Source of the DNA: Thermoproteota archaeon | GTDB taxonomy: Archaea > Korarchaeota > Korarchaeia > Korarchaeales > Korarchaeaceae | Assembly: GCA_027491435.1 (NCBI GenBank) | Contig: JAOZFG010000040.1 | Coordinates: forward strand, 1-40,769 | Length of the DNA: 40,769 bases | Direction of reading: 5' to 3' | Shown here: positions 1 through 40,769 of the stretch, piece after piece | Numbering within the stretch: the first letter of the stretch is position 1 | Layout: the number at the start of each line of letters is the position of its first letter | Position numbers and translations under genes: made by a program | The notes under the pieces: model-generated | Told to the model about the DNA's origin: nothing | The model's input: only the letters and a program-made list of their open reading frames with translations | Database searches by the model: none

Positions 1-293
1 CCTGTCTCAGGGTCCAGCGCCACCCCAGTAAACCTTACAGCGAAGTTCACAACTGTCTCGTCCACGACAGCCACTCCCTTGCTTTTAACAGCCATGATCT
101 CGCTCATCCCGCCTAAACCTGTACCTTCCTTACCTTCATGGCCCCTAACGCCTAGCAAGCTAAGCTGGCTGACACGCCTGGCAGGCCCGAAAGTAAGCAG
201 GGCGTAAGCTACTACCAGCAGGGGGGTCCGCTCTCTAACGGAGTTGAAGGTTCTCTTTCTCCATATGACATCAGCAACCCTGCTTATAACCAC
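1..293 (-). pseudogene. IS6-family transposase, N-terminal part, probably degraded
   Basis: The frame is open to the window edge, but expected residues (HE-VRK, KVYW) appear in shifted frames, suggesting compensating indels. Not in the ORF track. Confidence 0.55.
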
Positions 294-311
294 AGCTTAA
301 GTTGACAACAT
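1..311 (-). mobile_element. Degenerate IS6-family insertion sequence, left end (truncated by window edge)
   Basis: The minus-strand frame from GTG at 293 reads ...RERTPLLVVAYALLTFGPARRVSQLSLLGVRGHE...VAVVDETVVNFAVRFTGVALDPET. This resembles the N-terminal HTH and first DDE aspartate region (V-DET...A-D-ET) of archaeal IS6 transposases. The minus-strand TGTTGTCAACTTAAG at about 311-297 resembles archaeal IS6 terminal repeats as I recall them. Confidence 0.65.
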
Positions 312-321
312 AAGGCACCAA

Positions 322-375
322 AATTTCATAATCTAAAGGGGATTATTGAAATTCAAGGACATAGTATTTAAATAC
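322..375 (+). promoter_or_regulatory. Inverted repeat (putative operator) plus TATA box upstream of ORF 410
   Basis: AATTTCATAATC (322-333) pairs with GATTATTGAAATT (341-353) with one bulge. The palindromic GTATTTAAATAC (364-375) contains the TATA-like TTTAAATA about 35 nt before ATG 410. Confidence 0.5.
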
Positions 376-409
376 CCTCCTTGAGGTCGCACGTGATGGG
401 GACGCGGAC

Positions 410-763
410 ATGAAGTTGAAAGATTTATCTATTAAGCTAATATCGGTTATAATTGCGCTCTTGATGGCGATCTCTCCTTTACCCTTAGCAGCGTATGCCG
501 GGAGTGCGGGGGCTGGCATAAAGCCTGATGTAATTAGGAGTTGCAGCAGGGTTTACATGTACGTTGGCCCTGGGGAATACGAGTGGGAGGTTATATACGT
601 AGGTCATGTGGACTCTTGGTCTGTCAGATTAGTTTATAATTCACACCCGTATTTCCTGTGGTCAGCCTTCTACTCAAATGGATACATATATATAATCGTT
701 CATAATTTACACCGATATAGTGGGCTATCGCTGGTCTTCGAAGTTTGCTGGACCATCTACTGA
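410..763 (+). CDS. Small secreted protein (signal peptide, Tyr/Trp-rich, two Cys); candidate antimicrobial or secreted peptide
   Basis: Basic N-terminus, hydrophobic core and AYA cleavage motif at aa 28-30. The mature 87 aa contain 11 Tyr, 4 Trp and Cys45/Cys113. Upstream TATA box; first gene of the ABC cassette. Confidence 0.75.
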   Translation: MKLKDLSIKLISVIIALLMAISPLPLAAYAGSAGAGIKPDVIRSCSRVYMYVGPGEYEWEVIYVGHVDSWSVRLVYNSHPYFLWSAFYSNGYIYIIVHNLHRYSGLSLVFEVCWTIY

Positions 764-772
764 TCATTATCG

Positions 773-782
773 TTTTATTTTT
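773..782 (+). terminator. T-rich tract between the secreted-protein gene and the permease (possible partial terminator)
   Basis: TTTTATTTTT shortly after stop 763, followed by an SD-like AGGAGG for ORF 802. Confidence 0.35.
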
Positions 783-801
783 AAAGGAGGGATAGCGGTC
801 G

Positions 802-2055
802 ATGAATTATAGAATATTTATAACGGACTCGAAGGTCTACAATATATCGTTAATTATAGCTCTAACCCTCATATACACCCTCTTCATGTTTGGGGTTTAT
901 ATAGTTCAATCTACTCAATTTATTAGCGAGCAACTGGAAAAAACTACTAAATATAGCTTCATAATGGTTCACTATATACCACCATCTGAGTACCAGGGGC
1001 CTGAATCCGCAGGGACTAAACTAATGGAGCAAATTTACGAAACCATAAATTATCTGAAAGGTCATGGAATAAAGGTATATGAAACTAAGTTTTATCCAGA
1101 TAAACTTCCCCCAGAGTATGCCTGTAACTACATGGAGGAAATGATAGACAGGTCCATGAAGAGCAAAGAGGCGCAAGAGAATTCAGGGGTAAGGGAGAAC
1201 CTAGAGTTGATAAAGGAGATAGCTTGTCTCCAAGGTTATTCTTTAGAACTAATAGCCATGACTGACGAATTTAACTGGAATTATCTCTCCTTAATTTCTG
1301 GAAGGTATCCGGAGAAGAGGGGCGAGTGTATAATTCCGTTGGGACTATACTATATGATTAACATGGGAACTGAGTTGAGGTTGGGGGACGAACTAAGGCT
1401 TACCAAGTACAGATGCAGGGTAGTTGGCATATACCTTCCGATAGAACCGACAACCCCTAGTAAGCTCGTCATAGTAAAGGGAACTCCGATGAGAGCAGGC
1501 AATGCGTTATACGATGAGTCCCCTGTAACAATCTACTGGGTGGACCTGTCAAAGAACAGGTCTGAAGTCCTCCTCAGAGTTTCCTCCTTATCCTTATCAG
1601 GGCATCCCGGATTGCCCGCAAGCGTTAGATTAGAGTTTGAGAGGTTCCAAGAGTTATCCGCTAATACCTCTTACCTCCTGGTGATTTTCTCAGCATTAGC
1701 TCTAATCCTGCTCACCTTAGTAGAGATGAAAGTGGAAGTTAGGAAGAAGGGCATTATCATATCCCAGGGCGTACCTACCGGCTTCCTAATGAGAGTTGAC
1801 TTCTTAAGAGAGGTCATGCTGCTACCCTCCTTACTTCTGGGATTCTTGACAGTTCATCAACTCTACCTGGATATGGTAAAGCTATTCTTCTCCAGTTACT
1901 CCATCACCAGTTTCCTAGAGCCCTACTTCTACTACAGCAGACCCTCACTTAACATCCTGATTTTGAGCCTGTTGTTGCCCCTCTCTAGGCTTCTAGCCTT
2001 GTTAGCCTACTGGAGGTGGTTGAATGGCAGGCAAGTCGGTAGTATTATCGGTTGA
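802..2055 (+). CDS. ABC transporter permease, MacB/FtsX (type VII)-like
   Basis: One N-terminal TM, a large extracellular domain with the GRYP-x4-EC-I motif typical of the MacB periplasmic core, and three C-terminal TMs. Adjacent to an ABC ATPase. Confidence 0.75.
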   Translation: MNYRIFITDSKVYNISLIIALTLIYTLFMFGVYIVQSTQFISEQLEKTTKYSFIMVHYIPPSEYQGPESAGTKLMEQIYETINYLKGHGIKVYETKFYPDKLPPEYACNYMEEMIDRSMKSKEAQENSGVRENLELIKEIACLQGYSLELIAMTDEFNWNYLSLISGRYPEKRGECIIPLGLYYMINMGTELRLGDELRLTKYRCRVVGIYLPIEPTTPSKLVIVKGTPMRAGNALYDESPVTIYWVDLSKNRSEVLLRVSSLSLSGHPGLPASVRLEFERFQELSANTSYLLVIFSALALILLTLVEMKVEVRKKGIIISQGVPTGFLMRVDFLREVMLLPSLLLGFLTVHQLYLDMVKLFFSSYSITSFLEPYFYYSRPSLNILILSLLLPLSRLLALLAYWRWLNGRQVGSIIG

Positions 2056-2665
2056 TGGGATAAGCAAGAGGTATAGAGACCTCGTCTTCTCCAACTTCAC
2101 CTGGGAATTTCCCAATTCGGGCATGTTCGTGATCAAGGGGCCTAACGGATCGGGCAAGTCCACCCTGCTCAGGGTGCTGGCCTGCATGGAGCCCCCGGAC
2201 TCCGGAGAGGTAAGGCTGATGGGCGAGGTTGTGAGGGATTACAGGGCCAAGGTGTACCATAAATACGCTAGGGTGATAAGCTTCAGCTTTCAAGAACCAG
2301 CTCTCCTCCCCATAAGCGTTGAGAGGAACCTGCAGGTTCCTACTTTAGTTGATGAGGGTAGGTTAGAAGAGGTTATAGATGCGTTAGGCCTCAGAAAACT
2401 TCTTAAGAGTAAGGCCACCAAGATAAGTGGAGGAGAGAAGAAAAGGACTGATTTGGCTAGGGCTTTATCGAGGAAGACGCCTGCTCTATTAGCAGATGAG
2501 CCTCTATCCTTCCTAGATCCCGAGTACGTGGAGGTCGTCACCTCTTTGCTGAGGGAGGAGGCCAAGCAGAGGTTGGTAATAGCCACCACAACGGGCTCAG
2601 ATCAGCTCACGGATGCTGCAGATACGGTTATAGATATAATGGACTACAAAAGGGCTAGACAATGA
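2024..2665 (+). CDS. ABC transporter ATP-binding protein
   Basis: Walker A GPNGSGKST, Q-loop FQE, signature ISGGEKKR, Walker B LLADEP. The H-loop His is absent (IATTTG). Confidence 0.92.
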   Translation: MAGKSVVLSVDGISKRYRDLVFSNFTWEFPNSGMFVIKGPNGSGKSTLLRVLACMEPPDSGEVRLMGEVVRDYRAKVYHKYARVISFSFQEPALLPISVERNLQVPTLVDEGRLEEVIDALGLRKLLKSKATKISGGEKKRTDLARALSRKTPALLADEPLSFLDPEYVEVVTSLLREEAKQRLVIATTTGSDQLTDAADTVIDIMDYKRARQ

Positions 2666-3588
2666 AGCATAAGACCCTGATGATTGTGGCCGACTTCCTG
2701 ATAACCTTTTTCTTGCTCACTACCCTGTGGGCCACCTACTCCATGACCCACGCCTTGAAGGGGAGGATAGGAAAGGTCAACTACTTTGCTGCCAGGAACC
2801 CAGTGCCTGCCGAGGGGCTCTATAGGGTCAACGTAACCACGTGCGGTAACCTGACGGTCGCATACTACTTGGAGCTTCCAGAGCCGGCCATGCCCTTGCT
2901 ACTCAAGGGCCGCTACCCCGATAAAGGGGAGTGCGTAGTCACACCTCTCCTTTATTCTCAAATCAAGGGCGACAAGTTGAACTTGGGCAACCTGACTTGT
3001 GAGGTATCTGGAGTAGTATCTATGTGGAGGGCAGTTAACGCCTCTAGGCTAGTTATGGTCAGGTCTAGGGGTTCTGGCTTTCCTATCTACGTTATTAGGC
3101 TGGATCCTCAACAGATTCAAGTCATCGAGTCTCATCCTGAGCTCGTCAGCCTAGCCCTTCCCCCTACAATATCAGCGATTGCTGTGGAGAGTTCCTTGGG
3201 GATGCTTAACTCTCTGACGACAGCTCTCACGGCGATCTCTCTGGTCTCCTCCGTCTTCCTATCTTTTATAGTCATCAAACACGAAGAGTTGGGTAAGTGG
3301 GCCCTAAAAACTGCTATGGGAAAGTCCTGGTGGTGGACTTCCCTTCAGGACGTAACTGTGTGGGCTTTAATTCTCTCCTTAACATCTCTAGCAGCCTATC
3401 AGCTGACTGCTACCGCAGGAAAAGGATTTGCTGAGCTCCTGCTAGGGTTGAGCTTGTCCGATGTGTGGACTCATGTCCCCCTCCTTGAGCTGGCCTTACA
3501 GGTCTTGACCTTCCCGGTGGCCTACCTTACAGTAGGGGCCGTAGCCTCAACTGTTGGAGGCCTTCTCCCCCTTAGCAGATCCCTTTAA
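2662..3588 (+). CDS. Second ABC permease, MacB/FtsX-like
   Basis: ATGA overlap with the ATPase stop. N-terminal TM, KGRYPDKGECVV motif, and C-terminal TMs with a LKTAMG coupling-helix-like motif. Confidence 0.75.
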   Translation: MKHKTLMIVADFLITFFLLTTLWATYSMTHALKGRIGKVNYFAARNPVPAEGLYRVNVTTCGNLTVAYYLELPEPAMPLLLKGRYPDKGECVVTPLLYSQIKGDKLNLGNLTCEVSGVVSMWRAVNASRLVMVRSRGSGFPIYVIRLDPQQIQVIESHPELVSLALPPTISAIAVESSLGMLNSLTTALTAISLVSSVFLSFIVIKHEELGKWALKTAMGKSWWWTSLQDVTVWALILSLTSLAAYQLTATAGKGFAELLLGLSLSDVWTHVPLLELALQVLTFPVAYLTVGAVASTVGGLLPLSRSL

Positions 3589-4143
3589 CTTCATCCTAGT
3601 GAAAGCGCTGTAGGATCTCTCTCCCACAGTTATATAACTTAGCAGGACTATCAGAAATAGCCCTAGCTCCAACCTATCAGTTAAGCAGGCCAAGGAAGCT
3701 ATTATCATCCTCTCCGGCCTCCCCGCCAAGCTGAACTCCGTCCCCTTAACCCCTAAGGACTCGGCCTTGGCCCTGACGTAGCTAACCATCATGGAGGAGT
3801 GTATTGCTAGGGCCGACATCAGGAAGTCCTCGCCAGGGAAGCCCATCCCCAAAAGAATCAAACCATCAGAAACCCTGTCAAAGACCGAGTCCAGGAAAGA
3901 CCCCTTCTCACTTGCCGAATTGGTAGCCCTAGCTATTGCACCGTCGATCATGTCAAGAAAGCCTGAAGCTAGTATAAGGAAGCCGCTGACCCTAACGTAT
4001 CCCTTGTAAAGGGTGTAGAACGTGAAAGCCGATAGAAAGAGGCCCATTACAGATACGTGATCCGCTCTAAGTCCGAGGTTGGCTAGCTTGAGTCCTATGC
4101 TCTCAGTTATTCCTGAAACTCTCGACCTGGCCCTCTCCAACAT
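3547..4143 (-). CDS. pgsA: CDP-alcohol phosphatidyltransferase (archaetidylinositol-phosphate synthase-like)
   Basis: Signature DMIDGAIARA...G.FLDSVFDRVSD, plus SYVRAKAESLG and GRPER. Confidence 0.9.
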   Translation of the reverse strand: MLERARSRVSGITESIGLKLANLGLRADHVSVMGLFLSAFTFYTLYKGYVRVSGFLILASGFLDMIDGAIARATNSASEKGSFLDSVFDRVSDGLILLGMGFPGEDFLMSALAIHSSMMVSYVRAKAESLGVKGTEFSLAGRPERMIIASLACLTDRLELGLFLIVLLSYITVGERSYSAFTRMKLKGSAKGEKASNS

Positions 4144-4194
4144 TTTACTACCATAGGGTCATAGGTTATCTAAAAAAGGTTAGTCCTAATCTAG

Positions 4195-4926
4195 ATGCCG
4201 GACGTGGTGGTCATACTGGTAGAGCCCGAGAACGCAGATAACGTTGGAATGATAGCCAGGGCAATGAAGAACTTCGGGTTTCGAAGGTTGAGGATAGTTA
4301 GGCCCATGTTCGACTCCTTTGACAGGGCCATGGCCGCAGCCATGAGGGCCAAGGACGTGCTTGAAGGGGCTGAAATATTCCTCTACTTGGATGAGGCCTT
4401 TGAGGGAATAGATGTGGTTATAGGAACCACCGCCAGGATAAGCAAGTACAACGTGGACCGTAGGGCCATACCCCTCAGAACCCTAGTAGACTCACTAAAG
4501 TGGGACACCGTATACGGGTTGGTGATGGGAAGGGAGTCCACAGGGCTTACCAGCGAAGAGCTCGCCAAGTGTGACGTGGTAGTCACCATACCCACCAGCT
4601 CAGAGTACCCCGCCCTCAACCTGGCCAACGCCACAGCTATCATGCTATACGAGTTCTACATGAAGTTCAACAAGGTCGAGCTCTGGGAGAGGCCGGTCAG
4701 CAGAAGGGTCAGGGAGATGACGCTCAACTATATATATAAGGTAGTGGGGGACCTGGATATACCGGAGCACAAGAAGAAGGGGGGAATGGCCCTAATAAGG
4801 AGGATCTTAGAGAGGGCCTACCCCTGTGGAGTGGGAGAGGGAGAAGCCCTCTACCTGCTGGAGATAGTGAAGAAGGTGTATGAAAGGTTAAAAGGTGGTG
4901 AAGATGTCCCTGAGGCCAGCCCGTAA
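4195..4926 (+). CDS. trmJ: tRNA 2'-O-methyltransferase, SPOUT TrmJ/LasT family
   Basis: LVEP...NVGMIARAMKNFG, GRESTGL, IPT...YPALNLA. Confidence 0.88.
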   Translation: MPDVVVILVEPENADNVGMIARAMKNFGFRRLRIVRPMFDSFDRAMAAAMRAKDVLEGAEIFLYLDEAFEGIDVVIGTTARISKYNVDRRAIPLRTLVDSLKWDTVYGLVMGRESTGLTSEELAKCDVVVTIPTSSEYPALNLANATAIMLYEFYMKFNKVELWERPVSRRVREMTLNYIYKVVGDLDIPEHKKKGGMALIRRILERAYPCGVGEGEALYLLEIVKKVYERLKGGEDVPEASP

Positions 4927-5410
4927 TTATAGGAGGTTACAGAGGCCTTACACCCGTAAGGAGTACATAAAGAGCATACCCTACAGCAAGATCCAGAAGT
5001 TCAATCACGGAAACGTACACGGTAAGTTCGACTACGAGATAAGGTTGGTGGCCACTGCTAGCTTCCAGGTTAGGAGCAACGCCTTGGAGGCGGCTAGGAT
5101 GACTGTGATGGCTCAATTGAGGAAAAGGCTGCCCTCTGATGAGCACTACTTCTTCAAGATAGTGCCTTACCCGCACCACATACTGAGGAAGCACGCAATG
5201 GCAGGGGTGCACAAGGCTGAGAGGCTCCAGAAGGGTATGAGATTGGCTTTTGGCAAGCCTGACGGGAGAGCAGCTCAGATCAGAACTGGAGACGTCATCA
5301 TGTTCCTCAGGGTAAACAAGGAGCACTTGGAAGTAGGGAAGTACGCCATGAAGTTGGCTAAGCTGAAGATACCCTTCATGACCAAGCTAGAGATTGTCGA
5401 GCTTGATTGA
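4904..5410 (+). CDS. rpl10e: 50S ribosomal protein uL16 (L10e)
   Basis: LRPARNYR, PYTRKEY, NALEAAR, YPHHILR, GMRLAFGKP. ATG 4904 follows a GGTGA SD. Confidence 0.95.
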   Translation: MSLRPARNYRRLQRPYTRKEYIKSIPYSKIQKFNHGNVHGKFDYEIRLVATASFQVRSNALEAARMTVMAQLRKRLPSDEHYFFKIVPYPHHILRKHAMAGVHKAERLQKGMRLAFGKPDGRAAQIRTGDVIMFLRVNKEHLEVGKYAMKLAKLKIPFMTKLEIVELD

Positions 5411-6017
5411 TAAGAAGTCCCTGGAGATCCTCCTGGAGAGCTTGGAGGGGATTCCCAACCCCTCCCCTGAACTTGAGCAGCAAGATACCCCTGCCGACTT
5501 GGCCTCCTCCCTGATTTCCTTAGCCTCCCTGATGGGCGACCTCCTGGGTAGCAAGGTGATAGATTTGGGGTGTGGATCAGGGATCCTCTCAATAGGCGCC
5601 GTCTTGGCCGGCGCTGAAGAGGCCGTCGGAATAGATGTGGACGCAAAGGCAGTAGCTACCGCCTGGGCCAACGCTAGAAGGCTGGGCGTTAAGGATAGAG
5701 TTAGGTTTTACGTCCAAGAAGTCAGGTCCTTTGAGGGGAGGGGAGACCTAGTCATTCAAAATCCGCCCTTCGGGGTGGTCAGGAGACACGTGGACCTGAT
5801 TTTCCTGGAAAGGGCCTTTAAGTCAGCTGACGTCGTCTACTCCATTCATTTGGCGGGCAATTCCAGATTTCTCAGCAGATTTGCTGATAAGCACGGATTT
5901 AGACTCACTCACGTGGAGAAGTGGCCCTTTCCAATTCCCAGGAGGTTCTGGTACCACAGGAAGAAGGTTGTGAGGATACCCGTTGAGATCCTGAGGTTTG
6001 AGAGGGAGATAACATGA
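5394..6017 (+). CDS. METTL5-family SAM-dependent N6-adenine RNA methyltransferase
   Basis: LEQxxTP, DLGCGSG, NPPFG; conserved position before csl4. Confidence 0.85.
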   Translation: MSSLIDKKSLEILLESLEGIPNPSPELEQQDTPADLASSLISLASLMGDLLGSKVIDLGCGSGILSIGAVLAGAEEAVGIDVDAKAVATAWANARRLGVKDRVRFYVQEVRSFEGRGDLVIQNPPFGVVRRHVDLIFLERAFKSADVVYSIHLAGNSRFLSRFADKHGFRLTHVEKWPFPIPRRFWYHRKKVVRIPVEILRFEREIT

Positions 6018-6598
6018 GGAGGATTAGAGTTACCGTTCCGGGCGAGAGCTTAGGTGTAGTGGAGGAGTACATACCTGGGGATGGTGTCCTAGAATCTGGA
6101 GGCATAATAACTTCCAAGTACCACGGCATCCTAAAGGAGAACAACAACAGGATAAGCGTTGAACCATTCAAGAAACACATATTCCCGCCTAGAGTTGGAG
6201 AGATAGCCCTGGGGGAGATAAGAGGTGCCGACAGGAACAGCTTCCTAGTTCACTTGGTTGCGATAGTCAGGCCCAGGAGGGGGCTTCTCGCCCCTCCCGT
6301 CGTGGCCACCATGAGCAAGAGGCCAGCCAACCTAGGAGTTAGGCCCAGCGACGTAGTCCTGGTGAAGGTAGAGTCCATAAAGGGCGGCCAAGTCACCGTA
6401 ACCTTGGCCGGCTCCCATGAGCTAGGAGTCATCAGGTCTTTCTGTCCCCATTGCGGCACCCCCTTAGTTAAGGGGGTCGGGTTCACTCTGATATGCCCTA
6501 GCTGCGGAAAGATCTTCCTCGAGAAAAAAATAAGTAGTAAGTACGGATGGAATCCATTCAGGGATGGGTTGATAAAATATGTTGAGAGGAAGAGGTGA
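6014..6598 (+). CDS. csl4: Exosome RNA-binding subunit Csl4
   Basis: VPGESLGVVEEY N-terminus, S1 domain, Zn ribbon CPHC...CPSC, RK-SS-YG-like end. Confidence 0.85.
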   Translation: MRRIRVTVPGESLGVVEEYIPGDGVLESGGIITSKYHGILKENNNRISVEPFKKHIFPPRVGEIALGEIRGADRNSFLVHLVAIVRPRRGLLAPPVVATMSKRPANLGVRPSDVVLVKVESIKGGQVTVTLAGSHELGVIRSFCPHCGTPLVKGVGFTLICPSCGKIFLEKKISSKYGWNPFRDGLIKYVERKR

Positions 6599-7226
6599 GC
6601 TTGAGAAAAGGAGTGTTGTGCTTGACGTTAAAGGAGAGTATTTAGAAGAATTTCTGGACTACGTGGAGAAGAAGTTGGAGGGTTTAAACTACTCCTACAA
6701 GTATACCCATGAGTCTGGGCTGAAGATAACCTTCGTGGGCACAAAGGAGGAGAACAAGGAGGCAGAGGAGCTTGTGAGGAGGTCTTACAGGAACTTCATG
6801 ATCGTGCGCTCCCCAGTGGGAAGGATGCACAGGTACCCGACAGACTGGCTTCTGGAGCACGGAGGCGGCGTTTCCTTCGACCTGCTCACCCTCTCCATAA
6901 GGGGAGCTGGCCTAACGGCCAGCTGGAGGGGAGACCTCCTCTACACTGAGTTAGACCCCCAGGAGATGGTCGACCTTCTGGGAGAGCTCAGGTCGTTAAT
7001 AGAGGAAATAAAGTACGAGGTCAGGCAGAGAAAGGCCAGGGAAGTTGTGGTGGCAGCTGCCGTGAACACTGGGGTGTCGCCCCTAGCCATACTGGACATA
7101 GCCGAGGAGGAAGGCATCCTGGAAAGGGACGAGGCTGGAATCTGGTGGTTCAGGGTGGATCCAGACCTGGCCCTCAAGAGGCTTATCCTTAAGGCCCAAG
7201 AGCTTGAGGATGAGGAAGGTGATTGA
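6579..7226 (+). CDS. Conserved archaeal hypothetical protein (DUF2067-like)
   Basis: Coding-like composition; lies between csl4 and rpoL, where DUF2067 is usually found. Confidence 0.6.
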   Translation: MLRGRGELEKRSVVLDVKGEYLEEFLDYVEKKLEGLNYSYKYTHESGLKITFVGTKEENKEAEELVRRSYRNFMIVRSPVGRMHRYPTDWLLEHGGGVSFDLLTLSIRGAGLTASWRGDLLYTELDPQEMVDLLGELRSLIEEIKYEVRQRKAREVVVAAAVNTGVSPLAILDIAEEEGILERDEAGIWWFRVDPDLALKRLILKAQELEDEEGD

Positions 7227-7514
7227 ATGGATGTAGTAGTGAAGGAGAAGTCGAGCACTGAGCTGGAGATCAGGGTCAAGGGCGAGACATACACATTAAT
7301 AGTCCCCATAGCTGAGAAGTTAAGCGAGTTCGAGGAAGTTTTGTTCGCTGGTTACGACGTGCCCCACCCGTTAGTGGAAGAGGGAGTAATTTATCTTAGG
7401 GTTAAGGAGGGAGTGGATCCCCTCTTAATGCTCAGAAAGGCCACTGAGATGGTCATCAGGGAGTTTGAGGAGCTGGAGAGCTCTTTTAAAGAGGAGCTCT
7501 CTAACCTCAAATAA
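7227..7514 (+). CDS. rpoL: DNA-directed RNA polymerase subunit L (Rpo11)
   Basis: KGETYTL, FAGYDVPHPL; 95 aa. Confidence 0.92.
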   Translation: MDVVVKEKSSTELEIRVKGETYTLIVPIAEKLSEFEEVLFAGYDVPHPLVEEGVIYLRVKEGVDPLLMLRKATEMVIREFEELESSFKEELSNLK

Positions 7515-7553
7515 CCTTTTTTATAACATTTGAGGTCATGAGGGGGTGTCATA

Positions 7554-9566
7554 TTGAGCAGCGAAAGGAAAGGGCTCATCATAGACTCCTTGGTTGTAGC
7601 GGCCACTTACCTGATAAGCCTAGTAATTAGGATCCTGCCGACCTTCAAGTACGGCGCCCACCTGACGGCCGACGACCCCTTGCTCCACTACAGGATAACT
7701 AAGGCCCTTATTGAGACTGGGACTATACCCCATTATGATCCTCTCTCCTGGTTTCCCTGGAGCTTTGACCCCACCAAGATATTGCCTCCGCTTCACTACT
7801 ACACGGGAGCGGCCATTTACTTCGTAGCCAGTGCCCTCGGCTTCAAAGACCTTTACACCGTGGTCGTTTACATACCAGCTTTCTTCTCGCCTCTCGTGAT
7901 CATACCCCTTTACTTATTGGCTAAGGAGTTGTGGGGAAGGCCCGCTGCCATAATATCGGCCTTAGCAATATCACTATCCTGGGCTTACGCCAGCAGGTCC
8001 CTGGCAGGCTTTTATAGGCACGAGCAGTTCGCCATTCCGATATTGATGGCCTCCCTATACTTCACCGTTAAGGCCATGAGAGCTAAGGAGCTCTGGAAAA
8101 CTGTCCTGTACGCAGGAATTAGCGGGATATTCTTGGTCTACGCATCAGGCGTATGGGCGGCCTTCAGGCTTCTCTACGACGGATACGCCCTCTTCCTGAT
8201 AATACTTCTCCTGCTAAACAGGCTCTCCATTAAGGAGCTCCTGGCCTTGGGCCTACCTCCGCTCTACGTATTAGTGGCCTCCTTTGGAGCTCTCTCAAAC
8301 CTGGCCTTCAGGAAGCTTTACATAAGCTTTGAGAGCACCCTCGTGTGGGCTGCCTTGCTGGCCTCGTTTGTGTACGTGACCTCTCCTAAGCTGAACTTGA
8401 GCTTGATAAAGGGGAGAAGAAGGGAGGTGTCCCTAGCCGTAGGGTTGCTGTTGCTTTTAGGATTTCTAGTGACTGGCGCTTATCACCCACTAACAGGAAG
8501 GTTGATGAGGGTCCTCAACCCCTCAGCCAAGCTATGGCACGGAAACGTCGTTGAAACGGTAGCCGAGCACGGGTCGGGGGCGCTAGTGGAGACCATGACT
8601 ACCCTGCTTATCCCCGGAGTGATGGGCCTCTTCTTCTTGGGAGTTAGCAGGTGGAGGAACAACGACGAGCTCCTCCTTTTCGTCCTATCCTTGGCCTCGC
8701 TTTACTTCGCCCTGAGCATAGTTAGGTTGCCCCCCATAGCCGCCCCGTTCATGGCTTTAATGGCGGGTTTCTTCACCGAGAAGGTGCTGGAGCTCTTTCA
8801 GGACAGGTTTAAGAGAGTTGCTTCTTTGGAGAGGGCCATGTCCAAGAGGGGGGCTAAGCTCCCCCTTTCCAAGAAGGTCAAGATGCTCAAGGCCCCCGTT
8901 ATAACGCTAACCCTCTTGGTGGTATTGCCCGTCCTGCTTCAAGGCGGGATCATCAGGTACTCCGGCAGGTACGTGTTCACCCCGTTGATGGCCTCTGAAT
9001 ACTCCCTTGGGTTCTCAGAGGGATGGAGGCAGACCCTGAGCTGGTTAAAGAACAACACTAAGCCTTCAGACGTCGTGATATCCTGGTGGGACTATGGGTA
9101 CTGGATGCAGACCGGCGCCGGCAAGATAACCTTGGCGGACGGGCTCACCATCAACGAGACCCAGATAAGGCTGATAGCTAAGGCCTTCATGGGCAGTGAG
9201 GAGGAAATGCTCAAGCTGGCCAGCATGTTCAACGCCACCTACGTGGTAGTCGACGTGCCAGCCGAAGTTGGCAGGTTTTCTGGAGGAGGTAAGTGGGTCG
9301 CTATGGCCTGGATAGCTGAAAAGTTTAAGTACAGTCCATACAGGCCCGACGAAGCCCAGAAGTGGTTCACCCAAGACTTGCCCAAGTACTTCAACGTGGA
9401 CAGGAACACTGGAATGGCCTATCCAACTGAACGAACCATGAACACCACCTTGTTCAAGATGGCGTTAGGGGCCGTCAGGGAGGTTCCCATGAATTACTTC
9501 GAGAGGGTCTTCGTAGGCAAGACAGGTGGCTACGTCCACGTCGTCGTTTATAAGCTGAAGGGGTGA
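7554..9566 (+). CDS. aglB: Oligosaccharyltransferase AglB/STT3
   Basis: Multi-TM N-terminus with DDPLLHY and TVAEH (TIXE), then the WWDYG motif and DG-T-N..QI. Confidence 0.93.
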   Translation: MSSERKGLIIDSLVVAATYLISLVIRILPTFKYGAHLTADDPLLHYRITKALIETGTIPHYDPLSWFPWSFDPTKILPPLHYYTGAAIYFVASALGFKDLYTVVVYIPAFFSPLVIIPLYLLAKELWGRPAAIISALAISLSWAYASRSLAGFYRHEQFAIPILMASLYFTVKAMRAKELWKTVLYAGISGIFLVYASGVWAAFRLLYDGYALFLIILLLLNRLSIKELLALGLPPLYVLVASFGALSNLAFRKLYISFESTLVWAALLASFVYVTSPKLNLSLIKGRRREVSLAVGLLLLLGFLVTGAYHPLTGRLMRVLNPSAKLWHGNVVETVAEHGSGALVETMTTLLIPGVMGLFFLGVSRWRNNDELLLFVLSLASLYFALSIVRLPPIAAPFMALMAGFFTEKVLELFQDRFKRVASLERAMSKRGAKLPLSKKVKMLKAPVITLTLLVVLPVLLQGGIIRYSGRYVFTPLMASEYSLGFSEGWRQTLSWLKNNTKPSDVVISWWDYGYWMQTGAGKITLADGLTINETQIRLIAKAFMGSEEEMLKLASMFNATYVVVDVPAEVGRFSGGGKWVAMAWIAEKFKYSPYRPDEAQKWFTQDLPKYFNVDRNTGMAYPTERTMNTTLFKMALGAVREVPMNYFERVFVGKTGGYVHVVVYKLKG

Positions 9567-10699
9567 AAGGGATTATGGACCCGCTATCCTACTTCGATAG
9601 GGAGGACGAGGTTGAGAGGGAGGAGTACACCCGGCTGAAGGAGGAGTTCCTATCAGCGGCTGACGACCACCACATAAGCGTTCTCCCCAAGATAACTTTT
9701 GCCATGGTGAAACCAGATGCCTTCGTCAGGGGGCTCACCATCGAGGTCATAGAGAGGCTGAAGCAGAACGGGCTGTCACCCATAGCCTTAAAAGTAACTG
9801 ACATGGATGAGGCCCTAATAGACGAGCTTTACATGTTCGTCAAGCAGAAGTATTACGAATCCTGGTGGATAATGCCCAAGGTCTTCAGTCAAGCCCCGGT
9901 AATTCCCATGATCCTATACGGAGATCCCGGCGAGTTTCCCCACCTATCTGGTAAGCTCAGGGATGTAATAGGTCCCACCTCACCTGACGCCGGGAGGCAG
10001 GGCAACATAAGGTACGACCTCAAGGGCACCAACAGGGTACTGAATATAATACACGCCTCTGACGACCCCGCCGCTGCCATTAGGGAGGCCAAGGTCTTCT
10101 TCTCACTAGATGAGATCTTGGACTTAATAGCCAACCCAGTTGAGGTCAAGTATGACCCTGATGAACTGATGCCCGAGGAGGTAATGGACATATCGCGCTG
10201 GAGCGTGTTTAATAGGGTGAAGAGTGAGGCATCCGAGTACCTCGAATACAGGAGAGATGAAATTTCACAGCTCCTAGACATAGAGGCTTCAGTCGTCGAG
10301 AAGAACCTCCCAATAGATGAAGAGAGGGAGGCTTTACTGGAGGTTGAGGCTAAAATGTCCCAGCTGTGCAGAGAAATCCTGGAGAGGATAAGCGGGGATT
10401 TCGTTAACTCAGCTAGGGCCCCTGCTGATCCCAAGGGGAAGGGGAAGCTCGCAGAGAGGTATGAGGACACGGCCATAGCGGCCGAGCTTATAGGGGTGCT
10501 GAGCGACGAAGGCTGGATGTCTGAACATCAGGAGTTCGATAGGCTCCTAATGTTGAGCATGGCTAGGGAGTTCATAGGAAATGAGTGGGATGAGGTCGTG
10601 GTCCATAGCACCTGGGCCGTGATGCCTCAGATGGTCAGGGACCTCGAGAAGTATGGGAAGATGGTTATAACCTCCTTAACCAGTAACATACATTCTTAA
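9563..10699 (+). CDS. Nucleoside-diphosphate-kinase-domain protein with a long C-terminal extension (alternative start ATG 9575)
   Basis: TFAMVKPDA, GPTSP...GNIR, NIIHASD (phospho-His motif); about 190 extra helical, acidic residues. Confidence 0.75.
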   Translation: MKGIMDPLSYFDREDEVEREEYTRLKEEFLSAADDHHISVLPKITFAMVKPDAFVRGLTIEVIERLKQNGLSPIALKVTDMDEALIDELYMFVKQKYYESWWIMPKVFSQAPVIPMILYGDPGEFPHLSGKLRDVIGPTSPDAGRQGNIRYDLKGTNRVLNIIHASDDPAAAIREAKVFFSLDEILDLIANPVEVKYDPDELMPEEVMDISRWSVFNRVKSEASEYLEYRRDEISQLLDIEASVVEKNLPIDEEREALLEVEAKMSQLCREILERISGDFVNSARAPADPKGKGKLAERYEDTAIAAELIGVLSDEGWMSEHQEFDRLLMLSMAREFIGNEWDEVVVHSTWAVMPQMVRDLEKYGKMVITSLTSNIHS

Positions 10700-10816
10700 C
10701 CCCCTTTCCCCCTCATTATTGCCCTCTTCAGACCGTTAATATCTTATGAGTGGACATTATAACGAATATCTTTTTATCTCTTACCCCGAGGCTTAACCTG
10801 GGGGCGGTGATCGAAA

Positions 10817-11251
10817 ACGATACAGCCGTGTGAGATTGTTGTTAAGACGCTAATCCCTTGCATCAGAGCCTCTGTTGCTAAAGAGCTTATAGAAGTTCAC
10901 GGTTTTAGACAGGTGGATGTGGCAAAAATGTTAAACGTTACTCAGGCGGCGGTGAGCCAATACATCAGAGGGTCTAGAGGAGGGACCATAGACCTCAGGA
11001 AGGACCAGGACATATACAGGATAATAAAGAGGATTGCTCAGGGGCTCGTAAACGGTGATCTCAGCAGGAGAGAGATATCCATCCTGGTTTGTGAGGCCTG
11101 CTATCTAGCTAGGAAGAAGAGGATAATCTGCGGAGCCATAGGTGAGAAGTACGCTGACATAAAGGACCTGGTGTGCTTTGATTACGATTTCTCCAGGGAC
11201 AGGGAGGAGATAAGGAAACTCATCAGCAACCTCCTCTCAGACGTTCAGTAG
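10817..11251 (+). CDS. XRE/HTH transcriptional regulator with Cys-rich C-terminus (COG2522-like); probable non-canonical start
   Basis: The frame continues upstream of GTG 10913 through IQPCEIVVKTLIPCIRASVAKELIE, the family N-terminus. HTH QVDVAKMLNVTQAAVSQY, then CEAC...C. Confidence 0.75.
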   Translation, partial: TIQPCEIVVKTLIPCIRASVAKELIEVHGFRQVDVAKMLNVTQAAVSQYIRGSRGGTIDLRKDQDIYRIIKRIAQGLVNGDLSRREISILVCEACYLARKKRIICGAIGEKYADIKDLVCFDYDFSRDREEIRKLISNLLSDVQ

Positions 11252-11317
11252 TTCGAAGTAATCACCATAACTACCATCTTTTTAACTTAGCTGAGGAGGG
11301 ATTATAGGTGACTCCCC

Positions 11318-12646
11318 ATGGAAGTACCTAAGATTGTCGTCACCCCTCCCGGCCCTAAGGCCAAGGAATTGCTTGAGAGAGACTCCCGTGTCATTTCCCC
11401 CTCATACGTCAGGTTTTACCCGCTAGTGGTTGATAGGGCTGAGGGTTCCCTTATCTACGACGTCGACGGTAACGTTTACATTGACATGAACGCTGGCCTG
11501 GCGGTCATGGCGGTCGGCCATAAACACCCTAAGGTTGTCGAGGCGGTTAAGCGGCAGGTGGAAAAGCTAGTCCACTATTCAAACACGGACTTCTACTACG
11601 AGGAGTCCGTCAAGTTCGCTGAGAAGCTCGTCAGCATAGCCCCTGGAGGTACCCCTAAGAGGGTTTACTTCGGGAATAGCGGCGCTGAGGCCATAGAAGC
11701 GGCCATTAAACTTGCCAGGTGGAAGACCAGAAGGCAGTACATAATAGCTTTTATAGGAGCCTTTCACGGCAGAACCTACGGGGCTATGAGCCTTACAGCC
11801 AGCAAGCCCGTGCAGAGAGCAGGCTTCTCCCCCCTGTTGCCCAGCGTAGTCCACGTGCCTTACCCTTACCCGTTCAGGTGTCCCTTCTACGCCCCGCCTG
11901 ACGACCCCGAGGAGTGCGGGAATAGAGCCTTAGCGTTCATAGAGGACTGGGTGCTCGGCAGGTACGTCCCACCTGATGAGGTGGCCGCCTTCGTCTTCGA
12001 GCCCATCCAGGGAGAGGGAGGCTATGTGGTCCCTCCAAAGAACTTCATACCAGGTTTGAAGAAGATAGCTGAGGAGCACGGAATACTCCTGATAGACGAT
12101 GAAATTCAGTCTGGAATGGGCAGAACTGGTAGGTGGTGGGCCATCGAACACTTCGGCGTTGAGCCAGACATAATGACCAGCGCCAAGGCTTTGGGAGGGG
12201 GCTTCCCGATAGGGGCGACCATAGCTAAGGCGGAGATAATGGAGTGGCCCGGAGGGTCCCACGCTTCCACCTTCGGAGGTAACCCCGTGTCCTGCGCCTC
12301 TGGCCTGGCCACTATAGAAGTAATAGAGGAGGAAAAACTCGTGGAGAGAGCCGCTAAACTTGGAGAGAAGGTGATGAAGAGGCTCAACGAGTGGAAGGAG
12401 AAGTACAGCTCAGTTGGGGATGTCAGAGGATTAGGGCTAATGATAGGAGTGGAAATCGTGAACAGGGATGGGCGGCCGGGTAAGGAGGAGGCTCACGAGA
12501 TAATGATGAACTCCTGGAGGAGAGGAGTTGCCATAATAACGGCGGGAAAGAGCACTATCAGGGTGGTACCTCCGCTGAACATACCTGAGGAGTACTTGGA
12601 CAGAGCCCTAGACATAGTGGAGGAAGAGGTTAAGAAGTTCGGGTAA
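11318..12646 (+). CDS. Class III PLP aminotransferase (ornithine/acetylornithine/4-aminobutyrate type)
   Basis: PPGPKA, NSGAEAIEAA, FHGRT, EPIQGEGG, DEIQSGMGRTG, SAKALGGG (PLP Lys), HASTFGGNP. Confidence 0.92.
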   Translation: MEVPKIVVTPPGPKAKELLERDSRVISPSYVRFYPLVVDRAEGSLIYDVDGNVYIDMNAGLAVMAVGHKHPKVVEAVKRQVEKLVHYSNTDFYYEESVKFAEKLVSIAPGGTPKRVYFGNSGAEAIEAAIKLARWKTRRQYIIAFIGAFHGRTYGAMSLTASKPVQRAGFSPLLPSVVHVPYPYPFRCPFYAPPDDPEECGNRALAFIEDWVLGRYVPPDEVAAFVFEPIQGEGGYVVPPKNFIPGLKKIAEEHGILLIDDEIQSGMGRTGRWWAIEHFGVEPDIMTSAKALGGGFPIGATIAKAEIMEWPGGSHASTFGGNPVSCASGLATIEVIEEEKLVERAAKLGEKVMKRLNEWKEKYSSVGDVRGLGLMIGVEIVNRDGRPGKEEAHEIMMNSWRRGVAIITAGKSTIRVVPPLNIPEEYLDRALDIVEEEVKKFG

Positions 12647-14030
12647 CCTCCTCCACCTCCTTTATCAGGCCCTCTAGAGATTCCCTGAACCTATTCTCGT
12701 ACTCACCCAGCCTGCCTATATCGTCAAGCGTCTTCCTTCTCCTGGCGTTTATCGCACCCTTGAGGAGCTCTGGATTGGGCCCTCCTCTCCCCCTGCTCTT
12801 AAGGACCTCCTCCAATTTGGGCATTTCTACCTCTAACCTCCGGGACGCCTCCTCCAAAGACCACCCGGCCTCTCTCAGGGCCGAGGCTAGCTTGGAGTGG
12901 GCCTCCCTGTAGGTCATCCCTCCCCCCTTTGTCAGCCTCTCAGCGACGTCTTGAGCTAAAGTCCCTCCCTTGATCGCCTCTTCCCTTAAAACTTCACTTC
13001 TGAAGGTGATTTTGGACAATAAATCTGACATCACTTTCAACGATGACCTAACCTCGTCTATTGAGTTTATTAGGTGTTTATTAACCTCCTGCAGGTCGAG
13101 GTTGTAGCCCGAGGTTATCCCCTTCTGAATTGTCAGGGAGGCGGTGAGTGAACCTAAGAGCTCGCCAGCCTTAGCCCTCACTATTTCTAAGGTGACGGGG
13201 TTCCTTTTGTGGGGCATTATGCTGCTGGTCGACACGTGCTCCTCAGGCAGCTCCAGGTACCCGAACTGTGGGGAAGACCACACTATGAAGTCCTCAGCTA
13301 CTCTGCTCAGGAAGGTAGCCAGAGAGGCCAAAACCCCCAGGGTCAGGTTAATGAACGTCCTACTTCCTGTCGCGTAAACGGTGTTGTCCTCCACCCCAGA
13401 GAAGCCCAGTAGCTGTGCTAACCTGCCTCTATCTAATTTCACCGAGCTCCCGGCTATAGGCCCTGAGCCTAGGGGGGATAGGTCCACTTCCCTCGTCAAG
13501 ACTTCCCAAAGAATGTCCCAATGGGCTGACGCTTCCCTCTCCAGGTAGATCAGGTAGTGGGCCACCGTCGAAGGTTGAGCCGGTCTCATGTGTGTGAAGA
13601 GCGGCAGGGGTGTCTCAACAAGATCTTTAGCCCTGTCCAGCGTCACGACCCTGAACTTGAGCAGATCCCACAGCAGGCCTATCAGCGACCTCTTGGCCTT
13701 TAGCCTGAGGGCAGTGGCCACCTGATCGTTCCTGCTTTTTCCAAAGGCCAGCCAACCAGCTCCTTCACCCGATTGATTAAGAAGCCAGCTCTCTAATGCT
13801 TCGTGTACGTCCTCATAACCTTCTAAAGGGATCCTTTCACGAAGAGCCCTTACCAAATTTTTCAAGGCTGGTATTGTCTCCTCTCCCACTATCCCCAGCT
13901 CAAATAAATGGTAAAGGTGAGCTAGGGCAGTTAGGACGACTTCTTCGTATATCTGAACGTCATGCCTCGTGGAAGAAGTAAACTCCCTTAGCCACTGGGG
14001 CTGTTCCCCTAATCCCGATTTTCGGTACAT
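12630..14030 (-). CDS. argH: Argininosuccinate lyase
   Basis: [40 protein letters not shown]. Confidence 0.95.
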
Positions 14031-15219
14031 CCCTCCTCGCCGCCCTAGTAGTCAGGGTGTGAAGGCCCCAAGCCTGTATAAAGCCTCTCGCCTCCTCATC
14101 GCTCGGGTACCAACCCTCGTCGTAGCCAGCTATCTCCTTGGAGTAGGCTGAGTAAGGCGAGGACCTGCCCACTACGATAACTGAGCCCTTGTAGAGTTTG
14201 ATCCTGACCTCCCCAGTCACATAATGGTTCAACTTAGCTATGAACTCCTCAAGGCTCTCCCTCAGAGGATCTGCCCACAGTCCCTCGTAGACCAAGTTAG
14301 TCCACTCGTTATCGGCCAGCGACTTGAACTTGAGCTCCCTCCTGGAGAGGATGGCCTTCTCAAGGTCCTTATGAGCTTCTATTAAGGTGATGGCAGCGGG
14401 CGCTTCGTAAACCTCCCTGCTCTTGAACCCTATTACCCTGCTCTCCATGTGGTCCACCCTGCCCACCCCGTGTTCTCCAGCCATCTTATTGAGTTCAGAG
14501 ACCAACTCGGGCAGGTCAAGCCTCCTATCATTTAGGGAAGTTGGTATGCCCTTCTCGAACCATATGTTCAAGTACATCGGTTCATCCGGGGCTTTTTCCG
14601 GGTTAACCGTCCACTCGAAAGCCTCCTCTGGTGGCTCCGCCCAGGGGTCCTCCAGCTCGCCCCCCTCTATACTCCTACCCCATAGGTTCTGATCGACGCT
14701 GTATTTGCTGTGGGTTTCGGGGATATCAAGTCCCTTTAATTTAGCGTACTCCAGCTCCTCCTTCCTCGTCCACTTCCAGATCCTGGTAGGGGCTATTACC
14801 TCCAGGTTGGGATCGAGGGCCTTTACGGTGACGTCAAACCTGACCTGATCATTTCCCTTCGAAGTGCAGCCGTGGGCTACGGCGTCGGCTCCTTCTTTGT
14901 GGGCGATTTCCACAAGCTTCTCAGCTATTAGGGGTCTGGACAGGGCACTTGACAGGGGGTACTTGCCCTCATATAGGGCGTTAGCCCTTATAGCAGGAGC
15001 CACAAATCTCTCAGCGAATTCCGAAATCAGGTCCAGGCTGTAATGCTTGACCGCTCCGGCTTGATAGGCCCTCTCCTCTATGGACCTCATGTCCGCCTTT
15101 TGTCCGACGTTGGCGGTTAGGGTCACCACCTCTACGCCTTGATCCTGGAACCACTTGATCGCTACAGTAGTATCCAAGCCTCCAGAGTAGGCCAGGACTA
15201 CCTTAGAAACAGACTTCAG
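13960..15219 (-). CDS. argG: Argininosuccinate synthase (start inferred at CTG 15219)
   Basis: [12 protein letters not shown] lies in frame upstream of the track's TTG 15177. Also [35 protein letters not shown]. Confidence 0.93.
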
Positions 15220-15239
15220 GAGCTTCTCCGGTAACGCAC
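15216..15239 (-). promoter_or_regulatory. Arg-rich upstream mini-ORF (MRYRRSS*) overlapping the argG start
   Basis: AAGGTGA SD, then a 4-nt spacer, then GTG CGT TAC CGG AGA AGC TCC TGA. The stop overlaps the argG-frame CTG (CTGA). Confidence 0.5.
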
Positions 15240-15321
15240 AGTCTCACCTTGGGGCAGGTCGCCCCTTTGACAATAAAAAGTTTTTGTTCCGACGGCACGG
15301 ACGTTCCGTCAAATTTATTGG

Positions 15322-16152
15322 GTGAGCTATCTCACTTATCCGATGAGACGGGACGTCAGGGAGATCTGGGAGCTTATAAAGGATAAGGTAGACGTAACGG
15401 AGGAGGAGTTCCTCAGAAGAATTGAGGGCTTGAAGAGGAAGTTGAACTTAGCTGATAGGGCTTTAGCCATAATAGTGGCGAGCAAACTTGGTGTTGATGC
15501 CAGCGAGCTGCTTCACCCGCCTTTGGTGGGCAGGCTTATGAGCTTTTCTACTAGGAAGGTCACGGTGGGCGGAGCCCCGTATAAACTCTTCACGCTAGTC
15601 AACAACAGAGAGAGGTACTTCTGCGTGGCCTTTGGCGAGGATAAGGTTTCCATGATAAATTCTGAAAACGAAGACAAGGTGTTCAGGATAAAGAGGTATG
15701 TGGAAACTAGGCTGGGAGGGTCTAAGGCCTACAGGGCTGGGGAGAGTTCTATTGTGGAAATACTCCCGGACGACTACCTGCCACCCATAACTGAGCTCCA
15801 ACCAGCTAGAGGTACCATTGAGAAGGCCTTGAAGAGCAGGCTCTACTACATAGTCACTTTCATGGTACTAGATGAGGAGTCCGTGGACTATCTGGCCTGT
15901 CCCATATGTGGGAGGGGGCTTGAGGCCAAGGACAGCGAGCTCATATGCCCGGAGCACGGCGTGATAAGGGAGGCGGAGACCAAAACCGTGCTGAGGTATA
16001 AGGTGGCGGACAGCACGGGCATATACTCGGCGGTCTACTTCGGCGATTATCCTGGCCTCATGAAGGGTAAGCTTGTCACAGCGAAGGGGTTCGGAAAGGA
16101 GGGTGACTTCCACATAACTAAGTTCTACAAGGCGGAAGAGGTTGACGTCTGA
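15322..16152 (+). CDS. Replication protein A-like ssDNA-binding protein (OB folds plus Zn finger)
   Basis: N-terminal helical domain, an OB-like segment, and YLACPICG...CPEHG...DSTG..AVYFG as in the RPA Zn-OB domain. Confidence 0.72.
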   Translation: MSYLTYPMRRDVREIWELIKDKVDVTEEEFLRRIEGLKRKLNLADRALAIIVASKLGVDASELLHPPLVGRLMSFSTRKVTVGGAPYKLFTLVNNRERYFCVAFGEDKVSMINSENEDKVFRIKRYVETRLGGSKAYRAGESSIVEILPDDYLPPITELQPARGTIEKALKSRLYYIVTFMVLDEESVDYLACPICGRGLEAKDSELICPEHGVIREAETKTVLRYKVADSTGIYSAVYFGDYPGLMKGKLVTAKGFGKEGDFHITKFYKAEEVDV

Positions 16153-16476
16153 TCAGGAGTACTCTCTCCAAGTGTAGCCGCACTTAGTGCACGTGTATAT
16201 CCTGGTCGGAGGCTCATCGGCAGCCCTAGTCTGCACTATCTGGAAGTAAGCCCTGTTGTTCCCGCACTTGGGGCAAGTGGCTTCCACTACTGGGAAGGGC
16301 ATCTTTCCCCCCTCCTTTATCTCCACGTCCTCCCTGTTGGAGACAACCTTCGTCGTCACGACCGATGAGATTCCTGGATTGTTCTCCATGACGTAACCGC
16401 AACTGGGGCAGACGTACACGAGCTTCCCATCTTCCACCCTGGGCCTCATCAACGTGCCGCACTTCGGGCAGAACAT
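16153..16476 (-). CDS. tfs: Transcription elongation/cleavage factor TFS
   Basis: MFCPKCG..CPSC, CPKC, QTRAADEPPT..Y.CTKCGYTWREY, with the catalytic DE intact. Confidence 0.95.
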   Translation of the reverse strand: MFCPKCGTLMRPRVEDGKLVYVCPSCGYVMENNPGISSVVTTKVVSNREDVEIKEGGKMPFPVVEATCPKCGNNRAYFQIVQTRAADEPPTRIYTCTKCGYTWREYS

Positions 16477-16544
16477 ACTTATCAGTTAAAGTCGTGGAGA
16501 GTGACCTATTTAAAGTATAGGTGAACCCCTCTCCAGGATAGAAA

Positions 16545-17012
16545 GTGAAAGTGCTCAAGAGTGTCAGGAAGAAGGCGAAAAAGAGGCAGTTGGCCGTGAT
16601 CGTTGATGGGCCCAACATACTTAGGAGGGATTTGGGGATAGACCTTGAACAGGTCAGGCAGTTGGTGGAGAGCGAAGGCAGGCCCAGAATAGCTGTCGTC
16701 GTGTTGGACAGGAAGGCTCCGGAGAAGCTTGTGGAGGCCGTGATAAACGCGGGTTTCAAGCCCCTCATATCCACTAGCAAGGTGGAGGTAGACTTCACGA
16801 TAGCTTCGATGGAGGCGATATACGACGAGAAAGTAGACGCCTTGGTGCTGGTCACAAGGAGCGCCGCCTACCTGCCGATAGTTCATAAGGCCAAGGAGAG
16901 AGGAAAGGAGGTACTGGTAGTGGGGGCCGAGCCGGGCTTCAGCACAGCCCTCAAGAAGACAGCAGACGTTACTGTCTTACTTCCAACCTCGCCCTCTGAA
17001 GATCTCTCCTAG
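16545..17012 (+). CDS. NYN/PIN-domain protein (TIGR00288-like) with degenerate acidic catalytic residues
   Basis: VDGPNILR and GAEPGFSTAL are present, but RSAAY replaces RDADF and KVE replaces DVD. Confidence 0.8.
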   Translation: MKVLKSVRKKAKKRQLAVIVDGPNILRRDLGIDLEQVRQLVESEGRPRIAVVVLDRKAPEKLVEAVINAGFKPLISTSKVEVDFTIASMEAIYDEKVDALVLVTRSAAYLPIVHKAKERGKEVLVVGAEPGFSTALKKTADVTVLLPTSPSEDLS

Positions 17013-18071
17013 CTTTATAGTTGTAAAGAACGATATGACTATCATCACGAAGGTAATCCCGACGTTCATGAGGAAGCTTAGAAGACCAATGCTCCCCTCC
17101 ATGTATAGGGCTAGGGAGTAAAGTATCGCCCAGAGGGCAAGCACCAAAGTCGCCCCGAATATCTTCTCGAACGCGTTAACCTTGTTCTCAGCTATACTTT
17201 CTATGGCCCCCCCTAGGAACATGACTATGAGGGATAGGGCAGTAAGCCAGCCCACCTCTATCATGACTCTAGCTACCATTATCTCCACGGGGTAGTTCTG
17301 AGCCGTGAGGACTAAGGTCCTTGAAAAGCCCAGGTAGAAGGATATTACCATTAGGATTATACCCAGCATTAGGGAGTAGAGCCCCAACCTACTCCCGAAG
17401 TACTGCACCCCCTCTTTTACTTTGGATCCTATCCCGAAGGCCCTATCTAGCAAGACCATTCCGGCTACTATGCCGGCCCCTACATAGAGGTACCTTTGAA
17501 GGCCCATCAATAAGAACAGGGCTGAAAGTATGAGCAGGATTCCTGGGATGCCCAAGACCAGGGCTCTAGAGGTGGGGCTGCTCAGGAGCTTCTCCAGGTA
17601 CCTCTTTATCAGTATGTAGGTGTGCTCCAGTTCCCTGCTCTGTTGGACTATTACCCTTCTAACCCCCATTATCTCAGCGTAGTTGTTGAGAAGTGGTATC
17701 ACCAGCTCGTCATCGGCCCCATCAGACACAAGGATTATCTTAGTGGGTTTAAAGGACTTGGCAACCTGGGAAAGTTGCCTCGCTATCTCTATATCGGCAA
17801 GGTTTTCGTTCTCCGAATGGCCAGTTATCGTGACTACCTCGACCTCGGCATCCCCGTCGAAGATGCTCTTAACCTCGTCGTAAACCTTAACCGCCCCGAA
17901 TATGGCGTTCGCATCCGCCTCAGTAGGATCAGCCAGTGCTAGCTTGCTTGCCGCCTCTAGGTTCCTCTCCCTTCCAACAACTGGGCCTTTTATCCCCGTC
18001 TTCACGCCCAGATCGTCGTCTCTGTCGACGCATACCACCAAGATCCTTTCTTTTTCTTCAAGATCGGGCAT
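16977..18071 (-). CDS. DUF373-family membrane protein
   Basis: VCVDRDDDLG, DPTEADANAIF, VSDGADDE, VQQS...E.TY, then multiple TMs. Confidence 0.85.
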   Translation of the reverse strand: MPDLEEKERILVVCVDRDDDLGVKTGIKGPVVGRERNLEAASKLALADPTEADANAIFGAVKVYDEVKSIFDGDAEVEVVTITGHSENENLADIEIARQLSQVAKSFKPTKIILVSDGADDELVIPLLNNYAEIMGVRRVIVQQSRELEHTYILIKRYLEKLLSSPTSRALVLGIPGILLILSALFLLMGLQRYLYVGAGIVAGMVLLDRAFGIGSKVKEGVQYFGSRLGLYSLMLGIILMVISFYLGFSRTLVLTAQNYPVEIMVARVMIEVGWLTALSLIVMFLGGAIESIAENKVNAFEKIFGATLVLALWAILYSLALYMEGSIGLLSFLMNVGITFVMIVISFFTTIKLGEIFRGRGWK

Positions 18072-18105
18072 CCCAAACTCTTAACCGTCTTAAAATAAAA
18101 AGGGT

Positions 18106-19011
18106 TCAGGGACTTTTGATCTCCTCCAGGAGGCCTACCTCGTAAAGTATCCTCAGTTCCTCTATGGAAAGCTTCTCCCCGGCCTTATACTTCTTGAGGG
18201 CCTCCTCGGCTAATTTCTTCTTTAACTTCTCTTCTACCTCTCTACTAGTTGCAACCATTGTCTCAAACTTCTTTCTTATCTGCTCCTGAAGCTCCTTCAC
18301 TTGACCTCTCAGTTCCTCAAGCTCCTTCTTCATCTCATCTACCTTGGCGCTTCTCTCCTGAATCTCCGAGTTTATTCCCTCTATTTCGGATCTCACCCTA
18401 TCGAGCTCCTCCTTCAGAGCGGATATCTTGTTGTAGATCTCGCTTAGCCTCTCCCTTATCTCCCCTATCTTTTCCCCAGAATCCCTGACGAAAAACCTCC
18501 ATTTCTCCACCTCGGCCATTACCTCTATGAGCTTTCTCTTTATTGCCTTAGCCCTGTTTAGGTTTTGGAGTAGAGCCTCGTAGTGACTTATCTGCATCAC
18601 TATTTCCCTCTCCTGATCTTTGTTTAGGGGAGCCGTCTCTATCCTCCTCTCCAGCCTGGCTATCCTCTTCCTAATGACCCTTTCGGGCAACCCTACTGAC
18701 TCAACTAGGAGTTCATACTCGTTCCTCAACTTGTTAGCCTCTTCCTTGGCCTTTCTGAAGTTCTCCAAGGCCTTCTTCCTTTCCTCCCTGAGCTTATTCA
18801 ACTCGCTCTGTAGCTTTCTTTTCTCATCTATTATTTGCCTGAGCTCTTCCCTCTTATTTCTCACGTATTCTATTAACTCAGATTTCCTGTTCCTGAGTTC
18901 TCTGAGCTCCTCTATTAGCTTTCTCCGTTGCTCACGAAGCTCATTCAACTTCCTCTTAAGCTCCCTTTCTTTCTGTCTAAGATCATTTATGGTACTCTCC
19001 GTTGCGGACAT
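18106..19011 (-). CDS. Archaeal coiled-coil protein (COG1340-like)
   Basis: E/K/R-rich heptads, central LERRIET..L....E..IV..I, C-terminal K.GEKLSIEEL. Confidence 0.75.
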   Translation of the reverse strand: MSATESTINDLRQKERELKRKLNELREQRRKLIEELRELRNRKSELIEYVRNKREELRQIIDEKRKLQSELNKLREERKKALENFRKAKEEANKLRNEYELLVESVGLPERVIRKRIARLERRIETAPLNKDQEREIVMQISHYEALLQNLNRAKAIKRKLIEVMAEVEKWRFFVRDSGEKIGEIRERLSEIYNKISALKEELDRVRSEIEGINSEIQERSAKVDEMKKELEELRGQVKELQEQIRKKFETMVATSREVEEKLKKKLAEEALKKYKAGEKLSIEELRILYEVGLLEEIKSP

Positions 19012-19201
19012 TGTTCATCTCCTACTACCAGTTCATTAAGGGCCGGTATAAGCTCTAGGACCATATTAAAAAGTGTTTGGTTTGGGCGTGCGTTTCTGAC
19101 GGTGACAGGTTTTGCGAATTCAGCAAAGTTAGGAACCTTTATAAGTGTCCTAGGCGCAGGCGCGCTCTCCTTTAAAAAGGTCTTGCAGTAATAAAGGGGA
19201 G

Positions 19202-20305
19202 ATGAACGTCAGGGGGATAGCGCCACAGGCAACGATAGCAGCTCTAACCGGGCTAGGTGACATGATAGCAGGCCTTATACTGGCCATCTACTTTCCCTCA
19301 GAGGTGGGTTGGGCCGCGCTGCTTTACCCCCCTATAATAGGGGTAAGGGGGGCCGTATCTGGATCTTTGACCGGCAGGCTGTCCTCGGCCTTAAACGTCG
19401 GTATGATAAGGCCGAGGTTCAGGGAGAACACTGAAAGGTTCTACGAGATAGTGAGCAGCACTATGATGGCCTCATTCCTAGCCGCCTTGATCTCCTCTGT
19501 TATAGCCATATCTTCGGCGACGGCCTTATCAATAGAGTACAACCCCCTAGACGTCCTGTCCATCTCACTCCTGTGCGTCACTGGAACCACTACCTTGCTG
19601 ATCCCAGTGAACCTGTTAACCTCATTCACGGCGTTTAAAAGGGACCTGGACCCAGATGTGGTGTTATATCCTACGATGTCGACGTTAGCCGACATCTTGG
19701 TGACCTTGACCTTCATAGGCAGCATGAAGTATAGGGGCACCCCGACCTACGTTGTGGCAGTCCTCTTCGCTTCCTTCGCTGTGGGGTACTTCTTGATGCA
19801 TGGAAGAGGGGTCAGGGACTTGGTAGAGGTAATGATCGCTTCAGTGATAGTATTGATTCTCGAGGGATTGGCAGGATCCCTGCTGGAGAGCGTGAAATAC
19901 GGTTTGAGCCCGGCCGTGCTCCTGCTCTACCCGGCTATGATGACGGAAGTAGGGGATAGCGTCTCCATAGTTGGATCCCTCATGACTACAAGGCTCATCT
20001 TGGGCTCCACCAGCAAGATCCCCCTTCTTGACGTCAAAGATGAAGTCCTGGGGATTTTTCTGATCTTTTCCACCTTCTTTGGGTTTATGGGGGTATTATC
20101 CTCTTTTTTAGGAGGCAATCCCTTGTATGGGCTGATAGTGTTCCTGATATCCTTCCCGGCCACCTTGCTGATCACGACCGCTGTCATAATAGGCACTAAG
20201 GGGAGGGCGGATCCCGACAACTTCGTCATACCTATCTCAAGCTCGGCCGCCGACTTGGTGACTACGGGGACCATAGCTTTGATCATCAGAATAGGCCTGA
20301 TATAA
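19202..20305 (+). CDS. MgtE-family divalent cation transporter, membrane domain (duplicated)
   Basis: G...GRLSSAL..G, DLDPD...P..T.AD, and a second repeat DPDNFVIP..SS.AD. Confidence 0.85.
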   Translation: MNVRGIAPQATIAALTGLGDMIAGLILAIYFPSEVGWAALLYPPIIGVRGAVSGSLTGRLSSALNVGMIRPRFRENTERFYEIVSSTMMASFLAALISSVIAISSATALSIEYNPLDVLSISLLCVTGTTTLLIPVNLLTSFTAFKRDLDPDVVLYPTMSTLADILVTLTFIGSMKYRGTPTYVVAVLFASFAVGYFLMHGRGVRDLVEVMIASVIVLILEGLAGSLLESVKYGLSPAVLLLYPAMMTEVGDSVSIVGSLMTTRLILGSTSKIPLLDVKDEVLGIFLIFSTFFGFMGVLSSFLGGNPLYGLIVFLISFPATLLITTAVIIGTKGRADPDNFVIPISSSAADLVTTGTIALIIRIGLI

Positions 20306-21023
20306 CGGAGGCCACCTTCTCAGGGTCGGGCACCCCATACAACGAGAGGAACGTCCTGGCCCTAGGTACCGCTACGGTCCTGCCGCCGGCCACCCCTACC
20401 TCAAACCTGTGAACCTTGATGGAGGTGCCAGCCAAGGCTAGATCCTGACCTACACCAAGGCCTGACGCCGTTAGGGGTATGACGTGTCCGAACCCGAAGA
20501 GCCTTCCTAACAAGGGTATCTCAACCACCAAATCGTTTATCTTAGACACGGGAAGCTCCCTGGACTTCACGGATAAGAACCTTAGCTCCGTGATTATCCT
20601 CTTGTTGGTAACGTAGTAGTGGTGGGCCCTCCTGTAAAGATCCGTGGTGGAGAGGCCTATCAAAGCCGTCATGATTTCAGGAATCCAGAGGGGATAGCCC
20701 ATCCGATCGAGGATCGCTGAGGCCCCTGCTAGGGCCAGCGAGATAAAGGCCCACCTCCAAGATATCCTGAGCAGCGAGTAGGCAGTTAGGGGTACTATCA
20801 GGGCCAGGGCTAAGGCCAATAGCTTGAGGTAGGGGCCCGAGATCAGTTTGTTCAGTAATGGTATATGAGATTCATCGTAAATAAAGCCAAAATAAAGCCC
20901 GACCAGCATGATGTAAGAGAAGACCAGGTAAAGCGACGCGAAGGCCAGCGGGTGAGGCCTCAGGTCAAGCAAAAGCTCTTCATCCTTTCCTAGCTTCATT
21001 GAGCTAACTCGGAGACTACCCAA
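20286..21023 (-). CDS. Membrane protein with bacterial PH (bPH_2) domain
   Basis: N-terminal L.L.LRPHP, TMs, YYVTNKRII, LLGRLFGFG.V, YGVPDP. Confidence 0.75.
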   Translation of the reverse strand: MGSLRVSSMKLGKDEELLLDLRPHPLAFASLYLVFSYIMLVGLYFGFIYDESHIPLLNKLISGPYLKLLALALALIVPLTAYSLLRISWRWAFISLALAGASAILDRMGYPLWIPEIMTALIGLSTTDLYRRAHHYYVTNKRIITELRFLSVKSRELPVSKINDLVVEIPLLGRLFGFGHVIPLTASGLGVGQDLALAGTSIKVHRFEVGVAGGRTVAVPRARTFLSLYGVPDPEKVASVISGLF

Positions 21024-21059
21024 ATAAAGTTATCTAGATACGGAGTGCGGATGAAATGG

Positions 21060-21078
21060 TCACATTTATTAAACGTGA
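21060..21078 (+). promoter_or_regulatory. Near-perfect palindrome overlapping the TATA box of the V4R gene
   Basis: TCACATTTATTAAACGTGA has 8 of 9 arm pairs matching. Its TTTATTAA core lies 22-29 nt before ATG 21094, and there is no SD (leaderless). Confidence 0.45.
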
Positions 21079-21093
21079 GATCACAATAACATT

Positions 21094-21597
21094 ATGCGGG
21101 AGCTGAAGGAGATATACATAAAGGATGGTGGCCTGATCAGTTTTAAGAGGGATGTTGACGTCATACTGTTGACCCATAAGACGTTTGGTTCCTTCATCAA
21201 GGCAATTTATGAGATAATAGGTAAGGCCGGTTACAAGACGACTACTTACATGCAGGGTCGACTATCCTCCCTAGGGGTTAGTGAATTCATAGAGAAGCAT
21301 TACGGTGGATTCCAGGGGATTCCCGAGCTCTACAGAGAAATCGGCTGGGGAGAGATAAAGATAGTGAAAGATGGAGATAACATGGTGTTTGAGTGGTCTA
21401 ATAATCCTGTAGCCCTGGCTTTAAAGGCTAAGGGCGTAAATAGCGATGAACCCATGTGCTACTTCACAGCTGGCTACGTACACGGTTTGGTTGAGGGCCT
21501 TTTGGGGGGTAAAAAAGTCAAGAGGGTTGTGGAGGAGACGTGCGTAGTGAAGGGAGACGACAAGTGCACCTTCAGGGTCGAGTTTGAGGAGGGTTAG
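21094..21597 (+). CDS. Stand-alone V4R-domain protein
   Basis: GWG, PMCYFTAGYV.G, EETCVVKGDDKCTF. Confidence 0.85.
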   Translation: MRELKEIYIKDGGLISFKRDVDVILLTHKTFGSFIKAIYEIIGKAGYKTTTYMQGRLSSLGVSEFIEKHYGGFQGIPELYREIGWGEIKIVKDGDNMVFEWSNNPVALALKAKGVNSDEPMCYFTAGYVHGLVEGLLGGKKVKRVVEETCVVKGDDKCTFRVEFEEG

Positions 21598-22868
21598 ATG
21601 AGGACCTCCTCATCCACCTCCGGTGAGAAGGCCGACACCCCCTCCTTCTCTTCCAATTCATTGGCAAACCTTTCTGAATCCTCTCCGTGAACCACCATGA
21701 CGCCTGATGGTTTCACCGCAGATATGAGCTTCATTATCCCTGACCTGCTGGCGTGAGCTGAGAAGTTGAGCTGATTTACCCTCATCAATATCCACTTATC
21801 CTCGCCGTCTATTTCCACCCTGCCCTCTTCTAGAAGCCTTCTGCCCTCGGTACCCTCTATCTGATAGCCTGTTAGCGTTATTGAGCTGTTCTCATCCTCT
21901 CCTCTCTCCTTGAGGTAGTAGTGAACAGGCCCTCCCTCAATCATGCCGGAGGTCGTGAGTATCACTGAGGGCCTCTTGGCGACCTTCTTCCTCATCTCCC
22001 AGTTCTTCACGAAGGTTATCTCTCTAGTAACGAGGGCCATCTCGCTATAATCCCTGACCCTTTCAGGGTAGCCCTCAGTTATCTCCGTGCTCTTCCTGGC
22101 CATCCCGTCAAGATAGAGCCTTCCCCTGAATCCCTGAGCCTTGAGTGCCATTGCCACCTCTAAAAGCCTTCCTATGGCGAAACCTGCCACTATGGCGGTT
22201 CCCCCAGACTTAATCGTGTCCAACACGACGTGCTTTAGCAAGCGCTCCTGCTTGTCCCTGGGAGGATGCTCTTTAAAGGCGTAGGTGGACTCTGTTATCA
22301 GGAAGTCAGTTTTGGGGATCTCTTCTACGTCGGCAGCTGGCATGAGCCTGCTCTCCACCGTGTTGAAATCGCCCGTGTAGAGGAGCGTGCTGCTATCATA
22401 CTTTATGTAGAACATGGCGCTTCCCGGTATGTGACCGGCGTTGTAAGCGGTTATCTCCAGGTCTCCTACTCTGAAGGGAACTCCATATTCTATGGGCCTG
22501 AAGTTATTCAGAACCCCCCTGACCTCCTCAGGCCCATACCCCAACGAGTGACCCTTTATCTTAGCCACCTTGATGGCGTCGTACAGCAGTATTTCCGAGT
22601 AGTCCCTGGTTATATCCAATCCGTAAACTGGGGGAGTCCTGCCCTTCCTGTACAGCCTGGGTATTGAGCCTGAGTGGTCCAGGTGTGCGTGAGATAGCAG
22701 TATAGCGTCTACTTCCTCATCTAAGAGCGGCGGGAACTGTGGGTGCTCTTTGGGTATCAACTTCATCCCATAGTCCAACAACACACGAGTCTTACCAGTA
22801 TCCAGGAGGATGGCACTTCTGCCAACTTCTCTAGTGCCTCCTAGCACCCTTATCGTCAGCTTGCTCAT
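21594..22868 (-). CDS. Metallo-beta-lactamase/beta-CASP ribonuclease (aCPSF2-like, no KH domains)
   Basis: LGG.REVGRS, SHAHLDHSG, GHIPGS, TGDF, ESTY, FSAHA, VHGE. Confidence 0.9.
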   Translation of the reverse strand: MSKLTIRVLGGTREVGRSAILLDTGKTRVLLDYGMKLIPKEHPQFPPLLDEEVDAILLSHAHLDHSGSIPRLYRKGRTPPVYGLDITRDYSEILLYDAIKVAKIKGHSLGYGPEEVRGVLNNFRPIEYGVPFRVGDLEITAYNAGHIPGSAMFYIKYDSSTLLYTGDFNTVESRLMPAADVEEIPKTDFLITESTYAFKEHPPRDKQERLLKHVVLDTIKSGGTAIVAGFAIGRLLEVAMALKAQGFRGRLYLDGMARKSTEITEGYPERVRDYSEMALVTREITFVKNWEMRKKVAKRPSVILTTSGMIEGGPVHYYLKERGEDENSSITLTGYQIEGTEGRRLLEEGRVEIDGEDKWILMRVNQLNFSAHASRSGIMKLISAVKPSGVMVVHGEDSERFANELEEKEGVSAFSPEVDEEVLI

Positions 22869-22971
22869 CTGAAACACCTCTCCAGCGGGCCTCGTTTTTC
22901 AGGCCCTTACATGACTTCGCAACAAGAGTGCCTTTTAAAAGTGATCCTGAGCCTAGAAGTTGGTGATAACC

Positions 22972-23307
22972 TTGGCCGGTTACGTCTCCTTCTCGGAGTT
23001 CAAGAAGCTGGACATAAGGGTTGGCGAGATAATATCGGCGGAGAGAATACCTGGCTCAAGGAAGCTGCTTAAGCTAAAGGTTAACCTGGGAAGCGAGGAG
23101 AGGCAGCTGGTAGCTGGATTAGCCGAGCATTATACTCCAGAAGAGCTCGTTGGAAAGCAGATCGTGGTCTTAACTAACCTACAACCCAGGAAGTTCATGG
23201 GGGTTGAATCCCAAGGCATGCTTTTGGCTGCAGTAGTAGGTGAGGAGGGGAAGCCTGTCTTGCTAGCGCCCGAGAAAAAGGTTCCGCCAGGGAGCCCTGT
23301 CTCATAG
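22972..23307 (+). CDS. Stand-alone tRNA-binding OB protein (MetRS C-terminal/Trbp111/CsaA family)
   Basis: F.KLDIRVG.I, KLLKL.V.LG, NLQPRKFMGVESQGMLLAA. TTG 22972 follows GGTGA. Confidence 0.88.
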   Translation: MAGYVSFSEFKKLDIRVGEIISAERIPGSRKLLKLKVNLGSEERQLVAGLAEHYTPEELVGKQIVVLTNLQPRKFMGVESQGMLLAAVVGEEGKPVLLAPEKKVPPGSPVS

Positions 23308-23712
23308 CTCGTCCTCCTTAACTCCCAATATCCTGTAAACCATTACTCCCTCTTCCCCTATCTTCTCGAAGTCCAGGTAGGCTAACCCCTTCCTCTCCAG
23401 GGATTTCAAAACCTCCTCAGCCACTTCCACCGGGACGTTGAGGGCTGAGGCCACCTCTGCCACCGTGACCTTGCCCCCTGACCTCTTGGCATACCTTATC
23501 ACCTCAACTTCGAGCATCTTCCTCCTCTGTTCTATCTCCCTACCCTTGACCGCGAAGTAAAGCAGGGCGCCGGCCACTAGTAACATGAACAGCCCAGGGA
23601 CAACCCTTATCGGCTCGTACACTGAGGCTATCATGAAGATAATCCCCAAGAAGGCCAGCACCGCCGATAAAAAGTAGGAAATGGCCCTGAGGAGTGACAT
23701 CCCTTCACTCAC
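23302..23712 (-). CDS. Two-TM membrane protein with C-terminal winged-helix domain (alternative start ATG 23700)
   Basis: Two hydrophobic helices, then GKVTVAEVASALNVPVEVAEEVLKSLERKGL...G.MVY. Directly follows pspA. Confidence 0.72.
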   Translation of the reverse strand: MSEGMSLLRAISYFLSAVLAFLGIIFMIASVYEPIRVVPGLFMLLVAGALLYFAVKGREIEQRRKMLEVEVIRYAKRSGGKVTVAEVASALNVPVEVAEEVLKSLERKGLAYLDFEKIGEEGVMVYRILGVKEDEL

Positions 23713-24412
23713 CTAGCTCGGCCTTTAGCCTCCTCAACTCCTCCTCCACGGAGCTCTCTATCTTTATTTTGTCCAGCTCCCTCTCTATCTCATCCTTCTC
23801 CTCAGGCTCTAGTACGTCTAAAGCTCCTCCTGTGGCTAGAAGTTCATCTAGAGCTGCTGCCCTGGCCTTCATCTCCTCTATCTTGCTCTCTGCCCTCTCT
23901 ATAGCCATTCCAGCCGAAGCCATGTCATCTCCTAGGCCTGTGATCATCTCCTGAACCTCAACCTGCGCCTTTGAGACCTCGTATTCCGCCTTTAACTGCT
24001 CCTTTTTAGCCTTGAAGAGGTCGACCTTAGTCTTCAGCTTATCCCTTATCTCCTTGAGCTTCTCCTCATCCTCTTTCATGTCAGCTATCTTCTTTTCGAG
24101 GACCTCTTTCTGGTTCATTAGGACGTGCTTTCTCTCAAGAGCCTTTCTAGCTAAGTCTTCCCTTCCCATCTTAAGCGCTTGTTTAGCTTTTTCCTCAAGA
24201 TCACTTATCTTCTCATTTATTCTCTCCAGCTCGAACTCTAGCTTCTTCCTAGCGGCGATAGCTCTAGCTAGGGACATGTCAACGTTGTGAAGCTGTTGAA
24301 CCAGTTTATCATAGGCGTAGTCGAGCTGCTCCCGGGGATCTTCAAAGCTTTCCAAAAGTTTGTTGAGTTTGGCCTCTATGCTGGCCTTTAGCCTGTCCCA
24401 AAAACCAGTCAT
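23705..24412 (-). CDS. pspA: PspA/IM30 (Vipp1; ESCRT-III superfamily) protein
   Basis: Amphipathic MTGFWDRLK, EDPREQL, GREDLARKAL, KIEEMKARAAALDEL, VEEELRRLKAEL. Confidence 0.9.
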   Translation of the reverse strand: MTGFWDRLKASIEAKLNKLLESFEDPREQLDYAYDKLVQQLHNVDMSLARAIAARKKLEFELERINEKISDLEEKAKQALKMGREDLARKALERKHVLMNQKEVLEKKIADMKEDEEKLKEIRDKLKTKVDLFKAKKEQLKAEYEVSKAQVEVQEMITGLGDDMASAGMAIERAESKIEEMKARAAALDELLATGGALDVLEPEEKDEIERELDKIKIESSVEEELRRLKAELGE

Positions 24413-24472
24413 CGCATCACCTGCTAAATTGTCCAATCTTCGATTAAAAACCTCTGCCTATTTTTAGGTCTG

Positions 24473-25840
24473 TTACCTAAGCCTGGTGCCTAGCTCTACC
24501 ATCCTCTTCACCACCGATGAGGCTCTCTCTGGGGTTGAGTATACTGGAATCCCACCCTTCTCAAGCCTGAGCAAGGATTCCTTAACCACCTCGTTGGTGG
24601 GAACTGCTACGGCTACTACAGGTATGTCTATCCTGCTCTTCAACTCAAAAAGCGCCTTTTCAACCTCGCCGGGCCTCATACCGGGAACTCCGAACAGGGG
24701 TATCAGGTAGAGCACGTCAAACTCGCCGCTCTCAGCGAAGGCTAGGCCAGTCTCCAGGAATTGTTCTGGAGTAGAATCTCCAGTCAAGTCCGTCGGGTTT
24801 CCAACCGGGTAGTAAGGAGGGAGCATGGCTCTTAACTTCTCCTCGAGCTCCCTCGAAGGTTTGGGCACCCTTAACCCCTTAGCCTCTAGGGAGTCTACCG
24901 CTATTATGCCGAAGCCCCCTCCATTTGTTATCACGCCTACTCTATCGCCCTTAGGTAGAGGTTGGCTTGCTAGGGCTATAGGCACGTCCACGAACTCCTC
25001 CAGGGTTTCCACAACCACGGCCCCTCCCTGCCTGGCTGCAGCTTCAAATACCCTGCTGCTTCCCGCTATGGAGCCCGTGTGGCTCCTGACGACCCTGTCC
25101 CCTGACTGCGTTCTCCCTCCCTTGAGCACGACTACCGGCTTCCTTCTAGTCGCCTCCTTCAGCGTCTCTAGGAACCTCCGCCCGTCGTCAACTCCTTCTA
25201 TGTATGCGGCTATCACTGAGGTGTCTTCGTCCTCTGCCAGATAACTTATGAGGTCGGACTCGTTAACGTCCGCCTTGTTTCCATAGCTGATGAACTTGCT
25301 TATGCCCCTCCCCTGCTGGTATATCCAAGTGAGTAGGAAGCTCCCCAAACTCCCGCTCTGAGTTATTATAGAGACCTTCCCAGGATGAGGTCTGGGTATC
25401 ATCTCCTCAGGGAGGAACAGCGTGTCCACCCTGTTCTTCGGATCGTATACTCCTAGGCAGTTGGGGCCTATAACCCTGATCCCGTACTCCTTAGATATCC
25501 TCTTGATCTCAAGCTCGGGCTCAACATTACCTATCTCAGAGAAGCCCCCTGACACAACTATGGCCGCTTTTACCCCCTTCTTAGCAGCGTTCTCGAGTGC
25601 TCTAGGAGCCAGGTCGGCCCTCAAAACTATGACGGCCATATCCACCTGGTCAGGTATATCCTCAATCGAAGGATAGCTCTTCAGGCCCATTACTTCCTCA
25701 GCCTTCGGGTTTACCGGGTAAACCCTGCCGGGATAGCCTATCTCGATCAGCCTCCTGAGCACAACGTTGCCTATCTTCTGAGGGTCTCTGGAGGCCCCGA
25801 TAACTGCCACAGAGCTTGGTTTGAAGAAGTAGTCTAGCAT
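24473..25840 (-). CDS. acdA: Acetate/acyl-CoA ligase (ADP-forming) alpha subunit
   Basis: P.SVAVIGAS, GPNCLG, QSG, SHTGS phospho-His, NGGG.G, NP.DLTG. Confidence 0.9.
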   Translation of the reverse strand: MLDYFFKPSSVAVIGASRDPQKIGNVVLRRLIEIGYPGRVYPVNPKAEEVMGLKSYPSIEDIPDQVDMAVIVLRADLAPRALENAAKKGVKAAIVVSGGFSEIGNVEPELEIKRISKEYGIRVIGPNCLGVYDPKNRVDTLFLPEEMIPRPHPGKVSIITQSGSLGSFLLTWIYQQGRGISKFISYGNKADVNESDLISYLAEDEDTSVIAAYIEGVDDGRRFLETLKEATRRKPVVVLKGGRTQSGDRVVRSHTGSIAGSSRVFEAAARQGGAVVVETLEEFVDVPIALASQPLPKGDRVGVITNGGGFGIIAVDSLEAKGLRVPKPSRELEEKLRAMLPPYYPVGNPTDLTGDSTPEQFLETGLAFAESGEFDVLYLIPLFGVPGMRPGEVEKALFELKSRIDIPVVAVAVPTNEVVKESLLRLEKGGIPVYSTPERASSVVKRMVELGTRLR

Positions 25841-25916
25841 GTTCCCTACTGATTGACCAGCGAGTTTATAAAAGGGTCACTACGCTTAAATTGGCTAACC
25901 GCGCTCCCTGTCTCGG

Positions 25917-27032
25917 ATGAGCGTTAACGACTTGAGTTTCATGACCCTCGAGGAGAGCTTCGTTAAAGTGAAAAGCAAGCTTCTGGAGGACTTTTCGAGG
26001 AACTATGATGAGGAGAAGGACTTGTTCGACAAGCACTGGTCCGAAGGTATAGGTAAGGGGGACCTCAATCCAATAGCTGCGGTAGATGGTGGAAGCAGGC
26101 CCGTATCCTACACTCAGGGGAGGGTCCTCTTCCTCACCTCTGCCGCCATGATAGTTAAGGGCTCTAAGCTGAAGAGGTACAGAGTTTACCAGTTCGGAGT
26201 AACTGACTACTACGAGGCCAACGAGAGGATAAGGTATTGCAGGGAGGTATTGGAGAGTAAGATGGCGAGGGTCTTCCTGTTTGAACACGATGAGGGCCTC
26301 CTCCTAATGGACGGATCCTTATCAGCCCCCCTTGAGCACAGGGTCTACGTAACTAAGTACGAGTTCACATCCCCCTCCTCGCTGAAGTACGTCTTGAGGA
26401 GCCTCATAGAAGAGATGCAGACCTTTCAGGGGATAAAGTCGTACACACATGACTTGAATAACAGGGAGAGGCTTCAAAGTGAGGTGTCCAGCTCCCTATC
26501 TAAGCTGCTGGGAGAGGGGGCTGTAGCTAAGGTTGAGGACGTGTCCATGGCCATGGCCTTCCTGGAGAGATACGAGGCCCTAGAGAGCTTCAAATCCCTT
26601 TACGAAGGGGCCCTCTCCGGTGAGGTCAAGCTCATCGGCATCTCCAAGAGGTCTTCGAGCAGGAGGTACTTCGAGTCCAGGATACCTGATATAGAGATAG
26701 TCGGCCGCTTGGCCAAGTCCGTCGGCTACCTGAAGCCCAAGACTTACGAGGTCAGGCTCCCAGATTACGTGGGGAACCACTCATTTCCAATAACCCTGAC
26801 CTATGTCAAGTTGGAGGACAACACGCCCCCCATGAAAGTGGAAGTTTTGGGTTCCATAGGGGAATCGGAGCTCCTGAACATACTGGGTACTCTCCGGAGG
26901 TATTCCGTGAAGGGCTACCCGTATCACCTTAGGCTCGTCCACGAGATGGCCAAGATAAGCAAAGACATGGTTGATTTCGTGTTAAGAAGTATTGAGACCG
27001 GTCCTACTGGGAGGGAGTGGCTTGGAGAGTGA
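25917..27032 (+). CDS. nurA: NurA 5'-3' nuclease
   Basis: AVDGGS, LMDGS, GISKRS, GYPY.L..VHEMAKI; adjacent to herA. Confidence 0.9.
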   Translation: MSVNDLSFMTLEESFVKVKSKLLEDFSRNYDEEKDLFDKHWSEGIGKGDLNPIAAVDGGSRPVSYTQGRVLFLTSAAMIVKGSKLKRYRVYQFGVTDYYEANERIRYCREVLESKMARVFLFEHDEGLLLMDGSLSAPLEHRVYVTKYEFTSPSSLKYVLRSLIEEMQTFQGIKSYTHDLNNRERLQSEVSSSLSKLLGEGAVAKVEDVSMAMAFLERYEALESFKSLYEGALSGEVKLIGISKRSSSRRYFESRIPDIEIVGRLAKSVGYLKPKTYEVRLPDYVGNHSFPITLTYVKLEDNTPPMKVEVLGSIGESELLNILGTLRRYSVKGYPYHLRLVHEMAKISKDMVDFVLRSIETGPTGREWLGE

Positions 27033-28620
27033 CCACTTGGGTAAGGTGGGGCCCAATTCAACCCCCACCAGGGTTAGGCTCATCGCCTATCAAGGAGTGG
27101 TGCCCAGCGTTGGGGATTACGTTATCATCGAAGGGGATGACGAACAGCTCCTTGGGATGGTCAGCGACGTGACCAGGGGGGCTATAGAGTTCTCCAGAAC
27201 CGACTTGATACAGGCTGACTATTACGACAGGATTCTGGAAGTGGTTGAGAAGCCCAGCCAGTGGGCGATAGCAGAGGTCAGGATATTGGGCAGGCTCGAG
27301 GAGGGCAAGCTAGTGGGGCTGTCCAGGAGGCCTCCCCCCTCAGGAGCGAACGTTAAAAGGGCCCCTAAAGATGTTTTGCAGGGGATATTCTCACCTCCCG
27401 AGGGAAGAGAAGGGATCAGGATAGGCAAGCTCATGTCCAGGGGCGATGTTGACGTTTACCTGGATCCGGACAACTTGATAGCCAGGCACCTAGCCATAAT
27501 AGCTGTAACGGGAGGCGGGAAATCCAACACGGTCGCTGTTATCCTGGAGGAAATCCTCAGAATGGGCGGAGTGGCTATGCTCTTCGACGTACACTCCGAG
27601 TACGTTGGAATGGAGGTTGACTGTGAGGGTTGTGAGGTAGAGCCTGTGGATCCCATATTAGATCCAAACAAGCTGTCCAAAGATGAGCTGGCCAGCCTCC
27701 TGGGAATAAGCTTCAGGTCAGCTGCCAAGATGTACATATACCTGAGCAGAGCGTACAACAGGGCAAAGAGCCTGCTGATGAAGGATTCGCTAGCCGACGT
27801 CCTTAGAGAGGCTGACATGAAGGATTACAACTCCAAGGACCTATTAGCTGGGGTGATGGCCCTCCTTAAGCTGACCGTAAGGGAAGAAGAGGGCCTAGGA
27901 ATTCCTTTGGACAGCAAGAAGGATAGGGAAAGCGTATACAGCCTCATCTCCAGGATAGATCACCTCATGTCCGTTTACGGGAAGATACTCAAGCCTGGGG
28001 CCGGAGACCTGACAGATCACTTGGACTACGGAAAACTGGTCATAGTTAAGCTGGGCCAGCTAGACCTGGAGCTCACCGATGTAGTGGTCGGAAAGAACCT
28101 GATAACCCTCCTCAACAAGTCCAAGGTCATGAAGGTCACAGGGGAGCGCTTAATCCCTAACCCTGTGCTGGCGGTCATAGAGGAGGCCCACGTGCTCCTG
28201 CCGCCAGGAGGGGACACTTACACCTTGAAGGCGGCCTCGGCAATAGCTAAGGAGGGGAGGAAGTTCGGCGTCGGTTTATGCCTGGTAAGCCAGAGGCCCA
28301 AGAAGCTTGACTCCGACGTCCTCTCACAGATGGTGAACAAGATAATCCTCAGAATCGTTGAACCAGACGACCAGCTGTACGTCAGGAGGGCCACAGAATT
28401 CTTGAGCGAGGAGCTCACCTCCTACCTGCCGTCGCTCAACGTGGGAGAGGCCATAGTGGTGGGTCCAATGATAAGGACACCAGCTCTGGTCAAGGTTAGG
28501 CTATTCCAGGGCAAGGCTGGCGGGGAGACGCCCAGCGCTTACGAGGCATGGCGGAGGGGCAAGGAAGAGAAGTCCTTAGCCAAGCCTGATGAGGACTACT
28601 ACAGCTCAATAGGTGATTAG
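27022..28620 (+). CDS. herA: HerA bipolar DNA helicase/translocase (start likely TTG 27022)
   Basis: HAS-barrel N-terminus, RHLAIIAVTGGGKS, D.HSEY, IEEAH, EGRKFGVGL..VSQRP. Confidence 0.93.
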   Translation: MESDHLGKVGPNSTPTRVRLIAYQGVVPSVGDYVIIEGDDEQLLGMVSDVTRGAIEFSRTDLIQADYYDRILEVVEKPSQWAIAEVRILGRLEEGKLVGLSRRPPPSGANVKRAPKDVLQGIFSPPEGREGIRIGKLMSRGDVDVYLDPDNLIARHLAIIAVTGGGKSNTVAVILEEILRMGGVAMLFDVHSEYVGMEVDCEGCEVEPVDPILDPNKLSKDELASLLGISFRSAAKMYIYLSRAYNRAKSLLMKDSLADVLREADMKDYNSKDLLAGVMALLKLTVREEEGLGIPLDSKKDRESVYSLISRIDHLMSVYGKILKPGAGDLTDHLDYGKLVIVKLGQLDLELTDVVVGKNLITLLNKSKVMKVTGERLIPNPVLAVIEEAHVLLPPGGDTYTLKAASAIAKEGRKFGVGLCLVSQRPKKLDSDVLSQMVNKIILRIVEPDDQLYVRRATEFLSEELTSYLPSLNVGEAIVVGPMIRTPALVKVRLFQGKAGGETPSAYEAWRRGKEEKSLAKPDEDYYSSIGD

Positions 28621-29802
28621 ATGAGGATAGTGCACTTCTCCGACAATCACCTAGGAAAGCTCCAGTTTAGCCTACCGGAGAGGGAGGAGGACATCTACAG
28701 GGGTTTGGAGAGAGCGGTGAATGTTGCTTTAGAGGTTAAGCCCGACCTCGTGTTGCATACGGGCGACCTCTTCGACCACCACGCCCCCCACCCGAGGGCT
28801 TTCGTCAGGGCTGTCGGCGCGATAACGAAGCTGCTGGACAGCGGGATAGAGGTGGTAATGATAGAGGGGAATCACGACGTGGGACCTGACACTGTCAGAG
28901 GAAGGACATCCTCAGCGATAATCAACTTGAGCAACCTGCTTAGGCAACTCGGGTACGATGGGTTTCACCTGCTGAGGCCCGGCACTTCCTTGAAGGTGAA
29001 AGACGTAACTGTAGTTGGGCTCCCCTACACTCCCAGGACAGTTAACGTGGCCGATGCCATAAAGTCCTTGGATAAGGTGAACTCACCAGATAGGGTAGGC
29101 GTTCTCATGCTTCATCAAGGGGTAAAGGAGATGATAGCTGCATTCTACCCTGAGATAGAGCTCAGATCCTTGTTAAGCACCAGGTTCAGGCTAATAGCCA
29201 TGGGCCACTATCACAAGAAGGTTGTGGTGAAGAAGGGGGACAGGGTCCTAGCCTACTCTGGGTCTACTGAGGTAATAGACATAAGGGAGGCGAACGAGCC
29301 CGAGAAGTACGTGTTGATATACGAGCTTGATGGAAAGGAAATAGAAGTTAAGGAGAGGACGTTGAAGACGAGGCCCTTCCTCAAGTTAAACAGGAGGATC
29401 AATAAAATAAAGGAGCTGACCTCATTAGTTGAAGAGCTCAGCGACCTGGCCTCTTCCTTTGAGGAGAAGCCTGTCCTAATCCTCAACGTGACTACGTCTG
29501 AACTCTCGGCCAGGAGAATAAGGGAGGAGCTTGAAAGCGTGAGGGACAAATTCCTCTACGTTAGAGAGAGGATACAGGCTAAGATAAAGGAGGAAGAGGT
29601 GGAGATGACTCCAAGGGGCTTTGACCTGACTGAGCTGGTCACCTCAATGATCAAGGATATGTCCTTGGACAACAGGGTTAAGGAGACCGCCATAAAGGCG
29701 TTCAGAATTTGGTACCTTGAGGGAAAGAGGGGTGATGACTTCGTTAAGGCCTTGAAGGAGCTCTGGGAGGGTTACTATGAAGATAAGGGCGATATCCCTT
29801 GA
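28621..29802 (+). CDS. mre11: Mre11 nuclease
   Basis: SDNHLG, GDLFD, GNHD, HQG, MGHYH, YSGS. Confidence 0.93.
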   Translation: MRIVHFSDNHLGKLQFSLPEREEDIYRGLERAVNVALEVKPDLVLHTGDLFDHHAPHPRAFVRAVGAITKLLDSGIEVVMIEGNHDVGPDTVRGRTSSAIINLSNLLRQLGYDGFHLLRPGTSLKVKDVTVVGLPYTPRTVNVADAIKSLDKVNSPDRVGVLMLHQGVKEMIAAFYPEIELRSLLSTRFRLIAMGHYHKKVVVKKGDRVLAYSGSTEVIDIREANEPEKYVLIYELDGKEIEVKERTLKTRPFLKLNRRINKIKELTSLVEELSDLASSFEEKPVLILNVTTSELSARRIREELESVRDKFLYVRERIQAKIKEEEVEMTPRGFDLTELVTSMIKDMSLDNRVKETAIKAFRIWYLEGKRGDDFVKALKELWEGYYEDKGDIP

Positions 29803-32497
29803 GAACTTCAGGTCCCACGTTAGGACGGAGCTCAACTTTGGGGATGGGATAGTGGCTATAATAGGTGAGAACGGGGCGGGGAAAACGTCAATCCTTGAGG
29901 CAATAGCTTATGCCCTATTTCCTGACCTGTTTAGGGGGAGGACAGACTCCTTAATGAGAGACGGAACGGACTACCTCAGGGTCTCCTTGGAGTTCGAGGT
30001 CAACGGCAAGGCGTATAGGGTTATCAGGGAGAGGCCCAGGGTGGGCCAGCCTACTGCCATAATAGAGGAGCTAGGCGAGAAGAGGAGGGTCCTTCAGAGG
30101 GGGCAGAGAAACGTGAACAAACAGATACTGGAGCTACTTGGCATGAGCCCCGAGGTCCTCATAAGCGCTGTTTACGTCAGGCAGGGCGAAATAGCTGATC
30201 TGATAGAGGAGAGCCCTACGGAGAGGAGGAAGTTGATAGCTAAGCTCATGAAGGTTGATCAGCTTGAAAGGATCTGGGACGACCTGGGGTCGGCTATATC
30301 TCACTTCAGGTCGGAGCTGGCCAGCGTTAAGGGCGAACTAACCGCCCTTCACGGGGCTGAAGGCGAACTCATAGAGTTGAAGAGGAAGAGGGACCTCCTC
30401 CAAGTTAGGAAGGAGGAGTTGAGCGGGAAGCTTGAGGACCTAATGAAGGAGAAGGCTGAAGTGGAGAGGAGGCTTGACGAAGTTCAGAGAAGGCAGGAAG
30501 TTTACATGGAGGTCAAGTCGGAGTTGGATAGGAAGGTAGGAGAGGCTCAACACCTGGAGGAGAAGATCAGGAGGCTGAAACGGGACCTAGCCATCATTAG
30601 TGAGAGGATAAATAAGTACAAGGAAAGAGTAAGCTCTCTAGGCAATCTAGAGATTGCTATGGAGGCTTACAGGATACACTCTGAGGTTGACAAGATATCC
30701 TCCGAGATAAGGCGAGTCAAGGACTGGAGAGATAGGGTTAACAGTATAAGGGAGGAGCTAGACTCCATAGAAGTTGATGAGAGCTCTTCTCAGCGTTACA
30801 TCGAGGTTAAGAGCGCTATTTCTAAGATTCAAGCTGAAATCTCCTCGAACAGAGAGGAGGTGGGCGCTTTAAGGTCTAAGCTTATAGAAAAGAAGGAGAG
30901 GATGGCCAATCTCATCTCTGAGGCTAGGAAGAGGATGAGCAGGCTATCCTCGATCACCGGTCTAGAGGTAAATTCTTTAGAGGAAGTTGATGAGGTCAAC
31001 GGATTCATTAAGGAGTTGGAGGAGAGGTTAGCCAAGTTAGAGGAGAGGAGAGACCTCATAATCAAGGAGTTGAGCGCTCTGGACGCTAGGATTAAGGAGT
31101 ATAGGAGATCCCTGGAATCGTTAAAGGGGGCAAGAGGGAAGTGCCCAGTCTGCGGGTCTGAGCTCAGCGATGAGAGAAGGTCTGAGCTTATGGACGAGTT
31201 CAGGGAAGAGATATTTAGGAGCGAGAAGAAGAGGTTAGAGCTCGATAAGGAGTTAGCTGACATTAAGGAAAGCATTCAGGAGGTCAGCGCTAAGCTTAAC
31301 ATGCTCAGGTCGTTCGACCTGAACTCGTTAAAGGAGTTGTTCACCACCATACCCTCCCTGGAGTCTGAGATAAGAAAATTAGAGAATTCTTTAGCCTTAA
31401 AGAGGTCAGCCCTCGTTGAGTTAGAGGGCAAGCTCTCAAAACTAGTTGATGAGAGGGATCGTCTGGAGGGGGAGGTGAAGAAGCTAGAGAGGAAGAGGTA
31501 CTTGAGGAACCTGCTGATGACCGAGTTGAGGAAGGGAAGGAACCTTCCAGACCTAGATCAACTAGAGTCCAAGCTTAGAGAGCTGAGAGAGAGGCTGTCC
31601 GATCTGGCTGCAAAGTTAGGCCTTGACGTTGATAGGGTAGGCTCCATTAGGGAGAAGGTAATTGAGGTCAAGAGGTTGCTGGAGGAGCTGGACAGGCTGA
31701 AGGGTAGGAAGTCGGCTGTTGAGGAGGAGCTGGAGAATCTTGAGAAAAGGCTTAACTCTGCTAGAATGGAGATCTCAAAGCTGAAGTCGAGCTTAGAGTC
31801 TGTGGGTTATTCCAAAGAGGAGCACCTGAGCCTAATCAAGAGGTTGAAGGAGCTCAACTCCTTGAAGTCGTCGGCGGAGAGAGAGCTTGGCTCCCTAGAG
31901 GGAGAGATCAGACGCCTGGAGGAGGAGATAAAGAGGAAGGAATCCGAAGTTAAGAAGCTCAAGGAGCTAAGGAGGAGGGCTAAGAGCCTTGAGGAGTACA
32001 TAGGGATTCTAGAAGAGGTGAGGGACATATTCCACAGGGAGAGAGGTATACAGAGGTACATCAGAGAAAAGGCCAGGCCCTTCATAGAGGAGAAGGCCTC
32101 TGAGATATTCTCATCCTTCGGCTTCCAGTACGACGGCCTTGAGATAGACCGAGATTACACCCCATACCTGATAAAGGGGACCAGGAGATACGGGATGGAT
32201 AAGATGAGCGGTGGCGAATTAATAGCAGTCGCCCTATCTTTGAGGCTGGCCTTAGCTAACTTCCTGGTGGCTTCGGAGGTCGAGAGCATCTTCCTAGACG
32301 AGCCCACAATACACCTGGATGAGAGCAGGGTCGACAGCCTAGTCGACTCCCTGACCCACATGGAAGTGCCCCAGCTCATCGTGGTGACTCACTCAGACAA
32401 ATTCATGAACGTGGCAGATCAGACCATCTTGGTTAAGAAAGAGAAAGGCGTCTCCGGGGTTGAAGTGATACAAACGTCAAATAAGGGATACCCTTAA
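29777..32497 (+). CDS. rad50: Rad50 ATPase
   Basis: GENGAGKTS, coiled coil with CPVC zinc hook, MSGGE, LDEPT, VTH. Confidence 0.95.
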   Translation: MKIRAISLENFRSHVRTELNFGDGIVAIIGENGAGKTSILEAIAYALFPDLFRGRTDSLMRDGTDYLRVSLEFEVNGKAYRVIRERPRVGQPTAIIEELGEKRRVLQRGQRNVNKQILELLGMSPEVLISAVYVRQGEIADLIEESPTERRKLIAKLMKVDQLERIWDDLGSAISHFRSELASVKGELTALHGAEGELIELKRKRDLLQVRKEELSGKLEDLMKEKAEVERRLDEVQRRQEVYMEVKSELDRKVGEAQHLEEKIRRLKRDLAIISERINKYKERVSSLGNLEIAMEAYRIHSEVDKISSEIRRVKDWRDRVNSIREELDSIEVDESSSQRYIEVKSAISKIQAEISSNREEVGALRSKLIEKKERMANLISEARKRMSRLSSITGLEVNSLEEVDEVNGFIKELEERLAKLEERRDLIIKELSALDARIKEYRRSLESLKGARGKCPVCGSELSDERRSELMDEFREEIFRSEKKRLELDKELADIKESIQEVSAKLNMLRSFDLNSLKELFTTIPSLESEIRKLENSLALKRSALVELEGKLSKLVDERDRLEGEVKKLERKRYLRNLLMTELRKGRNLPDLDQLESKLRELRERLSDLAAKLGLDVDRVGSIREKVIEVKRLLEELDRLKGRKSAVEEELENLEKRLNSARMEISKLKSSLESVGYSKEEHLSLIKRLKELNSLKSSAERELGSLEGEIRRLEEEIKRKESEVKKLKELRRRAKSLEEYIGILEEVRDIFHRERGIQRYIREKARPFIEEKASEIFSSFGFQYDGLEIDRDYTPYLIKGTRRYGMDKMSGGELIAVALSLRLALANFLVASEVESIFLDEPTIHLDESRVDSLVDSLTHMEVPQLIVVTHSDKFMNVADQTILVKKEKGVSGVEVIQTSNKGYP

Positions 32498-32532
32498 TAC
32501 TGGTTACCTACACATATCACTGGTGGTGATAG

Positions 32533-32934
32533 GTGGCCAAAAAAAGGAGGGAGAGCGCCGACGACCCGTTCGATTCCTTCATAAGGGATATGATGGACTT
32601 CCTGAGGAGGATGGACGAGGAGCTCTCGGATCTGTTCGATGACGAGGTTGACAGCGAGTTCGTGAGTGATGATGCACCCTATGGATTTATAGGGGGTGAT
32701 GACTTGGAGCTGGAGGAGTCTGTTGACGTTATAGAGTTACCTGATGAGGTTCTGGTTGTTATGGAGATTCCTGGTGTTAGGAAGGAGGACATAAGCATAA
32801 AGGCCAAGGGGATGGAGCTTATAATAAGGGCTAAAGACCTGTTCAAGAGGGTCACTCTCCCAATAAAGATAAATCCGAGTAAGGCTAGAGCCACCTATAG
32901 AAACGGCATTCTGGAGATAAAGATCAAGAAGTAG
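32533..32934 (+). CDS. Small heat-shock protein Hsp20
   Basis: DVIE....V.V.EIPGV.KEDI, A.YRNGILEI; acidic N-terminus. Confidence 0.88.
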   Translation: MAKKRRESADDPFDSFIRDMMDFLRRMDEELSDLFDDEVDSEFVSDDAPYGFIGGDDLELEESVDVIELPDEVLVVMEIPGVRKEDISIKAKGMELIIRAKDLFKRVTLPIKINPSKARATYRNGILEIKIKK

Positions 32935-32943
32935 GGGCGAGGC

Positions 32944-35900
32944 TTGAGGATTAGGAGCTCTGACCTGCTCAACAGACTGGGTTATGAGTACTACAGCTAT
33001 GTGGAGGAGGAGACCTCCCCTGAAAGCTCTAAGCTCAAGTTCTCGGACCTGATTCCCGAAATCAGGAACTCCAAGAAGGGTAGTAGACTAGCTGAGTTGC
33101 ACCTCTACTCCCATCAAGAAAAGAGTCTTAAGTCCCTCCGCGAGGGTAAGAACGTCATATTAATATCGGGAACCGGGAGCGGAAAGACTGAGGCCTGGTT
33201 CCTATACACGGCCACTTCGAGGGTTAAAACCCTTGTTGTGTATCCAACCCTGGCCCTTTCTAATGACCAGATTCAGAGGTTGAAGGATTACTCTCTAGCC
33301 TTAGGCCTGAAGGCCACAATACTGGACGCCTTGCACAGGAAGGAGCTGGTGAACCTCAAGGGGAGGAAGGGGGCTATAGCCGAGCTAGCTAGCTCCGACC
33401 TCGTAGTGACCAACCCTGCTTTCCTAATGTCGGATGTGAAGAGGTTGACTGCTGGCAGGTCTTACCTGGCCGACTTCATAAACCAACTCGAACTCCTGGT
33501 GATAGACGAGTTCGACTTCTACGGGCCTAGGGAGATAGCCCTGCTCCTCTCCTTGATCAAGATAATAAACTACTTCTCTGGGGGGGAATTGAGATTTGCT
33601 GTCCTGACAGCAACCTTAGGCAACCCAGAGGAGCTAGCGTCCTTCCTGACCTCAGTTAACGGGAGGGAAACTGAAGTCATAGTGGGTAAGCCGTTTAGGC
33701 TGAGGAACACGGTTTACGTTGTATTAGGAAAGAACATGAAGTCCCTTTGGGAGGTACTTAAACAAAGCTTAGACCTAGTGAAAAAGCACGTTTTAGGTGA
33801 GGAGGAGCCTAAGTTAGGTGAGGATATCCTAGAAGCTTTGCTGGATTACGAGAAGTTCAAGTCGGAGGCTTATAAAGTTGTTGAAGCCCTCAGGTCCATA
33901 GGGGTTGACGCCCCTTACCCAGGAATGGACCCCGTTGAGCTCCTCAGGGAGTACGCTGAGGACGACGGGGTCACCCTGGTGTTCACTAGGGGGATAAGGT
34001 CCGCTGAGCAGGTCAGGAGAAGGCTTGAGGAGGAGGTTCCTGGGCTGGTGGCCTCCCACCATCACCTGGTCTCCAAGACACAGAGGGAGGAGATAGAGAG
34101 GCTAGCTAGGGAGGGCGAGCTGAAGATCCTGATAAGTCCTAGAACCCTGTCTCAGGGGCTGGACATAGGAACTGTTGTGAGGGTAGTCCACCTAGGCCTC
34201 CCAGAGAGCGTAAGGGAGTTCAAGCAAAGGGAAGGTAGGAAGGGGAGAAGGAAAGAGATTAAGTTCACTGAGACAGTGATAATCCCTCAATCTCCCTGGG
34301 ATAGGGAACTCCTGCAGAGGGGTATAGAGGCCCTCAAGGAGTGGGTCAGCCTCCCCCTGGAAGTAGCGCTGGTAAACCCTTACAACAAGTACTCCAAGCT
34401 CTTCGAGGCACTCTTCAAGGTTAAGCACCCTAGCCTGAGGGGAAAGCTTGAGGAGGACGAATACGAACTTCTAAAGAGGTTGGGGTTGATTAAGGCTGGA
34501 GAGCTTACCGATAAGGGTAAGAGAGCCTGGAACTACCTAAACTTCTACGAGTTCGGCCCTCCCTTCGGCTTCAAAAGGGTGATGAGAGCAGGCCCCTCCG
34601 ACAAGTACTTGGAGGACATAGGCCACTGCGACCTGGTGGAAAAGTTTCAGCCGGGGAGCTTCGACTACGGAAACGACGGCGTAGTCACAGGGTTCCTGAG
34701 GAGAGGGTCTATCATAACTGGGATCGTTGAGGAGCCGATAGACGAATCGGTCCTCAACCACTACGACTTCTTAGCTCACACCCTGGAGGAGTACTACAAG
34801 ACCAAGTTCGAGTGGAGGGAACCCCCCAGCATACTCTCAGATTATTATAAGGGAAGGCTGGCCAGCGAGGTCATATGCGTTGTGGACCCCCCAACCAGGG
34901 GGTTTGGCGTGAAGACTAAGGCCCCCAACAGGGTCTATTGGATAGTGACCTCCTCAAAGTCCAGGCCTTTCATAACAGAGGATGGGAAGACCGTGCTATT
35001 AAGGGATAGAAAGAGCATACCCGTCATAGGCCCCACGGGGGGCGTTTACAGGGATTACACCTACGGGTTCGCTGTGGAGGTAGACCCCTCAGAGGATATG
35101 AGCTGGGCCAGGATAGGGCTGGCCGTCATGAAGTTGGTCATGAGGAAACGCCTCAACATCCCAGTGGACGCCTTGGAGTACGAGATATCCAACCTGGGGG
35201 ATAAGAAGCTGCTGATAGTGCACGAGCCTGAGTCGGCTGGCCTAATAGAGCAGATGGACTGGAGCTCGCTGAGGAGGGCCATATCTGAGTACAAGCCAGA
35301 CGAGCTAGACGAGGTGCTTCTAATGCTGATAGACGAGAAGGCCCACTTCGAGTTCGTATCCTCTGGTATGGAGTGGAGGCTAGCCCTTAAGTCCGCTGAG
35401 AGGATGGTTGACTACGTCATTTCCACCCAGAGAATAAGGTTGACGCTAGAGGGGCTGGAGTTCCATATACCTAGGCCCAGCAAGGCTCTGAAGGTCGCTA
35501 GCCTTGAGGTAATCTCCTTAGGGCTGAGCGAGTCTTTGTCGCTGGGGGGTATAGCTATTTATGATGGAAATGATGTGAGCGTCGACGTGGTGGTCAGGGA
35601 GATCTTTCAGAGTCCCCAGGTGGAGCTGAGCCTCTTAAATGAGGTGATAAACTCCGGCTTTAAGGTGGTGGTCTGGGACCTCCAGTCAACCCTAAATGAC
35701 CTCTCCTCTCTGGGGATGAAGTCCATCCAATACATGTTAATGGGCCTGCACGCTGAGAACAGGGTTTACAGCCTTAAGGGGTTGGTCGAGGAGAAGCTCG
35801 GCAAGCCCGTGCCTCCTGAGGAGCTCCTATCCTCCTTTGGGGAAATGGAATACAGGTTGAAGGACGTGCTGGCTGAGTTCAAGAAGTCAAAGGGCATACT

Positions 35901-36021
35901 GGAGGAGAGGGGTTTCCACCAGTGGCCTAGGTTCACTAAGTTCCTCCGGGAGAAGTTGAAAAAGGTTTTGGAAGACAGGGCCAGGGCCACGTACCTAGTC
36001 TACTTGGCCCTAGGTCAGTAG
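32944..36021 (+). CDS. SF2 DEAD/DEAH-box helicase (Hrq1/SftH/YprA-related), 1025 aa
   Basis: LYSHQ, GTGSGKT, YPTLALSNDQ, TNP, DEFD, TATLGNP, GLDIG, QREGRKGR; long C-terminal region. Confidence 0.85.
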   Translation: MRIRSSDLLNRLGYEYYSYVEEETSPESSKLKFSDLIPEIRNSKKGSRLAELHLYSHQEKSLKSLREGKNVILISGTGSGKTEAWFLYTATSRVKTLVVYPTLALSNDQIQRLKDYSLALGLKATILDALHRKELVNLKGRKGAIAELASSDLVVTNPAFLMSDVKRLTAGRSYLADFINQLELLVIDEFDFYGPREIALLLSLIKIINYFSGGELRFAVLTATLGNPEELASFLTSVNGRETEVIVGKPFRLRNTVYVVLGKNMKSLWEVLKQSLDLVKKHVLGEEEPKLGEDILEALLDYEKFKSEAYKVVEALRSIGVDAPYPGMDPVELLREYAEDDGVTLVFTRGIRSAEQVRRRLEEEVPGLVASHHHLVSKTQREEIERLAREGELKILISPRTLSQGLDIGTVVRVVHLGLPESVREFKQREGRKGRRKEIKFTETVIIPQSPWDRELLQRGIEALKEWVSLPLEVALVNPYNKYSKLFEALFKVKHPSLRGKLEEDEYELLKRLGLIKAGELTDKGKRAWNYLNFYEFGPPFGFKRVMRAGPSDKYLEDIGHCDLVEKFQPGSFDYGNDGVVTGFLRRGSIITGIVEEPIDESVLNHYDFLAHTLEEYYKTKFEWREPPSILSDYYKGRLASEVICVVDPPTRGFGVKTKAPNRVYWIVTSSKSRPFITEDGKTVLLRDRKSIPVIGPTGGVYRDYTYGFAVEVDPSEDMSWARIGLAVMKLVMRKRLNIPVDALEYEISNLGDKKLLIVHEPESAGLIEQMDWSSLRRAISEYKPDELDEVLLMLIDEKAHFEFVSSGMEWRLALKSAERMVDYVISTQRIRLTLEGLEFHIPRPSKALKVASLEVISLGLSESLSLGGIAIYDGNDVSVDVVVREIFQSPQVELSLLNEVINSGFKVVVWDLQSTLNDLSSLGMKSIQYMLMGLHAENRVYSLKGLVEEKLGKPVPPEELLSSFGEMEYRLKDVLAEFKKSKGILEERGFHQWPRFTKFLREKLKKVLEDRARATYLVYLALGQ

Positions 36022-37232
36022 ACGGGGACCATACCATCTATCAACCTGTTGACGAACTCCCCTATGTTCTCTATCTCCCTGGCCAGTATGTCCTCTACCC
36101 TCTCCTTAACCGACTTGAAGTCCTCCTCCGTGTAAACTTCGGCTGCGGCCATGGCCGGGTCGTTTATCGGAACCCCTATCTTGCTGAGCAACCACACGTA
36201 GACTTCCTGAACCTCAGGCACCTCCTCCACTATCTTCCTAGCTATCTCGTGGGTGTAAGCGTTGTATATCTTTCCTACGTGGCTTATCGGGTTCTTGCCG
36301 GCAGCCGCCTCCGAGCTCCTAGGCCTCATCAGGGGGATCACCCCATTTACTCCGTTACCCCTTCCGACTTGTCCTGAGTCGCCTCCCTCGGCTGAGGTGC
36401 CTAGGACCGTGAGGTAAACTCCATGGACGCCCCTGCCCCTGACGTCCAAGGTGTTCAGGTGGACGGTAATTTCGTCAAACTGGTCTGAGTACCTCTCGTT
36501 CAGGAAGGCCACTATCCTCTCCTTCACCTCCTCCTTCTTCCTGAAGTAATCGTTTTCAGACTCAATAAACCTGTCCACGAAGGCCATGGCTATAGTCAGA
36601 TCTAGGTGGCCGTTATGCCTGCTTCCCATTATCTTTATATCCTCACCGGTCTCAGGATAAGACTTCTTGAACTCCGGTGAGTTCAGGTACCTCTCGAGTT
36701 CGAGGACCACCTTCTCGGTCCTAGACAGGGGGGCATAGCCGACAGCTGCTGAAGTATCATTAGCCCCCTTGACCTGCTCTCCCCTCCTGAATATGTCCGT
36801 AAGTTCAGCGCTACCTGGCTTTAGCTCTACCTGGTACCTCACGTGTTCATCCGGGTCCACGAACCTTAGGTTCTCCTTGATCCAGTGCTTAGCAGCGTTT
36901 ATCACTATCTCCTCAACGGAGATAACCTCCCCCATGAACTCAGTCGTGGCCCTGTCCCCGAAGACTATGAGCATAGGACTTACTACTTCCCCTCCCCCGA
37001 ACTTGGGGTTCGTCACTCCGGCAGCTAGTAAGGACTTGTCTGCGTTGTAATGCAGGATGCCCCCAAACCTCCGCATATATTCCTTGTTTAGCTCTAGAGC
37101 TACCCTCTCCATTATGCCGTCGGTCATCGTGTCGGGATGCCCCAGGCCCTTCCTCTCGACTATCTCAATGGGCTGTCTGTCCATGGGAATCCTGTTGCAC
37201 CGAGAAACCTTGATAAGCCCCATGAGCGACAC
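36015..37232 (-). CDS. mat: Archaeal S-adenosylmethionine synthetase
   Basis: VERKGLGHPDT, HYNADK, ANDTS, GEDIK.MG, GQVGRGN, GKNP.SHVGKIYN. Confidence 0.95.
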   Translation of the reverse strand: MSLMGLIKVSRCNRIPMDRQPIEIVERKGLGHPDTMTDGIMERVALELNKEYMRRFGGILHYNADKSLLAAGVTNPKFGGGEVVSPMLIVFGDRATTEFMGEVISVEEIVINAAKHWIKENLRFVDPDEHVRYQVELKPGSAELTDIFRRGEQVKGANDTSAAVGYAPLSRTEKVVLELERYLNSPEFKKSYPETGEDIKIMGSRHNGHLDLTIAMAFVDRFIESENDYFRKKEEVKERIVAFLNERYSDQFDEITVHLNTLDVRGRGVHGVYLTVLGTSAEGGDSGQVGRGNGVNGVIPLMRPRSSEAAAGKNPISHVGKIYNAYTHEIARKIVEEVPEVQEVYVWLLSKIGVPINDPAMAAAEVYTEEDFKSVKERVEDILAREIENIGEFVNRLIDGMVPVY

Positions 37233-37296
37233 CGCAAAACCGGCATATTCATAATTGATAAACTTCTCTACTCGCTGATTACTGAGAGGTGGTTTA

Positions 37297-38352
37297 ATGC
37301 TCTACATACTCTTCACCACCGGCGCTTGCAACCTAAGGTGCACCTACTGCGGCGGCAGTATACCCAGGGAGTTAGTACCTTGGAGCATAAGTTACAGCGT
37401 TGAGGAGCTAAGAAAGTTTATTGGCAAGGATCCAGACCCCATAATAGCTTTCTACGGGGGAGAGCCCCTTCTAAATCCCGACTTCATCATGGAGGTGATG
37501 GACTCCCTCGAGGCCAAGTTCGTGATACAGACTAACGGAACCCTCGTTAAGAGGTTGCCCGTGGACTACTGGATGAGATTTGACGCTGTGCTCATGTCAA
37601 TAGATGGTAGAAAGGAGGTCAACGACCTCTATAGGGGGAAGGGGAATTATGATAGGGTAGTGGAGGCAGCTAAGTGGCTGAAGGAAATGGGCTTCAAGGG
37701 CGACCTGATAGCTAGGATGGCCTTATGGTATGCGAGCGACGTCTACGAGGACGTGAAACACTTGCTTTACCTGGGCCCCTTCGATCACGTTCACTGGCAG
37801 CTCAACGTGGTTTGGACCGAGAGGTGGGACTTTGAGGGGTGGGCTAGGAGCTCTTACCTTCCTGGGATAAAGAAGCTGGTAGACCTCTGGATTGAGGAGA
37901 TGGGGAAGGGAGTAGTTCTGGGAATAGTCCCCTTCCTGGGGATAATGAAGGTTGAATTGTTCAACGAGTGGACGGCCCCTCCTTGCGGGGCTGGGGTGGA
38001 GTCCTTCTCTGTACTGCCTGACGGCAGGATACTGGCATGTCCTATAGCCTTCGACGTGAGCTGGTCACTAGTAGGGGACTTAAGAAGGGGGATAGAGAGG
38101 AAGGTTTTCATAGGAGAGCCCTGCACTTCCTGCCCTTACTTCAAGTACTGCGGTGGGAGGTGCCTTTACGCATACAAGGAGAGGCTCTGGGGGGAGGAGG
38201 GGTTCAGGTCCATTTGCGACATCACCAAGAGGACAATTGACTACGTCCTCTCAGCCAAGAAGAGGATACTTTCCCTGATTAGGGAAGGCGTGATAACCAA
38301 AGAACAGCTTTACTACCCCCCGTTTAACAACACTACTGAGATAATACCATAG
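37297..38352 (+). CDS. Radical SAM/SPASM enzyme (TIGR04084/AF_0577-like)
   Basis: CNLRCTYCGG, FYGGEP, HWQL, SPASM CGAG...CP...CTSC....CGGRCLY, C-terminal EIIP. Confidence 0.85.
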   Translation: MLYILFTTGACNLRCTYCGGSIPRELVPWSISYSVEELRKFIGKDPDPIIAFYGGEPLLNPDFIMEVMDSLEAKFVIQTNGTLVKRLPVDYWMRFDAVLMSIDGRKEVNDLYRGKGNYDRVVEAAKWLKEMGFKGDLIARMALWYASDVYEDVKHLLYLGPFDHVHWQLNVVWTERWDFEGWARSSYLPGIKKLVDLWIEEMGKGVVLGIVPFLGIMKVELFNEWTAPPCGAGVESFSVLPDGRILACPIAFDVSWSLVGDLRRGIERKVFIGEPCTSCPYFKYCGGRCLYAYKERLWGEEGFRSICDITKRTIDYVLSAKKRILSLIREGVITKEQLYYPPFNNTTEIIP

Positions 38353-38363
38353 GGTGATCCTTC

Positions 38364-38648
38364 TTGAACTGGGAAGAGGTTTTGGTTGAGGCTTTTAAAA
38401 ATGAAACCAGGTTGAGGATCATCAAGGTTCTGGCATCTGGCAGGAAGAACATAAGCAGGATAGTCAGAGAGACCGGCAAATCTTACGTTTCAGTTGAGAG
38501 GAACCTTGAAGGTTTGAGGAATGCGGGCATAGTGAGGGAAAGCAGGTTAGGGAGGATTAGGCTTTATGAGCTGAGCGATGATGAATATGTGAGGAGAATA
38601 CTGGGGTGTATATTAGGTGTCGTGGGAGGAGTTCGACAGGATAGCTGA
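38364..38648 (+). CDS. ArsR-family winged-helix regulator
   Basis: TRLRIIKVL, NISRIVRETG....V.RNL..L...GIV.E.RLGRIRLY. Confidence 0.8.
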   Translation: MNWEEVLVEAFKNETRLRIIKVLASGRKNISRIVRETGKSYVSVERNLEGLRNAGIVRESRLGRIRLYELSDDEYVRRILGCILGVVGGVRQDS

Positions 38649-39216
38649 GAAATACGACAGGTGGTACGAGGAACACTTAGACGTTTACGAGATCGAGCTA
38701 AGCTGTCTCAGGAGTTTTAAGTGGCAGAACCCTGCTTTGGAGGTTGGGGTTGGTACTGGCAGATTTTCCTCAGCGCTGAGAATTGATATGGGGCTTGACG
38801 CCGCCCTAAGGCCTTTAATGATGGCCAGGGCCAGGAGGACTGAGGTGGTGCAGGGGCTTGCCGAGCGCCTCCCCTTTAGGGAGTCAGCATTTAACTCCGT
38901 ATTTTTCATAACATCCCTGTGCTTTCTGGACCCAGAGAAATCCTTGAGAGAGGCTTACAGAGTCTTGAAACCTGGTGGCAGGCTAATCATCTGCATAATC
39001 CCCAGGGATTCTCCTTTAGGGCAGGAGTATTCTTCAAGAGGGGAGAAGAGCGTATTCAGGTATGCCAGCTTCCTGTCTATTACAGAAATTTTCGAGATGG
39101 GGGAAGACCTTGGAATGGAAGTTGAAGCGATCTGTGAAACCCTATTCTCAAGAGGTAGGCCATGTTTTTCTTGCGTTGAGATGAAAAAGGGTAAAAGGTC
39201 CCCGAGCCCTAAATAG
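38617..39216 (+). CDS. Class I SAM-dependent methyltransferase (type 11)
   Basis: YDRWY, LEVGVGTGRF, AERLPF, EAYRVLKPGG. Confidence 0.88.
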   Translation: MSWEEFDRIAEKYDRWYEEHLDVYEIELSCLRSFKWQNPALEVGVGTGRFSSALRIDMGLDAALRPLMMARARRTEVVQGLAERLPFRESAFNSVFFITSLCFLDPEKSLREAYRVLKPGGRLIICIIPRDSPLGQEYSSRGEKSVFRYASFLSITEIFEMGEDLGMEVEAICETLFSRGRPCFSCVEMKKGKRSPSPK

Positions 39217-39217
39217 T

Positions 39218-39760
39218 ATGCCGGACGTGTTGCTTGTCGTAGACGTCCAACCCGTGTTCAAGGAAGTAATACCCAACTTCGAGGGCCTGTTGAGGAGGAT
39301 CGAGCTATCAGCAAGGGCATTCAAGGAGCTTGGATTCTCAATAGTGGGCACTGAACAGTATCCGGAGAAGTTTGGGGAGACGCCTGAGCCGCTCAGAGGC
39401 CTTTTCGACCACGTCATCAGGAAGATGACATTTAACGCTTTTCTAGAGCCCAGCTTCCTGGAGGTTTTGGGGGAGATTTCCCCTGAAGCCCTTTACATAT
39501 CTGGAATAGAGACCCACATATGCGTCTACCAAACGTCAGTTAGCGCCTTAGAAAAGGGGTACAGGACCTACTTGCTCAGGGACCTAACAGCCTCGTTCAG
39601 GGGTTTAGAAGAGAATGTAGCAGTGGAGGACCTCAGGATCAGGGGAGTCAGGATAACAACCTCAGAATCAGTTATTTATGAGAGGGTAGCAGATCCCAGG
39701 AGGGACGTCTTCAAGAGGGTGCTTCCCCTGGTCAAGGAAATGAGAAAAGTGGGTCAGTAA
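39218..39760 (+). CDS. Isochorismatase/cysteine hydrolase family protein
   Basis: VVDVQ, TEQYP, K.TF.AF, GIETHICVYQT. Confidence 0.88.
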   Translation: MPDVLLVVDVQPVFKEVIPNFEGLLRRIELSARAFKELGFSIVGTEQYPEKFGETPEPLRGLFDHVIRKMTFNAFLEPSFLEVLGEISPEALYISGIETHICVYQTSVSALEKGYRTYLLRDLTASFRGLEENVAVEDLRIRGVRITTSESVIYERVADPRRDVFKRVLPLVKEMRKVGQ

Positions 39761-40769
39761 TCGCTGACGTCCCACGGATTTCTTCTCCTTTTAACGGGCC
39801 TCTCCCTCACTTTTCTCCTCTTGACTTTAGCTGGCTTAGTGGCCTTTCTCCTCCTCTCCAGCTGGTACATTATTTCTGCCCTCTCAGCTAGTCCTTCAGG
39901 CCCTTTCCTAGACTCCCTGTAGGCCAACAAGGCAGTAGAACCCACGACTAAACCTCCTACTATGAGGGCTTCATTACCCATGCCCATGACTGAGCTGGCG
40001 CTTGTCGGAACCGTGACGTTCACCTTCCTCACTACCCAGCTGGACCAAGCCCCCCTCTCATCCCTAACCCTGAACTTTACGGTGTAGACCCCTGATTTGT
40101 CGTAGACGTGCTCTATCCTTTTATGAGGTATAAGGTTACCCTCCAGCCTACCATCCTGTGACGTCCCGTCGCCGAAGTCCCACTGATAATAGACTACCTG
40201 TCCATCAGGGTCGCTACCGCTTCCGACCACTATTAACCTGTTTCCCCCTTCGAGGAGGAAGCTTACTACAGATGCTTTGGGCGGCTTATTGCCCCTAACA
40301 GCGATGGAGAACTTGTAGACGTTTGACTTAGCCCCTTCAGGGTCGGTGACGTAGACCTTTATCTCGTATGTACCGGGCTTTGAATAAGCATGCTTAACTA
40401 GGGCGGGCCCTTTCTTACTAGTTCCATCCCCTAGGTCCCAGTAGAAAGTTACCTGTTTGCCCTCTGGATCGTAGGCAGTAGCCCTGAACTCGACCTCCTG
40501 GCTTACCTCTATCTTGGTTGGTGAGTATTCCACCTTTTCTATAACAGGGGGCTTGTTCTTGGGCGGAGGGGGAGGCGGGCTACTTACAAATATAGTTAAG
40601 CTGACAGGAGGCGATAGCTCTCCTTTGTTGTCCTTGACCCTTAAGACTACTTTGTACTCACCTGGCTTGGAATAGGAATGAGTCACCTTGGAGTAGGCTC
40701 CCTTCACGCTCTCTTTCTTGCCGTCACCGAAGTCCCAAATCATCTCCACTACATTACCGTCAGAGTCCA
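39754..40769 (-). CDS. Membrane-anchored multi-PKD-domain surface protein (5' end beyond window)
   Basis: Three WD(F/L)GDG...H.Y..PG.Y.V repeats. The frame stays open to the window edge (DSDGNVV). C-terminal TM followed by a basic tail. Confidence 0.88.
   Translation of the reverse strand, partial: DSDGNVVEMIWDFGDGKKESVKGAYSKVTHSYSKPGEYKVVLRVKDNKGELSPPVSLTIFVSSPPPPPPKNKPPVIEKVEYSPTKIEVSQEVEFRATAYDPEGKQVTFYWDLGDGTSKKGPALVKHAYSKPGTYEIKVYVTDPEGAKSNVYKFSIAVRGNKPPKASVVSFLLEGGNRLIVVGSGSDPDGQVVYYQWDFGDGTSQDGRLEGNLIPHKRIEHVYDKSGVYTVKFRVRDERGAWSSWVVRKVNVTVPTSASSVMGMGNEALIVGGLVVGSTALLAYRESRKGPEGLAERAEIMYQLERRRKATKPAKVKRRKVRERPVKRRRNPWDVSDY

Follow-up and report, generated by a model that had tools for sequence, protein, structure and literature searches.

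A probably accessory archaeal gene cassette couples a small putatively secreted protein to highly diverged type VII ABC components

Positions 322-3588 of the archaeal DNA analysed here (40,769 nucleotides, "the window") hold one of four paralogous loci of the same genome (G000), at which a small protein with a Sec-type signal peptide, S, would be coupled to a heteromeric machine of the MacB/FtsX/LolCDE kind, composed of the two permeases P1 and P2 and the ABC ATPase A. We tentatively favour, with limited confidence, the view that this is a genus-restricted mobile cassette whose S protein serves as cognate outer-face ligand of a type VII ABC machine and acts as a lectin-like antagonist with associated immunity. 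A TATA-box promoter would drive S, Sec would export the protein, with cleavage after Ala30, and a T-tract past the S stop codon would reduce read-through into P1-A-P2. Once outside the membrane, S would be the cognate ligand for the P-family outer domain, and mechanotransmission powered by ATP in the ABC complex would detach S from the membrane surface, which would release S and also keep it off the producer. Immunity to S, which would be a lectin-like antagonist, may then come from the P proteins or from an anchored outer domain that stands alone, in a lactococcin-972-like manner.

Type VII ABC machines such as MacB, LolCDE, FtsEX and YbbAP are well studied in bacteria; to our knowledge, those of archaea are essentially uncharacterised. 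The cassette provides a compact, testable pair, i.e. a type VII machine and a small partner that belongs to no known family and is modelled with confidence. If S is antagonistic, the cassette would represent a new weapon-and-immunity system of archaea beyond halophiles and Sulfolobales.

The first-pass annotation had described four genes in one orientation, and the ORF calls bear this out, with the order S (410-763), P1 (802-2055), A (2024-2665) and P2 (2662-3588), all on the forward strand. The first 32 nt of A lie within P1, and its last 4 nt are also the first of P2. On the same strand, a TATA-like box, TTTAAATA (367-374), lies within the palindrome GTATTTAAATAC (364-375), approximately 36-43 nt upstream of the S ATG, and from the sequence we infer that this region is the promoter; the palindrome is kept in the paralogous locus on contig C20. 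Thus, of the TATA box and inverted repeat said to precede the genes, the former holds, but the latter is weaker than described, being an imperfect repeat (321-353) with 13-nt arms (321-333/341-353) that are 77% complementary, and its right arm alone is kept in the C20 locus. The T-tract reported downstream of the small gene is present on the forward strand (TTTTATTTTT, 773-782) and may act as a partial archaeal terminator; GGAGG (786-790) and the P1 ATG (802) come next. Downstream, the cassette is bounded by an archaetidylinositol phosphate synthase core gene on the reverse strand (3547-4143; NF040950 at 2.1e-49), which is convergent with P2 and overlaps its 3' end by 42 nt. Upstream, the window and its contig begin inside a multi-copy repeat (1-310), the end of which flanks the cassette.

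P1 (417 aa) and P2 (308 aa) are very diverged type VII ABC components of the MacB/FtsX type, a placement based on their topology, sub-threshold FtsX matches in paralogs, profile links to MacB and the fold search, the last three of which confirm that they had rightly been called MacB/FtsX-like. According to a hydropathy scan both have a single N-terminal TM helix, a large outer domain, which is shorter in P2, and C-terminal TM helices, those of P1 being located at 17-35, 289-307, 338-356 and 385-403 and its outer domain at about 50-272. An AlphaFold2 model of P1 of medium confidence (pLDDT 68) contains long helices (2-49 and 273-321) on either side of a mixed alpha/beta domain. A GRYP-x-GEC / C-x-V-x-G region is common to P1 and P2, and P2 has the homologs P0004 (76% identity) and P0005 (57%); an exhaustive protein search for P1 returned nothing beyond itself and one fragment. 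Neither permease matches a Pfam model at E <= 1, PF02687 (FtsX) included. In four of eight further family members PF02687 is found in register but below its gathering score of 25.5 bits (20.9, 17.4, 15.3 and 10.7 bits; E 3.9e-4 to 0.56). Moreover, the family profile A4 matches two canonical FtsX+MacB_PCD permeases, G049:C99 (3.7e-9) and G031:C264 (2.3e-7), both of which pass PF02687 and PF12704. Foldseek gave ten matches of P1 with E <= 0.001, all of them to type VII ABC transporters (YbbP, Spr0694-0695, MacB; best YbbP, 1.3e-6) and at low TM-scores (0.23-0.42), followed by LolCDE, BceAB, HrtBA and FtsEX, with the LolC/LolE chains at E 2.8e-3 to 0.15.

A (213 aa), located between the permease genes, is an ABC ATPase, as annotated (PF00005 at 5e-26), in which the H-loop His is replaced according to a motif alignment. 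Its best NCBIfam row is TIGR03608 (L_ocin_972_ABC), but as the score of 106.9 bits is far under the cut-off of 254.85 and the next model, FtsE, is nearly equal (94.7 bits; LolD and DevA lower), we rejected membership of A in this subfamily. Together, these top rows count in favour of a type VII ABC machine.

The genes of the cassette are firmly linked. In five genomes, all nine S genes (four in G000, two in G005 and one each in G007, G002 and G020) directly precede a gene with a P-type outer domain, and S is present at 9 of 13 assessable P loci, so that the proposed tie between a small secreted gene and these permeases held when relatives were searched. The pairs may be collinear or divergent (the latter in the C18 and G005:C221 loci), and three of the nine overlap. 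It is thus extremely improbable that S and the ABC genes are mere neighbours with no functional link, as this would have to be reconciled with an unbroken association in either arrangement and with the frequent overlap of stop and start codons. The partner downstream of S in G002 and G020 is an anchored outer domain that lacks both the FtsX TM helices and an ATPase, and therefore the constant partner of S is the outer domain. In the assembled sequence of G000 an ATPase gene was not found at two of the four loci, which counts against the favoured mechanism. Taken together, the natural variants, i.e. with ATPase, without ATPase and outer domain only, suggest that contact is made through the outer domain, to which S may bind. 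The P loci without S (three in G011, and G007:C31) would, by analogy, resemble orphan immunity genes.

S is a 117-aa precursor with an n-region, a hydrophobic core (10-28) and an A-Y-A site followed by G after residue 30, from which a signal peptide comprising residues 1-30 (410-499) is predicted. The mature protein of 87 aa contains 11 Tyr, 4 Trp, 4 His and Cys45/Cys113 near its ends, exactly as had been counted, and its Tyr share is 12.6% vs 3.6% in a proteome proxy. In hmmscan searches (E <= 1) S matched no family of Pfam-A or NCBIfam, bacteriocin families included, and, judged by sequence, it is a new family confined to the genus. S of the window shares 21-26% identity with the more distant members, and the mature part carries a conserved N-terminal motif. 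Two close orthologs (93% identity) differ in the mature part by three conservative changes only, and dN/dS estimates did not indicate diversifying selection; both results speak against an antagonistic role.

The structure prediction that had been suggested for S yielded a confident AlphaFold2 model (pLDDT ~90 over residues 41-117) of a six-stranded beta-sandwich with no clear structural relative. Its neighbours in VIA-align are H-type lectins and the tips of phage tailspikes and pyocin fibres (Z 6.1-7.9), led by discoidin II (Z 7.9, rmsd 4.0, 81 aligned) and including snail agglutinins (Z 6.7-6.9); all Z-scores are below 8, a range that possibly reflects a common arrangement and is typical of models without a clear relative. 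The nearest folds of the model are thus lectin-like, at unconvincing scores. H-type lectin domains, e.g. Helix pomatia agglutinin or the C-terminal domain of discoidin, are six-stranded beta-sandwiches of similar size; S differs from them in having no Pfam match, and no Z reaches 8.

The fold also bears on the suggestion, already raised by the first-pass annotation, that S is a subunit of a surface filament or matrix whose assembly or release is aided by the ABC machine. S is small, aromatic- and beta-rich, has Cys residues near both ends and a conserved motif at the mature N-terminus, the T-tract suggests production of S in excess, and disulfide-linked Ena fibre subunits are among its fold matches (Z 5.7-6.2). 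The Ena matches are, however, weaker than those to lectins and jelly rolls, and all are generic, the S monomer is modelled with high confidence as a closed sandwich, it has no pilin-type signal peptide and the flanks read contain no assembly gene. We thus regard a filament as very improbable.

Among known machines, LolCDE resembles the cassette in combining two different FtsX-type permeases with one ATPase gene, and its substrate is a protein on the outer face of the membrane, to which the action on S may be likened. The cassette differs in that there is no LolA-like gene and no Pfam-detectable similarity, and S has no lipobox, its first Cys being located 15 residues past the predicted cleavage site. 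This likeness, the LolCDE chains among the P1 fold matches and GOLD-domain folds among the top matches of S (Z 6.6-7.6) would suit a role of S as a soluble protein that carries or accepts a hydrophobic compound pulled from the membrane by the machine, for which LolCDE-LolA and YbbAP-TesA are precedents in the parts of the literature drawn on here. Such a role is nevertheless very improbable for S, as the strong divergence between paralogs speaks against one conserved small ligand and S is also paired with outer-domain-only proteins, which are incapable of extraction.

The tesA gene is divergent to ybbA-ybbP, a layout likewise seen at the two divergent loci named above, and YbbP ranks first among the fold matches of P1. 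In YbbAP-TesA and FtsEX-EnvC/PcsB, according to the portions of PMC12646458 and PMC7668044 consulted, a secreted partner docks on the outer domain of a type VII ABC protein. S differs from these partners in having neither a hydrolase nor a coiled-coil domain and belonging to no known family, and the outer-domain-only variants of the cassette have no counterpart in these systems.

The layout had also been likened to that of lactococcin 972-type loci. As described in the parts of bioRxiv 10.1101/2024.10.01.616058 used here, Lcn972-like bacteriocins are Sec-secreted beta-sandwiches encoded in operons of three genes, a pneumococcal genome can carry as many as five such loci, and Lcn972 targets lipid II, a bacterial wall component. 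In lcn972-orf2-orf3 and pneumococcal scbABC, as far as these parts and those of PMC4055356 go, a small Sec-dependent beta-sandwich gene is followed by genes for a membrane component and an ABC ATPase, resembling the cassette; both also occur as several loci per genome, and the best NCBIfam row of A is the Lcn972-type subfamily. On the other hand, S matches no family model and A lies far below the subfamily cut-off, the cassette has two permeases, and its archaeal host lacks the lipid II target. The matches listed in the S fold searches include no Lcn972 entry. The similarity in gene order stands, but it is not specific to bacteriocin loci, as in all four canonical MacB modules inspected, all from the same phylum and one from the same genome, a gene for a secreted beta-sandwich (CARDB) protein is located directly upstream of the permease gene. 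Consequently, the layout alone is no proof of antagonism and may indicate that S is a partner subunit built into the machine and no toxin. That the S family is a new class of Sec-exported, lectin-like archaeal protein antimicrobials, which would bind a glycan of the envelope, or a lipid-linked glycan, of competitors, with diverged type VII ABC proteins or bare anchored outer domains as immunity factors and with mobile cassettes carrying swappable promoter-plus-leader modules, is conceivable but rather doubtful.

In the canonical archaeal MacB module (ATPase, anchored CARDB protein, FtsX/MacB permease), of which contig C16 of the same genome carries one copy, the secreted beta-sandwich gene is coupled upstream of the permease gene as in the cassette. 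Its partner protein, however, is large (519 aa), matches CARDB and carries a C-terminal anchor, its permeases pass the Pfam cut-offs, and the C16 copy lies among ordinary chromosomal genes with no repeat noted alongside. These modules raise the possibility, on the unlikely side in our view, that S is no weapon but an extracytoplasmic partner built into the ABC machine, i.e. a shrunken, unanchored counterpart of the CARDB protein, which the ATPase cycle would move or activate at the envelope, e.g. for binding S-layer glycans, like FtsEX-EnvC or YbbAP-TesA. The CARDB gene position, the constant vicinity of S to a P-type outer domain, with or without a transporter, the lectin-like fold neighbours and the outer partners of type VII ABCs covered by the cited parts of PMC12646458 and PMC7668044 agree with such a role, and archaeal envelope ABC modules would then diverge, multiply and move fast. 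Against it, S shares no sequence or profile similarity with the CARDB partner (hhalign probability 0.3) and lacks the C-terminal anchor, and multi-copy, patchy, low-GC, repeat-flanked loci together with the S-less P loci of G011 fit poorly to a housekeeping function.

The proposed mobility of the cassette is in line with its composition and distribution. GC and codon usage confirm that the region starts AT-rich: S+P1 has a GC content of 0.429, whereas the genome averages 0.518 and no more than 1.9% of its 1-kb windows have GC <= 0.43, and GC3 of this part is 0.49-0.52 vs 0.65 +/- 0.07; each of the four S genes of the genome has a GC content of 0.42-0.44. Family members occur in 7 of the 21 species of the genus, and a protein search of 41 genomes detected P1 in one. 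The IS6 remnant that had been assigned to the flank did not hold up. The repeat at positions 1-310 is multi-copy, its 30 matches in the genome being located mostly at contig ends, the internal copies contain no transposase ORF, the 97-aa ORF at 3-293 has no Pfam match, and PF13610 (DDE_Tnp_IS240, IS6) was not detected in the assembly at E <= 0.01, where control domains were detected and repeats may be unassembled. In all four relatives checked EF-2 adjoins the lipid synthase gene with no cassette between them. In G000, contig C16 carries EF-2 at its end, and its last 91 nt are identical to positions 1-91 of the window, i.e. the cassette was apparently inserted, together with the repeat, between the two genes. 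Of the horizontal acquisition claimed initially, an accessory, patchy, low-GC and probably inserted cassette stands.

Exchange may also occur within the cassette. The DNA of the window and the C20 locus is nearly identical over a conserved 5' module (339-545, forward strand), which comprises the promoter region, a short leader, the codons of the signal peptide and the first ~14 codons of the mature part, and the similarity then drops abruptly. At the protein level S of the window and its C20 paralog share 87% identity over residues 6-44 only. A common promoter and signal peptide combined with different mature parts suggests module swapping.

The small secreted protein S and the diverged outer domain of the permeases P1 and P2 constitute a new, genus-limited pair of families that are tightly coupled genetically; the machine built from P1, P2 and the ATPase is a type VII ABC system, and the cassette behaves as an accessory, multi-copy and recombining element. 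The window starts with the first base of its contig, C2, in an assembly of 1.64 Mb (99.5% complete). The cassette comprises four co-oriented ORFs, i.e. S (410-763, 117 aa), P1 (802-2055, 417 aa), the ABC ATPase A (2024-2665, 213 aa) and P2 (2662-3588, 308 aa), the start of A overlapping P1 by 32 nt and the start of P2 overlapping the stop of A by 4 nt. Reading of the sequence reveals a TATA-like TTTAAATA upstream of S (367-374), a T-tract (773-782) and a GGAGG ahead of the P1 ATG (786-790). The inverted repeat reported in the first-pass annotation is present at 321-353, but is weak with 77% complementarity. The AT-richness noted there is confirmed: S and P1 have a GC content of 0.429, the genome averages 0.518, and just 1.9% of the 1-kb windows reach such a value; GC3 is reduced as well. 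Further low-GC patches (0.45-0.47) are located at 18001-19000, 21001-21500 and 24001-24500 of the window, the first also being strongly negative in both GC skew and AT skew. At 3547-3588 the 3' end of P2 shares 42 nt with the 3' end of the convergent archaetidylinositol phosphate synthase gene. An Rfam scan of window 1-4200 returned a single row at chance level, and PADLOC gave no row for S, P1 and P2 and only generic ATPase rows for A.

P1 and P2 are FtsX/MacB-type, i.e. type VII ABC, permeases, as had been proposed, since topology, sub-threshold domain matches, profile links and fold search agree. Both consist of a first transmembrane helix, a large outer domain and three C-terminal transmembrane helices. 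At E <= 1 neither has a counterpart in Pfam or NCBIfam; four of eight further family members show sub-threshold, in-register matches to PF02687, and the family profile reaches canonical FtsX+MacB_PCD permeases belonging to the same phylum (3.7e-9 and 2.3e-7). With the P1 structure model, which is of medium confidence (pLDDT 68), all ten Foldseek matches at E <= 0.001 were type VII ABC transporters (YbbP, Spr0694-0695, MacB), followed by LolCDE, BceAB, HrtBA and FtsEX. In sequence the permeases are isolated: with P1 as query, an exhaustive search among 1.84 billion representative proteins retrieved only P1 itself and a 149-aa fragment, P2 has two relatives (76% and 57% identity), a search of metagenome and genome contigs with the P2 alignment found nothing, and a permease profile run against PDB sequences yielded only chance-level rows (E above 0.9). 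In all 15 aligned family members the Cys of a G-x-Y-P...G-E-C motif is invariant, and the outer domain contains a C-x-V-V-G strand. A tree computed for 18 permeases does not resolve the deep forks, its end branches reach about 1.2 changes per site, and P1 and P2 classes are not definable by phylogeny.

A is an ordinary ABC ATPase that scores best in NCBIfam against the lactococcin-972-type subfamily (107 bits vs a cut-off of 255) and next best against FtsE (95 bits). In a motif alignment all four family ATPases (window 2024-2665, L029:7715-8362, L033:1019-1648 and L030:5801-6442) retain Walker A, Q-loop, signature and Walker B, but the H-loop His is replaced in each: the window copy reads TTG there, the remaining three read ATE. 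A canonical MacB-type ATPase of the phylum keeps this His (ATH).

In the S precursor a basic N-terminus and a hydrophobic core precede an A-Y-A|G site located after residue 30, and the earlier count of 11 Tyr, 4 Trp, 4 His and two Cys (Cys45/Cys113) in the 87-aa mature part is exact. A class III (pilin-type) signal peptide was rejected from the sequence, as the G/A cleavage motif is absent before the hydrophobic core, and so was a lipoprotein, as there is no lipobox. Apart from one metagenome protein (93% identity), relatives of S come from the same genus only, and an ESM Atlas search gave no usable match. Across ten family members conservation is strongest in an (I/V/F)-(E/K)-P-(D/E)-(V/T)-(I/M)-x-x-C motif directly after the signal peptide, accompanied by one Trp, one Tyr and one C-terminal Cys. 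AlphaFold2 (six-sequence alignment, pLDDT ~90 over residues 41-117) models a signal helix, a disordered linker and six strands forming a sandwich. Lactococcin 972 is a two-sheet, six-strand sandwich; its entry is absent among the matches listed for S by Foldseek against the PDB and by VIA-align. Foldseek found nothing at E <= 0.001 in the PDB (best: CBM3, 0.07) or in BFVD (best: phage tail/spike proteins, ~4e-3). VIA-align was led by H-type lectin domains, a Thermococcus protease jelly-roll, GOLD domains, phage tailspike tips and pyocin fibre tips, with Z at most 7.9, and values below 8 may merely reflect a common arrangement. S might also, with small probabilities decreasing in this order, serve as filament subunit or as lipid carrier.

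Clear S genes were found in G000, the source genome (four), G005 (two), G007, G002 and G020, with one doubtful match in G001, and in all nine cases a gene with a P-type outer domain directly follows. Viewed from P, S is present at 9 of the 13 assessable loci, a count that leaves out the G010 copy located at a contig start. Loci lacking S are three in G011 and an outer-domain-only gene of G007. That S and the ABC genes are chance neighbours is hardly credible in view of the nine S genes. In G002 (C4, L063:1450-2616) and G020 (C43, L062:1468-2592) the gene after S encodes only an N-terminal anchor (one transmembrane helix) and the outer domain (242-247 aa), without FtsX helices and without an ATPase, the pair being flanked by a MobB-like and an arcadin-1 gene (PF18653 at 1.6e-9). 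Of the 21 genus genomes, 4 encode such an outer-domain-only protein. When family members of every kind are counted, 7 of the 21 species in the genus are positive, and a protein search located P1 in 1 of 41 genomes; all these counts rest on a set of 43 genomes from the phylum, of which many are incomplete.

Besides the window, G000 contains three paralogous loci, i.e. S-P1 divergent from A-P2 on C18, S-P-P on C30, where an ATPase is absent in the assembled flank, and S-P (285 aa) without ATPase on C20; the genome has only two ATPases of the A type, 56% identical to each other. Promoter, leader and signal-peptide DNA of the C2 and C20 loci are nearly identical base for base (window 339-545; C20, L004 about 9990-10200, minus strand), then similarity ends, and the two loci otherwise encode strongly dissimilar mature proteins and permeases. 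As the identity is confined to this 5' module, either the module or the cargo has been exchanged, which points to a recombination or gene-conversion module.

An IS6 remnant had been suggested in the flank. No IS6 transposase domain was found in the G000 assembly, and we rejected the label as unproven; window 1-310 is a multi-copy repeat with 30 matches in G000, mostly at contig ends. It extends to the left beyond the window start, and an ORF beginning MSLPKEGAGAMPG is common to the DNA flanking its C16 and C32 copies. Repeat and cassette (~4.3 kb) most likely interrupt the junction of EF-2 and archaetidylinositol phosphate synthase, since in all four relatives checked EF-2 directly neighbours the archaetidylinositol phosphate synthase-TrmJ-L10e block in convergent orientation, and G000 EF-2 is located at the end of C16, whose terminal 91 nt match window 1-91 exactly. 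These 91 nt also terminate C28, which leaves the C16-C2 join unproven.

S would be the cognate ligand of the P-type outer domain, and the ABC complex may act on S at the membrane's outer face through ATP-driven mechanotransmission. MacAB-TolC exports the enterotoxin STII and the Aat system dispersin. We tentatively favour release of, and self-protection against, an antagonistic, lectin-like protein S. This reading draws on the P loci that lack S, on the partners reduced to an outer domain, on the mobility and the swapped modules, and on the parallel to lactococcin-972 loci (PMC4055356; bioRxiv 10.1101/2024.10.01.616058). Within the literature searched no description of the S/P family or of an archaeal Lcn972-like locus was found; PMC8416519 deals with a different module, without ABC genes.

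The gene order itself is no bacteriocin signature. The canonical MacB module of G000 (C16:130154-133599, L080:3655-7100, minus strand) comprises three overlapping genes for an ATPase, a 519-aa CARDB protein with signal peptide and C-terminal anchor, and a Pfam-positive MacB permease, and a CARDB protein is encoded directly upstream of the permease at three other canonical loci of the phylum as well. Thus, a secreted β-sandwich gene ahead of an FtsX permease is a general archaeal theme. S could then be a built-in envelope partner, as in these modules or in FtsEX-EnvC and YbbAP-TesA, which we regard as possible, if on balance unlikely; hhalign detected no profile similarity between the S family and the 519-aa CARDB partner (probability 0.3).

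A decaying cassette is found in G007 (C127, L064:1438-3191), where S lacks its C-terminal end and P1 is broken up into three ORFs as compared to the intact G005:C219. The dN/dS values of this pair (S 0.42, P1 0.61) are uninformative as the G007 copy is broken, and synonymous sites of the G002/G020 pair are saturated. Just downstream of the S-P locus on C20, on the opposite strand, lies a small, putatively PIN-like ORF (L004:8381-8665, plus strand).

Follow-up and report, generated by a model that had tools for sequence, protein, structure and literature searches.

A rare arginine codon as a candidate frameshift switch ahead of argG in Korarchaeia

The argG gene of a korarchaeal archaeon, carried on the minus strand of the 40,769-nucleotide stretch of DNA analysed here (the window), is preceded by a short open reading frame (the mini-ORF) that is led by a Shine-Dalgarno (SD) sequence, lies in another frame, and contains the rare arginine codon CGG. 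We consider it about an even call that ArgG is made by a programmed shift, of -1 or +2, out of this mini-ORF at an unread CGG, aided by the SD, such that scarcity of Arg-tRNA would raise ArgG. A broader proposition is offered tentatively: that Korarchaeia gate the arginine pathway by obligatory frameshifts at CGG – one -1, non-slippery, SD-driven site in argG and one or two +1 sites in carA – with charged tRNA-Arg, as read by the ribosome, setting enzyme synthesis. Such a system would be the archaeal, ribosome-level analogue of bacterial attenuation, and the first natural example in which hungry-codon frameshifting is the obligatory path to a biosynthetic enzyme.

The argG leader and its conservation

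The gene is assigned to argG by an N-terminal HUP domain that carries the ATP-binding motif AYSGGLDT(S/T) (PF00764, E 8e-67, profile positions 1-161 from residue 14 of the open frame, position 1 being the K at 15204) together with its C-terminal domain (PF20979, E 3e-86; both Pfam). From the TGA at 15246-15244 the argG frame runs GAC TGT GCG TTA CCG GAG AAG CTC CTG AAG TCT GTT TCT AAG GTA GTC CTG GCC, and the earliest canonical in-frame start is a TTG at 15177, within the ATP-binding motif. The mini-ORF is one base ahead, so that a -1 or +2 shift leads from it into argG; its TGA (15218-15216) overlaps an argG-frame CTG. By hand count the start of CTTTTTAT lies 29 nt before AAGGTGA, in the window as in one relative (L002), and the GGGGC-GACCT-GCCCC repeat is probably located upstream of, or at, the transcript start. 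Downstream, the argH-like frame overlaps the end of argG by 71 nt if the ATG at 14030 is used. Coordinates are given in Table 1.

Table 1. Features of the argG region within the window
Feature	Position	Strand	Remark
TATA-like box CTTTTTAT	15273..15280	-	putative argG promoter element, from archaeal promoter geometry
Inverted repeat GGGGC-GACCT-GCCCC	15251..15265	-	between TATA box and SD
Shine-Dalgarno AAGGTGA	15244..15250	-	ends in the TGA that closes the argG frame on its upstream side
Mini-ORF GTG CGT TAC CGG AGA AGC TCC TGA	15216..15239	-	V/M-RYRRSS-stop
Mini-ORF start GTG	15239-15237	-	4 nt past AAGGTGA
Invariant block GTTACCGGA	15227..15235	-	contains mini-ORF codons TAC CGG
Proposed shift site T_TAC_CGG	15234-15228	-	rare Arg codon CGG at 15230-15228
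argG-frame CTG	15217..15219	-	CTGA overlap with mini-ORF stop; rival start or reinitiation codon
GGAG	15228-15225	-	6 nt upstream of argG-frame CTG
CTCC	15222-15219	-	complements GGAG in a mini-hairpin of the window
Possible stem, ACCGGAGA (15232-15225) with TTTCT-AA-GGT (15209-15200)	15200..15232	-	RNAalifold consensus, 20 leaders
argG coding frame	13960..15231	-	from CCG, the first codon read if the shift is -1, to TGA stop
ArgG ATP-binding motif	15204-15169	-	inside argG coding frame
argH-like ORF	12630..14030	-	downstream of argG; named from reading of its translation

Evidence that this arrangement is maintained came firstly from comparison of 22 argG-bearing genomes belonging to two korarchaeal genera (g1 and g2), which include assemblies of one and two contigs and are kin, not independent samples. 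Common to 22/22 are the TATA box, AGGTGA (as [ACT]AGGTGA), a GTG 4-5 nt later in the other frame, and the block GTTACCGGA, which varies at its first base only (A for G in L010); across both genera the argG frame is without a conserved start. In the next genus, g5, argG begins with a plain ATG (3/3). The place of the window's TATA box is taken in relatives by an AT-rich box, AACTTTATAA or AACTTTTTAT, and the region of the upstream repeat carries other GC-rich repeats in some relatives and none in others. The mini-ORF start is GTG in 20 genomes and ATG in one (L019); in L016 it is lost, the only GTG left in that frame being the one within the SD. The near-constancy of GTG, its replacement by ATG and the optimal 4-nt spacing make this start functional-looking: in this genome GGTGA at 4 nt, the dominant spacing, precedes 100 of 1396 first starts, versus 28 of 18117 internal start-like codons.

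Within the mini-ORF, which ranges from 6 to 8 codons, the conserved residues are Tyr-Arg only. TAC CGG is found in all 22 genomes, and the heptamer T_TAC_CGG follows AGGTGA after 9 nt in the window and six relatives and after 10 nt in 15 relatives, whereas codon 2 (CGT) is AGT in eight genomes and CAT in one, and AGA is ATA in two and AAT in two. The stop overlaps an argG-frame Leu codon in every genome, as NTGA or TTAA; this Leu codon is TTG in 14, TTA in 5 and CTG in 3, with four third-base changes inferred. Nine bases upstream of it stands a codon that is ATT in 13 genomes, ATG in 3, ATC in 2 and ACT in 1, AAG in the window, and TAC in L020 and L256; an ATN is present here in 18 of the 19 leaders that align without gaps, and L255 has neither a canonical nor a near-cognate codon at either position.

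Much of this layout had been proposed in an initial annotation of the window, and its account of an argG frame lacking ATG, GTG or TTG ahead of the motif, of an SD directed at an out-of-frame GTG, of a seven-codon mini-ORF closing over a CTG, and of a TATA-like box is borne out. The alignment of relatives that it called for upholds the mini-ORF, the stop overlap and the CGG, but not CGT and AGA; its description of the leader as Arg-rich is not supported, the sole invariant Arg codon being CGG. The GGAG/CTCC and GGGGC/GCCCC hairpins are likewise present in the window, but their sequences are not conserved. The rarity of CGN codons noted in the window extends to the genome as a whole: among 1314 non-overlapping long frames CGG occurs at 1.03 and CGT at 0.81 per 1000 codons, compared to 49.4 for AGG, and the 22 argG bodies contain three CGG in 8714 codons. 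Genes for tRNA-Arg(CCG) and tRNA-Arg(UCG) are encoded, so that CGG is readable.

The pattern of substitution speaks to where translation of the argG frame begins. On a tree of the 19 gapless leaders (3 of the 22 were left out) TTACCGGA shows no inferred change, compared to an average of about 4.5 changes per site at argG third positions, and it is identical in the three left-out leaders too; one of its bases is a T at which a change would be synonymous in both frames, and which opens the T_TAC_CGG heptamer. Beyond it, changes at codon positions 1/2/3 number 0/1/4 at ATT, 0/0/2 at CCT and 0/0/4 at TTG, and from ATT to the motif 19/14/46; the codon preceding ATT is GAG, GAT or GAA, and the closest pair of genomes (L014 and L015) differ at five leader sites, all of them argG-frame third positions. 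Over the first 100 codons of argG the counts are 103/49/451 (19 genomes), a signature of purifying selection. Judged by these substitutions, the argG frame behaves as coding sequence beginning with GAG (15228-15226), the codon that follows CCG, and is translated upstream of every candidate in-frame start.

A proposed shift at CGG and the carA precedent

Sequence comparison marks GTG 15239 as a textbook initiation site, in whose frame codon 2, TAC and the rare CGG are followed within a few codons by a stop. We envisage that some ribosomes, while Tyr-tRNA sits on UAC in the P site and the A-site CGG is still unread, would move into the argG frame. The move would be -1, reading CCG GAG and onward, although formally +2 is also possible, and it would be aided by the SD/anti-SD helix, still engaged 9-10 nt upstream. 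Since charged tRNA-Arg would govern how long the ribosome waits at CGG, low arginine would increase both shifting and ArgG, and ample arginine would yield the seven-residue peptide and termination. Translation of argH, which overlaps the end of argG, would follow by coupling.

Set against what is known of -1 frameshifting, the site has some of the usual attributes and lacks others. A conserved SD and start lie one base ahead in 21/22 genomes, the argG frame has no conserved start, and the SD, at 9 or 10 nt upstream, falls inside the 9-14 nt range. However, T_TAC_CGG is not a slippery X_XXY_YYZ heptamer – by standard pairing rules tRNA-Tyr keeps one of three pairs after a -1 move – and there is no 3′ stem-loop or pseudoknot 5-9 nt downstream, the sole consensus stem being one that includes the site itself. 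Nor did the 80 nt downstream of the site yield a consensus structure (alifold energy 0.0, 19 leaders). Compared with the +1 motifs NUU_CGN and CUU_AGG_C, argG has the rare Arg codon in the A site (22/22) but differs in its P-site codon, TAC, and in its target frame, -1 or +2. In-frame TAC_CGG and NTT_CGG are not avoided in the 1314 long frames (11 observed versus 12.75 expected, and 23 versus 23.8), so that the hexamers alone are unlikely to be highly shift-prone.

By its sequence, carA of the same genus provides a clear precedent for changes of frame at CGG. The gene is split across frames at [C/G]TT_CGG, at site 1 in 10/10 genomes and at site 2 in 8/10. It begins with an ATG mini-ORF that runs into [C/G]TT CGG (10/10), and the conserved N-terminus of CarA then runs on in the +1 frame, which has neither a canonical nor a near-cognate start; a second site, GTT CGG, always 91 nt after the first, then leads into the body frame (8/10), which begins at position 21 of the 126 in the PF00988 profile. 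This N-terminal piece is similar to the unbroken CarA that the genome also encodes (E 8e-6), and its 21/11/40 changes by codon position place it under purifying selection. Both carA sites match the known +1 class NUU_CGN, in their target frame (+1) as well as in a P-site codon able to re-pair there; the direction at argG (-1 or +2) is different, which weighs against the reading proposed here. With one or two such sites in carA, two points of entry to the arginine pathway would come under the switch. At a cut-off of E <= 1e-40 and with the one query used, 11 of the 21 genomes of the genus gave no carA match, so that the pathway may be patchy.

Alternative explanations

A less probable, though serious, alternative is that ArgG starts at a non-canonical codon in its own frame, with or without termination-reinitiation, and that the mini-ORF merely delivers or retains ribosomes or opens structure. 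The window offers CTG 15219 with GGAG 6 nt upstream, the relatives TTG, ATT, ATC or ATG; the Leu site is a canonical TTG in 14/22, an ATN precedes it in nearly all gapless leaders, and the stop lies over the Leu codon in every genome, stop-start overlaps of this kind being described as supporting coupling in archaea (PMC6728339). The possible stem formed by ACCGGAGA would mask GGAG until the mini-ORF was translated: in 20 leaders 95% of cells are able to pair (RNAalifold), and its covariation is not above that of shuffles (66-131 of 500 reach the observed values). Initiation at CUG probably exists in the lineage, given that in the TFB gene of the genus an SD-like GGTG[AG] is followed 5-6 nt later by a CTG that is invariant (19/19 genomes), that a stop immediately precedes this CTG in three genomes, and that an upstream GTG GTG is out of frame in six. 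But the TFB codon never varies, in contrast to the drifting argG candidates: no one codon serves all genomes, TTG gives way to the non-start TTA in five, ATT, ATC and ATG interchange freely, and L255 has neither candidate. Coding-type substitutions, moreover, reach upstream of both candidates; carA site 1, with the same mini-ORF layout, lacks a canonical or near-cognate start in its target frame; and in-frame initiation leaves unexplained both the invariance of TAC CGG and the presence of a rare Arg codon in an arginine gene. Of the two routes to ArgG suggested in the initial annotation, reinitiation at the Leu codon is disfavoured by the TTG, TTA and CTG found there, while the comparative data are best accounted for by a shift at an Arg codon inside the leader, with carA as precedent.

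Frameshifting might also be real yet constitutive, an old 1-nt lesion near the 5′ end having been tolerated, with a fixed low rate of shifting setting ArgG low and no sensing of arginine. We regard this as improbable. Correction of indels by translation is one listed use of frameshifting (PMC5009743, sections consulted), the site is so near the start (three codons) that an engaged SD could act whatever the arginine level, and tRNAs that read CGG are encoded. Against this, argG, carA site 1 and carA site 2 all break at a zero-frame CGG, a codon of about 1 in 1000, both are arginine-pathway genes, and among 48 start-proximal CGG candidates genome-wide just argG and carA look convincing.

Assembly error, recent frameshift mutation or gene decay, which could be read from the truncated automatic call of the window protein (405 aa, beginning inside the ATP-binding motif) and from the lack of a carA match in 11 of 21 genomes at the above cut-off, can be given almost no credence: the same frame relation occurs in 22/22 independent assemblies, the argG frame is intact for 383-410 codons from motif to stop, and argG is under strong purifying selection, as the out-of-frame carA piece is under purifying selection.

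Several further routes were discarded. Only three genomes carry an in-frame ATG 81 nt upstream; it follows the TATA box by about 4-5 nt, and in a close relative the same frame contains TAG; a route via the third frame is closed by TGA in eight genomes; there is no homopolymer run for transcriptional slippage; and a spliced intron would have too little space, the coding signature being continuous throughout. Transcription attenuation by a leader peptide is at odds with the single invariant Arg codon, the lack of a terminator (no terminator-like site on the minus strand, 14900-15600) or covarying structure, and an argG without its own start; Rfam 15 gave no match to the leader, its one hit being noise (E = 4, opposite strand). 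As for a shared operator, GTTACCGGAG occurs five times in the genome (reversed control, two), and the extended element, present once in 1.64 Mb, is confined to the argG copy.

Known systems and wider searches

Among the closest known systems are +1 sites. In the portion of the literature covered, Ty1 shifts at CUU_AGG_C, where the trigger is an A-site Arg codon that is rare and slow to be decoded, and no elaborate stimulator is needed (PMC5009743). The carA sites, [C/G]UU_CGG, share this logic and the type of P-site codon. At argG, by contrast, UAC in the P site cannot re-pair, the shift must be -1 or +2 rather than +1, and the gene encodes an archaeal biosynthetic enzyme and is not a retroelement. 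In amalgaviruses and influenza A, according to the excerpt consulted, the P-site tRNA at UUU_CGN (UCC_UUU_CGU) slips to UUC and the rare CGN is skipped (PMC5880360); carA would make the same move, from NUU_CGG to UUC GGN. These UUU_CGN systems are viral and eukaryotic, however, and argG shares with them only the rare CGN in the A site.

Stimulation by an SD is known from RF2 (prfB), whose shift is stimulated by an internal SD, and from -1 sites at which an SD 9-14 nt upstream is effective; one IS uses the same SD for initiation and for frameshifting (PMC5009743, same sections). The argG SD is an initiation SD at the -1 distance of 9-10 nt, that of RF2 lies at 3 nt, and the -1 sites of E. coli dnaX and the IS elements are slippery heptamers of the A_AAA_AAG type, often with a 3′ stem-loop, both of which argG lacks. 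Within the recoding literature covered we found no known site like T_TAC_CGG. The likeness to prfB and antizyme is one of logic: in both, as summarised in those sections, shift efficiency reports the supply of the A-site factor or the pathway product and so gives feedback (PMC5009743). At argG the item sensed would be charged tRNA-Arg, not release factor or polyamines. In starved E. coli, shortage of an aminoacyl-tRNA at the A site causes single-base shifts at 'hungry codons', which the part of the source covered treats as an error process of unclear natural use (PMC5009743); at argG the shift would be conserved and needed to make the very enzyme that produces the missing amino acid.

If this is correct, hungry-codon frameshifting, long studied as error, gains a conserved regulatory use; a non-slippery -1 site only three codons past an SD-led start would represent a novel type of frameshift site; and the cell, a hot-spring archaeon, could sense arginine shortage during translation itself. 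Bacterial attenuation and the fungal arginine attenuator peptide rely on a short upstream frame with codons for, or a response to, the amino acid of the pathway. The argG leader differs from attenuation in having no alternative terminator hairpins, a main gene without its own start, and one invariant Arg codon, and the literature searched describes no amino-acid-sensing leader in archaea. To our knowledge few chromosomal frameshifts are known in archaea. Those named in the sections consulted are virus tail genes, a predicted magnesium chelatase and a possible Sulfolobus case (PMC5009743). A practical consequence is that automatic annotation truncates or mis-starts argG and splits carA in this lineage, which distorts metabolic reconstructions of Korarchaeota.

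Wider searches returned little beyond the genes already described. Pattern scans for the leader matched genome contigs 103 times and metagenome contigs at least 116 times; of 254 loci, 21 (18 distinct leaders) precede the argG motif, all but one already in the leader set, and the remainder are chance matches in bacteria. In this genome carB has a normal start, and two OTCase-fold and two semialdehyde-dehydrogenase-fold genes have an ordinary SD and start. CGG is not enriched in the start-proximal scan that gave the 48 candidates, ranking 20th and 56th of 61 codons, and a scan for internal CGG junctions was uninformative (681 CGG sites versus a median of 578 per codon). Finally, a sweep for SD-led out-of-frame starts produced 27 candidates, from which emerged argG and one TFB gene, the latter with a probable CTG start.

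The argG leader and its conservation

On the minus strand of the window the argG frame opens past a TGA (15246-15244) and holds no ATG, GTG or TTG ahead of the ArgG ATP-binding motif; the earliest canonical start in this frame, TTG 15177, lies within the motif itself. The public gene call is a truncated ArgG of 405 aa (MDTTVAIKW first) that begins at this TTG, inside AYSGGLDT, while position 1 of the Pfam profile of the ArgG N-terminal domain falls at K 15204. Upstream lie a Shine-Dalgarno sequence (SD) and a mini-ORF opening with GTG, the stop of which shares bases with the argG-frame CTG 15219-15217; the leader as spelled out in the initial annotation is present, letter for letter, in the window.

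Features of the window and of its genome (G000), with coordinates
Feature	Location	Strand	Remark
SD AAGGTGA	15250-15244	-	4 nt ahead of GTG 15239
Mini-ORF GTG CGT TAC CGG AGA AGC TCC TGA	starts 15239	-	one base ahead of argG frame
Public ArgG call	13960-15177	-	begins at TTG 15177
argH-like ORF, overlap with argG end	13960-14030	-	71 nt if start is ATG 14030
Divergent gene	15322-16152	+	start ~75 nt from argG
107-aa ORF	16153-16476	-	four CxxC pairs
carA	contig C27:8404-9516	+	locus L265; relatives L266-L274
carB ATG, overlap with carA end	L265:2598-2619	+	
TFB-like gene	contig C5:59087-60064	+	loci L277/L278; relatives L279-L296

Comparison with relatives indicates that this layout is conserved and is no accident of the window's assembly. 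A protein search placed argG in 31 of 41 related genomes, and a search of the whole family in 25 of 36 (E <= 1e-100). A common 5′ end is found in all 22 argG genes of the window's own genus (g1; 19 genomes, the window's included) and of a second korarchaeal genus (g2; three genomes): an AT-rich box, ~29 nt, [ACT]AGGTGA, 4 or 5 nt, GTG, then NGT TAC CGG and, 2-4 codons further on, a stop. The argG frame runs one base behind the mini-ORF; just upstream it is usually closed, either by TAG or by the SD's own TGA. Two of the assemblies that carry this layout have one and two contigs. In a further genus, g5, argG has a plain ATG (3/3). Protein clusters of the relatives, which include members named Candidatus Korarchaeum cryptofilum and Korarchaeota, carry annotated starts at a TTG 30 nt, or an ATG 39 or 81 nt, ahead of the motif; with three different starts given, automatic annotation of argG across the lineage is unreliable.

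Several features of the locus deserve mention in their own right. The AT-rich box (15273-15280) may serve both argG and the divergent gene, in both directions. GGAGGG stands just upstream of the argH-like ORF, translation of which may depend on that of argG. The 107-aa ORF beyond the divergent gene resembles, by eye, transcription factor S / RpoM. Finally, L255 (genome G043) is classed in g2, but its leader is of g1 type (48-nt spacing) and its argG falls within the g1 clade in the tree of this gene; the mismatch could stem from gene transfer or from a problem of binning or taxonomy.

The translated frame and its possible starts

Evidence as to which frame is translated came from parsimony changes counted, on a tree of coding bodies, across 19 gapless leaders (the window, L020 and L256 were excluded for indels). 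TTACCGGA shows no change. The argG-frame codons that follow changed at positions 1/2/3 as follows: GAG 0/0/1, ATT 0/1/4, CCT 0/0/2, a variable codon 5/4/3 and TTG 0/0/4. From ATT to the motif the counts are 19/14/46, and over the first 100 codons of the argG body 103/49/451. Given this pattern, coding behaviour of the argG frame extends upstream at least to the ATT, 39 nt ahead of the motif; the codon preceding it (GAG, GAT or GAA) also agrees with coding. In the mini-ORF frame changes over that stretch fall mostly at second positions, and the mini-ORF is thus unconstrained as protein past CGG. The closest pair, L014 versus L015, differs at five leader positions, all of them third positions of the argG frame.

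Candidate starts in the argG frame are unstable across the leaders. The codon 39 nt ahead of the motif is ATT in 13 of the gapless leaders, ATC in two, ATG in three and ACT in one, its place being taken by AAG in the window and by TAC in L020 and L256; the Leu codon overlapping the mini-ORF stop reads TTG (14 of 22), TTA (five) or CTG (three). Since L255 combines ACT with TTA, neither place there holds a canonical or near-cognate start. An in-frame ATG 81 nt upstream can be dismissed: it occurs in three genomes only, a few bases past the TATA box, and in a close relative that frame holds a TAG. The out-of-frame mini-ORF start, by contrast, is GTG in 20 of 22 leaders, ATG in one (L019) and absent from one (L016). 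Of the 1396 first starts in long frames of this genome, 100 have GGTGA exactly 4 nt ahead, versus 28 of 18117 internal start-like codons, and GTG 15239, at that spacing, looks like a real initiation site.

Frame junctions in carA

Among the other arginine-pathway genes of this genome we examined carA, whose conserved N-terminus has no in-frame start ahead of it. At E <= 1e-40 carA is present in 12 of 36 family genomes, ten of g1 and two of g5; both g5 copies are ordinary, and carB has a normal start. In all ten g1 genes a short ATG ORF reaches [C/G]TT CGG (site 1) and stops 1-5 codons on – ATG TAC CTT CGG CGT TGA in relatives, ATG TCG GTG AGC GTC CTT CGG CCT... in this genome – and the CarA N-terminus resumes at TTC GGN in the +1 frame. 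A second junction (site 2) is present in eight of the ten, this genome and G003 being the exceptions: always 91 nt past site 1 the N-terminal frame ends at GTT CGG TGA or GTT CGG AGA, and the body resumes at TTC GGT GAG in the next +1 frame.

Several results indicate translation of both pieces. The body frame begins at position 21 of 126 of the PF00988 profile, of which the single-frame CarA of this genome spans 1-126. The out-of-frame piece resembles the N-terminal end of that protein (E 8e-6, and by alignment) and has 21/11/40 changes by codon position. Joined by +1 steps at the junctions, the pieces align without gaps to single-frame homologues. For site 2, +1 frameshifting is the one reading that we see; CGG must stay unread there because the conserved Gly of GEVVF comes from GGN. 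The carA sites belong to the same class as CUU_AGG_C of Ty1, where a slow rare Arg codon allows a Leu-tRNA +1 slip (PMC5009743), and UUU_CGN of amalgaviruses and influenza A, with a slip onto UUC (PMC5880360). As the carB ATG overlaps the end of carA, frameshift-limited carA translation could limit carB too.

A putative frameshift at CGG versus possible in-frame initiation

Every one of the 22 argG leaders has both TAC and CGG, preceded by CGT (13), AGT (8) or CAT (1) and followed by AGA (18), ATA (2) or AAT (2). Most of the invariant block could be fixed by overlapping constraint from two frames; the first T of T_TAC_CGG, however, is synonymous in both and yet never varies. The extended element is single-copy in the genome and matches no Rfam family. 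A candidate stem, ACCGGAGAU with RUCUCC-AA-GGU, can pair in 95% of cells, with covariation no greater than in shuffles. CGG is rare: 1.03 per 1000 codons against 49.4 for AGG (1314 non-overlapping long frames), 3 of 8714 codons in the 22 argG bodies, and no CGN among the 24 Arg codons of the window's argG body. ARAGORN calls tRNA-Arg genes with anticodons CCG (two calls), TCG, GCG, TCT and CCT.

We propose that the transcript starts just upstream of the SD, a placement we assume from archaeal promoter geometry. Ribosomes would initiate at GTG, read two codons and pause with UAC in the P site, awaiting the rare CGG; during the pause the mRNA would shift one base back, or the next tRNA bind out of frame. 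Shifted ribosomes would read CCG GAG... and make ArgG, those decoding CGG completing the mini-ORF instead. Because the pause would be set by charged tRNA-Arg, less arginine would give more ArgG, a useful direction of control. A stimulatory SD acts over 3 nt in +1 shifting and over 9-14 nt in -1 shifting, and in one IS element a single SD serves both initiation and frameshifting (PMC5009743); from AGGTGA to T_TAC_CGG the argG spacer is 9 nt in the window, L011, L013, L018, L019, L020 and L256, and 10 nt in the remaining 15 leaders. Programmed frameshifting has known examples at rare Arg codons, but it is not known as an obligatory, probably arginine-sensing route to archaeal arginine-pathway enzymes. 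A literature search, with subscription journals outside its coverage and passages of PMC13759103 included, turned up no publication describing a leader or a frameshift for korarchaeal argG or carA.

A serious rival is that ArgG arises by in-frame non-canonical initiation or reinitiation. We retain it because T_TAC_CGG is non-slippery, no 3′ stimulator or conserved fold was found past the argG site, L016 lacks the GTG and the direction of shift is unlike that of carA. Nor are such hexamers avoided: in frame, TAC_CGG occurs 11 times (12.75 expected) and NTT_CGG 23 times (23.8 expected) in this genome, unlike yeast, where Ty sites are under-represented (PMC5009743). The window moreover has GGAG, 6 nt, then CTG, and CUG initiation probably exists in the lineage.

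The last point comes from a TFB gene met in a sweep for argG-like layouts. In this genome its zinc ribbon lies upstream of every in-frame ATG, GTG or TTG. An invariant CTG stands 5-6 nt past an SD-like GGTG[AG] in 19 of 19 genomes; it is directly preceded by a stop (TAA or TAG) in three, and in six the GTG GTG further upstream belongs to another frame. The CTG is probably a CUG start codon. It never varies, unlike the drifting argG candidates, and this contrast weakens the case for in-frame initiation at argG. The TFB gene also carries a conserved TTCGGCAAT close to its likely transcript start.
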